From positions 31,555 through 95,554 of the forward strand of contig RQSC01001165.1 in NCBI GenBank assembly GCA_013416795.1: a stretch of DNA of 64,000 nucleotides. Direction: 5' to 3'. This document shows positions 1 to 64,000 of the stretch, piece after piece. Positions within the stretch are counted from its first letter, which is position 1, and every line of letters starts with the position of its first letter. The notes beneath the pieces were generated by a model. The model ran no database searches and had not been told where the DNA came from. It saw nothing but the letters and a program-made list of their open reading frames with translations. The translations under genes were made by a program, and so were the position numbers. The DNA is from Prasinococcaceae sp. CCMP 1430. Lineage: Eukaryota; Plantae; Prasinodermophyta.

Positions 1-9083: not shown

Positions 9084-11369
9084 ATGGCGCATGCGGCCGG
9101 GGCATCGGCGGCTGTGCCAGCGGTGGGCAAGGCCGCCAAGCTCAAGGAGCTGCGCGTGCGTGACTGCAGGAGGCTGCATGCGCTTCAGCCGGTGCTCACC
9201 CTCGACGCGCTACGCGCGCCGAAGGAGAGGCGCTCAGCCACAGGGAGAGCTGCGCCGGCTCAGGCGTCAACCTCGTATCCGATGGCCCACGCGAACGCCG
9301 GCGGGGACGGCGACGGCGCCAGCGGCGCAGGCGACATGGAAGGCGTGGCGGGTATCGAGAGCGTGGCCCCGCTCGGCCCTGGCTACAGGCGCGCGCGAGA
9401 GGCTCTGGGCCGGTCCGATCCCGCGTTGCTCGCGAGGTTGGACAAGCGGGCGCTTGCGCTGCGACGAAAGTACGCACGGCGCCGCGGCATGCTCGACAAT
9501 CAGGGAGTGTTCTGCGCCGCAACCAACGCCATACGCGCCAATGCCATGCTCCGCGTGGAGATGCATCGCAGCCTCAGAAGCGCGGAGTTCTACGCGCCAA
9601 GGTCCGTGCATGGATCTGGTAGCCACTCGCAGCCAATCCACGGTGTAGGCGGGAGCTCACATGGCGCCGGCAAGAGCAGCGATGACGACGGCGACTCAAA
9701 CAGCGGCAGCACTGACGAGACGCCCGAAGCCATCTACAGACGCACGGTGCGCCGACGTCACGTGCCCCCGCCAGTGCGCAAAGTGCGGTGGACAAAGCGC
9801 GTCATGCAGATTCCAAAGTCGGTGATGGACGCGCGCGAAAGGGAGAAGATGGCGGCTGTGAAGGCCAAGGTCGGGCGATACCGCCAGGCGATCAGCAAGT
9901 GCCGCGCTGGCGTGCTCGAGTCAACGGGACTGTCACCACCACGAGTTGACGGCACCGCCGTGGCTGACGGCGCGGCCGGCCCTCGCGGCGCCGGTTTTGT
10001 GGGCACATCCGCACACTCGACACTCGGCGTGAAAACGGAGCGTCAGCGCATGGGTCAGAACTGCGCTGAGGCGGCGTGTGGCAGGGGCATGGAGAGCGGC
10101 CTGAGCGCGTCGGCTTTGGTGGCCAGGGCGCTCGAGCGTGCGGAGGCAGCCAACGACCACGTGGATGAGACGCAAGCATGGGGTCGCCAGCGAGCGGCGG
10201 CCGAGGCCGAGCTTGTTGCAAAGAAGGCAGTAGACACGCAGGCACGCGCACGCGCGCGCACGCACGCACACACCGCACTCGCCGGCGCGACTTCACCGAA
10301 CAGAGCCGAGGCGAGAAAGGATGCGTCGAACACGGGCGGAGGTGCCAACGCGAGTTACTCTGTGCGCTCACGGCGCGGCGAGGAGGGTCACCTTCCTGAG
10401 GAGGACGATGCGGGCGCTCGGGCGGCTGCCGAGAAGCTCAAACGCCTGGCAGCGGAGACACGCGCGGCCACGACGACCGCCGAGCAACGCCGGGAGATTG
10501 CGAGCCAAGAGGAGCGGCGGGAGGCCGGCCACGGCAAGGCGACGGAGACCGCTGGCGACGCGCGCGACGGTGCTATCGCTCGCGAGGCGCCCACCGCAGG
10601 CGATGGTGCTGAGGGTGCCAAAGCGGACCGGCGCCTCGACACACCGCTGCTTCGGAAGCAAGGAGAAAGCGCGCCCTCACTGGCGCTTGTCGACGCGATG
10701 GCCGGCGAGTTACCGCCACTGCCCGAGGCGGCGGCGAGCTCGACGAGCGCGTGGCTGCAAGCGCGCCTGGATCGCCTCTTCGAGGTGCTCAGATTCTCGT
10801 CATTGCAGCAGATGGAGTACGTGATCAAATACACAGGCCGCAACATGAGAAGCGGCGCCGCCCTGGATGCCGCTCTGGAGCTTTGGGAGGCAGCTGCCGC
10901 GGCGGTCTCAGCGCGCGAGGGGAAGCTCCGAGGGCTCGTTTCGTTTATTGAGGAGTTGCAGCGCGACCCACACTCATTGGAGCGTGGTAGTGCGCTGGTA
11001 GTCGAGCAGCACGGCGATATGACCGCCGAGATACATACGCTCACCGGGCGCTGTCTCGCGCTCAGCGAGCAGCTCACCCACCTCTTTGATGACACCCTCA
11101 CCTTCGACGGCAAGCCGTACGCGGACAAAATCCTAGCCGAGGATGACCTCATGACTGTGGACACAAATGGCGCCAGCGACGACGGCGCTGAGGCGGCGCA
11201 CGCGCGCGACATCGAAACGAAGGCGGTCATAGACGGCATCAGTCGCACTGGTGCGGCCGGCGGCGTGTCCCGCTCAGCGCTCGACGACGACGACGACGAT
11301 GACCCTCTGACCGCCGAGGAGCAGGAACGCCTCGAGGGGCTTCTGCGCGATGCCGAAGCCCCGATCTAG
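9084..11369 (+). CDS. Large low-complexity protein with C-terminal CCDC87/MAP65-like helical domain
   Basis: Single long ORF; WLQARLDRLFEVL...YVIKY...LELWEAA...REGKL...DP resembles the CCDC87 C-terminus. Confidence 0.7.
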   Translation: MAHAAGASAAVPAVGKAAKLKELRVRDCRRLHALQPVLTLDALRAPKERRSATGRAAPAQASTSYPMAHANAGGDGDGASGAGDMEGVAGIESVAPLGPGYRRAREALGRSDPALLARLDKRALALRRKYARRRGMLDNQGVFCAATNAIRANAMLRVEMHRSLRSAEFYAPRSVHGSGSHSQPIHGVGGSSHGAGKSSDDDGDSNSGSTDETPEAIYRRTVRRRHVPPPVRKVRWTKRVMQIPKSVMDAREREKMAAVKAKVGRYRQAISKCRAGVLESTGLSPPRVDGTAVADGAAGPRGAGFVGTSAHSTLGVKTERQRMGQNCAEAACGRGMESGLSASALVARALERAEAANDHVDETQAWGRQRAAAEAELVAKKAVDTQARARARTHAHTALAGATSPNRAEARKDASNTGGGANASYSVRSRRGEEGHLPEEDDAGARAAAEKLKRLAAETRAATTTAEQRREIASQEERREAGHGKATETAGDARDGAIAREAPTAGDGAEGAKADRRLDTPLLRKQGESAPSLALVDAMAGELPPLPEAAASSTSAWLQARLDRLFEVLRFSSLQQMEYVIKYTGRNMRSGAALDAALELWEAAAAAVSAREGKLRGLVSFIEELQRDPHSLERGSALVVEQHGDMTAEIHTLTGRCLALSEQLTHLFDDTLTFDGKPYADKILAEDDLMTVDTNGASDDGAEAAHARDIETKAVIDGISRTGAAGGVSRSALDDDDDDDPLTAEEQERLEGLLRDAEAPI

Positions 11370-11490
11370 CTGCGGCGAGGAGCATGCCGCGGCGCATAGA
11401 ACGCCAGGACTCGACCCTGCCTATCCTTACTGCTCGCCGGCTCGCCCGTCACGCACCGCCGCGGGGAAGACGCAAATGATGTCGTTATTG

Positions 11491-12470
11491 TCACAAATCG
11501 GGCGGCGTCGTCTCGCTGCCGCCGACGAGCGCGAAGCGCCCCTTGTCGGCTCCGAAGACGTGGTCGTCGCGCGGCCACGGCCAGCCGCCGAAACCTGTCT
11601 CTCGGTAGTCGGAGAATGCCGCCACGATGTCCTCGCGGGTATTGCCCACGAAAGGCCCGTGCTGGACCACTGGCTCGCCAATCGGCGCGCCCTGAAGCAC
11701 CAGCACGTGCACGGGGTCGTCGCCCTCGGCGATGAGTGTCACCTCTTGGCCTGCGTCGAGGTCTGCCAGATACTTGCCCGGAACCTTCTCGTCGCCGCCG
11801 GTAGTGGCCACGCGCGCCGCAGAGCCCTCCACGACGTACATGCGTCGATTGACGGTGCTCGTCGATGCCGGGGGGAGCGCCACCTTGCCTCCCGGCTCCA
11901 TCTCCACGAACCACACTGCGACCTCAGCGTCTGCGCTGGAGGCGTAGCTGCGCGGCGGGGGGGCGAGCGGCGCGGTGCCATGAAAGGTGCCCGCGAACAC
12001 CGTCGTCGAGGCGAGGCCGTCAGCAGTGCGCACCTTGGGCACCTCGGGAGCCCAGTGCATCACGAAGGCGGGCTTTGCCATTTTGTCCTTGCGCGGAAGG
12101 TTGAGCCACAGCTGGAAGAAGCGCAAGGGGTTTGGCGCGCTCTGCTTGACGAGTGGAAACATCTCGGCGTGCACGACGCCCGCTCCCGCGGTCATCCACT
12201 GGAGGTCGCCGTCGCCGTAGCGCCCGCCGTTGCCCTCGCTGTCGGTGTGGTCGATCAGTCCTTCCATCGTCGCCGTGATGGTCTCAAACCCGCGGTGCGG
12301 GTGCTGAGGGAAGCCTGGCACGCGACTGCCATGGTACATGCGGTAGGGCGCCGCCGGGTCGAAGTCCTGGCCGTTGCCCCGCCGCGGCGCCTGCAGCTTC
12401 GCGTCGCCGGCAGGGTAGTTGTCCTTGTGGTAGACGCAGAACAGGAAGGGGTCGGGGGTGTCCATGGGAC
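11491..12470 (-). CDS. Pirin-family bicupin protein (exact start uncertain)
   Basis: DPFLFCVYH, PGFPQHPHRGFETIT, QWMTAGAGVVHAEM, FQLWLNLP, GEPVVQHGPFV. Confidence 0.92.
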
Positions 12471-12730
12471 CGTGCCCTTGCGGCCTCACCCCGCGGACGC
12501 GCGGCGGCGCGCGCCACTCAGCCTACACCGACGATCGCACCGCGCGCGCCGTGCGCATCGTGTGGCGCCGGCGGCGCCGCCGCGCGCGCGAGCGAGCGCC
12601 TCAGGCGAGTGATACGTGTTGGGGTTTGGGAATCTCCCGTGCATTGTGACGTGTTACGACTTCTTCCCCAGTACAATGCACACGTGCACCGTGTCCTGCG
12701 CGGCCGCGCAGAAGGGCTGCTCGGCTCCTG

Positions 12731-14313
12731 CTACGCCTTTGAGTACGGCGGGACCTCGCCGGCGCGGAGCATGCGGACGAAGCGCCGATAGTCAGCCTCC
12801 CTGTTGGGCAGCGGCTTCTCGTTGGCGTCGTAGCCCGACGTGTCCTTGGCGCCACACCGCGCGCAGCGCCCCCCCCCAGTCGGTGCCGACCCACCACGCC
12901 TGGCCGCACCGCAAGCACGGGTACTTCGCGTAGAAGTCGGCCTTGCCCGCCCGGAAGCGGCGCGTAGCAGTCTTCCACTCGGCCTGCGGGGGCGGCGAGA
13001 AGTCCTCGCCCGTGCCATCCGCCCCGCGCCCCTCGCTGGCAGCGCTGTCCTGGCTGCCGCCGTCCGCGCCGCTGCTAACGCCCGCCCCTTCAATCGCGCT
13101 GCAGAACAGGCGTATTGCATCGGGCCCCACGTGGGAGTCTGACAACTTCATGCCGCGGTACGTATGCGCCTGCGGCGTGCGTTTGACGCCCAGCGCGGCC
13201 GCGAGGCGCCCGTTAGCCTCGACTTCGGACGCGTCTTGCGTCTCTGCCGATGGCAGGTCGATCATGGCCACGTAGTACGGATCGGCCGAAGCTGCCACGG
13301 CCGACACCAGCCGTTCGAGCACATCCTCGTTGCTCTCAGCGACCGTGCCTTCGCCCTGGTCGTCTTCGTCGCCCTCCTCAGTCACCCACAGGACGATCAC
13401 CGGCGCGTCTGCCTCGCGCAGCACCGCCTTCAAATTGGCGGCGCCCTCTGTGATGTAGATGACGCCGTCGAGCTCGCCGCCCTCGTCGCCGCCCTCGCCG
13501 TCGCTGTCCGCCACGCCGCCGTCGTCGCGGACCTCGTCGGTCCCAGCAGCGTCGGCGGATACGGCATCGGTGCGAGGCAGCCCATTGATGGCTGCCGCGA
13601 TGGCCGCCTCGTCCGCGCGTGACACCGTTTGTCCACACCCGAGTGCCTCCTCGACGTCCTCCATGGCTGGGAAGAGCGTCACGAGGGGGAACGCCATCGC
13701 TGGGCGCAGCACAAGCCGGGAGCGGTTGGCCAGCGAGGGGCGCAGCACATGCGCGAGCGCCAGCGCCATGGAGGCGTCCGAGGCTGAGACGTCGACCAAC
13801 GCGCAGCGCACGGACGGCGCGGCGACTGCGAGCGCCGACAGGCGATCAGCGCCCGCAACGCTCGCCGCGTTCCAACTGGCACGCCAGTACACGAGCACCC
13901 CGCGCCGCCGCTCAGCGTGCGCCATCGCCAGCAGCTCCCGCAGCGAGGACACGCCGTCCTCCAGCACCGACACGGGCGCTGGTGACAGGCGCTGAGAGTG
14001 CGCGACGGGCGATTCCCTCACGGCTGCCTCCCCGCCCGCGCCGGCCCCGTAGCCATCGAGCGACTCGTCGTCGAAGTCGTCGGTGTCGTAGTCGTCCCCG
14101 TCCCCATCCTCATCGGCGGGGGGCGCAGCATCGCCGGCACCGCTACCCAGCGAGAGCGCAGCGACAGCCGGAGCGACGGCGTCGCCGCCGGTCGCGGCCG
14201 CGGGCTCGGGCGCACGCTCGGGCGCCGCGGCTTGGGGGGTTGAAGCCTGAGCAGTCGAGCCGCCGGAGACCAGCGCGGCCGCGGCGTCGGCGGCCTTTGC
14301 GGCGCGATCGGAA
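12731..14313 (-). CDS. Protein with two redox-inactive thioredoxin-like folds and a C-terminal CxxC...CxxC domain; 5' end in gap; probable homopolymer frameshift at 12869-12877
   Basis: VLVYWRASW...ALVDV and VIVLWV...AMIDL...LGVKRTP Trx-like patterns; CLRCG...RCARCG joined if the G9 run is read as G8. Confidence 0.7.
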
Positions 14314-14592
14314 NNNNNNNNNNNNNNNNNNNNNNNNNNNNNNNNNNNNNNNNNNNNNNNNNNNNNNNNNNNNNNNNNNNNNNNNNNNNNNNNNNNNNNN
14401 NNNNNNNNNNNNNNNNNNNNNNNNNNNNNNNNNNNNNNNNNNNNNNNNNNNNNNNNNNNNNNNNNNNNNNNNNNNNNNNNNNNNNNNNNNNNNNNNNNNN
14501 NNNNNNNNNNNNNNNNNNNNNNNNNNNNNNNNNNNNNNNNNNNNNNNNNNNNNNNNNNNNNNNNNNNNNNNNNNNNNNNNNNNNNNNNNNNN
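14314..14592. other. Assembly gap (N run)
   Basis: N run. Confidence 1.
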
Positions 14593-14604
14593 CCGCCGTG
14601 GCTC

Positions 14605-14655
14605 GCTCGGGGGACGCGCCGCGCTCGGGGAACGCGCCGCGCTCGGGGAACGCGG
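14605..14655. repeat. 18-bp GC-rich minisatellite (ACGCGCCGCGCTCGGGGA), about 2.5 copies beside the gap
   Basis: Direct reading of tandem units at 14614 and 14632. Confidence 0.8.
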
Positions 14656-14807
14656 CCGCGGCACACGCACACAAAAGAAAAAGAATAAAAAGAAAAAAGA
14701 AAAAGAAAAAGAAATACGTATGAAAAATGAAAAAGAAAAAAGAAAAAAGGATGAGAATGAGAGACGCAGCGGCAGCCGCCGCGCGCGCCTCCGCAGCCGC
14801 CGCCGCG

Positions 14808-15039
14808 AGACAAAACAAAAAAAATTCGAAATCGATCGTTGGAGAACGTCATCACAATGCGCGTGTCAAAAGGCATTTGATTTTTTTGAGACTGACTTTG
14901 GTCTGTCTTTTGGTCGCCCGTGGGTAAAGACAAAAAAATCGAAATCGGTCGTTGGAGAAGCTTGTCACGACGCGCGTGTCAAACGGCATTTGATTTTTTT
15001 GAGACTGACTTTGGTCTGTCTTTTGGTCGCCCGTGGGTA
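14808..15039. repeat. Tandem duplication of a ~115-bp AT-rich unit
   Basis: Units 14808-14926 and 14928-15039 share the 3' half (GGCATTTGATTTTTTTGAGACTGACTTTGGTCTGTCTTTTGGTCGCCCGTGGGTA) and diverge at the 5' end. Confidence 0.9.
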
Positions 15040-15365
15040 GTGTGTGCCTGCCTGTCGCGGTCGTCGTCGCCGTGTGCTTGCGTGCGGTCGTCGAAGAGCG
15101 CGCGGGCGTGGCGGGGCGGCTCGCGCGCGCGCGAGGTGGAGGTCGGCGGTAGGGGCGAGCGCGGCGCGTGGGCTTGCGGCGCGCGCAGGCGCGTGGCAGG
15201 AGAGCTCGCGCTCGGTGGCGGCGGCACCTGCTCTGCGCCGCCGAGCGCGGACGGCGTGAGCAGAACGGTGGCACAAAAGAAGAATACGTACGTACAACAG
15301 AGAGAGAGGGAACTCGTGCGGGTGCGCGCAAGCGCGGCCAGGCGGGCGGGCGGGCGTGTCGCGGC

Positions 15366-16110
15366 TCACTGGACCGCGATGGTCGCTCGCCACATCAGCC
15401 TCTCCCCAACGAAGCTGGTGGCAGCGTGCATCGTACAGCGGTTGTCCCACACGACCAAGTCGCCCGGCTCCCACTTGTGGACCGTGACGAACTCGGCGCG
15501 CGTGGCGTGCGCCGCGAGCTCGAACGCCAGCGCGCGGCCGCTCGCGCCCTCGCCCTCGCGGGCGCCCTCAGCGTCATCCACAGTCGCCAGCGGGTTGAGG
15601 TACAGCGCCGGCCGGCCTGCGAAGCCGTCTTCGCGCACGAGCGGCCGCGTGACAGCGAGCCTGCGCGGCGCCGGCGCGCGCTCGTGCTGGCGCCCCTGTG
15701 CGACGTCCCCGCCCCACTGGCGCAGCTGCCTTGCAAGCGGCTCCAGCGAGTGCGTGACGTGCGTGGCGGCCAGACCGCGCCTGCGCTCGGCTGGCAGCGC
15801 CGCGAGCGCCTCGGCGGTGCCCGCGAAGAGCGTCTCGCCGCCGACGGTCGGTGCGAGCACGCAGTAGAGCGCGGAGAGCGCCGGCGCGTCGCTGCGGAAG
15901 GACTGGTCGGTGTGCCATGCCGGGGTGCCGTCTCGTGGGTCGAAGGCCATATTCCCGGTGCTGCAGCGCGGCGCGCGCGCGGACGGTGCCAGGCTGAACT
16001 CGTGCAGCTCAGGCACGCCCTCCACCGCGCGCTCGAACGCACAGTCCACCGGCTCCACCTCCACACGCCCAAGCGCCTCGCACGCGCGCACGACCGCACG
16101 CGCTGCCGCG
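15366..16110 (-). CDS. TauD/TfdA-family Fe(II)/2-oxoglutarate dioxygenase, 5'-truncated
   Basis: WHTDQS (HxD), GGETLFA, HKWEPGDLVVWDNRCTMHAA, RLMWR. Confidence 0.9.
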
Positions 16111-16114
16111 CGCG

Positions 16115-16551
16115 CCCGAGGGACCGCAGATGCCTTCGAGTGGTGGCGATTATGGCCTGGAGGGCTTTGAGGGGCCGGCAGTACCCGCAGACGCAGGTCA
16201 CTATGGCTTGCCGGGGATGGAGGACGCGGCCGGACCGCAGATGCCGAGCGGCGATGGCGGCGACTATGGTCTGCCCGGGATGGAAGACGCGGCCGGGCCG
16301 CACATGTCCGCGCCCGAGCTCGCGCCCGCGCCCGAGCCTGCGCCCGCACCCAAGGCCGCGTACTTCGAGGGCCTGTCAGCCAAAACCGACGCCAATGCAC
16401 GGCATGCCAAGGCCGAAGAGGCGGAGCAGAGGGAGCGGGACCGCGCCGCCGCGAAGGCAGCGCCCGCAGCTCTCGCGGCGGCGTCTGCGCCGGCCGCGCA
16501 GAAGGTGCGAAAGGCGCCCAAGGGCGACATGGCCTTCGGCGCGTTCGACGC
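16115..16551 (+). CDS. Fragment of a repeat-containing protein (YGLPGMEDAAGPxM units)
   Basis: In-frame ~21-aa repeats with synonymous differences; begins mid-repeat, ends at single N 16552. Confidence 0.6.
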
Positions 16552-16926
16552 NCGCCCGCGCCCGCGCCGCGCGGCGCCCCCCCCCCCCCTCGGGGGGAGG
16601 AGGGGCTCAATGCGCGCGCGCGCGGCCGTTTTTTTTGTGTGTTTTGCCACGCGCTCGTGTCCATCTGAGTCTTCATCGAACCCTATCAAAGTACGTCGTA
16701 TTGTTTTAAAATCAAATGTACTGTACGATCAGACTAACCTCAAATATCGCATGGCTTGAAACCTAAACCATGCACACTGTACAATATGGTTTCGCGTGAG
16801 TGGTACTGCACTACAGGTACAGTCACGTGCAGTTTGATAAAGAGAGCTGTGCCCGCGTTGGCGCGGCCGCCGTGTCGCGCGCGCCACACCGCACGCGACA
16901 CGGCGGGCAGCGGCGGGGCGGTGAGC

Positions 16927-17786
16927 TGCGGACGACGCCAGCGGCGCGCGCTTCGTGCTCGACATGGGGGAGGTGCGCGGCGGCCGCGGCGGCGGCCGCG
17001 GCGGCACGCGACGCCATCGCACGTGCGCAAGGGCGCGTCCGATGTGGCGCTGACATGCCTCCCTCCTTCGCGATCCACACCCCCCTCCTCAACACACACA
17101 CACACACTCACACTGTCTCGCGCGCGTGCTGTCCAGTGCGGTGTGCCGGCCGACTCGGCGTCGGCCGCCGTGCCGACGGCGTGCGTCTTCCTGTCAGACG
17201 CGTCGACGCTCCCCGCGGGCTCCGACCTCGCGCTGTCGCTCTACGTGCAGAGCCCCGGAACGGAGTGGGAGTGGCGCGGCGCGGTCACCGCCGATGCGCC
17301 CAGCAAGCTCATACAGCTGCGCTGGCCGCCAGCCGACTGGACTCGCGCGCCCCAGGGTGCGTGCGCGGCCGCGCGGTGGCCCGCACTCGCGACCGCCCCG
17401 CCGCGACCGCGCTGGCGCACGATGGCGCCCTCGCGACACCCGCGCGCCTGCGCCTGTGCTCACTACCCCGCCCTCCCAACTACCCGCGTGCTGCGCCCGT
17501 CCGCGCGCTCGCAGGCACGTCGTGCAAGCTCGGCCTGACGCTGGAGCCGCGCGGCAGCGGGCCCGACGCGCAGGCCTCCGCCGCGGGCGCCGACGCGCGC
17601 GAGGCAGCGCGCCAGGCCGGCCAAGTACAGTTCGCCCGCCAGGTGGGCATCGACCTGCTGCGCTACGTGTCGAGCTTCATGGGCGACGGCGCGCAGGTCG
17701 GCGCGCTGCTCGAGCGCTGGTGGGCGCGGTTCGAGACGAAGTACCAGCGCGACCCGCACTTCCTCGCCAGCCAGTCGCTCGACTGA
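16927..17786 (+). CDS. HIKESHI: Hikeshi/OPI10-like (DUF775) protein; exons ~16927-16972, 17137-17356, 17515-17786; start not resolved
   Basis: RFVLDM, CVFL...LSLYVQSPGTEWEWRGAV...PS...LRWP, KLGLTLEP, ERWWARFETKYQRDPHF; phase-consistent GTGCG/CAG introns. Confidence 0.85.
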
Positions 17787-17924
17787 CGGGCGGCGCCGCG
17801 CCCCCGACGCAGGGTGCTGCGCGGCTACTCCCACGTGCGTGCGCGTCGGCGATATGTATTATTGTGTGTACACCGACCGGCACCGCCCCGATCGCGCCGC
17901 GTCGGCGCGGCCGGCGCCCCGCGG

Positions 17925-20602
17925 TCACGCGCCCTCCCGCCAGGTGGCGCCCAGCTGCGTCGCCAGGAAGGCGAGCACGTCGGCGGCCTCCTCGATCTTC
18001 TTGGCGGTGGGTTTGCCCGATCCGTGGCCCGCACGCTCCTCGACGCGGATGACGATCGGCGCGCGCTGCGCCGAGCCGCGCGCGCGGCACACGCGCTCCT
18101 GCAGCGTGGCGATGTGCTTGAGGCTGTGCAGCGGCACCACGCGGTCGTCGTGGTCGGCGGTGAGCAGCAGCATGGACGGGTACTGCCGCCCCTTGGCGAG
18201 CGGCCCCTCGCCGGCGCGCGGCACGTTGTGCAGCGGCGAGTACGCGCGCAGGTACTCGAACTGGTCGGCCTCGTCCGCGCAGCCGAAGTCGGTGCACCAC
18301 GCGTGGCCAATGGTGAACTTGTGGAATCGCAGCATGTCCTGTTTGCGGCGGGTGCGGGTGCAAGGCGTCAGCGAAGCAGCGCGCGGGCGGGCGGTGAGCA
18401 GCGGCATGGGCGGCGCCGGCGAGCGCGCCGCACCATCACGCCGACCGCCGCGATGCCCGCGGCGACCAGGTCCGGCCGCTGGTTGCACGTGGCGCCCACC
18501 AGCAGCCCGCCGTTGGAGCCGCCCTCCACGGCGAGCCTCTCCGGCGAGGTGATGCCGCTGTCGATCAGGTGCTGCGCGCACGCCGCGAAGTCGTCGAAGA
18601 CGTTCTGCTTGCGCTCGTAGGTGCCCGCGCGGTGCCACTCCTCGCCATACTCGCCGCCGCCGCGCAGGTTGGCCACCGCCAGCACGCCGCCCAGGCGCGC
18701 GCACCACACGAGCCGCTTGACGCTGAAGTCGGGCGTCAGGCTGATGTTGAAGCCGCCGTAGCCGTACAGCAGCGTCGGGTTGGTGCCGTCGCGCTGCAGC
18801 CCCTTGGGGTACACCAGGAACATGGGCACGCGCGTGCCGTCCTTGCTGGTGACGAACACCTGCTCGGTGGTGAAGGCGTCCAGGTCGAAGCCCGCGAGCT
18901 CGGTGCGCCGCAGCACGGAGCATCGTTGGGTGTTGTCGGGTTGGGCGGGGCCCGACTCCTGAGGCGCCCCTACCGCCGCCGCGTCCTCGGCTTCTCCGCC
19001 GTACGCTGCGGCGTCGCACTCGAACGTCACGCCCGGCTCCAGGAAGGACGTGAGCTTGATGTAGAAGGTCGACGACGTGTGCGAGCCCGAGAAGGAGTAC
19101 ACGCTGCCCACGGGTAGCGGCACGGTGCCCAGCAGCGCGCCCGAGCCGTGCGCGCGCACCTCGACCACGTTGACCACGTCGCGCAGGTAGCACACCACCA
19201 GGCGGTCGCCCGCGAGCGCGTCGGCCCACTCGAGCACGTCCTCGGCCTCGGGCACCAGGACGTCCCACGAGCGCTCCACCGAGTCCAGCGGCCGGCCCTG
19301 CTGCCCCCCGCGCGCGCAGCACTCCGCCAGGTCGGCGCGCACGAGCTTGTACTTGGGCGCGTCGAGGTTGGTGCGCAGCGTGACGCTGCCGTCGGCCTGC
19401 GAGCCGACGTACTCCCACGCCGCGTCGAAGTTGTCCACGACCCTCACCACGCGCCCCATGAAGTCGTCCTGCACGCGATGGTCGCACGCGCCGAGGTCGA
19501 CGCAGTACAGCCGGTTGACCGGGTCGCAGCCGTCGGCCACCGTGAGAATGACGAAGCGCCCGTCGGTGGAGACGCTCGCGCCCACCATCCACGTGGGATT
19601 GGACGGCGCCTCGAAGCAGAGGATGTCCTGCGACTGCGGCGTGCCCATGACGTGGTAGTAGAGCTGCTGGTTGACGTTCGAGTCCGTCTCGGTGCCCAGC
19701 TCGCCCCCCTCCCTGGACGAGGGCGGCGCGTAGCGGTTGTAGAAGAAGCCGCGGCCGTCGTGCGTCCACGCGAGGCTCGTGAACTTGACGTTGCGCAGCT
19801 CGTCGGGCAGGTGCTCGGGCTCGGAGCCGTCGGGTTGGACTTTGAGCACCTTGACGGTCACCCAGTCGGAGCCGCCGCTGGCGAGCGAGTACGCCATCAT
19901 CGCGCCGTCCTCGGAGAACGCGTAGCTCGAGAGCGCCACCGTGCCGTCCGAGGAGAGCTCGTTGGGATCGAGCAGCACGCTCCTGGCGTCTTGCCCGGCG
20001 GGGTCGGGGGACGTGTACATCACCGACTGCGGCTGCAGGCCCGAGTTGCGCATGAAGTGGTAGCGGTGGTGCTTTTTTCTGTCTGAGGACGATCCGGCCG
20101 CGCGCGCGCTCGTGCCGTGCAGGTAGGGCACGCCCACCTTCTCGTAGTTGGTGAGGCGCGTCATCTCGGCGGCGACGGCGCCCTGCACGCCGCCGCACGC
20201 CGCGAGCACGTGCTCGGTGAGCGCGTTCTGCGCGCGCACGAACGCGACCGTCTCGTCGGCGTCCGGGTCCTCCAGCCAGCGGTATGGGTCCGCCACGCGC
20301 GTGCCGTGGTAGTCGTCGCCGGCGGCCTCGTCGCGGCGCACGGGCGGGTAGTCGGAGGGCTTGAGCGTGCAGGGGGTCGTGGGGACGGACACTGACTTCG
20401 CGCTTGTGGATGCCTCGTGACTACTTGCCGACGCCTGCGCGCGCGCCCTGGAGCCGCCCGCGCCCACGGCGAGCCCCCGCCTCTGCCGCGCGCGCCACAG
20501 CAGCGCGAGCGAGAGGCCCGCGCCGGCCGCGAGCGACAGGGGGCTGCTGCCGTTGCTCGGAGAGGCGGCGGGGAGGCGGGGTGGCGCTCTCGAGGGCGGC
20601 AT
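17925..20602 (-). CDS. PREP: Prolyl oligopeptidase (S9A); exons 20602-18434, 18338-17925
   Basis: [36 protein letters not shown] (Ser), [10 protein letters not shown] (Asp), AGHG (His). Confidence 0.97.
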
Positions 20603-20973
20603 GGCGCGTCCGCAGTGGCCGCAGGTCGCGGGGGGCTTCGCTTGCGAGCCTGTCTGCCTGCAGCACCTTTGGTGGGGGCGCGCCGGCGGCGCCGGGCGCC
20701 GGGCGGCGAGGGGGTCGCCTGACCGACCCGAGAGTGGTGCAGATTTGTGATGCGACTGGTTGCCGCCGTGAATGGGTCCTCCCCCCCGCGCGCCTTCTGC
20801 GGCGCCGCGGCCGCGCTGTGGCTGCGGTGGCGCCGCCCGCCCGCCTCGCCCCCAGCGGCGGCGGCGCGTGGCGCGCGCGCGCGCGCGTGCGAAAACGACG
20901 CCAAATTGCGGAGGGGCGCGCCGAGCGAATTCCGAAACCGCGAAACGCTGCGGCACGGGGCGATCGCGCGGCT

Positions 20974-21200
20974 CTGATGGCGTTTGCAATGCATTGGTGC
21001 GCAATGCATTGGAATCGCCATCAGCGCGCGCGCGCGGCCGCGCGCGGCGCCGCTTTGATACGGTTTTCAATGCATTGGTGCGCCGACGCACTGAAAACGC
21101 CATCAGCGCGCGGTCGCGGCCGCGCGCGGCGCGGCTTTGATACGGTTTTCAATGCATTGTGCGCCAACGCACTGAAAACGCCATCAGCGCGCGGTCGCGC
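20974..21200. repeat. Tandem ~82-bp units, each with an internal hairpin
   Basis: CGCCATCAG at 21016, 21098, 21179; GTTTTCAATGC...GCACTGAAAAC stems at 21063 and 21145. Confidence 0.85.
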
Positions 21201-21796
21201 GCGGGCACGGATGGGACCACAACGCACTGGTCGTTCGCCTCGTTTCGATTCTTGCAGTGTCGATCGCAAACCTCGGGGCGGGCGACGGACGTGTCCCGCG
21301 CGCGTCTCGATGCAGTCCCACAATCTTTGGGAAGCATCGAGCATATCCATGCATTTTCTGCTGGCAAGATAATGGCATCCTTTCACATGGGCTGTACGTA
21401 CACCAGTGACCGTCTCGGGAGGTTACGTCAGTGCTAGATCGAAAACATATCGATTCCAACGCGCCGGTTGCCCTCGGGCGGCCTGCGCAATTTCTGAAAC
21501 GCCGAAAGGCGTCCCCACACCGCCCCAACCCGTTGCCACACACATCCCCCACACCAACGCACGTCCGTGCCACTCGCGTGCGCCGCGTGCGTCGTTCCCG
21601 CCTCTGTCGCGGTACGCCTCTGTCGCGCGCGCGCACACGCGAGCCCATGCGACGATAGTGCGGCCGACCCCATCGAGGCCTGGCGGCAGCTCTCCGCACG
21701 GCGCGATGGGCGCGCGCGCGCGCACGGCGCGCGCGCGCGGCCTTGCACTGTACAAAGAGGTATGGTCTTACTGCAAGAGACATGAGAGATTGTCCT

Positions 21797-23701
21797 CTAC
21801 TCGCACGCGAGCTTCGAGTCGAAGCTGGTGAGGCAGATTGCGAAGGCCTGCAGCGCGCTGCACGGCCACTGGTAGTCCATGGTGAAGGTGTCCTCGCCGG
21901 TCTTGCCGAACTGCACGATGATGTGCTCCTGGTCGGCGTCCGACACCAGCTGGAAGTTTTTGACGCTCGCCTTCGACACGCGGCCGTTGAAGTTGAGGCA
22001 CCACGCGTTCTCCTTCTCGTTCCACTTGGGCGCCTGCGCGAGGGCGCGGCGCGCGCGCAGCGGCGTCGCGTCAGGATCGCATCGCGCACGCCGGCGCCGC
22101 CGCGCACGCCTCCGCGCGCGCCTGCGAGCGCACCTTGTTGGTCATGACTATCATGTTGTTCTCGTCGTTGCGTTCCATGGCCTCGACGAGCGAGCCCTTG
22201 CCCTTGGTGTCGGGTTTGAATATCGCGCGGCGTCCCGCCTGGTCCACGCTCGGGATCGCCACCGTCATCTTGCGCGGTCCGCGCATGCCCAGTACGTTGT
22301 GCTGGTAGTTCACCACGCCGAGCTCCTGCCGCGCGCCGAACTGAGACACGTTCAGGCTCTCGTCGGCCTTCTTGGGGTTGGCGCCCTTGTCGTAGCACAC
22401 GAACTGCGTGCCGAGGAAGTTGCCGCGCACCTTGCCGAAGTAGTTGCCGCTGTCGCGCGCCTGGTCGTCCTCGTCGAGCGAGATCATGTAGTTCGCGCCG
22501 CCCTTCTTCTTGCGCTTGCGCCCGCTCAGGAGGAAGGTGAACTCGGTGCGCCCTCCCGCGCCGCCCTGCGGCTCGAGGTAGAGCGAATAGCTCGGATGCG
22601 ACTTGCTGCCCCTGTCCGTGCGCATGCGCCTGATCGTGCACTGCACCGGGCCGTCCATCGGCCCGGGCTGCAGGAGGAAGTGCCGGATGTCGCTCAGGTC
22701 GAGGTTGGCCGCAGGCGGGCGCTTCCTCTCACGCGTGCCGGCTGACGCGGCGCCCACCTCCGCCCCGTCTGCCTCCTGGCCGCCCGCCACGCCTCCCGCC
22801 GCGGCCGTCGACGGGTCGTACACCGGCGCCATGCCCTGCTGCAGCATCTCCGCCTGCACCTCGCGCGCGCGCGAGCCCGGCGCGCTCGCCGCGGGCGCGG
22901 CGGCGGCGGCGGCGGCGTCGAAGGTCTCGAGGGCATCGCCGCCCCTCATGCTGGCGGCGCGGTCGCGCACGAACGCGCCCATCTCGCCACCAGCGCCCGC
23001 GCCGATGGATGTCGCGGCAAACGCGCTCGTGGTCCCCGTGATCGCCGACGGGGCCGCGGCGCCCGGCGAGTTGGCGGCGCGCCAGCCCCCGCCGCTCGAT
23101 GGCCGCTCCAGGCTCATCCCTCCCATGGCGCTCGAGACGGCCCCGATGGTCGGCGCGCCCATCGAGCCGCCGATGGCGGGGGGGCCGACGCCCATCGCCG
23201 CCGGGAGCGGGCTGCCCGCGGCGCCTCCGGGGCGCGTCGGCCGCTGCGCGGCACTCACCCCGCCCATGGTGCGCGCCTGCCGGCGGCGCTCCTGGAGGGC
23301 CTTCTGCTGCTGCAGCCTGTCGATCGCCTCGGACCGGGCCCCGGGCGCCGGAGGAGGCGGCCGCGCGCGCGCATCCTCGTTGCCGAAGGGATCTGTGTGG
23401 TACGTTGCGGACAACGAGGATGGTGTGGGCTGGAGGGAGGGGGGGAGAGCGGGGAGCCGCGCGGAGGCGCGGCGAGTTGGACCGAGGGTCAGCGCCCGGT
23501 CGGCCGCAGGGGCCACGCGCGCCCAGCCGGCGCAGCGCGCGCGCGCGCGAGGGCGCGCTAGCTCACCGTACGCCCACGCGCCGAGGTGGGTCGCGGCCCT
23601 GATGACCACGGCCGCGAGCTGCCAGGCGGCGCGGGCGCCATGGCCCCGTTGGACGCCTGCACCCACGTCTGACCGCCCGAGCCGATTCCTGGGCTTCCCA
23701 T
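21797..23701 (-). CDS. TULP: Tubby-like protein; exons ~23701-23567, 23429-22134, 22033-21797 (first exon tentative)
   Basis: [41 protein letters not shown]...[22 protein letters not shown]...[21 protein letters not shown]. Confidence 0.95.
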
Positions 23702-23907
23702 CGGCGGATGCGGGCGGTAGGGCGGATGCGGCGCGGTCCGCGCGCCTGCGGGCGGCGCGCTGCTTTCATCGTCGTTCCTGCGGTCGCATCGTCGCCGTCG
23801 GCACCGTCGTGGGCGTCAGCAGCATAGCGCGAGACGGCACCGCGACGCGCGAGGCGCGCGAGCGCGAGCAGCGGCGGCATCGATGGCGCCGGCGCTCGCC
23901 CGGCCGC

Positions 23908-24532
23908 NNNNNNNNNNNNNNNNNNNNNNNNNNNNNNNNNNNNNNNNNNNNNNNNNNNNNNNNNNNNNNNNNNNNNNNNNNNNNNNNNNNNNNNNNNNNN
24001 NNNNNNNNNNNNNNNNNNNNNNNNNNNNNNNNNNNNNNNNNNNNNNNNNNNNNNNNNNNNNNNNNNNNNNNNNNNNNNNNNNNNNNNNNNNNNNNNNNNN
24101 NNNNNNNNNNNNNNNNNNNNNNNNNNNNNNNNNNNNNNNNNNNNNNNNNNNNNNNNNNNNNNNNNNNNNNNNNNNNNNNNNNNNNNNNNNNNNNNNNNNN
24201 NNNNNNNNNNNNNNNNNNNNNNNNNNNNNNNNNNNNNNNNNNNNNNNNNNNNNNNNNNNNNNNNNNNNNNNNNNNNNNNNNNNNNNNNNNNNNNNNNNNN
24301 NNNNNNNNNNNNNNNNNNNNNNNNNNNNNNNNNNNNNNNNNNNNNNNNNNNNNNNNNNNNNNNNNNNNNNNNNNNNNNNNNNNNNNNNNNNNNNNNNNNN
24401 NNNNNNNNNNNNNNNNNNNNNNNNNNNNNNNNNNNNNNNNNNNNNNNNNNNNNNNNNNNNNNNNNNNNNNNNNNNNNNNNNNNNNNNNNNNNNNNNNNNN
24501 NNNNNNNNNNNNNNNNNNNNNNNNNNNNNNNN
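23908..24532. other. Assembly gap (N run)
   Basis: N run. Confidence 1.
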
Positions 24533-24766
24533 GGGCCGCGCGGCGCGTGCGGCCCCCGTCGCCGCGTGCCGCGGCAGGCGGGCGCTGCGGCCGGCATTTT
24601 CATTCTCCATAAACCCTACCACAATTATACCCTAATAATTGCCATGCGCTGACGAACCCGTATCCTCGGGGGCGGATCGCGCGCCAGTGGAGGCCGCGGC
24701 CTCCACTGGAGCGGTGGCGGCGCGCGCCGACGACGAGGAGGCTGGGTGTGGAGGCGAAGGCGGGCT

Positions 24767-25662
24767 TTACTTCTTGACGGGCGCCCGCTCGCGCCAGTAG
24801 TCGACGCTGGCGCGGTACTTCTCGCGCTCGAGCGGCACGCCCGAGCCGCCCTCCTCCTTGCCGAGCGCGTTGCGCATCATTGTGATGGGCTCCATGGGCG
24901 TCTCGTACGGCTCATCCTGGCTCTTGACGGAGATGATGCCCCACGGCGCGGCGGGCAGCGACGCCGCGTCGAACTCTCCCCGCGACGAGTTCTCGGCGAT
25001 GATCTGCGCGCGAGAAAGAACAACACGGCGGGGCCAAGGATGCGCAGAGAGCGCGCGCGAGAGAGAGCGCATTGCGAGAGCGCGGGCGTGGAGGCGCACG
25101 CACGCTCGAGTCAGCCGCGGACGCGCCCGCCGCGGCGCCGATCGTCGCACGCGCGGGACGGGCGCACCTGCTCGCGCGAGTACAGGATGATATCCAGCCA
25201 CTTGGCCTCGGGCAGCGCGCCCACCTCCGACTCGTCGAACCAGCGACACAGCACAGCCAGCTCGTAGTCCGTGCGCGCTTCGTAGCCGTGGCGCACGAGC
25301 GCGCGGTTCGCGTCGGTGATCGGCAGGCTGCCGACCTTGGCGCCCACAAAGTTGGGCACGAAGATGTGCTTGCAGAAGGGCGCGTAGCCGTCGGCGAGCT
25401 CCGCGCCCGCATCGCGCGCCGCCTGCACGCGCGCCACGAAGTCCGCCTTGTCGTGCGATATGCGCGAGCCCTTGTAGTCGGCGTCGTCCCACTGCCGCAG
25501 CGCGAACGTGTCGAGGAAGAAGTCCTTCGACGAGATGAGCCCCCCCCCTGCCGCCGCCGCCATCGCGCGCGCGGGCCGCGGGCGCGCGACCCGCACCGCC
25601 CGAGCCGCAGCCCGCGCGCCCGAGAGTGCCGCCGCCGACCGCGCCGCCGCCACCACGCGCAT
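24767..25662 (-). CDS. DUF3228-family protein with Ala/Arg-rich N-terminal presequence; exons 25662-25168, 25003-24767
   Basis: LADGYAPFCKHIFVPNF, YEART..ELAVL.RWF, WLDIILYSREQI, WGIISVK.Q...ETPMEPITMMRNALGKEEGGSGVPL. Confidence 0.9.
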
Positions 25663-25685
25663 GGTGTGACGAGGGGGGGGGGGGG

Positions 25686-26107
25686 NNNNNNNNNNNNNNN
25701 NNNNNNNNNNNNNNNNNNNNNNNNNNNNNNNNNNNNNNNNNNNNNNNNNNNNNNNNNNNNNNNNNNNNNNNNNNNNNNNNNNNNNNNNNNNNNNNNNNNN
25801 NNNNNNNNNNNNNNNNNNNNNNNNNNNNNNNNNNNNNNNNNNNNNNNNNNNNNNNNNNNNNNNNNNNNNNNNNNNNNNNNNNNNNNNNNNNNNNNNNNNN
25901 NNNNNNNNNNNNNNNNNNNNNNNNNNNNNNNNNNNNNNNNNNNNNNNNNNNNNNNNNNNNNNNNNNNNNNNNNNNNNNNNNNNNNNNNNNNNNNNNNNNN
26001 NNNNNNNNNNNNNNNNNNNNNNNNNNNNNNNNNNNNNNNNNNNNNNNNNNNNNNNNNNNNNNNNNNNNNNNNNNNNNNNNNNNNNNNNNNNNNNNNNNNN
26101 NNNNNNN
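25686..26107. other. Assembly gap (N run)
   Basis: N run. Confidence 1.
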
Positions 26108-26744
26108 GCGCCTTCGGTGCGCCTGCGCAGGCGGGCGCGGCGAGCGAGGGCGCGGGGAAGAGGCGCAGCCCGGAGCGCCGCGCCGCGCCGCGAAAAGCTC
26201 GGCGCGGCGGGAGGGAGAAAGTGGGACGGAAAGAGCAGGGGGGGCATAGGGGGGGAGGGGGAAGGCTCTGCGCGCCGCGGGATCGGCGCATTGTTTATGC
26301 AAGGAAGGCCTCGTCGACCCGCACGTGTTGGCCGCGCGCCGCGCCGCACCGCCGCACCGCCACCTCGCCTCGTGCGCGCCGCGTGCTTGTGCTTGTGCTG
26401 ACGCGCGCCCTCGCCCGCCTGCCCGCACGTGTTGGCCGCGCGCGCCCTCAGCGGATGGTGCGGGGTTCTCGTTCGCCCCGGCGTGGAAGACGCAGGGGTC
26501 GCTTGGGCAGGGCGCCAAGCCCGCCAGTGCGCCAAAGGTGCGCCCGCACTGCGCACCGCGCCGACGCCTCGCTGCGGCGCGGGCCGGCGCTATAGGCTGG
26601 GCGCCGCCAGCTGCCGCGCTGCGCTGACGTTGCCGCGCGGCGCACGGTGTGCCACACTGCGTCCGCGACTTCCCGCGCTGTCGCGCGCCGCCCGCTCTCG
26701 CGTGCCACGGCGCTGCAAAGGGCGATTCCAGCGACGGAGCGTCG

Positions 26745-28993
26745 ATGATTCCCGGGCCGACGGCCCTGATCGATGGCGCGCCTCCGCCGTCGCGGCAGAG
26801 CGCGGGCGGCCGGAGTGGCGACGCGCGCTCCGGCGGCGGGTGGCAGAAGGGCTCGGCAGGCGGGTGGAGCACCAGCAGCAGCAGCGGGAAGGACATCCCC
26901 AGGTCGAAGAGCTGGCGCGGGCAGGAGCGCGGCGCGCCCGGGGGCATTTCGCGCGAGTGGAGCGAGGACGATCGCGAGCCACTGGGTGGGCCGCGCATGA
27001 GCTCGGACCGCTGGAAGGGCTACGAGCGCGGCGAGCGCGGCGAGCGCGGCGAGCGCGGCCAGCGCGGCCAGCGCGGAGCGCCGCCCGGCTGGGACGCCGG
27101 CCATCGTAGCGACAGCGCTGGCTCGCGCTGGGGTGGTCGGCGCGACTCGCGCGATTCCTCAGCGCGGAACCGCTGGGAGGGGAGCACTGGCCGCTCGCCC
27201 CCAGGCATGGGAGTGGGGGGCGCGATCGCACCCGAGGAGGAGGGCTGGGAGAAGGCGGGAGGCGCGAAGAAGGGGGGTGGCATGGGCAAGATGCCCGGCA
27301 TGGGCCGCAGCCCTCCGGGCGGCGTGAGTGGCCCGCTCGCCGGCTCGACGGCGCGGGCGCCGAGCGGCTCGTGGCGCTCGGGCGGCGCGAGCCGCCCGGC
27401 ATGCCGCCGAGCGCGTCCGGCCACTCGGCGTCGCAGGGTTTCGGCGCCGGGCGCGGGCGCGGAGGCGTGCTGGGCGCGCCGCGGAACCCGCCAGCGCCGG
27501 GTGAGCGCCCGACGGGCTTCTTCGAGCGCTACTCGGTGGCCGGCCCGGCCATGCAGGGCGACCGCGGCGCCTCCGCCGCCTTCCTCCCCGGCGTGAAGCG
27601 ATACTCACGGCAGGCGATGCTGGCGGTGTACAGGAGCATAAAGAAGGATGGGCGCCTTCAACCGGCGCTGGCCGAGGACATCCCGGGCCTCACTACGCGA
27701 GATCCCAAGCCCCCGCTCGCCGAAATGGCCACGGACGCGGCAGAAGAGGCCGCCCTCGAGGCGGGCCTGCGTGGGACGGCCATCCCGGGCCACCGGTCGG
27801 GCCGGAGGTATTCGTCTGCCGACGTCACGGGCGACGTGCGTGGCGAAGCCACGATCATGTCGCGGCTCACTTCGAAGCTCACCGACACCCCCGAGGAGGA
27901 GGCCACTCCCGACGAAGCCCTCGACGACAGCATCGAGCCGGGGCGCGGCGACCAAAAGGGCCAAGCGCCGGGCGGTGGCGACGAGCCGCCGGCGACGTGG
28001 CTGGCCGAAAAGTTCGGCGCGATGGGGATGGGCATGGGCATGAGCATGCTCGGTGTCGCTGAGGCCCCTTCGGGCAACTCAGCGGCGCTTGACGGCGCGC
28101 TCGAGGAGGGAGGGGGCGGCTTGGACGACGCGCGCTTCGAGGACGCGCAGGACACGGTGCTGCTCGGCGGACCGAGGGGCACGCCGTCGCAGGGAATGCC
28201 AGCGCGCGAGGAGCAGCCGCGGCAGCCAGAGCAGAGTGCCTTCAGCTTCGCTCAGTCGACGCCCGACGCTGTGCCCGGGCAGCCTGCGCCGCAACAGCCC
28301 GCGCCGCAGTCTCTCCCGCCCGAGCAACAGCGCCAGGAGTGGCTGTACCGTGACCCTGCCGGCAACGTGCAGGGGCCCTTCACCTCGGCGGACATCCTCG
28401 AATGGACGAACGCGGGCTTCTTCGGCATGGACCTGCAGGTCCAGCATATCTCGGCGCCGCAGGGAGCGCCATTCGTTCCGCTCGGCGCCATGATCGAGGA
28501 TATCATCGCGGCCACGCGCGCTCCGCCGCCGGCGCCGCCGGCGCCGCAGCCCAACGCCGGCACGCATGGCGGGCTTGGTGGCATCCTCGGCGCCCTGGGT
28601 GACGTCCCCAACGACTTCATGGGAGACATGGCCCGGCAGAATTCGCAGCAGGGTCAGCAACCGCAGCAAAGCACGTTCGACTTCGCGTCTTCTCAGCCCA
28701 TGCAGCAGCAGCAGCAGCAGCCGATGCTTCCTGACGAGCTCCCGCCGTTCAGCCAAGCTTTCGGGCAGGCGCCGCTGCCTCCGCGCGCCTCGTTCGAGGC
28801 TTCGCCACCTGACATGGGCGGCCTGGGTATGCTCCAAGGCCTGGCAAACTCGACCGGGCCGATGCCGGCAATGCCACCGATGCCGACCGGGATGCAGTCT
28901 CTCGCGGAGTTGGAGGCGCAACAGATGGCGTACCACCCCGCCCAAGGGCAGGACGCTTCGCGGCAGCAGCAGCAGCAGCAGCCGCAGCCTATG

Positions 28994-29024
<31 letters not shown>

Positions 29025-29980
29025 AGCAGCAGCAGGGCACCAACATCATGGCGATGTTCAGCAGCAATGGGCACGCGCAGCAGCTGCCCGCCTCGCCGCC
29101 ATCAAGCACGATGGCAATGCCGCCCATGCCTGCGATGCCGGGTGGCGCGCGCTCGCTCGCGGAGCTCGAGGCGTTGCAGATGGGCGCTCAAACATCATCG
29201 TCGGGCCCGGTGGCCCCCTCAGTGGCAGCCATGTTTGGCCAGCAGCAGCAGCAGGAGGAGGAGGCGCAGCGGGCGCAAGTGGTAGCGGCGCCCGCCGATG
29301 ATGGAGGCTTCGTTGACCCAGCGCTTTCCAAGCGCGAGCGCAAGAAACGCGCCAAGGAGGCGGCTAGGGAGGCCGCTGCCAAGGCACAGCAGCCCGTCAA
29401 CGAGCACCAGGCAATGGGGCATCCCATGCCACCCGCATCGAGGGCGGAGGAGCAGGCTCGCCTCGCGCCCGCATCGCTGGCGGACTTCATGGGGGGTGGC
29501 ATGCAGCAGCCGCCTCCGCCGCAGCACGAGGGATTGCATCCGCATCCTGCATCGCCACCTCCACCGCGCTCGTGGGGAGCAGCGCCTGCGGCACCGACGG
29601 AGGTCGGTGATGGCAGGACGTTGCGTGACATCCAGGCGGAGCAGGAGCGCGCGCAGGCCGCGTCCGCGGCGGCCAATCGCGCCGCGGCAGCCGTGGCGGC
29701 AGCGCAGACGGGGCCGCCCCCAGGGCCCAACGGCGCCGCGTGGGCGCCGCCAAGACCTCCGGCCAAGTCTCTCAAGGAGATTCAGGAAGAAGAGGCACGC
29801 CACGCCGCCGCCGTTGCGGCCGCACAGCCGGCGCCCGCAGGGCCCCCGCGCACTGCCGCAGAGGCGCTCGCCGGCCCGCACGGCAACCTCGGCGGCGCGC
29901 CGTGGGGCGCGCGCCCCGCGCCCGTGGCACCCGCGCCGGCGGCAGCAGCCGATGGCGATGGGCTTTGGGACTATGGCGGC

Positions 29981-30014
<34 letters not shown>

Positions 30015-30532
30015 TTCAGCAGCAGCAGCAGCAGCCGATGCAGTCACAAGGCGGCGGCGGTGGTGGATGGGCCACGGTCGCTTCATCGGGCTCGCGCGCG
30101 CGTCAGCACGCGGCGGCAGCGCCCATGCAGCAGGGGCGCGCTGGAGGCATGAATGCCGCGCAGCGTATGGCCGCGTCGGGCGCGCAGTCTGCGCCCCACG
30201 GTGCGTCGCCCGGCAAGAAACCAAAGGTGACTTTCCAGTCGTGGTGCGCGGAGCAGATGCTGGCCATCACTGGCAGCGACGACATCACGCTGCTCGAGTT
30301 CTGTGCAACGCTCGCCTCGCCCGCCGAGGTCAACGAGTATCTGCAAACCTATCTCGGCTCAACCGCCGAGGTGTCGGCCTTCACCCGCGAGTTCCTCAAA
30401 CGCCGACCCAGCAACAGTTCCTCAAACGAAGGCACTGGAAAGAAGAAGAAAAAGAAGGGAAAGGGGCTCGACAGCTCTATGCTGGGCTTCTCAAGCGGGC
30501 TCGACACCAGCAACATGGAGGTCCCGCAGTAG
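26745..30532 (+). CDS. GYF-domain protein (GIGYF/EXA1-like); probable 1-nt frameshift near 27388; start uncertain
   Basis: WLYRDPAGNVQGPF...EW...GFF; polyQ; TLRDIQAEQE and SLKEIQEEE motifs; C-terminal FQSWC...DITLLEFC...KKKKKKGK...MLGF. Confidence 0.88.
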
Positions 30533-31039
30533 GGAGGGCAGGCCTGCGTGAACAGTTGCGCACCGCCTCGCTGTCACCCCGACGCGTACGAACGCAGCAC
30601 CGCCTTGCGCGCGCGCACGGAGCTGTGTTTGTAAAATCGGGAACGGAAGTGGCGGTGCTACGCAGCCGTGCGTCGCTTCGTTGCCCCGCGCCGCCGCCGC
30701 GTGCGCCTCGCCGAGGGGTGCGCCCCCCCGCTGGCGCTAGCTGGCAGGTGCCCGCGTCGCACGCGCTGCTCCGTTGCCTCCGCCCCCCTTGCCGCAGGCA
30801 CGTCCGCGCACGGGGAAGGTTCGGTGGAGCGTGCCATCATGGTACACTGTACAGTAGGTGCTAGGGCTTACAGCGGGTGGATGAAGTTAAGGGGTTTGAA
30901 CCGACAGGGTTATGAATGTACATCAAAAAGCATGTGCACGCCACCGGGGGCGCACACGTGCGCGCCCGCGAGCGGGGGCCCGCCGCGCGCGGAGCCGCAG
31001 GTGCGGGGACCGGTGGTGGGCGGTGCTCCTACCTCGGCG

Positions 31040-33562
31040 ATGACGAGCGACGAGCGCTGCGAGGTGGGCGCCGCCGCCGCCGCCGAGGAGGAGGCGCTCG
31101 GCCTGCTGCGCGAGCTATCCGCGCAGGGCGCGCCCGAGTGGGCGCACGTGGCCGCGCGCGGTGGCGGTGGCGCCGGATTCCTCGTGACATCGGGCTGGTC
31201 GCAGCGCGCGCCCGCCGACGGCGGCAAGCGGGCGTTCGCGCGCACGTTTGACGTCGACGCGAGCGCCGATGCGTTCCCCGCATCCGCTCTCGAGACGACC
31301 TCCCCGTCCGCGGCCGAGCTGCCGTCATCGGGGGTGGAGCTGCGCAGCGTGTCGCCATCGGGGGCGCGCGTCTTCATCGTGCGCACTACCGCGGCAAACG
31401 GTGGCGGCGCCAAGGGCGCACGCGTCGCGCAGCTGTGGACGGCCGCGGGCCTGCAGTGGGAGGCGGCGGTGCCCGCCACGCTGCACGGTGCCGTGTGCGC
31501 GGGCGAACCGTTCGGTGGCGCAGACTGGTCGCCGTCGGAGGGCGCCGTTGCCTACGCTGCCGACGCCCCCCGGCGGGTGCGCGCCGCCGTCAGCGCCGCG
31601 GCACCGCTCGCCGCTGTGTCAACGGCGGACAAGAGCGAGGCGGACGGCGACAAAGCCTCGGTCACGGGGCGCACCTGGGAGCCCACCCAGGACTACGCCC
31701 CCGACTGGGGTGAGGCGCAGGGCGGCGCGCGGGAAGCCGCGCTCTTCGTTGTCGACTGCGCGAGCGGCGCACTCGCGCGCGTTGCAGTCCCCGACGCGCA
31801 AGAGCTCGAACCCTCCGCGGCGCATGCAGACGGCGAGCAGAGCGCCCCGAGCGCGGGGGTCTCGTGCGCCCAGCCCTGCTGGACGTGCGAGGCGGGCCTG
31901 GCGTTCACCGCCTGGCCGCACCCCGCCGGCCATCGGCCGGGGCTCGCGCACTGCCTGAACCGGCCCAGCGCGGTGTGCTGGGCGCCCTCGCCCCACGCGG
32001 CGGATGCCAGCGGCGAGGCCGCCACCGAGGGCGATGGTGAAGGTGGCCGCGGCGGGGCCTTGGTCGTCGCACAGCCGGGCGGCAGCGGTGCCTCGCCCGT
32101 GCTTGCGCCGGCGCCCGCCCCCGGCGAGGACGGGGGAGGCAGCAGGCTGTACTTCCTGAGCCATGCGCGTGCACTGGCGACGGGCGTGCACATGGCGCGC
32201 GCTGACGTATGCAGCGTGCCGTGGAGCGGCAGCGGCGCGGCCGCCGCGCGCGAGGCCGCCACAGCGACGCAGGACGTCCTCGACGTTCGTGCGGCCGATT
32301 CGGCGAAGGGGTGCCCTCCCGACGGTCTGTGGGTGACTCGTCTGCGGCGTGACATGTTCGCGCTGCGCGGCAGCCTGGTGGCCACCACGCAGTGGCGCGC
32401 CTCGCGCATCTGCGTGCGCGTCGACCTCGAAACGGGCGCGTGCGACGCGCTGCCTGACCCGGCCGCCGCGCTCGGCGGTGGCGCGCTGCTCGCCGACTCG
32501 CTGCTGAGCTCCGACGCAGAGGTATGCGCGTGCTCGGCGGACGTCCTGGCGGGCGCGGCGGCATCGGACGGCGCGGACGGCGCGATCTTTGTGGCGGCCG
32601 TGAGCTCGCCGGCGTCGCCTCCGCGACTCGCAGCGCTCCTCATGGACGGCAGCGCCGGCGGCGGTGCGGAGTGGGTGGCACTGAGCGAGCCGCAAAAGGC
32701 CACGCCAGCGCTCGCAGCTGCGGCCTCGGCGCGCTGGGGCGTCGTGCACACGCCGCCGCCCGACGGGTCGGCCGATGGCACCGACTGCGGCTCGGCGGTG
32801 CTTCTCGCCCCGCCTGCCGATGTGCGCGCGCGCGGCATAGTGCTGCTGCCGCACGGCGGCCCCCACACGGCCGCGCCCACCGCGTACATCATGAGCGCGG
32901 CCATGTTCACGCAGATGGGCTACGCGGTGGCCATGCCCAACTATCGCGGCAGCTTCGGCTACGGTGACGCCTTTCTCGAGGCGCTGCCTGGCCGTGTGGG
33001 TGCCGTGGATGTGCGCGACTGCATGGCGGCGCTGAGCGCGTGCGTGGCGGCGGCGGGCGCACAGGAGGTCCCAACGGTGGTCTGGGGCGGGTCGCACGGG
33101 GGATTTTTGGGTGCGCATCTGCTGGGGCAGCACCCGGAGGCCTTCGCTGCCGCCGCGCTGCGCAACGCCGTCACAAACATCGCGTCGATGGTCTTCAGCA
33201 GCGACATTCCCGACTGGTGCGCTACCGAGGCGCTCGGCTGCGAGCGCGGCGCCACCGCCGCGTGGCCGCCTACGCAGGACGAGCTGCGCACCATGTGGGA
33301 GGTGTCGCCCATACAGTATGCGGGCTCGGTGCGCGCGCCCATGCTTCTGCTCGTGGGCGACAGTGACCAGCGCGTGCCGCGCGAGCAGAGCCACCAGTAC
33401 CGCCGCGCGCTGCAGGCGGCCGGCCGCGGCGAGGCCGCGTGCGAGTGCGTCGAGTTCGCGGGCGAGGGCCACGCCCTGGGTGGCACGCGCACTGAGGCCG
33501 AGTGCCTCGCGCTCGCGGCCGCCTTCTTCGAGCGCGCGGGCGGCAGGGCGCCCGCCGAATGA
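31040..33562 (+). CDS. APEH: Acylamino-acid-releasing enzyme (S9C)
   Basis: VLLPHGGPH, PNYRGSFGYG, LPGRVGAVDV.DC, GGSHGGFL (Ser), SDIPDWC, GDSDQRVP (Asp), GEGH (His). Confidence 0.93.
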   Translation: MTSDERCEVGAAAAAEEEALGLLRELSAQGAPEWAHVAARGGGGAGFLVTSGWSQRAPADGGKRAFARTFDVDASADAFPASALETTSPSAAELPSSGVELRSVSPSGARVFIVRTTAANGGGAKGARVAQLWTAAGLQWEAAVPATLHGAVCAGEPFGGADWSPSEGAVAYAADAPRRVRAAVSAAAPLAAVSTADKSEADGDKASVTGRTWEPTQDYAPDWGEAQGGAREAALFVVDCASGALARVAVPDAQELEPSAAHADGEQSAPSAGVSCAQPCWTCEAGLAFTAWPHPAGHRPGLAHCLNRPSAVCWAPSPHAADASGEAATEGDGEGGRGGALVVAQPGGSGASPVLAPAPAPGEDGGGSRLYFLSHARALATGVHMARADVCSVPWSGSGAAAAREAATATQDVLDVRAADSAKGCPPDGLWVTRLRRDMFALRGSLVATTQWRASRICVRVDLETGACDALPDPAAALGGGALLADSLLSSDAEVCACSADVLAGAAASDGADGAIFVAAVSSPASPPRLAALLMDGSAGGGAEWVALSEPQKATPALAAAASARWGVVHTPPPDGSADGTDCGSAVLLAPPADVRARGIVLLPHGGPHTAAPTAYIMSAAMFTQMGYAVAMPNYRGSFGYGDAFLEALPGRVGAVDVRDCMAALSACVAAAGAQEVPTVVWGGSHGGFLGAHLLGQHPEAFAAAALRNAVTNIASMVFSSDIPDWCATEALGCERGATAAWPPTQDELRTMWEVSPIQYAGSVRAPMLLLVGDSDQRVPREQSHQYRRALQAAGRGEAACECVEFAGEGHALGGTRTEAECLALAAAFFERAGGRAPAE

Positions 33563-33665
33563 CGCCCCCTCTCTCCCCCCCCACCCCCCCCACACACCCT
33601 CCCGACCCTGCGAAAATTACGGAATAAATTCGCGCAATATCGGCGTAAGAAAAGGCGCGTAGGGC

Positions 33666-36479
33666 TCACGGCGGCGGCGAGCACGTCCCGGTACCCACGC
33701 ACGGCGGTGGCGGACTCGGCGGTGGCGAGGGGGGTAGCGGCGGTGGAGGTGGAGGAGACGGCGGTGGCGAGGGCGGCAGGCTCGGTGGCGGAGGGCTCGG
33801 AGGAGGGGGGCTCGGCGGCGCGCTCGGTGGCGGAGGGCTTGGCGGCGGCGGACTCGGTGGCGGAGGGCTTGGCGGCGGCGGACTCGGCGGCGGGCTCGGT
33901 GGCGGCGGGTTCGGCGGTGGCGGAGAAGGCGGAGGACTCGGCGGCGGTGGGCTCGGCGGCGGCGGGCTCGACGGTGGGTTTGGAGGGGGGCTCGGCGGCG
34001 GGCTCGGCGGCGGGCTTGGCGGGCTCGGCGGTGGCGGCGAGCACGTCCCGGCACCCACGCACGGCGGCGGCGGACTCGGCGGCGGCGAGGGGGGTAGCGG
34101 CGGTGGAGGTGGAGGAGACGGCGGTGGCGAGGGTGGCGGGTTCGGGGGCAGACTCGGAGGAGGGGGGCTCGGCGGCGGTGGGCTCAGCGGCGGGCTCGGC
34201 GGCGGGCTCGGTGGCGGCGGGCTCGGTGGTGGGGGGCTCGGCGGCGGGCTTGGTGGATTCGGAGTTGGAGGCGGCTCGGGGCTCCGAGGGGGGCTCGGCG
34301 ACGGGGGCGGCGGAGGGCTGGGTGGTGGAGGGTTCGGCGGCGGCGGCGGGGAAGGCGGTTTCGAGGGCGGTGGCGGAGAAGAGGTGAACGGGAATGCCGC
34401 CGGGGTACGGTCGGGAGGCGGCGAACGCGGGCGCGGTGGTGGAGGCGGTGGTGGTGGCGAGCAGGTGCCAGCCTCGATGCATGCGGTCTCAACAATCTCG
34501 CGGATTGCCTGAGTAAGCGCAGCTGCGAAGCGGGCGGTGTCATCTACGTCACTGGCGCCGTCGTCGCCTTCGACATCGATGAGTGCCAGCGCGGCGTCCT
34601 CGGCCCACGGCATGCGATCGTCCTGCCGCACCTCGTACTGCATCGACGCGTCGCCGATAAGCTTGATCAGCGCACCTGCCTTTTCAGCCACGCGCTCGCT
34701 GACCCCCTCGGGATCGCTAAGAATCTCCAGGGCGCGCAAGGCCTGCTCCTTCATGGCCTCTTCCTCCTCGGTATCGAAAAGGACCGTGAACTCTACCACT
34801 ATCTCCGTGTCAGAGATGACATCCGTGACCTCTGACTCGACGTCGTCGCAGGGAGCACCGGCAATGTCGGCGACCTCACACTCGAGATCGCGTTGCTTTT
34901 CGCGGAAATCGTCGAGCCCGATGCCGTCGAAGGCGACGCCCCTCACGATGGCCACGAAGAGGTCGAGTTTCGGTCCTCTGGGGGCAACCGGAGGATGGGG
35001 GGCAGCGAGCGGACTTGGCGAGGGAGTAAGGCTGACCTGAACGCTGATGGCGCCATTGACAGCGGCGGGCCCGTCGCTGTTGATGGGCGGCGACGGCGGG
35101 GGTGGCCTGCCTAGAATGGATTGACGGATCTCTCCAATGTCCGAATAGATGAAGTCCCGCTCGGAGATTTCTACCACGAACGCACCCTTGTCTGGTGGCG
35201 GGGGCGGAGAGGGCGGAGGCGCTGGGGGCACAGACGGCAGCACGAGGAGAGGGTTGCCGCCGCCGCCGCCGCCGTACACCACCGCCGTCGCCGCCACAGT
35301 AGCGATAACAAGTAGGCTCGTTAGGGGAGCTGCGAGCCGCCGGGGCATGGGGCCGCACGCTTTGGGCTGATGCAGCCCCGGACAGCGCTTTCGTCGGCTG
35401 CTGTCGTCGGCCGCATTCGCCGCGCCACTGCCGTGTTGCACCGTGACTTCCACGCTGACCTTCACCATATCCACGCTTGCAGCTGGAGGTGCCACTGGCA
35501 CGGCCAGCTCGTTGGTCTCAATTGCACTGAGGGCGCCCCAGTGGGGCCAGGGTACCCGAACCCCGACGCCCGCTCCCTCAAGCTGCAGCAGCGCCTCGAT
35601 CACGCGGGTCGTCGGGACTTTCCACGCCTCCGCTATCTGCGAGATCGCGACGACAAACCCATCCCAGTCGAGGCGTCGCGACGGGCCATTTCCGCGCGGC
35701 GTCCATGGTGACTGGGACCCGTCGCCGGAAGTCATCGCGAGGGCGCCGGCGCTTCCCAGCGCGGATTTACGGCATCGCGCGTGAATGATGGCGAGTCCGT
35801 CGGGGGTGGGCGGCGCGAAGTCGCTGCTCTCGCCGTCACAAACGAGGCCTGCTTGTGCGCAGAGACCAACGAGCTGCTCCGCGCTGAGGGTGCACGCCTT
35901 GCCCGTCGTCGCGCTCTTGCCCCCAGCAGCCAGCGGCCTGGAGTCGGCGGGTCGCGTCCCAGAGACGTCGCTGCCGGCCGCCGCCGCGGCGTCGAAGATC
36001 GCCCTGAGTCGGCTGTGGCCCACGCACGGGCTAGGCGGCGCCGCAGTGGGAGGGCCGGCACGAGCGCTCTCAGCGTTCGTCTCAGGCTCGGACGACCCGC
36101 GGTGAGAGAGCGCTGCGAAGGAGGCGACTGACTCCACCAGCTCCTCGAAGCCTTCGAGCGATAGGGCGGTCTCATTGCGTTGCTGCGGACACGCCTCGGC
36201 GCGCTTCGACACCTCTGCGCGGAGGCAGGAGCCGAGCGAGGAGCAGTCAGCGCCGGCGAGCATGCCAAGGTCTCCCACCGCGAAGGCCGCGTCAGCGGTG
36301 CTGAGGAGCCCATCGCTCGCGAAGCGCTCGAACACCTGCGTCACAGGCGACGGACGCGGCGGGTCGCTGTCCCCCGTCCGAAGCTCCTCGTGCTCGGCGC
36401 CAGTGGCCTCGGCCGCGTCGGCGCCGAACGTGGAGGCGACCCTGGAGGCGAGCCCCTGGAGGAGGTTGCCGGAGGTCAT
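33666..36479 (-). CDS. p25alpha/TPPP-like domain(s) + single TM helix + SEA-like domain + extensin-like Ser-Pro repeats; 3' end possibly incomplete
   Basis: One ORF from accgcgATG; IFDA...LVGLCAQAGL...LAIIHARC...LDWDGFVVAISQIA; hydrophobic LTSLLVIATVAATAVVYG after basic residues; SPPPP repeats. Confidence 0.75.
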   Translation of the reverse strand: MTSGNLLQGLASRVASTFGADAAEATGAEHEELRTGDSDPPRPSPVTQVFERFASDGLLSTADAAFAVGDLGMLAGADCSSLGSCLRAEVSKRAEACPQQRNETALSLEGFEELVESVASFAALSHRGSSEPETNAESARAGPPTAAPPSPCVGHSRLRAIFDAAAAAGSDVSGTRPADSRPLAAGGKSATTGKACTLSAEQLVGLCAQAGLVCDGESSDFAPPTPDGLAIIHARCRKSALGSAGALAMTSGDGSQSPWTPRGNGPSRRLDWDGFVVAISQIAEAWKVPTTRVIEALLQLEGAGVGVRVPWPHWGALSAIETNELAVPVAPPAASVDMVKVSVEVTVQHGSGAANAADDSSRRKRCPGLHQPKACGPMPRRLAAPLTSLLVIATVAATAVVYGGGGGGNPLLVLPSVPPAPPPSPPPPPDKGAFVVEISERDFIYSDIGEIRQSILGRPPPPSPPINSDGPAAVNGAISVQVSLTPSPSPLAAPHPPVAPRGPKLDLFVAIVRGVAFDGIGLDDFREKQRDLECEVADIAGAPCDDVESEVTDVISDTEIVVEFTVLFDTEEEEAMKEQALRALEILSDPEGVSERVAEKAGALIKLIGDASMQYEVRQDDRMPWAEDAALALIDVEGDDGASDVDDTARFAAALTQAIREIVETACIEAGTCSPPPPPPPPRPRSPPPDRTPAAFPFTSSPPPPSKPPSPPPPPNPPPPSPPPPPSPSPPRSPEPPPTPNPPSPPPSPPPPSPPPPSPPPSPPLSPPPPSPPPPSLPPNPPPSPPPSPPPPPPLPPSPPPSPPPPCVGAGTCSPPPPSPPSPPPSPPPSPPPNPPSSPPPPSPPPPSPPPSPPPPNPPPPSPPPSPPPPSPPPPSPPPPSPPPPSAPPSPPPPSPPPPSLPPSPPPSPPPPPPLPPSPPPSPPPPCVGTGTCSPPP
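33672..34470 (-). repeat. Coding 360-bp duplication of a Pro-rich unit bounded by CxGxGTCSPPP motifs
   Basis: Motif anchors at 33679, 34039 (period 360) and 34459. Confidence 0.85.
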
Positions 36480-36559
36480 CGCGGTGCGCGCGGGGGCGGC
36501 AGCCGTGGCGCCGCCGCCGCCCGGCCACCGCCAGGGCCCGAGGCGCCGGGCGGCGCCGA

Positions 36560-37699
36560 GGCGGGCCGTTGCGCGCGCCCTGCGCAACTGGGACTGGCCC
36601 GAGGCGCTGCTCTTCGACTGCGACGGCGTGCTGTGCGACACTGAGCGCGATGGCCACCGCGTAATGTTCAACAAGGCGTTCGTAGAGATGGGCATCACCA
36701 CCGACACGGAGCTCTGGAGCGTCGAGGAGTACGGCGAGCTCCTGGTGCGTGCCCGCGCGCCGCGCGGCGGCCGGGGTGTCGCGCACCCTTGCCAGCGCCC
36801 GTCCACGTGAGCCCTCGTGCCTTCGCGCTCGCCGGTGCTCGCGTGCTACGGGCACATGCGCGCCTCCGGACAAAAGGCTGACACCTTGCACGTATATGCC
36901 GCGCGCGAGCGCAGCGCATTGGCGGCGGCAAGGAACGCATGACGCACTACTTCACCAACAAGGCTCCCGACACGCCCGCGTGGGCGTCCAAGACGGACGA
37001 GGAGCGAGTCGAAATGATCAAGGACCTGCACAAGCTCAAGACGGCCATGTTCCTCGAGGCTGTCGAAGCGGGTGAGCTCGCTCTGCGCCCAGGCGTGCGC
37101 CGCCTCGTCGCTGAGGCATTCGAAGCCGGGGTGAAGGTGGCAGTGTGCTCCACGTCCAACGAGAAGGCCGTGGCCGGCATCGTGCGGTTACTGGGCCCCG
37201 ACTACGCCGACAACATCCCGATCTTCGCGGGTGACGTCGTGCCGCGCAAGAAGCCCGACCCCGCAGTGTACACCCTTGCCGCAGAGACGCTAGACGTGTC
37301 TCCTGCTCGCTGCGTCGTCGTCGAGGACTCAAACATCGGTGCGTGTGTGCGCGCGTGTGAGGAGTGCACACCCGTGGCTGAGCTCGCGAGCGATGGTGGA
37401 CGTCTGCATGGCGCGCGCGAACCGCGCTGTAGGCTGCTGACCCCAAACGCGTGTGTCACACGTTCACACTCGCGCTTACGCACGTGCGCAATCCCATCGA
37501 CCCCCCCTCCCCTTGCGCCCGCGCAGGCCTGCGCGCAGCAAAGGCCGCCGGCATGCGCTGCGTGGTGACCGAGAGCGGCTACACTGCAGGCGAGGATTTC
37601 GCGCTGGCGGACGCCATCTTCCCCGAGATCGGAGACGAGGGCTCGGAGCAGTTCTCCCTGCAGGAGCTGTGCGTTGATTACTTCCCCGTAGACGCGTAG
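36560..37699 (+). CDS. cbbY: CbbY-type HAD phosphatase (xylulose-1,5-bisphosphate phosphatase-like); exons <36560-36744, 36915-37338, 37527-37699; start codon absent
   Basis: ALLFDCDGVL.DTERDGHR..FN.AF, IGGGKERM, LRPGV, VAVCSTSNEKAV, KKPDPA.Y, VVVEDS.IGL.AAKAAGM. Confidence 0.93.
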
Positions 37700-37819
37700 G
37701 ACGCCGTGGCGCGCATGTGTGCGTTCGTACGCGCGATGCACCCGCGCGCACCCCAAACCTGTACACATAAGTGCCCGGCTCTCTCATCTCACGCTCCGCG
37801 CGAAACGGGCGCATTCGCA

Positions 37820-38055
37820 ATGCTGACGTGCGCACGCTCTCGATCTGCTCGCGCGCTTGAGCACGCCCCAGCACCACGCCAGGAGCATATTGGCTGAATC
37901 CGCCCCTCCCTATTGACGAGGAGGGCAACTGGTACGAGGGCGCCGGTGAGGACGACGCCGAGGGACAAACGGACAGCTATGGCGACGATGGCATGACTGC
38001 CGCCGAGCGCGCTATCCTCGAAGATATGGATGGCCCGCGCCGTCCCTCGAGATGA
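37820..38055 (+). CDS. Possible small acidic protein (~63 aa) with a 44-nt intron 37828-37871
   Basis: ATG CTG AC|GTGCGC...CAG|C gives a frame reading AYWLNPPLPIDEEGNWYEG...; speculative. Confidence 0.3.
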
Positions 38056-38185
38056 CACGCGCTCACGCAGAAGGACGCGGGCGCCGTCTTTGCGCGGTGG
38101 ACGCAGGCATACCCTATCTTAATGAATCAGCCCTCCGCTGGTGTGCGTGGCTGCTGTTGTGTAAAGGGTAGCGTGCCCCTCGCGT

Positions 38186-41100
38186 TCACTGTCCACCTCT
38201 ACCAGCGAGTTTCTCGAGGCCCGTGCGCGCCTCGTCGCTCACGCTGCCAACCACTGCCTGAAGCTGTGCTGCATAATGCGACGACAGGTGCGCGACACAT
38301 CGCGACATCCGTGACATGGCGACGGCAGGTGTTCGATCGTTGAGCGCCGCCACGCCCATCGCAGCGAGGATCGCGCCCGCATGCGGAGCGACGGCCGCGT
38401 GTGCGCTCTCGAGCAGCTCGCATAGGAAGTCGTACACAGGCAGACTCTCCTCGACGTCATCCTCCAATGGGAGAAAGGGTACCACACCGGCCACCGCCTG
38501 AGCGGCGGGCAGCTGCTCCGGGTGGGATTTTGCAAGCGAGCACACAGCTGAGATGACGTTGTCACGCGCGCTGCCGTGCTCCTGCGGGTTGAGTAGCGGG
38601 CCTAGACCTTCGAGCACCTGTGCGACGGCGTCCGGCGGGAACTGGACCGGCCCGAGCGCACAGAGTACGCGGACGCAAAACGCGGCGTTTCGATGGTTCT
38701 GTGGGTCGTCGCAGCGCAGCTCCGAAAGCAGCACGCCCGACAGGGCCTTCGCGTAGGGCGCGAGCAGTGCCGGCACGTACTCGCCGATCTCTGCGAGGGC
38801 GGCGACCACCATAGTCCTGTCTTCTGCTGGCCGCGTAGCACGCGTGTAGCTCCACAGCACTTCCGCTTGTGCCGCCAAATATGGTGCGAAGGCATCACGC
38901 ATCACGTAGGCCATGGCGGGCAGCACGTCAACTGCGGCATCGAGGACGCGCCCGGCATGCACGGCGTCGCCGTCTTCGTCCTCGTCCTCGTCCTCGTAAT
39001 CGCTCTCGTCATGTTCGAAGCACGGATGCTTGCGCGCCGCAATGGTGCCCACCAGCACAGACACACGCTCAGCCCACTTGGCGAATGCCGCCCCTCCCAT
39101 CATGCGCGTGATGCAGGCTATGGAGCTGCATGCCGTGGCCACCACGTCTCGGTCATCGTCGGTTGACGCCACCTGGTGCAAAGCATGCATGAGTGTGTTC
39201 ACCACCTTGGTGGCCTCAGCGCTCAGCACGACCGCAGACTCTTGCTCGCTCAGGCGGCGCGCATCGGTCGACGCGCGCGCCTTCTCGTCTGAGGGCGCAT
39301 CTGGCACGCCGGGTGCGGGTTTCGCTAGGCGCGCACACGCGCAGAGCCCCGAGGCAGCGTCGCACGCTGCGTCGCGCACGTCTTCGTGGAAGTACTCCAT
39401 GAGCCCTTCCACGGCAGCCATCGACTGTTCCAGGAAGGGAGCGAATGCCACACCGCACTGCTCGGCGAGCACACTCAGCGCCTGCACTGCCGCTTCTTTT
39501 TCCTCGAGCATGGCCGTGTGTATGCGGATCGACCCACCGCCGCCCAGATTGAAGCCTCCCTCGTCATCGGAGTCATCGAACGCCGCGGCGGCGCCCGCAA
39601 TTCCCCCCGCACCGACGCCGTCGCTGTCGTCGCCCTGGATGAACATCTTCTCGAAGTCATCCTCCTCAACAGACTTGAGCACGTGCGGAACGATGCGGGG
39701 CAGCAGGGAGGCCATGTCCGCCTTGCCGAGCGTACTCACGTTGCACCAGAATCTGTGTGTGTGCTCGCGCAGCTCCGGGACGTCCGATTCGTAGTTGGCC
39801 AGTGCGAGCTCCACGAATGTGGGAATGAATGGCGTGCCCTCCTCCAGGCCGATGGAGGCAAGCACCATGCCCGCGCACTCGGTGGCGCGCCCCCGGCGCG
39901 ATATCTCCTCCTCGGTAGACGCGGGCGCGCGCATGCACGCGGCCATCATTTCAAGCAGTGGCGGGGCGTGCGGCGCAAAGCTCTCGTCGGCAGTAGCCGC
40001 GGCCGAGGTGATGCACGACAGCGCCACCTCGTGCATGTGCACACGGTCCGAGCGCAGGATGGCCACCATGGTTTCAATTATGCTCGACACGTACGGCACG
40101 ATCTCCTCGCCGCGATCATTGTCACTCAGCTGTTCGCAGAAGGTGCTCAGCACGAAGCACGCGCGCTCCACCACGTGGCCCTCTGTGTCGCGCAGCAGCT
40201 CGAAAATGCGTGGGAGAAGCTGCTCGTACGTCTCGACGATTTCGGGCTGAAGATGCTCGGCGTAGGCGGCCAGCGCCACGGCAGCCGCGCCGCGGACGCG
40301 CCTGCAATTGCGGCCGGGCGGGGGCAATGTGAGGTGTGAGGGTGTGAGTAAGAGGCCAAGCACGCTGCACCGCACGCACTGCTGCGGGTTGGCAAGCCTG
40401 CGCGCACAAAAATCCAAAAGCGCATGCACTCGCGCACCTGTGAGCGTCGCCGAGGCCTGCGACGATCGGTGCAAGGTACTCATTGAGGCGCCTGCGCATC
40501 TCCTCAGAGCAGCCGCAAGCTGCAACGCCCAAGACGTCCATTGCAGCAGCACGCGCGTTGTGATCTGTCGATGCGTGCGCCTGCGAGGCGTACGCTAGCA
40601 CGGCGGGCAGAATGTGCTTGCTCGCAATTTGTTCGGCGAAGGCATCAAGCGCGGCCATCGCGTGCTTGCGCAGGGGCACCTCGGTACTGTCTTCCTCGCC
40701 GTCGTCGTCATCGCCAGCAACCGCGCAAAGAGGGCAGATGGCGGCCACTAGCGCTGGTGCGAGCGGGGTCTTGCCTTTGGAGAGGGCGCGCGGCTTGCGA
40801 CGTGCGGCACCCTCGATGAGCTCCACCGCGCGCTTGCGCGCGGGTGTCTCGGCTGCCCCATTGCACGCAGTCTCCGCAGCGAGGCGCAGCAGCCCCGGCA
40901 GGAGCGCGTTGCCCTTGCCGAGCACGTTCCCAGGCGCGGTCACGAAATCCTCGAGGAGGTCCAGCGCGCGTACCGCGGTCTCCGTGTCGCCACCAGCGAC
41001 GGCAGCCTGCGCGACCGCAGCCACCGGCTCCACCAGCGGCGTTGCGGGGGACGCCTCGCCCTTGGCCCCTTTCGTGCCGTCCAGAGCGGGGGACGTGAAG

Positions 41101-41684
41101 AGCATGGCGGCCGTCGCGCGCAGCGCGGTCGCGCGCACGCGGGCGGAATCGTCGCGCATCGCCTTCACCAGAAGTCCCTGCAGCGAGGCTGTCTCAGCCG
41201 CGAAGAAGTCGCCCCCGAGGTCCTCTAGCAAGCCACCGAGAATGACGCAAGCGGCTTCGCGCACGCCCTCAGCAGGTGCCTCAGCAGCCTGTGCCAGGAA
41301 GGCTGGCAGCTCAGCCCATTCGCCTTTCGGCAGAGCCACGCATCCAACGGCCGCCGTGGCCTCTGCCACCGCTCGCCGAACGATGCCCTCAGGCTCGGCA
41401 CTCACAGCCTCGAGCAGCGCCTGCTTCACGCTCGCCTTGGTGGCGGCGTCGAGCTTGGCCCAGTGCGAGCGCAGCCTGCGGCGGCAGAGCACCGCAGCAA
41501 GCTGCCGCACGGCGGGCTCAGCGTGCGTCCTAGCGAGCGCGACCAGCGCGGGGGCGGCAGCGGGCTGCTTAAGTGCGACTTTCAACCGCGCCTCAGCCGC
41601 GCGGCGCGCCTCGTTGTCCGCGACGAAGAGCGACGGCAGCAGCGCCGCGAGCTCGGCGTGCGCCGCGTCCGCCGGCGCCGCCAT
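38186..41684 (-). CDS. IPO4: Importin-4 / Kap123-type importin beta; exons 41684-40438, 40301-38186
   Basis: IBN_N start (DNEARRAAEARL...VRQLAAV..RR), HEAT repeats, RVRGAA..AL..YAEHLQP, IRIHTAMLEEKEAA, YFHEDVR, ARDNV..AV, LPLEDD.EE. Confidence 0.93.
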
Positions 41685-42222
41685 CGCCTCACCCCGGTCC
41701 GCGCGCAGCGCCGGCGGCTCGCGCGCGCGCGCGCCGCGGGACGATCCACGCGAGTAGAAACGTCGACCGTCTGGCCCGTGCGGCGCGTGTGACACCGGCT
41801 CGTCCCTCCTCCCTCTCGCCTCGCCCCGGCGAGCGTGCGCGCCCGCGCCCGTGCGAGTGCGCGCAGCCGCCGCCAGCCGCCGCCACGCGTGCGCGTTATC
41901 GAGTTGTCGCGCCCGGAGACGCGAGAAGAACGGCGGTTTGGATTTGGGACCGACTTTGACGCTCGCTCTGCGTTTCATGAAAGATAATGCATCACATAAC
42001 ATATGCGTCGACTGCGCGGACGCTCAATTTCGCCGGGCGCAAAAGTTGCGGCAGCAGGCATCCGCGCCGGCGGCGGCTGCTGCTGCGGCGCGTGTCGGCG
42101 CGCCACACCGCGTGCGCGCGGCGGGTGGGTGCGGCGCGGCGCGGTCGGGCGCAGGGCCGGCCGAACCTTGCGCGGCCCTCACCCGCTTCAGCACCCTCCC
42201 TCCCCCTTCCAGACGTCGCGCG

Positions 42223-43435
42223 ATGTCCTCCGAGGCGATGCGCGCGGCGGTCGCCACGCTGGCGTCCGAGCTTGCCGACGACGCGCGGCCGCTCGGGGCG
42301 CGCTTCCGTACGCTCTTCGCGCTGCGCAACGTCGCCGTGGAGCACGGCTCGGCGGCGGCGCTCGCCGCCGAGATGGTGGCCTACCGCGGGAAATCACGCG
42401 CCGAAACAGCACTGCTGCGCCACGAGTGCGCGTTCTGCCTTGGGCAGATGGGGGCGGCGAGGTACGCGCGCGCACGCGTGCGCGCTCGCGCGCGCCTTGC
42501 CGGCGCTCCGGTGCGCTTCCTGGCCCTTCCGCTCTGCCGCAAGCTCGGTCTCGCGCCTGCGACCGCTCCTGCGCGGGCGCGCGCGTGTCATGATGCTCGT
42601 GCGCGCGGTGGGCAAGCGCCAGCACGCATGCGCGCGCGCTGACGTCCCTCGCATTTGCCGACCACCGGCCGTGGCGCGCGGCACCCCGTGCTGCTGTGCA
42701 CGACCCTGCAGCGAGGTGGACGCGCTGCGCGCGGTCCTCGCGGATGCAGAGGAGGATTCGATGGTGCGGCACGAGGCTGGCGAGGCGCTGGGCGCCATAG
42801 CCGACACGCGCGCCGAAGATGCGCTCCGCACGCACGCTCACGACGACGCGCCGGAGGTGGCCGAGACGTGCGAGCTCGCGCTGCGCCGGCTCGCCGAGGT
42901 GCGCCGGCTGGTCGCCGAGGCCGCCGAGGGCGACGTCGATGCCGACACGGCCTTCAGTGGTGCGACGGCCTACAAGAGCGTCGACCCCGCGCCCGCCGCG
43001 TCGCCCGACGCGCCCGCCGATGAGCTACTCGAGGCGCTCGTCGACGAGAGCGGCGATCTTTGGGGACGCTACGGCGCGCTTTTCGCGCTGCGCAATCGCG
43101 GCGGTGACGATGCGGCCAGAGCCGTCGCGGCGGCACTGGGCGCTCGCTCCGCGCTGCTGCGCCACGAGGCCGCGTACTCGCTCGGCCAGCTGCAGAGCAG
43201 CGCCGCGCAGGACAGGCTCAAAGAGGTGCTTGCAGACCTTTCAGAACACCCAATGGTGCGCCACGAGGCGGCGGAGGCGCTCGGCGCCATTGCTTCGGAG
43301 GAGGCCGAGGCGGCGCTGCGCGCGTTCGTGGGGGATGAGGACCCCATCGTCGCACAGAGCTGCGAAGTGGCGCTCGACGTTCTCGATGCCGAGCGCACTG
43401 GTGAGGATTACATAGCTGCGCTGCCCGAGGCTTGA
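42223..43435 (+). CDS. DOHH: Deoxyhypusine hydroxylase; exons 42223-42461, 42712-43435
   Basis: Four HE motifs (LLRHEC, MVRHEAGEALG, LLRHEAA, MVRHEAAEALG), SVDPAP. Confidence 0.95.
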
Positions 43436-43563
43436 AATACTCCCAACACCGTGTACAACCACAACCTGCCCGAGCGCGCGTGCATCACCTCCGCGCGCCG
43501 CGTGTGCTCTCGCGTTCGCGTGCTCGCGCTCGAACGTGCGCGAATGGTGCGGTCCGTGCAAGG

Positions 43564-44436
43564 TTACATGAGCTGCGACGCGAGCAGCCAGTGCGCGTCG
43601 TTCGTGCTGCCTAGGAGCGCCCAGGCGCAGCCTGCGCCAGCACAGGCAGCGCCAAAGGCCGCACAGGCTACGGCGGAGCGATACTTGCGCTCGGCGAAGC
43701 AGCGTGCGAGCAGGGCTCGTGCGGAGTACAGCAATCGCGCGAGTGACGCTGGCTGGCGCTTGTACAGCTCGACGGCGGCGCGCGCCACAACAAACGCGGT
43801 GGCAGCGCCGACGAGTGCACGCTCACGGCGAGCTGCGCGCTTGAGGGAAGCGTCCGCCTCGGCCTCGATGCGCGCCTCGTCACCTGCCGCTGCTACATCG
43901 CGGACGCTCGCATCGCAGCCGGGCGGCGTGCGCCCCGTTGCCGCGTGCGACGCCGCGCACCCGCTGTCGCTGCTCATGGGCTCGCTGAGCGGCTCCAAAC
44001 CAGTCGCGTTCGCCACCCACTCCGCCATAGCCGCGAGTGTGCGCGCGCCGTCGAACCTGCGCTTGCGCCGTCCCTCCTCGGCTGGAAATGCCAACAGCGC
44101 CGGCGTCGCAAACACCCCGTGGCCTGCGAGCGCAGCCGCATTCGAGCGGGCGACGTCGACCGCGAAGAAGCGCGCCGTCGGAAAGAGCGCGGGCAGCTGT
44201 GTGGCTGCACGCCGCGCGTCCCGCGAGGCGCTACAGTCGAGCGCATGGTACAGTAGCACCACGGGACAGCTCGCGCCGAGCGCCTCCTGCGAGGCTCGGG
44301 TGAACTCCGCGTCGTCAACGAAGTGGAACCTGCCCCCCTCGACGCCTGCATCGTCGACCCCCCCTGCAGCGCCGACAAGCGCCAACGCGCCAATGAGCGC
44401 GAGCACGAGTACCAGCTCGATCCTGCTGCGCCGCAT
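43564..44436 (-). CDS. Secretory-pathway thioredoxin-like membrane protein (APRL/TXNDC15-like, CxxS)
   Basis: Signal peptide LVLVLALIGALALV; VLLYHALDCSAS; GVFATPALL; RFDGARTL...W...TGLEP; C-terminal hydrophobic stretch. Confidence 0.7.
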   Translation of the reverse strand: MRRSRIELVLVLALIGALALVGAAGGVDDAGVEGGRFHFVDDAEFTRASQEALGASCPVVLLYHALDCSASRDARRAATQLPALFPTARFFAVDVARSNAAALAGHGVFATPALLAFPAEEGRRKRRFDGARTLAAMAEWVANATGLEPLSEPMSSDSGCAASHAATGRTPPGCDASVRDVAAAGDEARIEAEADASLKRAARRERALVGAATAFVVARAAVELYKRQPASLARLLYSARALLARCFAERKYRSAVACAAFGAACAGAGCAWALLGSTNDAHWLLASQLM

Positions 44437-44820
44437 GGCACCGCTCGCCGCGGCCACCAGCTTCACGCTCGGGCCGCGTGGCCGCACTGGCCGGGTGGGG
44501 GTGAGAAGAAAAGCCACGAGGGTGAGAGGGGTGGGAGCCGGAGGCGCCGCGCGCGCACGCGCGCTGGCGGGCGCGCGCGCACCCGGCCCCGCCCCCTCCT
44601 ACCTCCGCTGAGATTCTCCCACGTCCGCTCGCGCTCACTCCGTTTCCCCGCGCCGCTCCGCTCCGCGCCGCGCCGCGCCGCGCCGCCGCGCGGCGGATCG
44701 CGTGATCCGCCAGCCGACCACCAACCAAAACCCAAGCCCACTCACGGATTGAAAAAGGGTATCGGGAAGAAACGCTGGGACTGGCTGGCTGGGTGGGAGC
44801 ACGCACACACACACGCCCNC

Positions 44821-46121
44821 GCGCTGCCGTTCTCGCGCGAACGGGAGACGCGCGCGCTGCTCGCGGGGGACGAGGCGGCGCTCGACGCCGACGCTGCGAG
44901 GCTGCTCGCGGCGCTGCGCGCGTCGGAGGCACATCTCATCTGGTGCGTGCGCGCCGCGAGCCCGCGCGACGCCGCTGGCCTGGCATGCGCACTGGCCTGA
45001 CCCGCCGACCCACACAGGCACAAGTGCGGCACGTTCGCGGATCACCTCGAGGGAGTGTGGCGCGTGCTGTGCGCCTGGCGACAAGAACGCGACGTCTGCC
45101 GCCTCGGCCTGTTCCACAGCGCGTATGGCAATAGGTGCGAAGGACGATGGGCTGCGGCGCGGGCGCGGGCGCGTATGCGCGCGCAGGCGCGCTGACGCCG
45201 CAGCACCGCATCGCACCCCCTGATCCCACGCCCTTCAGCTTCGTGGCAATGCGCTTGTACGACCCCGCCGACGACGGCGAGAGGGCGCGACTGGCAGCGT
45301 TGATAGGCGAGCGCGCCGAGCGTCTCGTGCACGCATTTTGCACGGTGGATCGCGCGTCCTTAGAAGCCACAGTACTGGCTGAGGGGAGCGTGCGCGAGCA
45401 GGGCTACGAGCTCGCGGACGTTCGCCATCCTGGGAGTGTCGTGAGGGTGAGCAAGGAGGATGCGTGTGCTTTTCTCATCGAGACAGTGGCAGACTATTTG
45501 GAACAGAGCACGGGCTGGCAGTCGGAGATGCAGCAGCTCGGCCCACCTGGCGCGGGTGGGGTGCTATGGCCTGGCCCAATGCGCCCCACGTTGCGGATGG
45601 CGATGGTTTCCCGCCTCGCCCGCGCTGCTGCGCGCGCGCAGGTGGGCACTGGCGAATGCATTCCATTGTTCGACAACTGCACCGCGACGCTCGAGGAGGC
45701 AGACGAAGCGAAAGCGGTGGACTTGTACTGGTCCGTGGTGGCCGAGAGGGTGGCCCAGGGAGAGGCGGCGGAGGCGGCGTTGGAAGAAGCGAGTCGGCTC
45801 AACCCTTTCGTGGGTGAGCCGCACGTCGTTCGCGCGCAGCTACTGCTCGCGCGCGGCGCGTGGGACAAGGCACGGGATGCTTGCGCACGCGGGCTCAAGC
45901 TACTGGAAGACTGGGGGGGCACGTGCTGGGACAAACGCATGCCGTGGGCGGCGTGGGTGAACTGGTGCCGCGCGATGGCGCTGCAGGCGGACGCTCGCGC
46001 TTGGCCTTGCACCCACGGAGGCGTGGAGAGCCTGGGCGCCACCGAGGCGCACATGACGTTCCGCGAGCTCAACCACGGGCGCAGCATGGCGCCGCGCACG
46101 GAGCGTGAAATGGTATCCTGA
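44821..46121 (+). CDS. DUF6817/HD-like + TPR protein; exons <44821-44942, 45018-45134, 45239-46121; start lost at N 44819
   Basis: WHKCGTFADHL..V..VL..W...CRLGLFHSAYGNSFV, IGERAERLV..FC, NPFVGEPHV, WG..WDKRM.W..W. Confidence 0.8.
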
Positions 46122-46312
46122 GTATCTATGCCCCCCCGCGCGTCCTGTAAAGTGGGTTTTGGGCTGCGTTCGCGGCATCCGGACGCGGCGGCCGGCAGGC
46201 AGCCTCGGCGGCGGCGGCCGCTGCGTGGCGCGCGCAGCGAGGGAGGGAGGGGAGCGGGCGGGGCGTGGCCGGGCGGCGTGACGCTCAGCGAGGGGCGGGC
46301 GGGCGCATTGGT

Positions 46313-47633
46313 GTGACGGCGCTGCGAGGCAGGCCGGAGAGCGCGGCCGAGGCGCGCGCAGGCGCCGCCGCGGGTTACTATGGCGCTGCCGAGGCGGCCG
46401 CGTATGACGCGCGCGCGCGAGCTTCGGGCGCGCAGGCCGAGCTCGCAGATGCGGCGCTTGGACTCGCAGGCGCTGGGGGAGGCGGCAGCAGCCTTGCGCC
46501 CGGCGCTGCGCTTTCGCCCGTCGGTCTGTTGCTGGACCTCGGCTGCGGCTCCGGCCTGAGCGGTGCCCGCGTGCCAGCACCTTGGTACTGGATCGGCGTT
46601 GACGTGAGCAGCGATCTCCTGTGCTTGGCGGCGGAGCGCGCAGCACACACTCGAAGTGGTTCCCTCACGAGCGCGGGCGCAGGCGCAGATGCAGCCGCCT
46701 GCCAAGGGGACGGCGACGGGGCCCGCACAGACACGCCGCTGCCACGCTGTGCGGGGCTCGTGCGATGCGACCTCGGCCAGGGTCTGCCATTCCGCGCAGG
46801 AGCGTTCGACGCGGCGATCTCCGTATCGGTCGTGCAGGTGAGCACGCGCTTGCGTGCCCGCACTTTCCCGCTCTCTCGCGCACATCTGCGCCCCGCTGAC
46901 GACGCTCGTTTCTCAGTGGCTAAGCGAGCGTCCTATCGGAGAAGCGCGCAGGTTCTTCTCGCACACGCGCGAGGTCCTCGTCAGCCCACGCGGTCGATGG
47001 GCATGCAGCATGCAGTACTACCCTGCATGCGCGGCGGATGCACACGCCCTCGCGCGCGCCGCGCGAGCCTCGGGCCTGCCCCTCAGACCTGTGGTGCTGT
47101 ACCCGCACGTTTGCAAGGAGCGGCGCACGGCGCGGAAGTTCTTCCTGTGCAGTGAGGCTGAGGCTGCCGAGGAGCGCTCATCGGCGCCCGGCGGTGCGCG
47201 GCGTCGGAGCGGCGCGTGCCCGCTCTCCTACCCGTATGGCTGCGACTGCGCGGCGCGCTGGATGGTGCGCACCGCCCGCGTTCGCGACGCCAGCACAGCC
47301 ACGCAGGGGACCACAGGCCTTCCCGCCTTGCCCGCGCCACGGGAGGCTGCCGCGGCCACCGCGGTGGCAGCGGCTGGGAAACTCTCGCAGCTGCACTCCA
47401 TGCACCGCAAGCAGATGCGCTCCATCGCTCGCCTCGCTCTTCGTCTCGCGCGCGAGGCAATCGCCCGGAGCGACGGCACGCAGCTGCCGCTGCTCGTGCG
47501 GTTCGCGCTCGCGGGCGCTGTCGTGCGCTGGCTCGGGCTCTTCGGTTGCCTGGCGGGTGCCGACGCCGGGACCGCCGTGCGCGCCATCATCGCGCTCGAG
47601 CGCCACCGAGCGCGTGCGTCGCGGCCCGGGTAG
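46313..47633 (+). CDS. BUD23: BUD23/WBSCR22-like 18S rRNA m7G methyltransferase, divergent C-terminus; intron 46838-46916; no in-frame ATG
   Basis: RPE...Y...A..Y, LLLDLGCGSGLSG, WIGVDVS..LL, DLGQGLPFR.G.FD.AISVS.VQWL, FF, QYYP, YPH...RK.FL. Confidence 0.8.
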
Positions 47634-47708
47634 GCGTACTGTCTCTTCGCATGTTGTAAAGTATGTCAAGTGTAGGACCATTACTCAAGAAAGGTATTAG
47701 GTGTCTCG

Positions 47709-48705
47709 TCATGCGCCGCAGAGCTTCTCGAGCGCCGCGCTTTCGTCGCCGCCCGTCGCCGCGAGCGCTGCCTTCACGCTTTCGGTATCGAAGCCCATCT
47801 CGCACAGCCGCGCAACCTTGGCGTCGTCGCTCGAGGGGACGGCGAACGTCTCCGTCCAGTAGCGCGCAGTGTTCTTGTACTCCTCATAGTTCTTGATGTA
47901 CTGCGAGGCAACCTGCGCGTCTTGTGGATCGTTGGGCTCGGGCGTCGACAGAAGCGCCTGCAGCGACAGCAGCGCGGTCTTGAGAGTCAAGGCTGGGCTC
48001 CACTGATCCTGCAGACGCGCGCGTCCGGCGAGAGGCAGCGAGTGCGCGCGCGGGCGCGAGCGCAAGGCATGGGCGGTTGGTGTTGGGTCAGCGTGCCCCT
48101 CATTTGCGCCAGCTCTGGCGCACTGACCAGAGCCGCGCGCGCGACACACGCGGCGTGTGCTGCGCTGTATTGCGCTGCGCACCTTGAGGATGTCGAGGCA
48201 GATCGCGCCATTGGCGCTGGACACGTTGGGATGCCAGACCTTCGTGATGAAGACCATCTTCGGAGGTTCGAAGGGATAACTGTCGCCCAGCTGAATGTCC
48301 ACAGAGAACAAGCCGCCCTCGTACGGCGTGCCCACGGGCCCCTGAGCCCCCGATCCGAGCGTAACGCGCACAGCGCGGGGTCAGCGCGCCGACTGCGCCG
48401 CGCGTCCACCGCGACGCCCGCGCGTCCAAGCGCACGCACGAGCGAGGATGTTATGCGAGAGCGTGATGCGAGGGGGCGCGACGCGCGTGCGCAACGCGGG
48501 CGCGCACACGGGCACAGGCGGGCGGGCGCGCAAGCGCAAGTGGGCGCAGGCGCTCGTGCACCCACCCCACGCGCACCTTAATCTCGCCGCGCATGTGCGA
48601 GAGCGCCTGCGCGCCCTCCCCGGTGACGGTCACCGTGACGCCGCTGGCCGTGTCGCGCGCCACGTCCCTGAGCTCGCGCTGCACGCGCGCCGCGTCGAGC
48701 GGCAT
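47709..48705 (-). CDS. UBE2K: Ubiquitin-conjugating enzyme with C-terminal UBA (UBE2K/Ubc1/UBC27); exons 48705-48577, 48341-48183, 48008-47709
   Basis: [61 protein letters not shown]. Confidence 0.96.
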
Positions 48706-48844
48706 CGCCACCGCATGCACGCCGGTCTGCGGGCCGCGCGCCCCACCGGCGAGCACGTCCGGCGCCGACGGCAGCGTGGAGCTCGCCCGCAGCGAGGGCG
48801 ACGGCGCGAGCGGCAGCACCTACGGCGAAGGCGAGGCGCTCGCC

Positions 48845-49657
48845 ATGCTGCGCTCGCAGCTCTTCGCCTCGGTGGCGCTGCCTCCGCACGGGGAGCGCGG
48901 CGGCGGCCTCGGAGCGGTGGTGCTGGCGGCCGAGGGCAAGGATGCCGAGGTCGAGGGAGGCAGTTCCGATGAGGGCGGCGAGGCGCAGAGCGAGCAGGGC
49001 CGCGCGGCCCCGGGCGGCGGGCACGACGACAAGGACCAGAACGGACGAAACAAGGAGTACTACGCGCAGATGGGCGACGCCATCCGCGCGCTGCGCGCCG
49101 ATCTGCCCATGATCTTCGACAAGGAGCACCCGGTAGATTGGGACATCTACCGCGAGGACGTCGGCCTCATCGTCAACATCGAGACGCCGCCGAAGCTGCG
49201 CACGCGTCTCGAGGGGCTGGACAACTACAAGGTGGTGTGGGAGTGGTTCCGGAAGACAATACGGGTATTCTTCAGGTCGCCGAGCGTCGAGGTGAAGCGC
49301 ATCTGGCAGCCAGTGGACGGCATCATCATGGTGAGGTGGACCATCTGGGGCACGCTGCGCGGCATGGGCGCCAACATGCAGCCGGCCGTGCAGTTCGAGG
49401 GCTCGAGCGAGTTCAAGTTGGACAAGGATGGCCTCATCTATGAGCACCGCATAGACAACCGCGCGATGTCTGGGCGCAACGGCCAGCGCCAGCCCACGTG
49501 GCAGCTCGAGCTGGCGCGCATCGCAGCCCCTGCGCGCACTCCGACGCCGACCATGTGGTGCGAGAAGGCCGACTCGCCCACCGCGCTGCTGCTGCAGTTG
49601 GTCAAGCGAGCCATAGCGGCCGCGCCCAGAGGGACTGTCGCCGGCAGCAACAACTAA
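48845..49657 (+). CDS. DUF2358 (NTF2/SnoaL-like) protein; true start may be upstream and lost
   Basis: EYYAQMGDAIRALRADLP.IF, DIYREDV, GLDNYK, WQP....I.VRWT..G, FEG.SE.KLD.DG.IYEHRIDN. Confidence 0.85.
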   Translation: MLRSQLFASVALPPHGERGGGLGAVVLAAEGKDAEVEGGSSDEGGEAQSEQGRAAPGGGHDDKDQNGRNKEYYAQMGDAIRALRADLPMIFDKEHPVDWDIYREDVGLIVNIETPPKLRTRLEGLDNYKVVWEWFRKTIRVFFRSPSVEVKRIWQPVDGIIMVRWTIWGTLRGMGANMQPAVQFEGSSEFKLDKDGLIYEHRIDNRAMSGRNGQRQPTWQLELARIAAPARTPTPTMWCEKADSPTALLLQLVKRAIAAAPRGTVAGSNN

Positions 49658-50312
49658 TGAGAGGCTCACGCACCCGGGCGCGAGGGAGGCGCCAACGAAG
49701 TGAGCAGCGAGGTCCCGGCGACCGGGACGGCCGGCGGTCAGGTCGTCCCAGTGTATATGTCTCAGTACTACTAGCCATTGTGTCGCCCGGCGGCGCGGGC
49801 GAGCGCCGGGGAGTCGCCAGCGCAGCCACCATGCCTCCGCCGCGGGCGCTCGCGCTCGCGCCAGCGAGAACCCGAGCCGCTCCTCTGCTCGTCCCGCCAC
49901 CACCCAGCTGCCACGGCGCCGCGCTGCGTCCCGCAAGTGCGCGCTCGCTCGCCGCATGGCATGGTGCCATGCCACCTCATCGCGCCGCATGATGCGACCA
50001 TCGCATTGCTTTCCCGTGGTCTCACTATACCTCTATTCTGGTGCTCGTGAGTTTTATTTCCGACGGCGAAATGCGAATGCGAATGCGCTTTGATCCCATT
50101 GAAATTGATGGGGTGTGTCCGCGCGAAAAGAAAAGAAAAAACGCCGCTGCCGGTCTCCCTCGGAAGCGCGCGCTGCGCGCTGATGGGGCGGGTGGTTCGC
50201 GCTGGTGACCATACCAAAATGAACGCGTGGGCACACCGAGCGCCGCGGCACAGCCAGGAGCCAACGACGAGCGCTGAGATTTATTAGGGTGACTAGCTAG
50301 AGAGCGCCCATA

Positions 50313-51971
50313 CTACTGTATGTGAGGCGGGTCGTGGCGTCGGTGCGCCGTGCAGTAGCAGCGGGCGCTGAACCAGTACTCTTGCGAGTACCCGCGCAGG
50401 TTGAAGGCCTGGCCGCCCTCGGCGTACTTCTCCGCGCCGCCGCCACCGCCGGGCAGCCCTCCCTTGCTCGCGGCGAATGCGCGCAAGTTTTCCACTTCCC
50501 GCTGCAGGTGCATCGCTTCGGCAGACCACTTGTCGCGCTCCGAGTCAGCGACGTACACCGCCACGCGCAGCTCCTCGAGCTGTGCGCGCGCGTGGCTGAG
50601 ATCCTCTCGCATGCCGGCGATGTCTTCCTCGCTCGTGGCCTGCGCGCACTCCGTCGTGCCGGCAGGCGGTCGTGTTTCGGCGCTGGCCGTGGCCGCGGCC
50701 GGAGCCGGAGCCGCGTCCTCATTCGCATCGCGCAGCTCCAGCACCTGCGTGCGCAGGCGCTCGATCTCGGCCTTGCTGTCGTCGAGCGCCGCGGCCGTGC
50801 CCATCGATGACGTCTCGGAGCGCTGCAACGCGGCCTCTGCAAGCAAGCGACGCTCTTGCTCGCGTTCTAGCTCGGCGCGGAGCTCGCTCGACGCGCTGCT
50901 GCCCGAAAGTGCGGGACACGAAGCGCCAGCGGCTTTGCCGTTCGCCTCGACGGCGTCGCGGCGTGCCTGAGCGAGTGCCGCGCGCGCCTCGTCGAGCTCT
51001 GCCTCGAGATTCGTCGCGCGGCTGCCATTGAGACCGCCGGAGGCGCAGTCGCTCCCCTCGCCCGCCGCGNGGCGCCACGCCGCCGCGGGCACCGGCAGTT
51101 GGTGCTGCGGCTCCGCCGGCCCGCGGCCACGACCAGACGCCGCCGCGCGCAGCGCCCATGCGTGGTGGCCAACGAGGTCCTTGCTCATCTTGAGCACCGA
51201 CTGCAGCGTGGCCTCAGCCTCAGCTGCTCGAGTCTCGGCAGCCGCCTTGGCACGGCGCAAGCTCTCGGCCTGCTTCGCGAAGGCCTCCCGCTCGCGCTCG
51301 AGCTGCACCTCGAGCGCCGGTGCCTCCTTCTCGGAGGCCCTGCGCTTGCGCGGGCTGCTACATGAGGACATGATCAACTTCGGCTTTTCCCCCTGCAGCT
51401 GAAGTTGCTGCTGCAACAGCATCAGCTGCTGTCGGTGCCCCTCTTCCTTCTCCTTCTCTCTCTGCCTCTGCTCGTCCCTCTCGCGCTCCCGTTCAGCAAG
51501 CAGCTCCTTCTCTCTCTGCCTCTGCTCGTCCCTCTCGCGCTCCCGTTCAGTGAGCAGCTCCTTGCGAGCTGCCTCTGACTGGCGCAGCGCCTCAACAGTG
51601 TTTCGAAGGCCGGTGCCGAGGTTGCGTATTTCCTCCGAGATGGCCGCGCGCTCCTCCTCGAGCTCGCGGCGCGCCTGGTCTCCTTCTCCGCCCACAGCGT
51701 CGAGTGCTGCGCGCAGCGACTCGCGCTCCGAGCGCGCCTGCACGAGCTGCGCCTGCAGCGCGCGTATGGCCTTCGCCGACGCTGCGCTGCTGACAAACGC
51801 CCCCGCGTGAGCAGTTTCCACCACCGAAGCCGCGTTTCCTCCCGCGCCCAGCGCCGCCACGGCGTCGGGTTCGAGCCTCTCGACCCCGACGGAGAGCTCC
51901 GCGTCGACAGCCGCGGTCGCGTCGCCGGGCGGCGCGCCGAGCGCGGCCGCCTCGCCCTCAAACCCCTCCAT
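50313..51971 (-). CDS. Coiled-coil protein of unknown function (join at N 51070)
   Basis: gccATGg start; E/R/A/L heptad-rich; frame across the N not verifiable. Confidence 0.65.
   Translation of the reverse strand: MEGFEGEAAALGAPPGDATAAVDAELSVGVERLEPDAVAALGAGGNAASVVETAHAGAFVSSAASAKAIRALQAQLVQARSERESLRAALDAVGGEGDQARRELEEERAAISEEIRNLGTGLRNTVEALRQSEAARKELLTERERERDEQRQREKELLAERERERDEQRQREKEKEEGHRQQLMLLQQQLQLQGEKPKLIMSSCSSPRKRRASEKEAPALEVQLEREREAFAKQAESLRRAKAAAETRAAEAEATLQSVLKMSKDLVGHHAWALRAAASGRGRGPAEPQHQLPVPAAAWRXAAGEGSDCASGGLNGSRATNLEAELDEARAALAQARRDAVEANGKAAGASCPALSGSSASSELRAELEREQERRLLAEAALQRSETSSMGTAAALDDSKAEIERLRTQVLELRDANEDAAPAPAAATASAETRPPAGTTECAQATSEEDIAGMREDLSHARAQLEELRVAVYVADSERDKWSAEAMHLQREVENLRAFAASKGGLPGGGGGAEKYAEGGQAFNLRGYSQEYWFSARCYCTAHRRHDPPHIQ
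51450..51557 (-). repeat. 54-bp coding tandem duplication (ELLxERERERDEQRQREK x2)
   Basis: Units 51450-51503 and 51504-51557 differ at 2 nt (one Thr/Ala change). Confidence 0.9.
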
Positions 51972-52319
51972 GGCGTCGCAACGCGACGACGCGCGACAGG
52001 ACGAGCGACCCGACGCCCTCGCCCCCCTCCCCCACTTCCCCCGCCCGGGCCCACGCACGCACCGGTGCGCCCGCCAGGGACGCGCCGCGCCCCGTAGCAC
52101 CGCCGAGCGCGCGCCAGCCGGCGGCGCCGTGCCATCATCGGGCTGAGAGCTGAGAGCGGTGCCGAAGGGGCTCGAGAGACAGGGTTCGCAAAAGTGGTTC
52201 GATTCAATGATGCTGTTCGTTCAGGCGCGATTCGGGTTCGGGAGTGAGCTCAGGATCGCTCCGGCTACACTGCTGCTGGTGGACTACAGGTAGGCGAGGG
52301 CAGTCACGTCGGGCCCTGA

Positions 52320-54419
52320 CTAGGACGAGGCGGCGAGCGGCGCGCTCGCGGGCACGCCCCGCCGGCTGGGGCTGTCGCCGGAGTGAGCCCCCGAGCGGAG
52401 GGAGTCACTGCCGGCCTTTCCGCCGAGCCTCTCCCCCACGCGCGCCACGCTGTGTTTGTACTTGTCGGGCGTCTTGTGCTGCGCCTCGAGTCTGCCAATG
52501 CAAGGGCCGCAGTATCCGTCAATGCCATGGCAGCGACGGCTGAGCGCCTTCACGCAGCAAAGCACGGCGCGCAAGTCTCGTTCCTCGTACAGATGATCGG
52601 CCTGGAAGAGACTCATGGACGTCACGCCAATCGCCTTGCACTTGTCGAGGAACCGGCCGATGTTGTCACGCAACTTCGCCTTCGCTTTCGTGACCCCAGG
52701 AGCGAACTCGTCGGCATCCGCGTCGGGCACCCCGACGTAGTTGATTGTGATTTGTCGCGCGAGCGAGGCGTCGAGCGCGCGTAACGTCACTGCGTTGGCT
52801 AGCTCGCAGAGCGCAATGCCGTCCCGCAGGCGGGGCAGCAAGTCGTTGGCGGCATCTGCGCGATCCTCGCCCAGGAGAATGCCCGCGCGCTCGTCGCCAA
52901 GCACGTCGAACATCCAAGCCACGACTTGTTCCTCATCAGTCCCGGAGTACTCGCCATCGTAAGGTGCGGGGCTGGAGAATTCGAGCGGCTCGCCCGCGCC
53001 CACTCCCGCGGGCCCTTCTTCGCACCGCCCCACGTTCCCCGCGTTATCGATCAGGCCAGCGACGCGTACGCGCAGCGGCCCGTCCGGCGCGTCGCCGGGC
53101 GACATTTCTCTCGCGCACTCCCACGAGGCACTCAGTCCATTGGCGCCACTGCGGCCGAGCGCGGTGACGGAGGTACACACCGCGTCGCTGTCGCCGACGG
53201 TGAACTCGGGTGCGCGCACGGGCTTGTCGGCGGTCACCGTGACAATCACCCGGTCGCCGATTGTCGCACAACCATGCTTGATCTCCGAACCCTTCGCGTT
53301 GCACGCCTTGCAGGAAAAGCGCAAGCACGTGGGCGCTGCCGCGTCCAGCACGAGGGCCGCACCGTCCTTGGCGGTGTGCAGATCGGCCTCCGCTCCCTCT
53401 ACGCGCGTGCTCACGTCGGAGAAGTTGCTCACGCGCAGCACGAGGTCTCCATCCGCACCACGCATGGTCTCGGGCACGACGCACGTGACCGTGAATGCGC
53501 CACCCTTGCTGCTCACCTCACACGCTTGTGTGGTATCGCTGGCCAGCGCAACCAGGGCGACGTTGGGCGTCGTGAGCGCTTGCTCTGGGTGGCAAGACAC
53601 GAGCGATGCAAATAGGGACGATCCCACGGTGAAGGCGCTCGAATCGGCGCCGCAAGGGGCGACTGCGCGCAGCGAGGCGCACTCGAGTGCGGGATGCCGC
53701 GTGTCGGCGATTGGCAGGGGCGTGGCACCCTCGCCGCGCAGCTCGCGCAGACTCACTCTCGCATGGCGCGGCTCACCAGACGGCGCGCACGCGTGCAGCG
53801 GCTCGACCTCCGCGAGGAACTGCAGTGTGGCGCGCTCGGCCTGTTCACCTCCACGCAAAGTGTACGTCGCGACGTACGCGCTGCCATCCGCCGGATCGGC
53901 CGCGCGCTCGACGCGCGCCACGTCGCCGCTGCCGAACGTGACCTTCGGCGGGGCCATCGGCTCGCTCGCGACGAGCGTGAGCTGGACGGTGGAGCCGATG
54001 GAGACGATGGCGTTGCCGTCGTCGTCAGTGGCGGGATCGGCGCACGCTAGCTCCGCGCGCTGGACGACGAACGCGGGCGGCTTGCTCGTGACTGCCGCAA
54101 GCGCCTCGCGCCAACGCCTCTCGGCTTGATAGCTATCAGCCTTGAGCACGAAGAGGCGCACGCGTTGCTTGTTGACCTCAAGCGCGTTGAAGGCCAATTC
54201 CTGCGCTTCCCCCTGGACCCACTCCATGTCCGACAGGTCCGCCACGCCGAGCGCCTCGCCGCCCTCCTCTTGCGACCAGCTGAGGTCCTTTCCGCGCAGC
54301 GTGAAGTGGCGGTCTTGCCAGATGGCCGGCCAACGCGTGGTGCGCTTCTTCTTCAGCACGCCGTCGAGGTGCACCACTCCGCTCTCGTCGAAGAACAGCA
54401 TCTCGCCGGACGCCGCCAT
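52320..54419 (-). CDS. PH domain + three bacterial-type Ig-like repeats + calponin-homology domain protein (699 aa)
   Basis: GVLKKK...WQDRHFTL (PH); G.TV.LT..ASEP..PP.VT, VTVTADKPV..P.FTV, D.AGN.G (Big-like); V.AWM...LRDG.ALC.LAN...NI..FL..C..IGV...LFQ...LYE..D...VL (CH). Confidence 0.8.
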   Translation of the reverse strand: MAASGEMLFFDESGVVHLDGVLKKKRTTRWPAIWQDRHFTLRGKDLSWSQEEGGEALGVADLSDMEWVQGEAQELAFNALEVNKQRVRLFVLKADSYQAERRWREALAAVTSKPPAFVVQRAELACADPATDDDGNAIVSIGSTVQLTLVASEPMAPPKVTFGSGDVARVERAADPADGSAYVATYTLRGGEQAERATLQFLAEVEPLHACAPSGEPRHARVSLRELRGEGATPLPIADTRHPALECASLRAVAPCGADSSAFTVGSSLFASLVSCHPEQALTTPNVALVALASDTTQACEVSSKGGAFTVTCVVPETMRGADGDLVLRVSNFSDVSTRVEGAEADLHTAKDGAALVLDAAAPTCLRFSCKACNAKGSEIKHGCATIGDRVIVTVTADKPVRAPEFTVGDSDAVCTSVTALGRSGANGLSASWECAREMSPGDAPDGPLRVRVAGLIDNAGNVGRCEEGPAGVGAGEPLEFSSPAPYDGEYSGTDEEQVVAWMFDVLGDERAGILLGEDRADAANDLLPRLRDGIALCELANAVTLRALDASLARQITINYVGVPDADADEFAPGVTKAKAKLRDNIGRFLDKCKAIGVTSMSLFQADHLYEERDLRAVLCCVKALSRRCHGIDGYCGPCIGRLEAQHKTPDKYKHSVARVGERLGGKAGSDSLRSGAHSGDSPSRRGVPASAPLAASS

Positions 54420-55145
54420 CCCGACGTGTGTGGGGGCGCGTCGCTCTCTCCCCCCTGCCCCCGTAGCCCTTCCGCGAGGCTGGGCGTCCCGAGCGCCCCC
54501 TATGGCGCCGTCCCCACCAACCCCTGCCGACCCGCGCCAGTCCGCCCTGCGCCGCGCGAGAGCCGGGCGCCTGGTATTCCCCTCTCCGATCCATCACTGC
54601 GCATTGTCCTCCCTCCCCCCCGTCAGCGCCCTTCCACCGAGCGGCGCGCGTCGCGTCGCGCGGCGCCGCGGCCGCGTGCCCGTTGGGCGCTCGCCCGCAC
54701 AACGGCCGCGAGCCCAGGGTGCGCCCTCTCGCCCCCCCCCGCGGGGGGCCACCGCCGCCGCTTGCGCGCAACGCGCCGCCAACAGGGGGATGCGCAGCCG
54801 TGCGCCCGTGTGTGTGTATGTGTGTGTGTGTGTCCCTTGGCGCCCCCCCCCCACCTACGCGCGAGCGCGCAAGCGCCTTGCGCAGCGTGCGTCGCGGCGC
54901 GTCCCCTCTTGCTTTGCTTTGCGTTGCTGCGTGCCCCTTGGCGCCCGGCGCCCGACGAGCGCGCCCGCGCCCGCGTTGCGGGGAACGGCGGGGCCGGCCG
55001 GCCGGCGCGGGGGAACGCGGCCCACCGACGGAAGAAGGAACGCCTCCTCCTCGTCATCGCAGCCACCGTCAACTCAGACCGCGCGCGCACCAGCCAGAGC
55101 GCGCGCGCGAGCGCGGCGGCAACGCCCCCCCCCTTCCCCCCCCCC

Positions 55146-55365
55146 NNNNNNNNNNNNNNNNNNNNNNNNNNNNNNNNNNNNNNNNNNNNNNNNNNNNNNN
55201 NNNNNNNNNNNNNNNNNNNNNNNNNNNNNNNNNNNNNNNNNNNNNNNNNNNNNNNNNNNNNNNNNNNNNNNNNNNNNNNNNNNNNNNNNNNNNNNNNNNN
55301 NNNNNNNNNNNNNNNNNNNNNNNNNNNNNNNNNNNNNNNNNNNNNNNNNNNNNNNNNNNNNNNNN
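55146..55365. other. Assembly gap (N run)
   Basis: N run. Confidence 1.
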
Positions 55366-55615
55366 CGCTGCGCTCCGCCGCGCGCGCGCCCCCGATCCCC
55401 ATCCGCCCCCCCCCTCCCGCACGCGCAGGTGCCGCGGGCCATGCCTCTGACGCGCGTGTGCGTGTGCGTGTTCCCACGGAACAGCAGGGGAAAACCCGGG
55501 GCGGTGAAACGTGCGGCCGCGGCGCGCCGCGCGCGCGCGCGCGACGGCGCCGAAACCTCAACCCATCAGACGGAGCGACGCCCTCGTCAAAACCCACAGC
55601 AACCAGCGCGCATGC

Positions 55616-55625
55616 AAACCCTAAA
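55616..55625 (+). promoter_or_regulatory. Telo-box-like motif AAACCCTAAA
   Basis: Exact plant telomere-repeat/telo-box match in an intergenic region upstream of the SWIB gene. Confidence 0.4.
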
Positions 55626-55734
55626 TCACGTGCTTGCGACCTTTTACCCTAAATATGGGCGGCGAAGGTCGAGGCGGTTGCGCGCGGGGGGGGGGCATCT
55701 TCGGCGCGCGCGCGCGCCCGGCGCGCGCGCGCGC

Positions 55735-56727
55735 GGCACGCTGCGGCTGCACGTGTACAACACCTACGAGGGCGCGGCCGCCGATGGCGGGTCCACGGCG
55801 GTCACGCTGCACGTCGTCGGACGCGCGCTGGGATGCGAGGGGCGCTGCCCGCTGTCGAGCGTCGTCGAGCGCGTGGAGGTGGGCTTCGAGCACGCGGGCG
55901 CCGGCGGCAGCGTGCCGCGGAGCGCCACGTGGGCGCCCCCGAACGAGGAGGGCGGCAGCGGCGCGTGCGATCGCATTGAGGTGCGGCGCGAGGTGGCCGG
56001 TGGAGGCAGGGAGTGCGTGGCCAAGATCAGGATCTTCCTTCGGCGAGAGCACAAGTACTTCGTCGCGGCCCCAGCGCTCGCGGCGCTGCTGGGGATTGCA
56101 GAGGACACGCACGCGCGCTTCATGCAAGCGCTCTGGTCGTACTGCCGTGCGCGCGGCCTGGTGTGTGCCGACGATCCCGGCGCGGTGTCGCTCGACGCGC
56201 AGCTGCGCGCGCTGCTGTCGGTGGCAGGCGCGCCCACTTCGCATCCCGAGCTGTGCAAGGGGCGCGCAGCGTTCGCCACGGTGTGCGCGTACGCGGCGGA
56301 CCTGCTGTCGGAGGCGCCGCCGGTGAGCATAGAGCACCGGCTCGCGACTGGGAAACAGCAACAGCGGGGCGCGAAGGCCAGCAATGGTGGCGTCGGCGGC
56401 GCGAGCCCCGAAAGCTGCTACGACATCGAGGTCGAGCTCGCTGCTCCGAGCGTGCGAGATGCCGACTCCGATGCTGTCGCCCAGGCTTGCGACGACGAGC
56501 TGAGGGCGCTGTGCGGGCGCATCGAGGGCGCCGCGGCCCGTGCCGCCTTCTTCCGCGCGTTCGAGGCATCGCCAGTGGACTTCATCAACGCGACTGTCCT
56601 CAGCCAGGGCAGGGACCTCCAAGTGGCGGCGGCCAGCGATGCGCGTGCGCGCTCTGCGAGCAGCACCGACGGGTTTGCACAACCGTGGGCGGCGCGAGCG
56701 GCAGACGTGTATCTCAAGCGGCGCTGA
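55735..56727 (+). CDS. SWIB-domain SWI/SNF subunit (BAF60/SMARCD/SWP73-like), 5'-truncated
   Basis: TLRLHVYNT, LAALLGI...T...MQALW.Y...GL, PP..I.H.L, CYDIEV, R..FF..F..SPVDFIN....Q.RDL, F.QPW. Confidence 0.85.
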   Translation, partial: GTLRLHVYNTYEGAAADGGSTAVTLHVVGRALGCEGRCPLSSVVERVEVGFEHAGAGGSVPRSATWAPPNEEGGSGACDRIEVRREVAGGGRECVAKIRIFLRREHKYFVAAPALAALLGIAEDTHARFMQALWSYCRARGLVCADDPGAVSLDAQLRALLSVAGAPTSHPELCKGRAAFATVCAYAADLLSEAPPVSIEHRLATGKQQQRGAKASNGGVGGASPESCYDIEVELAAPSVRDADSDAVAQACDDELRALCGRIEGAAARAAFFRAFEASPVDFINATVLSQGRDLQVAAASDARARSASSTDGFAQPWAARAADVYLKRR

Positions 56728-56829
56728 GTACTCACCACCCCGTAAACCGAGACGCGCCCCGAGCGACTTCTTGAAACGCGAGCGCACGCGCAGCCACATG
56801 CGCGGGGACCATAGTCGACGAGACATTTT

Positions 56830-57443
56830 TTACAGGAGTCTCACGGTTGGATCAGGGAGGGTAACATCCTCGTACTCTCCGTCATCATAGCGGATCCTGA
56901 ACTCCTGCGTGTCGTCGTTGAATGACTCCAGAGTGCCAGGGAAGTACACCCCGTAAGCATCCCAGAGGGCCTCCACGCGACGCCCGACGCACTCGGCCCC
57001 CCACTCGCAGTCCTCAGGGGTGGCTCGCGGCTTGCCCTTGCCCTTCTCCTTGCCGACGGGCGCACTCTTTTTGTTGGACGCGCCGGCGCCCGACTCGGCC
57101 TTTGCCATCGGACCCGTGCTCGCCGCGTCGGCCTTGCTCTTGGCACCATCCGCTCGCTCTTCGAGAGCAACCGCGTCAAGTCTCAGGCCACGGTGGCGCA
57201 CGATGTGCGCCTGCAACACGTTGCGCTCCTGGAGAGCAAACACGACCACGTCACCTGTTGAAAGGCGGTGATCGAGGGAAAATCCTGAACAAAGACGTGC
57301 GGAGTGGGCGAGCGCGGCACCTTCGCGTTAGCGCATCTCACGCATCTCGCCCTTCGAGAGGAGGCGCGCGTGCGGGGGGGGGGGGGGGGGAAGGGGGGGG
57401 GGGGGGTGCCACTCGGCGCGCGGGCGGCGGCGCGGGAGGGCAG

Positions 57444-57475
<32 letters not shown>

Positions 57476-58292
57476 AGCGGCTGTGTGCATGCGGAGTACG
57501 GGGCAGAGCAGAACCCACGCGCGCACAGTAGCGAGTAAACCTGAGAGCAGGAGGGGGCGTGGTAGCGGCGAGGCAGTGCGTACCTCTCCAGCCGCCACTC
57601 AGGCCAGCTGCGCCCTTTGGGCGCGGGAGCAGCACGACCGGCCAGCGTGCATCGCTCGGGTCGTTCTCCCGGCTCTTGCCATTTGCCTCGCGGATGCTTT
57701 GGCCTAGCTCCGCGTCGGTCTCTACTGCCTGCAAAAAGATGGTCTCCTTGGCGTACGATGCGAAGGTGGCGTGCGACTCCTTCGGCAGCTGCATCCAAAA
57801 GCCCCCGGACACCTGCGACGGGCTCATCACCTTCACCCACGCTCGCATCGGCTTGAGCTTGGCGACGACGTCATCCGCAGCGCACATCGCGTCCACGACA
57901 GCGTCCCGTGGGGGCCACACGTCGGCGCCGGCATGCGCCAGGCGCAGCGCGCGCGAGCGCCCGCTCTCTGCACCACCTCCGCCGCGCCTCCGCCACACTT
58001 GGCCCGTGATGTCTGCATAGTCGGTCTGGTTGTACTTCACCTGCAGGGCAGGATTCTCAGACACGCGGCGGCTCTTGCGCTCCGGCGCCGCGGCCGCGCG
58101 CTCGGCGCGGCGCTTGCGCGCAGCCTCCGCCCTCTCGGCTTTCACGGCCTTGCTAGCGCCGCCTGCCCCGCCGGCGGCCGCGCGCCCCTCTGCGGCCATC
58201 GCCCGCGCAAGGTCCTTGAGCATGAGCTCCTCGAGACGCGCGCGATTCTGCGCGACCCGGCGAGCGCGCTCCTCTTCGTACGCATTGGCCAT
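56830..58292 (-). CDS. B3 DNA-binding domain + C-terminal Tudor-like domain protein; exons 58292-57584, 57284-56830
   Basis: YEEER..R...N..RL; VK.M.PS.VSGGFW..LP; GLSGGWRGFSLDH.L..GD..VF (joined across intron); VGRRVEALW...YFPGT....D....RIRYDDG.YE. Confidence 0.88.
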
Positions 58293-58896
58293 CTCGCCAC
58301 CCCCCGCGCTTCAGCGCACGCCGGTGCCCGCGCGCGCGCGCCCACGCGAGCGCAATCCCACGCACGCGCCTGCGCGCCGAGCCCCCGCGCACCGCCCAGG
58401 TGCGCCGCCCGCCCGCTGCTGTGGCGCGGGGCGCCGCGCCGCCGATCGGGTGTGGCGCACCTCCCGTTCGAACGCGGCGGGAAACGGAAAACGGTTGCTG
58501 CGGCGGCCGATGAATGCGCGCCTGCGCGGCGTGGCGCGTGGCCAGCATGGCTGACCCTGGCGGCCCCCGATCATGCTCGCGCTCGAAGTCTGCGGCATGT
58601 ACGCCCTCGCGGCGTAGGACCTACGTGCGCGCAGCGGCTGAGCCGACGCAGCACTCGCCGCGACAACCACGCAAGAGCACGGCAATGTGGCCAGTTGCGC
58701 ACTCCGTGGCTATGAACATGTCCTTCACTATTACTGCGAGGCGAGCGCGAGCCACCGCCGCGTCGCTCCTCCTGCCCTCACGCGCACCACATGCCTCGTA
58801 GTGGCTCGCCAAAATGCTCGGCCTGCACTTTCTGAGAGGACTCGCGTCGCCGCGCGCGAGGCGAGGCGCGCGAGGCGCTCGCCGTCTACCCCCGCG

Positions 58897-59448
58897 TCAC
58901 CCGCTGCCGGCCGTGAGGCGCTGTATGAGCTCCTCTCGCCCCCCGGCCGCGCTCTTCCCCGTGGCTTTGCAGAGCGCCCTCAGCTGCGCGTGCGTGTACG
59001 CGCCGAGGGCCGCTTCGCTAAAGAGGCCACCCACGCACGCATCCACTGTCGACGGGTCCGCTCCATCCGCCCCATCCCGCCCGCTGCCCAGCACGCCGTG
59101 GGCGACACCGAGATCCTCCGCGAGCTGCCTCGCCACCACCGCCGCTACCGCCGCGCGGCCCGCCTCGGCGGCGGCGTGTGCGCTCCCAGGCGAGCGCTGC
59201 GCGCGCGCGGCAGCCGCTGCGGCGGCCTTGCGCTGCCTTTCCATCGCTTCCCGCGCGTCAGCCGAGTGTGACGCAGCAGCCGCCGGCAGGCCCGCCGGCC
59301 GCCGCTCCGCCCACCCACCCTCGCCGCCGCGCCGCGCTGACGCGTCGCGCACAATCGCACTACGTTTGACCTTCAAGCCTGAAAGGGAAATCGCATCAAC
59401 TTTGACCTCTTTTTCCAACCGCTGTGGGCGCTGCTGCTCGACTCTCAT
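58897..59448 (-). CDS. SAP-domain protein (183 aa)
   Basis: C-terminal YTHAQLRALCKATGKSAAGGREELIQRL fits SAP consensus. Confidence 0.7.
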   Translation of the reverse strand: MRVEQQRPQRLEKEVKVDAISLSGLKVKRSAIVRDASARRGGEGGWAERRPAGLPAAAASHSADAREAMERQRKAAAAAAARAQRSPGSAHAAAEAGRAAVAAVVARQLAEDLGVAHGVLGSGRDGADGADPSTVDACVGGLFSEAALGAYTHAQLRALCKATGKSAAGGREELIQRLTAGSG

Positions 59449-59457
59449 CGGTGCTCC

Positions 59458-61818
59458 TCACTTTTTCCCGACGTGAAACCACCACTGCCAGGCGGCGGCG
59501 ATGAGGCGGTAGAGGACCGTCATGGCTATCAGGACGCCCGAGTTGCCCCAGATGTCGCGACCCGGAACGCCCGCTCCGATGTCGTACAGAGTGAGCACAT
59601 CGTCTCCCGGGACGGACTCCTGGCCTGGCTCGCAGAAGCTCAGCGTGCTGCTCTGGGTGCACGCGAAGCTGGCGCCCTCGAATTCGTTGGTCATGAAGCT
59701 CGCGAAGCTGTAACTGTGAAACCCAACCCAGTGCAGCCATCTCCACCACCAGCCGATCTTGTCGAGCGTGATGAAGAAGCCCTGCACCACCACTGCAAGT
59801 GTCAGAGGCGCGCGCGGGCGCGCGAGCGGTCAGCAAGGTCAGCGCCCGCGTCTGGCCCCACGAGGCGGCGAGGAGCGCTCGCCTTTCCTTCCTTCCGTGG
59901 ATACCACGCTTCGTCGTGCGCGCGGGGGAGCGCGGCGAGGGGCGCGCACGCACTGAAGGTCCCGTAGATGAAAGCACCCACGGCGATGCCCACGACGAAA
60001 AAGGGCACAATGCTGGCGACAACGAACATCAAGGCCTCAGCGCACGCAAAGGATATGAAGAGGTTCCACACGAAGAAGAAGAAGGCGTTGACGTCCGAGT
60101 TAAGGCCGATGAGCCAGTACGTTATCGACGAGCAGATGAGCGACAGCAGAAAGAGGAAGGGGAGCGATACGATGGCGTTAGCCACGTTGTACGCGGCCAC
60201 CCCGTACGTGCCGTTCGCCCGGTCGCGGATGAAGATCAGCTTGTCCTCGAGATACGCCGGAAGGACGCTGATGCTCATGAACACCTTGAAAGCCGCGATG
60301 AAGAACAGGACGTTGACAATGTCTTGGATGTCGTCGGCCTGCGTGCCTATTTGCAGCCACACTGTTCCAATCATGATACCCAGAGCGATGTACTGCGACG
60401 AGCGCGCGGCCACGGGCGTGAGCACGGGGGCGTGGGCGCAGCGCGCGGCGAGTGCGCAGGCCGGGCACATGCGCGCTTGCAGGCGCGCGTGCGCGCTCGC
60501 GCGGCTTTGCACTGCGCCCGGGCGTGCGTACCATAGCAAAGCGGAGCCACATGTACGCTGGGTTCCTCACCACGTTGACGAGCATGAGGCGGGAAAGCAC
60601 CACCGTCTGCCATAGAATGGAAGAGTCAGAGCTGCTCCCAGCGGTCAGTAGCGTCCACAGAGGTGCCTGGAAGCCCCTCGCCTCGCTCTCCTTCAGTGCT
60701 GTGTCCACCGCATCGCCTTTACCCGTACTGAGCACGGCGTCGAGCAGGTGCTTCGCCTCGGAGCTGTCGTAGGCGTCCAGAATTTCATCGACAGTCTCGT
60801 GCTCCTGAAAAGAGGTGTCCACCAGGTCGAGCATCCATTCGGCGCCGCTCGTGAGGGGCGGCACCTTGTGACCGAGTCCGGTGAAGTGGTCGACGGCGTT
60901 GGCCGTCAGGCCGAAGTATGCCGTGCGGCCGCCCGAGAGCAGCAGCAGCCCGTTGCTGAGATCGAAGACCTTCTCGCCCGGCTGATGGATGGTGAGCACG
61001 GTGGTCGTCCCGAGCGTCTTGGCCACCTCGTTCAGGGAGCGCACGACGTGGAGCGCGGCCGCCGAGTCCAGGCCACTCGTGGGCTCGTCCAAGAAGATGA
61101 TGCGCGGGCGCGCGACGAGCTGCACACCGACCGACACGCGCCGCTTTTGCCCACCGGAGAGCCCGCGGAAGAGCAGGCCGCCGATCTTGGTGTCCGCCTG
61201 GTCGTCGAGGCCCATGGCGCCCATCGCGGCTCGCGCCCGCTCGCGCGCCTCCGCCTCGTCCCACGGACAGTACATCCGGGCGTAGTAGAGCAGCGTTTCG
61301 TGCGTCGTGAGCGCCGCCGAGAGGACGTCGTCCTGCTGCACGTACTTGGCCACGGTCTTGAAGGTCAGCTCGTCCTTTGGCTCGCCGTCGACGGTCACGC
61401 CGCCCGTGACCCTCAGCTTGACGCGGTCCGCCAGCGCGTCCAGAAGCGAGCTCTTCCCCGCGCCCGATGGGCCCATGAGAAAGAGCACGCAGCCGGGCTT
61501 GGCAGCGCCGCTCACACCGTCGAGGATGCGCTTGTAGCCTCCGTCTGGCGTATGCACGCCGAAGCTGATGTCGCGGAAGCGCAGCCACGCGCCGCCAGCG
61601 CTGAGGCTCTGCGAGCCGCAGCGATGCGCCACGCCGTTCCCATCGAACGACGTCGCGCTCGAAGACGCCGACACAGCCACGGGTGCACCGTCGCCGCCTG
61701 TCGGCGTGCTGCCGCCGCGGCCGCCAGCCCCGCTCGGTGCGATAGCGCCGTGGTCGCTGCCGCCGCCGACAGTGCCGAGCTCGATCACGTGCGTCCCGCC
61801 ATCGTCACCGGAGGCCAT
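59458..61818 (-). CDS. ABCG: ABCG half-transporter (NBD-TMD); exons 61818-60532, 60392-59954, 59792-59458
   Basis: MGPSGAGKSSLL (Walker A), GLSGGQKRRV, FLDEPTSGLDS, TIHQP; TMD with RDRANGTY, QGFFI. Confidence 0.96.
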
Positions 61819-62856
61819 GCCGCGCGGCGCGGCGTGGCGCAATCGCGCGTGGCGGCTCCACGTGCACGCTGGGCGGCGCAGCGGCAAATTGCCAAGCTCT
61901 CAGCAAATTGACGGCAATGCCCCGCGCACACGCCTTGCGCGCTGTGCTGCGCCCTCTGGCCGCCGCTCCTCTTCACCCCCCCCCCCCACCCCACACACCT
62001 CTCTCCCTGCGCCACTGTGGCGGCGCCCATCTGGGGCCCCACCTGCGGGCTCCGCCCCGCCCCCGCGCGCCGCGCGCCCCGCTGCGAATGGCGACCGCGA
62101 CATTCACCAGATCATTCAGCTGCGCCGCGCCTCACGCCGCCCGCCGCGCCGCATCACGTGACGGCCGCGCCGACGGCGCCCGCCATCACCTCGCCGCCCG
62201 CCGCAAATAACGTCACATCCACATCACGTCACCGTCACAGCGTTTGATGCACATCAAAGCACATCGCATCGCAACATCACATCGCCTCGCACGCGGCATT
62301 GCCGCAGAGGGGCCCGGGCGCGACCCGCAGTGCGCGATGCGAGCAATTCAATTCAATGAACGGCTGCGTCAGCGGGCCGCCAACGCCCAGACGGCTGCGC
62401 CAAAATGCTATAATAAGAAAAGTAGAGGACATGTAACCACGGGCGACTGAAGTGTTCGATGCGGGCCGATCGCGCCGAGCGGGATTTTTTGGCGCGCGCG
62501 CGGCGATGCGCGTAGGCGCGTGCGCGCACGCGTGCGGGCACACAGCGTGCGACGCCTGCGGCAGGCGGGGTGGGGGCAACGACGCGCCGCACGTGGGCAG
62601 CGGAAGGGGTGGAGGTGGCAGTACGAGGCTGCCGGGGCCGCCAATTCGGGCGCAAGAGGCGCCTCCCCGCCCCCTCGACGCTGCGCACGCGCGCACGCGC
62701 GCAGAATTGTAACGGCGCGCTCGCGGTCGCGCACCCGAAGCGTGTGGTCAGCCAAGGCGCGGCGCCTCCCTCGCGGCGCGGGGAGGGACATCGCCAGGTC
62801 GCCAGGGGTTGACGCTCCTAGACCGCTGCCGCGCCCCCGTGCCCCCCTCGCCTACC

Positions 62857-64000
62857 ATGCCGTACGACACCACCGACGCGGGGGTGCGCTGGGCTTTAGA
62901 GCTCGCGCAGGCGGTCGTCGCGTGCGAATCTGTCCCTGAAACTCCAGCAACGGCAGCAGCTGCTACCAGACTGGGGGAGCATGGCCGCGCGGCCCTCGCG
63001 GGCATGATTTCCTGCGCTCCGGCCGGGGTGCAGCCGGTCGGAGAGCTGGCTGATCTCGCCCTCGTGTGCACGGTGCAGCCTGGCAACAGGCTGGCGTGCC
63101 GCGCATGCGTCTCAGGTATGTGGGCGCCAAGATGCTTCTCGCTAGCTAGCTAGCTTTCACACACACGCTTGCGTCTTCCTGCACTGTAATCGCACCCTTA
63201 GCAGCAGCAGCAGCAGCAGCTTCGATGCGATGCCGGCGACCTAACACGTGCAAGCGCGCGTGCACGCGCACCCACTCCATGCCATTGCCAGGCAAGGGGA
63301 TGAAGCTCGCGAGCCCGGCAGCGTTATGGCAACACTCCGCAAGCTTTGGGGACGACCAGCACAAGGCCATCCATGAGATGGTGCACCTGCTCGGGTGGGA
63401 GCAGGGTAGTGCGCGGTCTTTGATGTACGCGCGCGGGCCAGCCCCCGTGAGGGACGTGCCAGACGGTGGCGCGTCCGGCGCCTCCGCGTCCGAACCGGAC
63501 GACCCTGATGTGCGCGATCAGCTCAAGGAGTACGAGGCCAACCCCGCTGGAGGGCCAAGGCACGAAGCTCAGGCGGTCGCAAGACAGTGTGCTGATGGAA
63601 AGCTACAATGTCGCGCATGCTTCGGGGCCAGGGCGACCGTGAGCGGCCTGGTTGGGCTTCAGCAACATGCGTCTGCACCGAGGTTCGCCTCTTGTAGGCG
63701 CCATCGTGCGATAAAATTCTGGCTCGAGAGGGCAGGGTACTCACCGGGGTCGATTCGCGTCGAGCCCACAAGCAAGGCCAACCGGATTGTACTACCGCCA
63801 CCTCAGCAGCAGCCGACCACCAAGAGAGCGCGCACGTCTTCGCAAGGTCCAGCAACGCGCACGGAGTTGACTCTCTCGTCCAGCGGTCACGTGGTGTGGC
63901 CACCCGTTGTTGTTATCCACAATCTACCGACCAAAAGCTTCCCTTTGTTGATCGTCGACGCGGATGGGAGCCCGCATGACTTGGCGGTGCAGCCTTGGCA
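62857..64000 (+). CDS. SGS3-like protein: two zf-XS-like fingers followed by start of an XS domain; exons 62857-63115, 63292->64000 (runs off window)
   Basis: Translated by hand: LACRAC...LWQH...HKAIH..HLLGWE; LQCRAC...GLQQHA...RRHRA; HVVWPPVVVIHN. Intron GTATGT...CTAAC...CAG is phase-consistent. Confidence 0.8.

Follow-up and report, generated by a model that had tools for sequence, protein, structure and literature searches.

A candidate divergent XS-family gene with an SGS3-like layout in the prasinodermophyte alga Prasinococcaceae sp. CCMP 1430

Introduction

Is there a gene of the SGS3 type in a green alga outside the Streptophyta? The question is raised by one end of the stretch of 64,000 nt from contig RQSC01001165.1 that was analysed here as a whole (the window). 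The original prediction placed there an unlisted gene coding for two C2H2-type zinc fingers and the start of an XS domain. In published surveys SGS3, a helper of RNA silencing, is confined to land plants and the algae nearest to them: neither Morozov et al. 2018 (PMC5907777) nor Zheng et al. 2015 (PMC4457045) report it from chlorophytes or from red or brown algae, and a 2025 survey of 446 plant genomes, one prasinodermophyte included, assigns the gain of zf-XS to the ancestor of streptophytes (PMC13069868). Literature searched for XS domains in named green algae and for PF03468 gave nothing further on the taxonomic range of the family. The host had been described as 'prasinophyte-grade', which is roughly right: Prasinodermophyta branch as the sister group of the remaining green plants (Li et al. 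2020, PMC7455551).

Results

A spliced gene runs off the end of the window

The features of the gene, together with the variable sites discussed below, are collected in Table 1. Exon 1 ends with ...NRLACRACVS plus one base, and its last codons hold the C-x2-C half of finger 1 (C81 and C84). The portion of this finger encoded by exon 2 is LWQHSAS...HKAIHEMVHLLGW. Its C-x2-C-x16-H spacing arises only by splicing and is close to the C-x2-C-x15-H spacing of finger 2. Reading through intron 1 leads to an in-frame stop at 63151-63153, 38 nt into the intron. The GT-AG ends, this stop and the 13 indel columns found among strains, compared to none in the flanking exons, led us to accept the intron, and the splice originally proposed is thus borne out. 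Short tandem runs, (GCTA)3, (CA)4 and (CAG)7, lie within the intron (window 63140-63215), and their lengths differ between strains.

Exon 2 is translated as G-KGMKLASPAALWQHSASFGDDQHKAIHEMVHLLGW ... LQCRACFGARATVSGLVGLQQHASAPRFASCRRHRAIKFWL ... SSGHVVWPPVVVIHN and stays open up to 64000. It encodes, in this order, the remainder of finger 1, an acidic Ala/Gly-rich linker, finger 2, a Pro/Gln-rich linker with a basic KRAR stretch, and SSGHVVWPPVVVIHNLPTKSF. Regular-expression scans of the six frames found the XS-start motif once (63891) and a complete finger once (63609), and neither in 100 shuffles of the window. The two fingers expected after splicing (CRAC...L-x-QH...H(K/R)AI) and the XS-type start are therefore both there. 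It had also been claimed that the open reading frame (ORF) track missed this gene; this is correct, since ORFs running past the end of the window go unlisted.

Table 1. Features of the gene and variable sites among four strains (window coordinates unless a contig is named)
Feature	Coordinates	Strand	Description	Variable sites at third positions	Codons with synonymous differences only / with a residue change	Indel columns
Exon 1	62857..63115	+	ATG at 62857; 86 codons plus 1 base	5/9		0
Intron 1	63116..63291	+	176 nt, GT-AG, phase 1; splits finger 1	4/11	4/7	13
Exon 2	63292..64000 (window end cuts exon)	+	Open frame from 63292; 759 nt for the site counts	18/25 (binomial P = 9e-5)	16/6	0
Finger 1	63097..63398	+	CRAC-x16-H(SAS)-x8-HKAIH...LLGW; interrupted by intron 1			
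Finger 2	63609..63725	+	CRAC-x15-H(AS)-x11-HRAIKFWL, zf-XS-like C2H2 pattern; sequence LQCRACFGARATVSGLVGLQQHASAPRFASCRRHRAIKFWL			
XS domain, putative N-terminal part	63891..64000	+	VVWPPVVVIHN...; remainder on next exon (L001 about 3574-3900)			
XS part of exon 3				12/20	9/9	1 (L003 frameshift)
Region after exon 2	L001 3411-3489			3/8	2/4	58, including a 1-nt indel

The remainder of the gene in a sister strain

A word search with exon 2 returned a single cluster, P0001 (99% identical, ENA), whose coding sequence lies on a scaffold of 11,982 nt from a Tara metagenome (L001). This scaffold is about 96% identical to the window at the DNA level, and in exon 2 the window position equals the L001 position plus 60642. 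We took it as a sister strain and used it as a proxy beyond position 64000; splice sites in this part are those predicted from sequence. On L001, exon 2 goes 52 nt past the window to ...STVCWFHNEE, followed by a GTGAGT donor (L001 3411). The position of this donor is indicated by 15 near-identical ORF variants from several marine samples, which agree to ...FHNEE and differ by a frameshift straight after it. One further protein, P0016 (ENA, 97 aa; window 63300-63530), shares its first 77 residues from the MKLASP start in exon 2 and is unrelated from there on (..KECEDELRKALIETNRLAAACR); it may come from a contig that is chimeric or rearranged.

The next open frame (L001 3478-4233) reads ...LAKTPKLLWRGANGAADARGCALLFFDDNVDSLEAMRKLTQAAETMQSGRADWEEE...KMFVFRGSLADLEDVD and continues as a long Glu/Lys/Leu-rich stretch to a GTACGG donor at 4214. 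Candidate acceptors for intron 2 lie at L001 3489, 3531, 3570 and 3573. Since all strain differences in L001 3490-3573 change a residue, the acceptor is probably 3570 or 3573; the predicted one at 3489 may be an alternative. For intron 3, the best-looking acceptor (AG 4423-4424) does not lead into the conserved last frame of the gene, which stops at 4669-4671; a model using the predicted acceptor at 4393 stays in frame and has 646 codons including the stop. The predicted product has about 640 residues. A search for a spliced, transcript-derived protein found none, P0019 being a frameshifted genomic ORF. It had been said that sequence further downstream should complete an XS fold, and in the sister strain an XS-like domain is indeed completed, with a coiled coil behind it as in the layout of SGS3.

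Past the gene, L001 carries a convergent gene (4850-6496, minus strand, about 850 to 2500 bases beyond the end of the window) coding for a Chromo domain (PF00385, 47.9 bits), a PTM/DIR17-like Tudor domain (41.2 bits) and further Tudor-like stretches. The two stops are separated by about 180 nt.

The gene is conserved among strains

To sort variable sites by codon position, the window was aligned with contigs L001, L002 and L003, which gave four strains (Table 1). Variable sites lie mostly at third positions in exon 2 (18 of 25), and indels are confined to the proposed introns, apart from one frameshift in L003. We conclude that this is a genuine gene maintained by purifying selection. The exception is a one-base insertion in the Logan contig L003 (about 780-800, equivalent to L001 3787), which frameshifts the exon encoding the C-terminal XS part (protein P0019); it reflects either an error of assembly or, in one sample, a disrupted allele.

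Two adjacent exons point to one Pfam family

Exons were scanned one by one against the 24,736 families of Pfam, where the gathering score for XS (PF03468) is 25 bits. Whole exons gave no match to Pfam, and XS came up only with shorter pieces. With the last 43 codons of the window, PF03468 was the sole Pfam match (E 0.041, profile positions 3-19). It was the top match of the full exon 2 tail (15.9 bits, E 0.017, again positions 3-19) and of the head of exon 3 (19.5 bits, E 0.0013, positions 50-97), both below the 25-bit cut-off. Two adjacent exons thus match one and the same Pfam family, in the correct profile order, and the rough sum of their separate scores is about 35 bits against the cut-off of 25. 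For the XS domain called in the original prediction, Pfam thus offers two ordered exon matches, each of them below the curated threshold. Profile positions 20-49 and 98-113 remained without match. About 68 residues separate the two matches in the protein, compared to 30 in the profile, which suggests that about 38 residues are inserted behind the first strand of the domain.

We also queried the ESM Atlas, where scores below 0.9 are to be read as leads only. For the head of exon 3, the nearest neighbours were two streptophyte XS clusters (0.85 and 0.82), followed by two viral clusters, one of RRM_1 and one unnamed. For finger 2 together with the XS start, the nearest were zf-XS, XS, zf-XS and zf-XS+XS clusters (0.84, 0.84, 0.84 and 0.80), and one family or clan was common to 8 of the 10 best family-bearing matches. 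The outcomes of the two separate queries are consistent with one another and with the Pfam matches.

Structure and repeat searches brought less. The AlphaFold single-sequence model of the exon encoding the C-terminal XS part was all-helical with pLDDT 35-69, which makes it unusable for the fold. Sequence searches of the PDB with the finger and with the N- and C-terminal XS parts returned chance-level matches only and no XS-domain protein. BLASTP of the exon 2 tail versus the C-terminal XS part detected no internal repeat.

Fingers, coiled coil and the XH domain

PF03470 (zf-XS), proposed as a check of the fingers, matched neither of them at E up to 10, whether the whole exon or the isolated finger was scanned, and finger 1 was without any Pfam match. 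Modelled without alignment, the fingers reached a pLDDT of 43, which is unusable. We take finger 2, C-x2-C-x15-H-x11-H with LQQHAS and HRAIKFWL, to resemble zf-XS; the likeness of the fingers to this family is one of motif. Two fingers are present as announced, and BLASTP found no significant similarity between their exon 2 parts, so that the 'tandem finger' stands as a shared motif and not as a statistically supported repeat.

C-terminal to the XS part a coiled coil is present. Directly after it, AlphaFold gave a continuous helix over residues 121-212 of exon 3 with pLDDT above 90, in a region whose sequence is rich in E, K, L heptad-like repeats. XH (PF03469) was without match at E up to 10 in the product of the last exon and in the coiled-coil exon, given a 3′ exon structure that is uncertain. 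With no XH domain found, the layout is not IDN2/FDM-like.

Relatives and source of the sequence

Exon 2 was compared by phmmer to 1.84 billion representatives, and the search retrieved only its own cluster and one spurious repeat protein. The latter (P0002) was rejected as a relative: it is a repeat protein of 1900 residues whose match is confined to the acidic linker. Word searches with exon 2 and with the C-terminal XS part returned ORF fragments of the same species only. A phylogeny was not possible, since no relative outside the species was found.

A streptophyte origin of the contig would have argued against the original prediction. GC content around the gene is 63-72%, like that of the flanks, and the published genome of Prasinoderma coloniale, another prasinodermophyte, has a GC content of 69.8% (PMC7455551). 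The closest DNA, including the close strains, comes from Tara marine metagenomes. A neighbouring gene (window 60178-61887, minus strand) codes for an ABCG-type half-transporter and has an intron-like tail in its long ORF. Its product is 57% identical to a Galdieria protein and 53% to a Pyramimonas protein, its best named relatives, compared to at most 45% for streptophyte proteins; no named database protein near 100% identity was retrieved, the only such matches being fragments from ENA and Logan. A streptophyte can in practice be excluded as the source.

Discussion

What kind of gene is this?

The locus holds a genuine nuclear gene, kept under selection in a marine green picoalga, and we consider it rather probable that its product belongs to the XS family as a strongly diverged member with the layout of SGS3 and without XH. 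The SGS3-like reading is the best supported one: the evidence for it, read from sequence, is sub-threshold and mutually consistent.

Could the resemblance to XS and zf-XS come from chance or convergence, in a lineage-specific orphan that would combine, for instance, a generic RRM-like domain with unrelated Cys/His motifs? Such an orphan would explain why no match reached a curated threshold, why neither word searches nor phmmer found relatives outside the species, why the exon 2 parts of the two fingers show no BLASTP similarity, and why viral clusters (RRM_1 and an unnamed one) come third and fourth for exon 3 in the Atlas. Chance would, on the other hand, have to bring two separate exons to the same one of 24,736 Pfam families with order and positions right, to lead both separate Atlas queries to XS or zf-XS clusters, and to reproduce the finger-XS-coiled coil order of SGS3. 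We regard the orphan as unlikely. That the gene is a decaying pseudogene or an assembly artefact, or that it stems from streptophyte contamination or a recent transfer, is very improbable. The end of the window cuts the gene, no database gene model was recovered and P0019 is frameshifted; against this stand an intact frame with an excess of third-position differences in four strains and the 15 near-identical variants found in several marine samples. As to contamination or transfer, the GC content matches that of the flanks and phmmer sees no similar streptophyte protein.

Within the XS family, the main functional rival of an SGS3-type cofactor of RNA-dependent RNA polymerase (RdRP) is a chromatin protein like IDN2/FDM, which would tie Argonaute-bound RNA to DNA methylation or remodelling. 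The Chromo and Tudor gene converging on the 3′ end of the XS gene is in line with this, as is the basic KRAR stretch in the linker. However, this neighbourhood may be a coincidence, and XH, the mark of IDN2/FDM, was not found in the last exon. A role of this kind appears improbable to us.

A proposed mode of action

On the SGS3-like reading, the N-terminus of the protein would be unstructured and followed by two C2H2 fingers of zf-XS-like pattern, a linker, the XS domain, about 90 residues of coiled coil and a short tail. Its XS domain, an RRM-like RNA-binding domain, would be split by an intron and carry the insert of about 38 residues after the first strand. A hallmark of SGS3-like proteins is that they bind dsRNA carrying a 5′ overhang and work together with an RDR6-type polymerase. 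With SGS3 and IDN2 as models, two chains would associate through the coiled coil, RNA duplexes or their ends would be held by the XS domains, and the fingers would contribute contacts to nucleic acid or to partners. The protein would then stabilise, hold or present template RNA to the RdRP and Argonaute machinery. Judged by this analogy, the product is probably an RNA-binding silencing cofactor; it would adopt the XS fold, bind zinc and RNA, dimerise and act in silencing. The RDR-dependent silencing role and the older origin of the family put forward in the original prediction stand as inferences.

The gain of Dicer has been placed after the branching of the Prasinodermophyta lineage (Li et al. 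2020, PMC7455551), so that a plant-type SGS3/RDR6/DCL4 pathway is not simply to be assumed. A possible but doubtful scenario is that the SGS3 finger-XS-coiled-coil module was present in the ancestor of all green plants and lost in Chlorophyta, and that it serves here a Dicer-independent, RdRP-based silencing, possibly a forerunner of RNA-directed DNA methylation.

Should the protein be a true XS/zf-XS relative, it would be one that threshold-based surveys have missed. The surveys cited above depend on domain thresholds or on more than 50% similarity, and the protein fails both, which explains why it is unreported. If it is such a relative, the RDR cofactor module would date back to the origin of green plants, loss in Chlorophyta would be an alternative to late gain, and the gene would offer a testable handle on the use of RdRP and Argonaute in an alga reportedly without Dicer.

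Comparison with known systems

The XS domain is itself described as an RRM-like fold (Zhang and Trudeau 2008, as cited in PMC5907777). Generic RRM-fold domains have in their favour the RRM_1 cluster that ranks third among the Atlas neighbours of exon 3. The algal protein differs from them by having no RRM_1 Pfam match, and both its VVWPP start and its G-x-A-x-x-x-F ... G-[KR]-x-D-W pattern are of XS type. With the XH/XS proteins IDN2/FDM of RNA-directed DNA methylation it has in common a zf-XS-like finger, a putative XS domain and a coiled coil; XH is not detected.

With SGS3, known from Arabidopsis and other streptophytes, orthology cannot be shown, and the algal host lies outside the Streptophyta and reportedly lacks Dicer (PMC7455551). 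The algal protein further differs by its two fingers versus one, neither of them recognised by PF03470, and by an XS domain recognised only in two sub-threshold pieces, with what seems to be an insert of about 38 residues. The likeness to SGS3 lies in the canonical VVWPP-V-I-N start of the XS domain and in the order of parts: a disordered N-terminus, a C2H2 finger resembling zf-XS, a putative XS domain, a coiled coil and no XH. The two proteins also agree in size, with about 640 residues predicted for the algal one versus 625 for SGS3.
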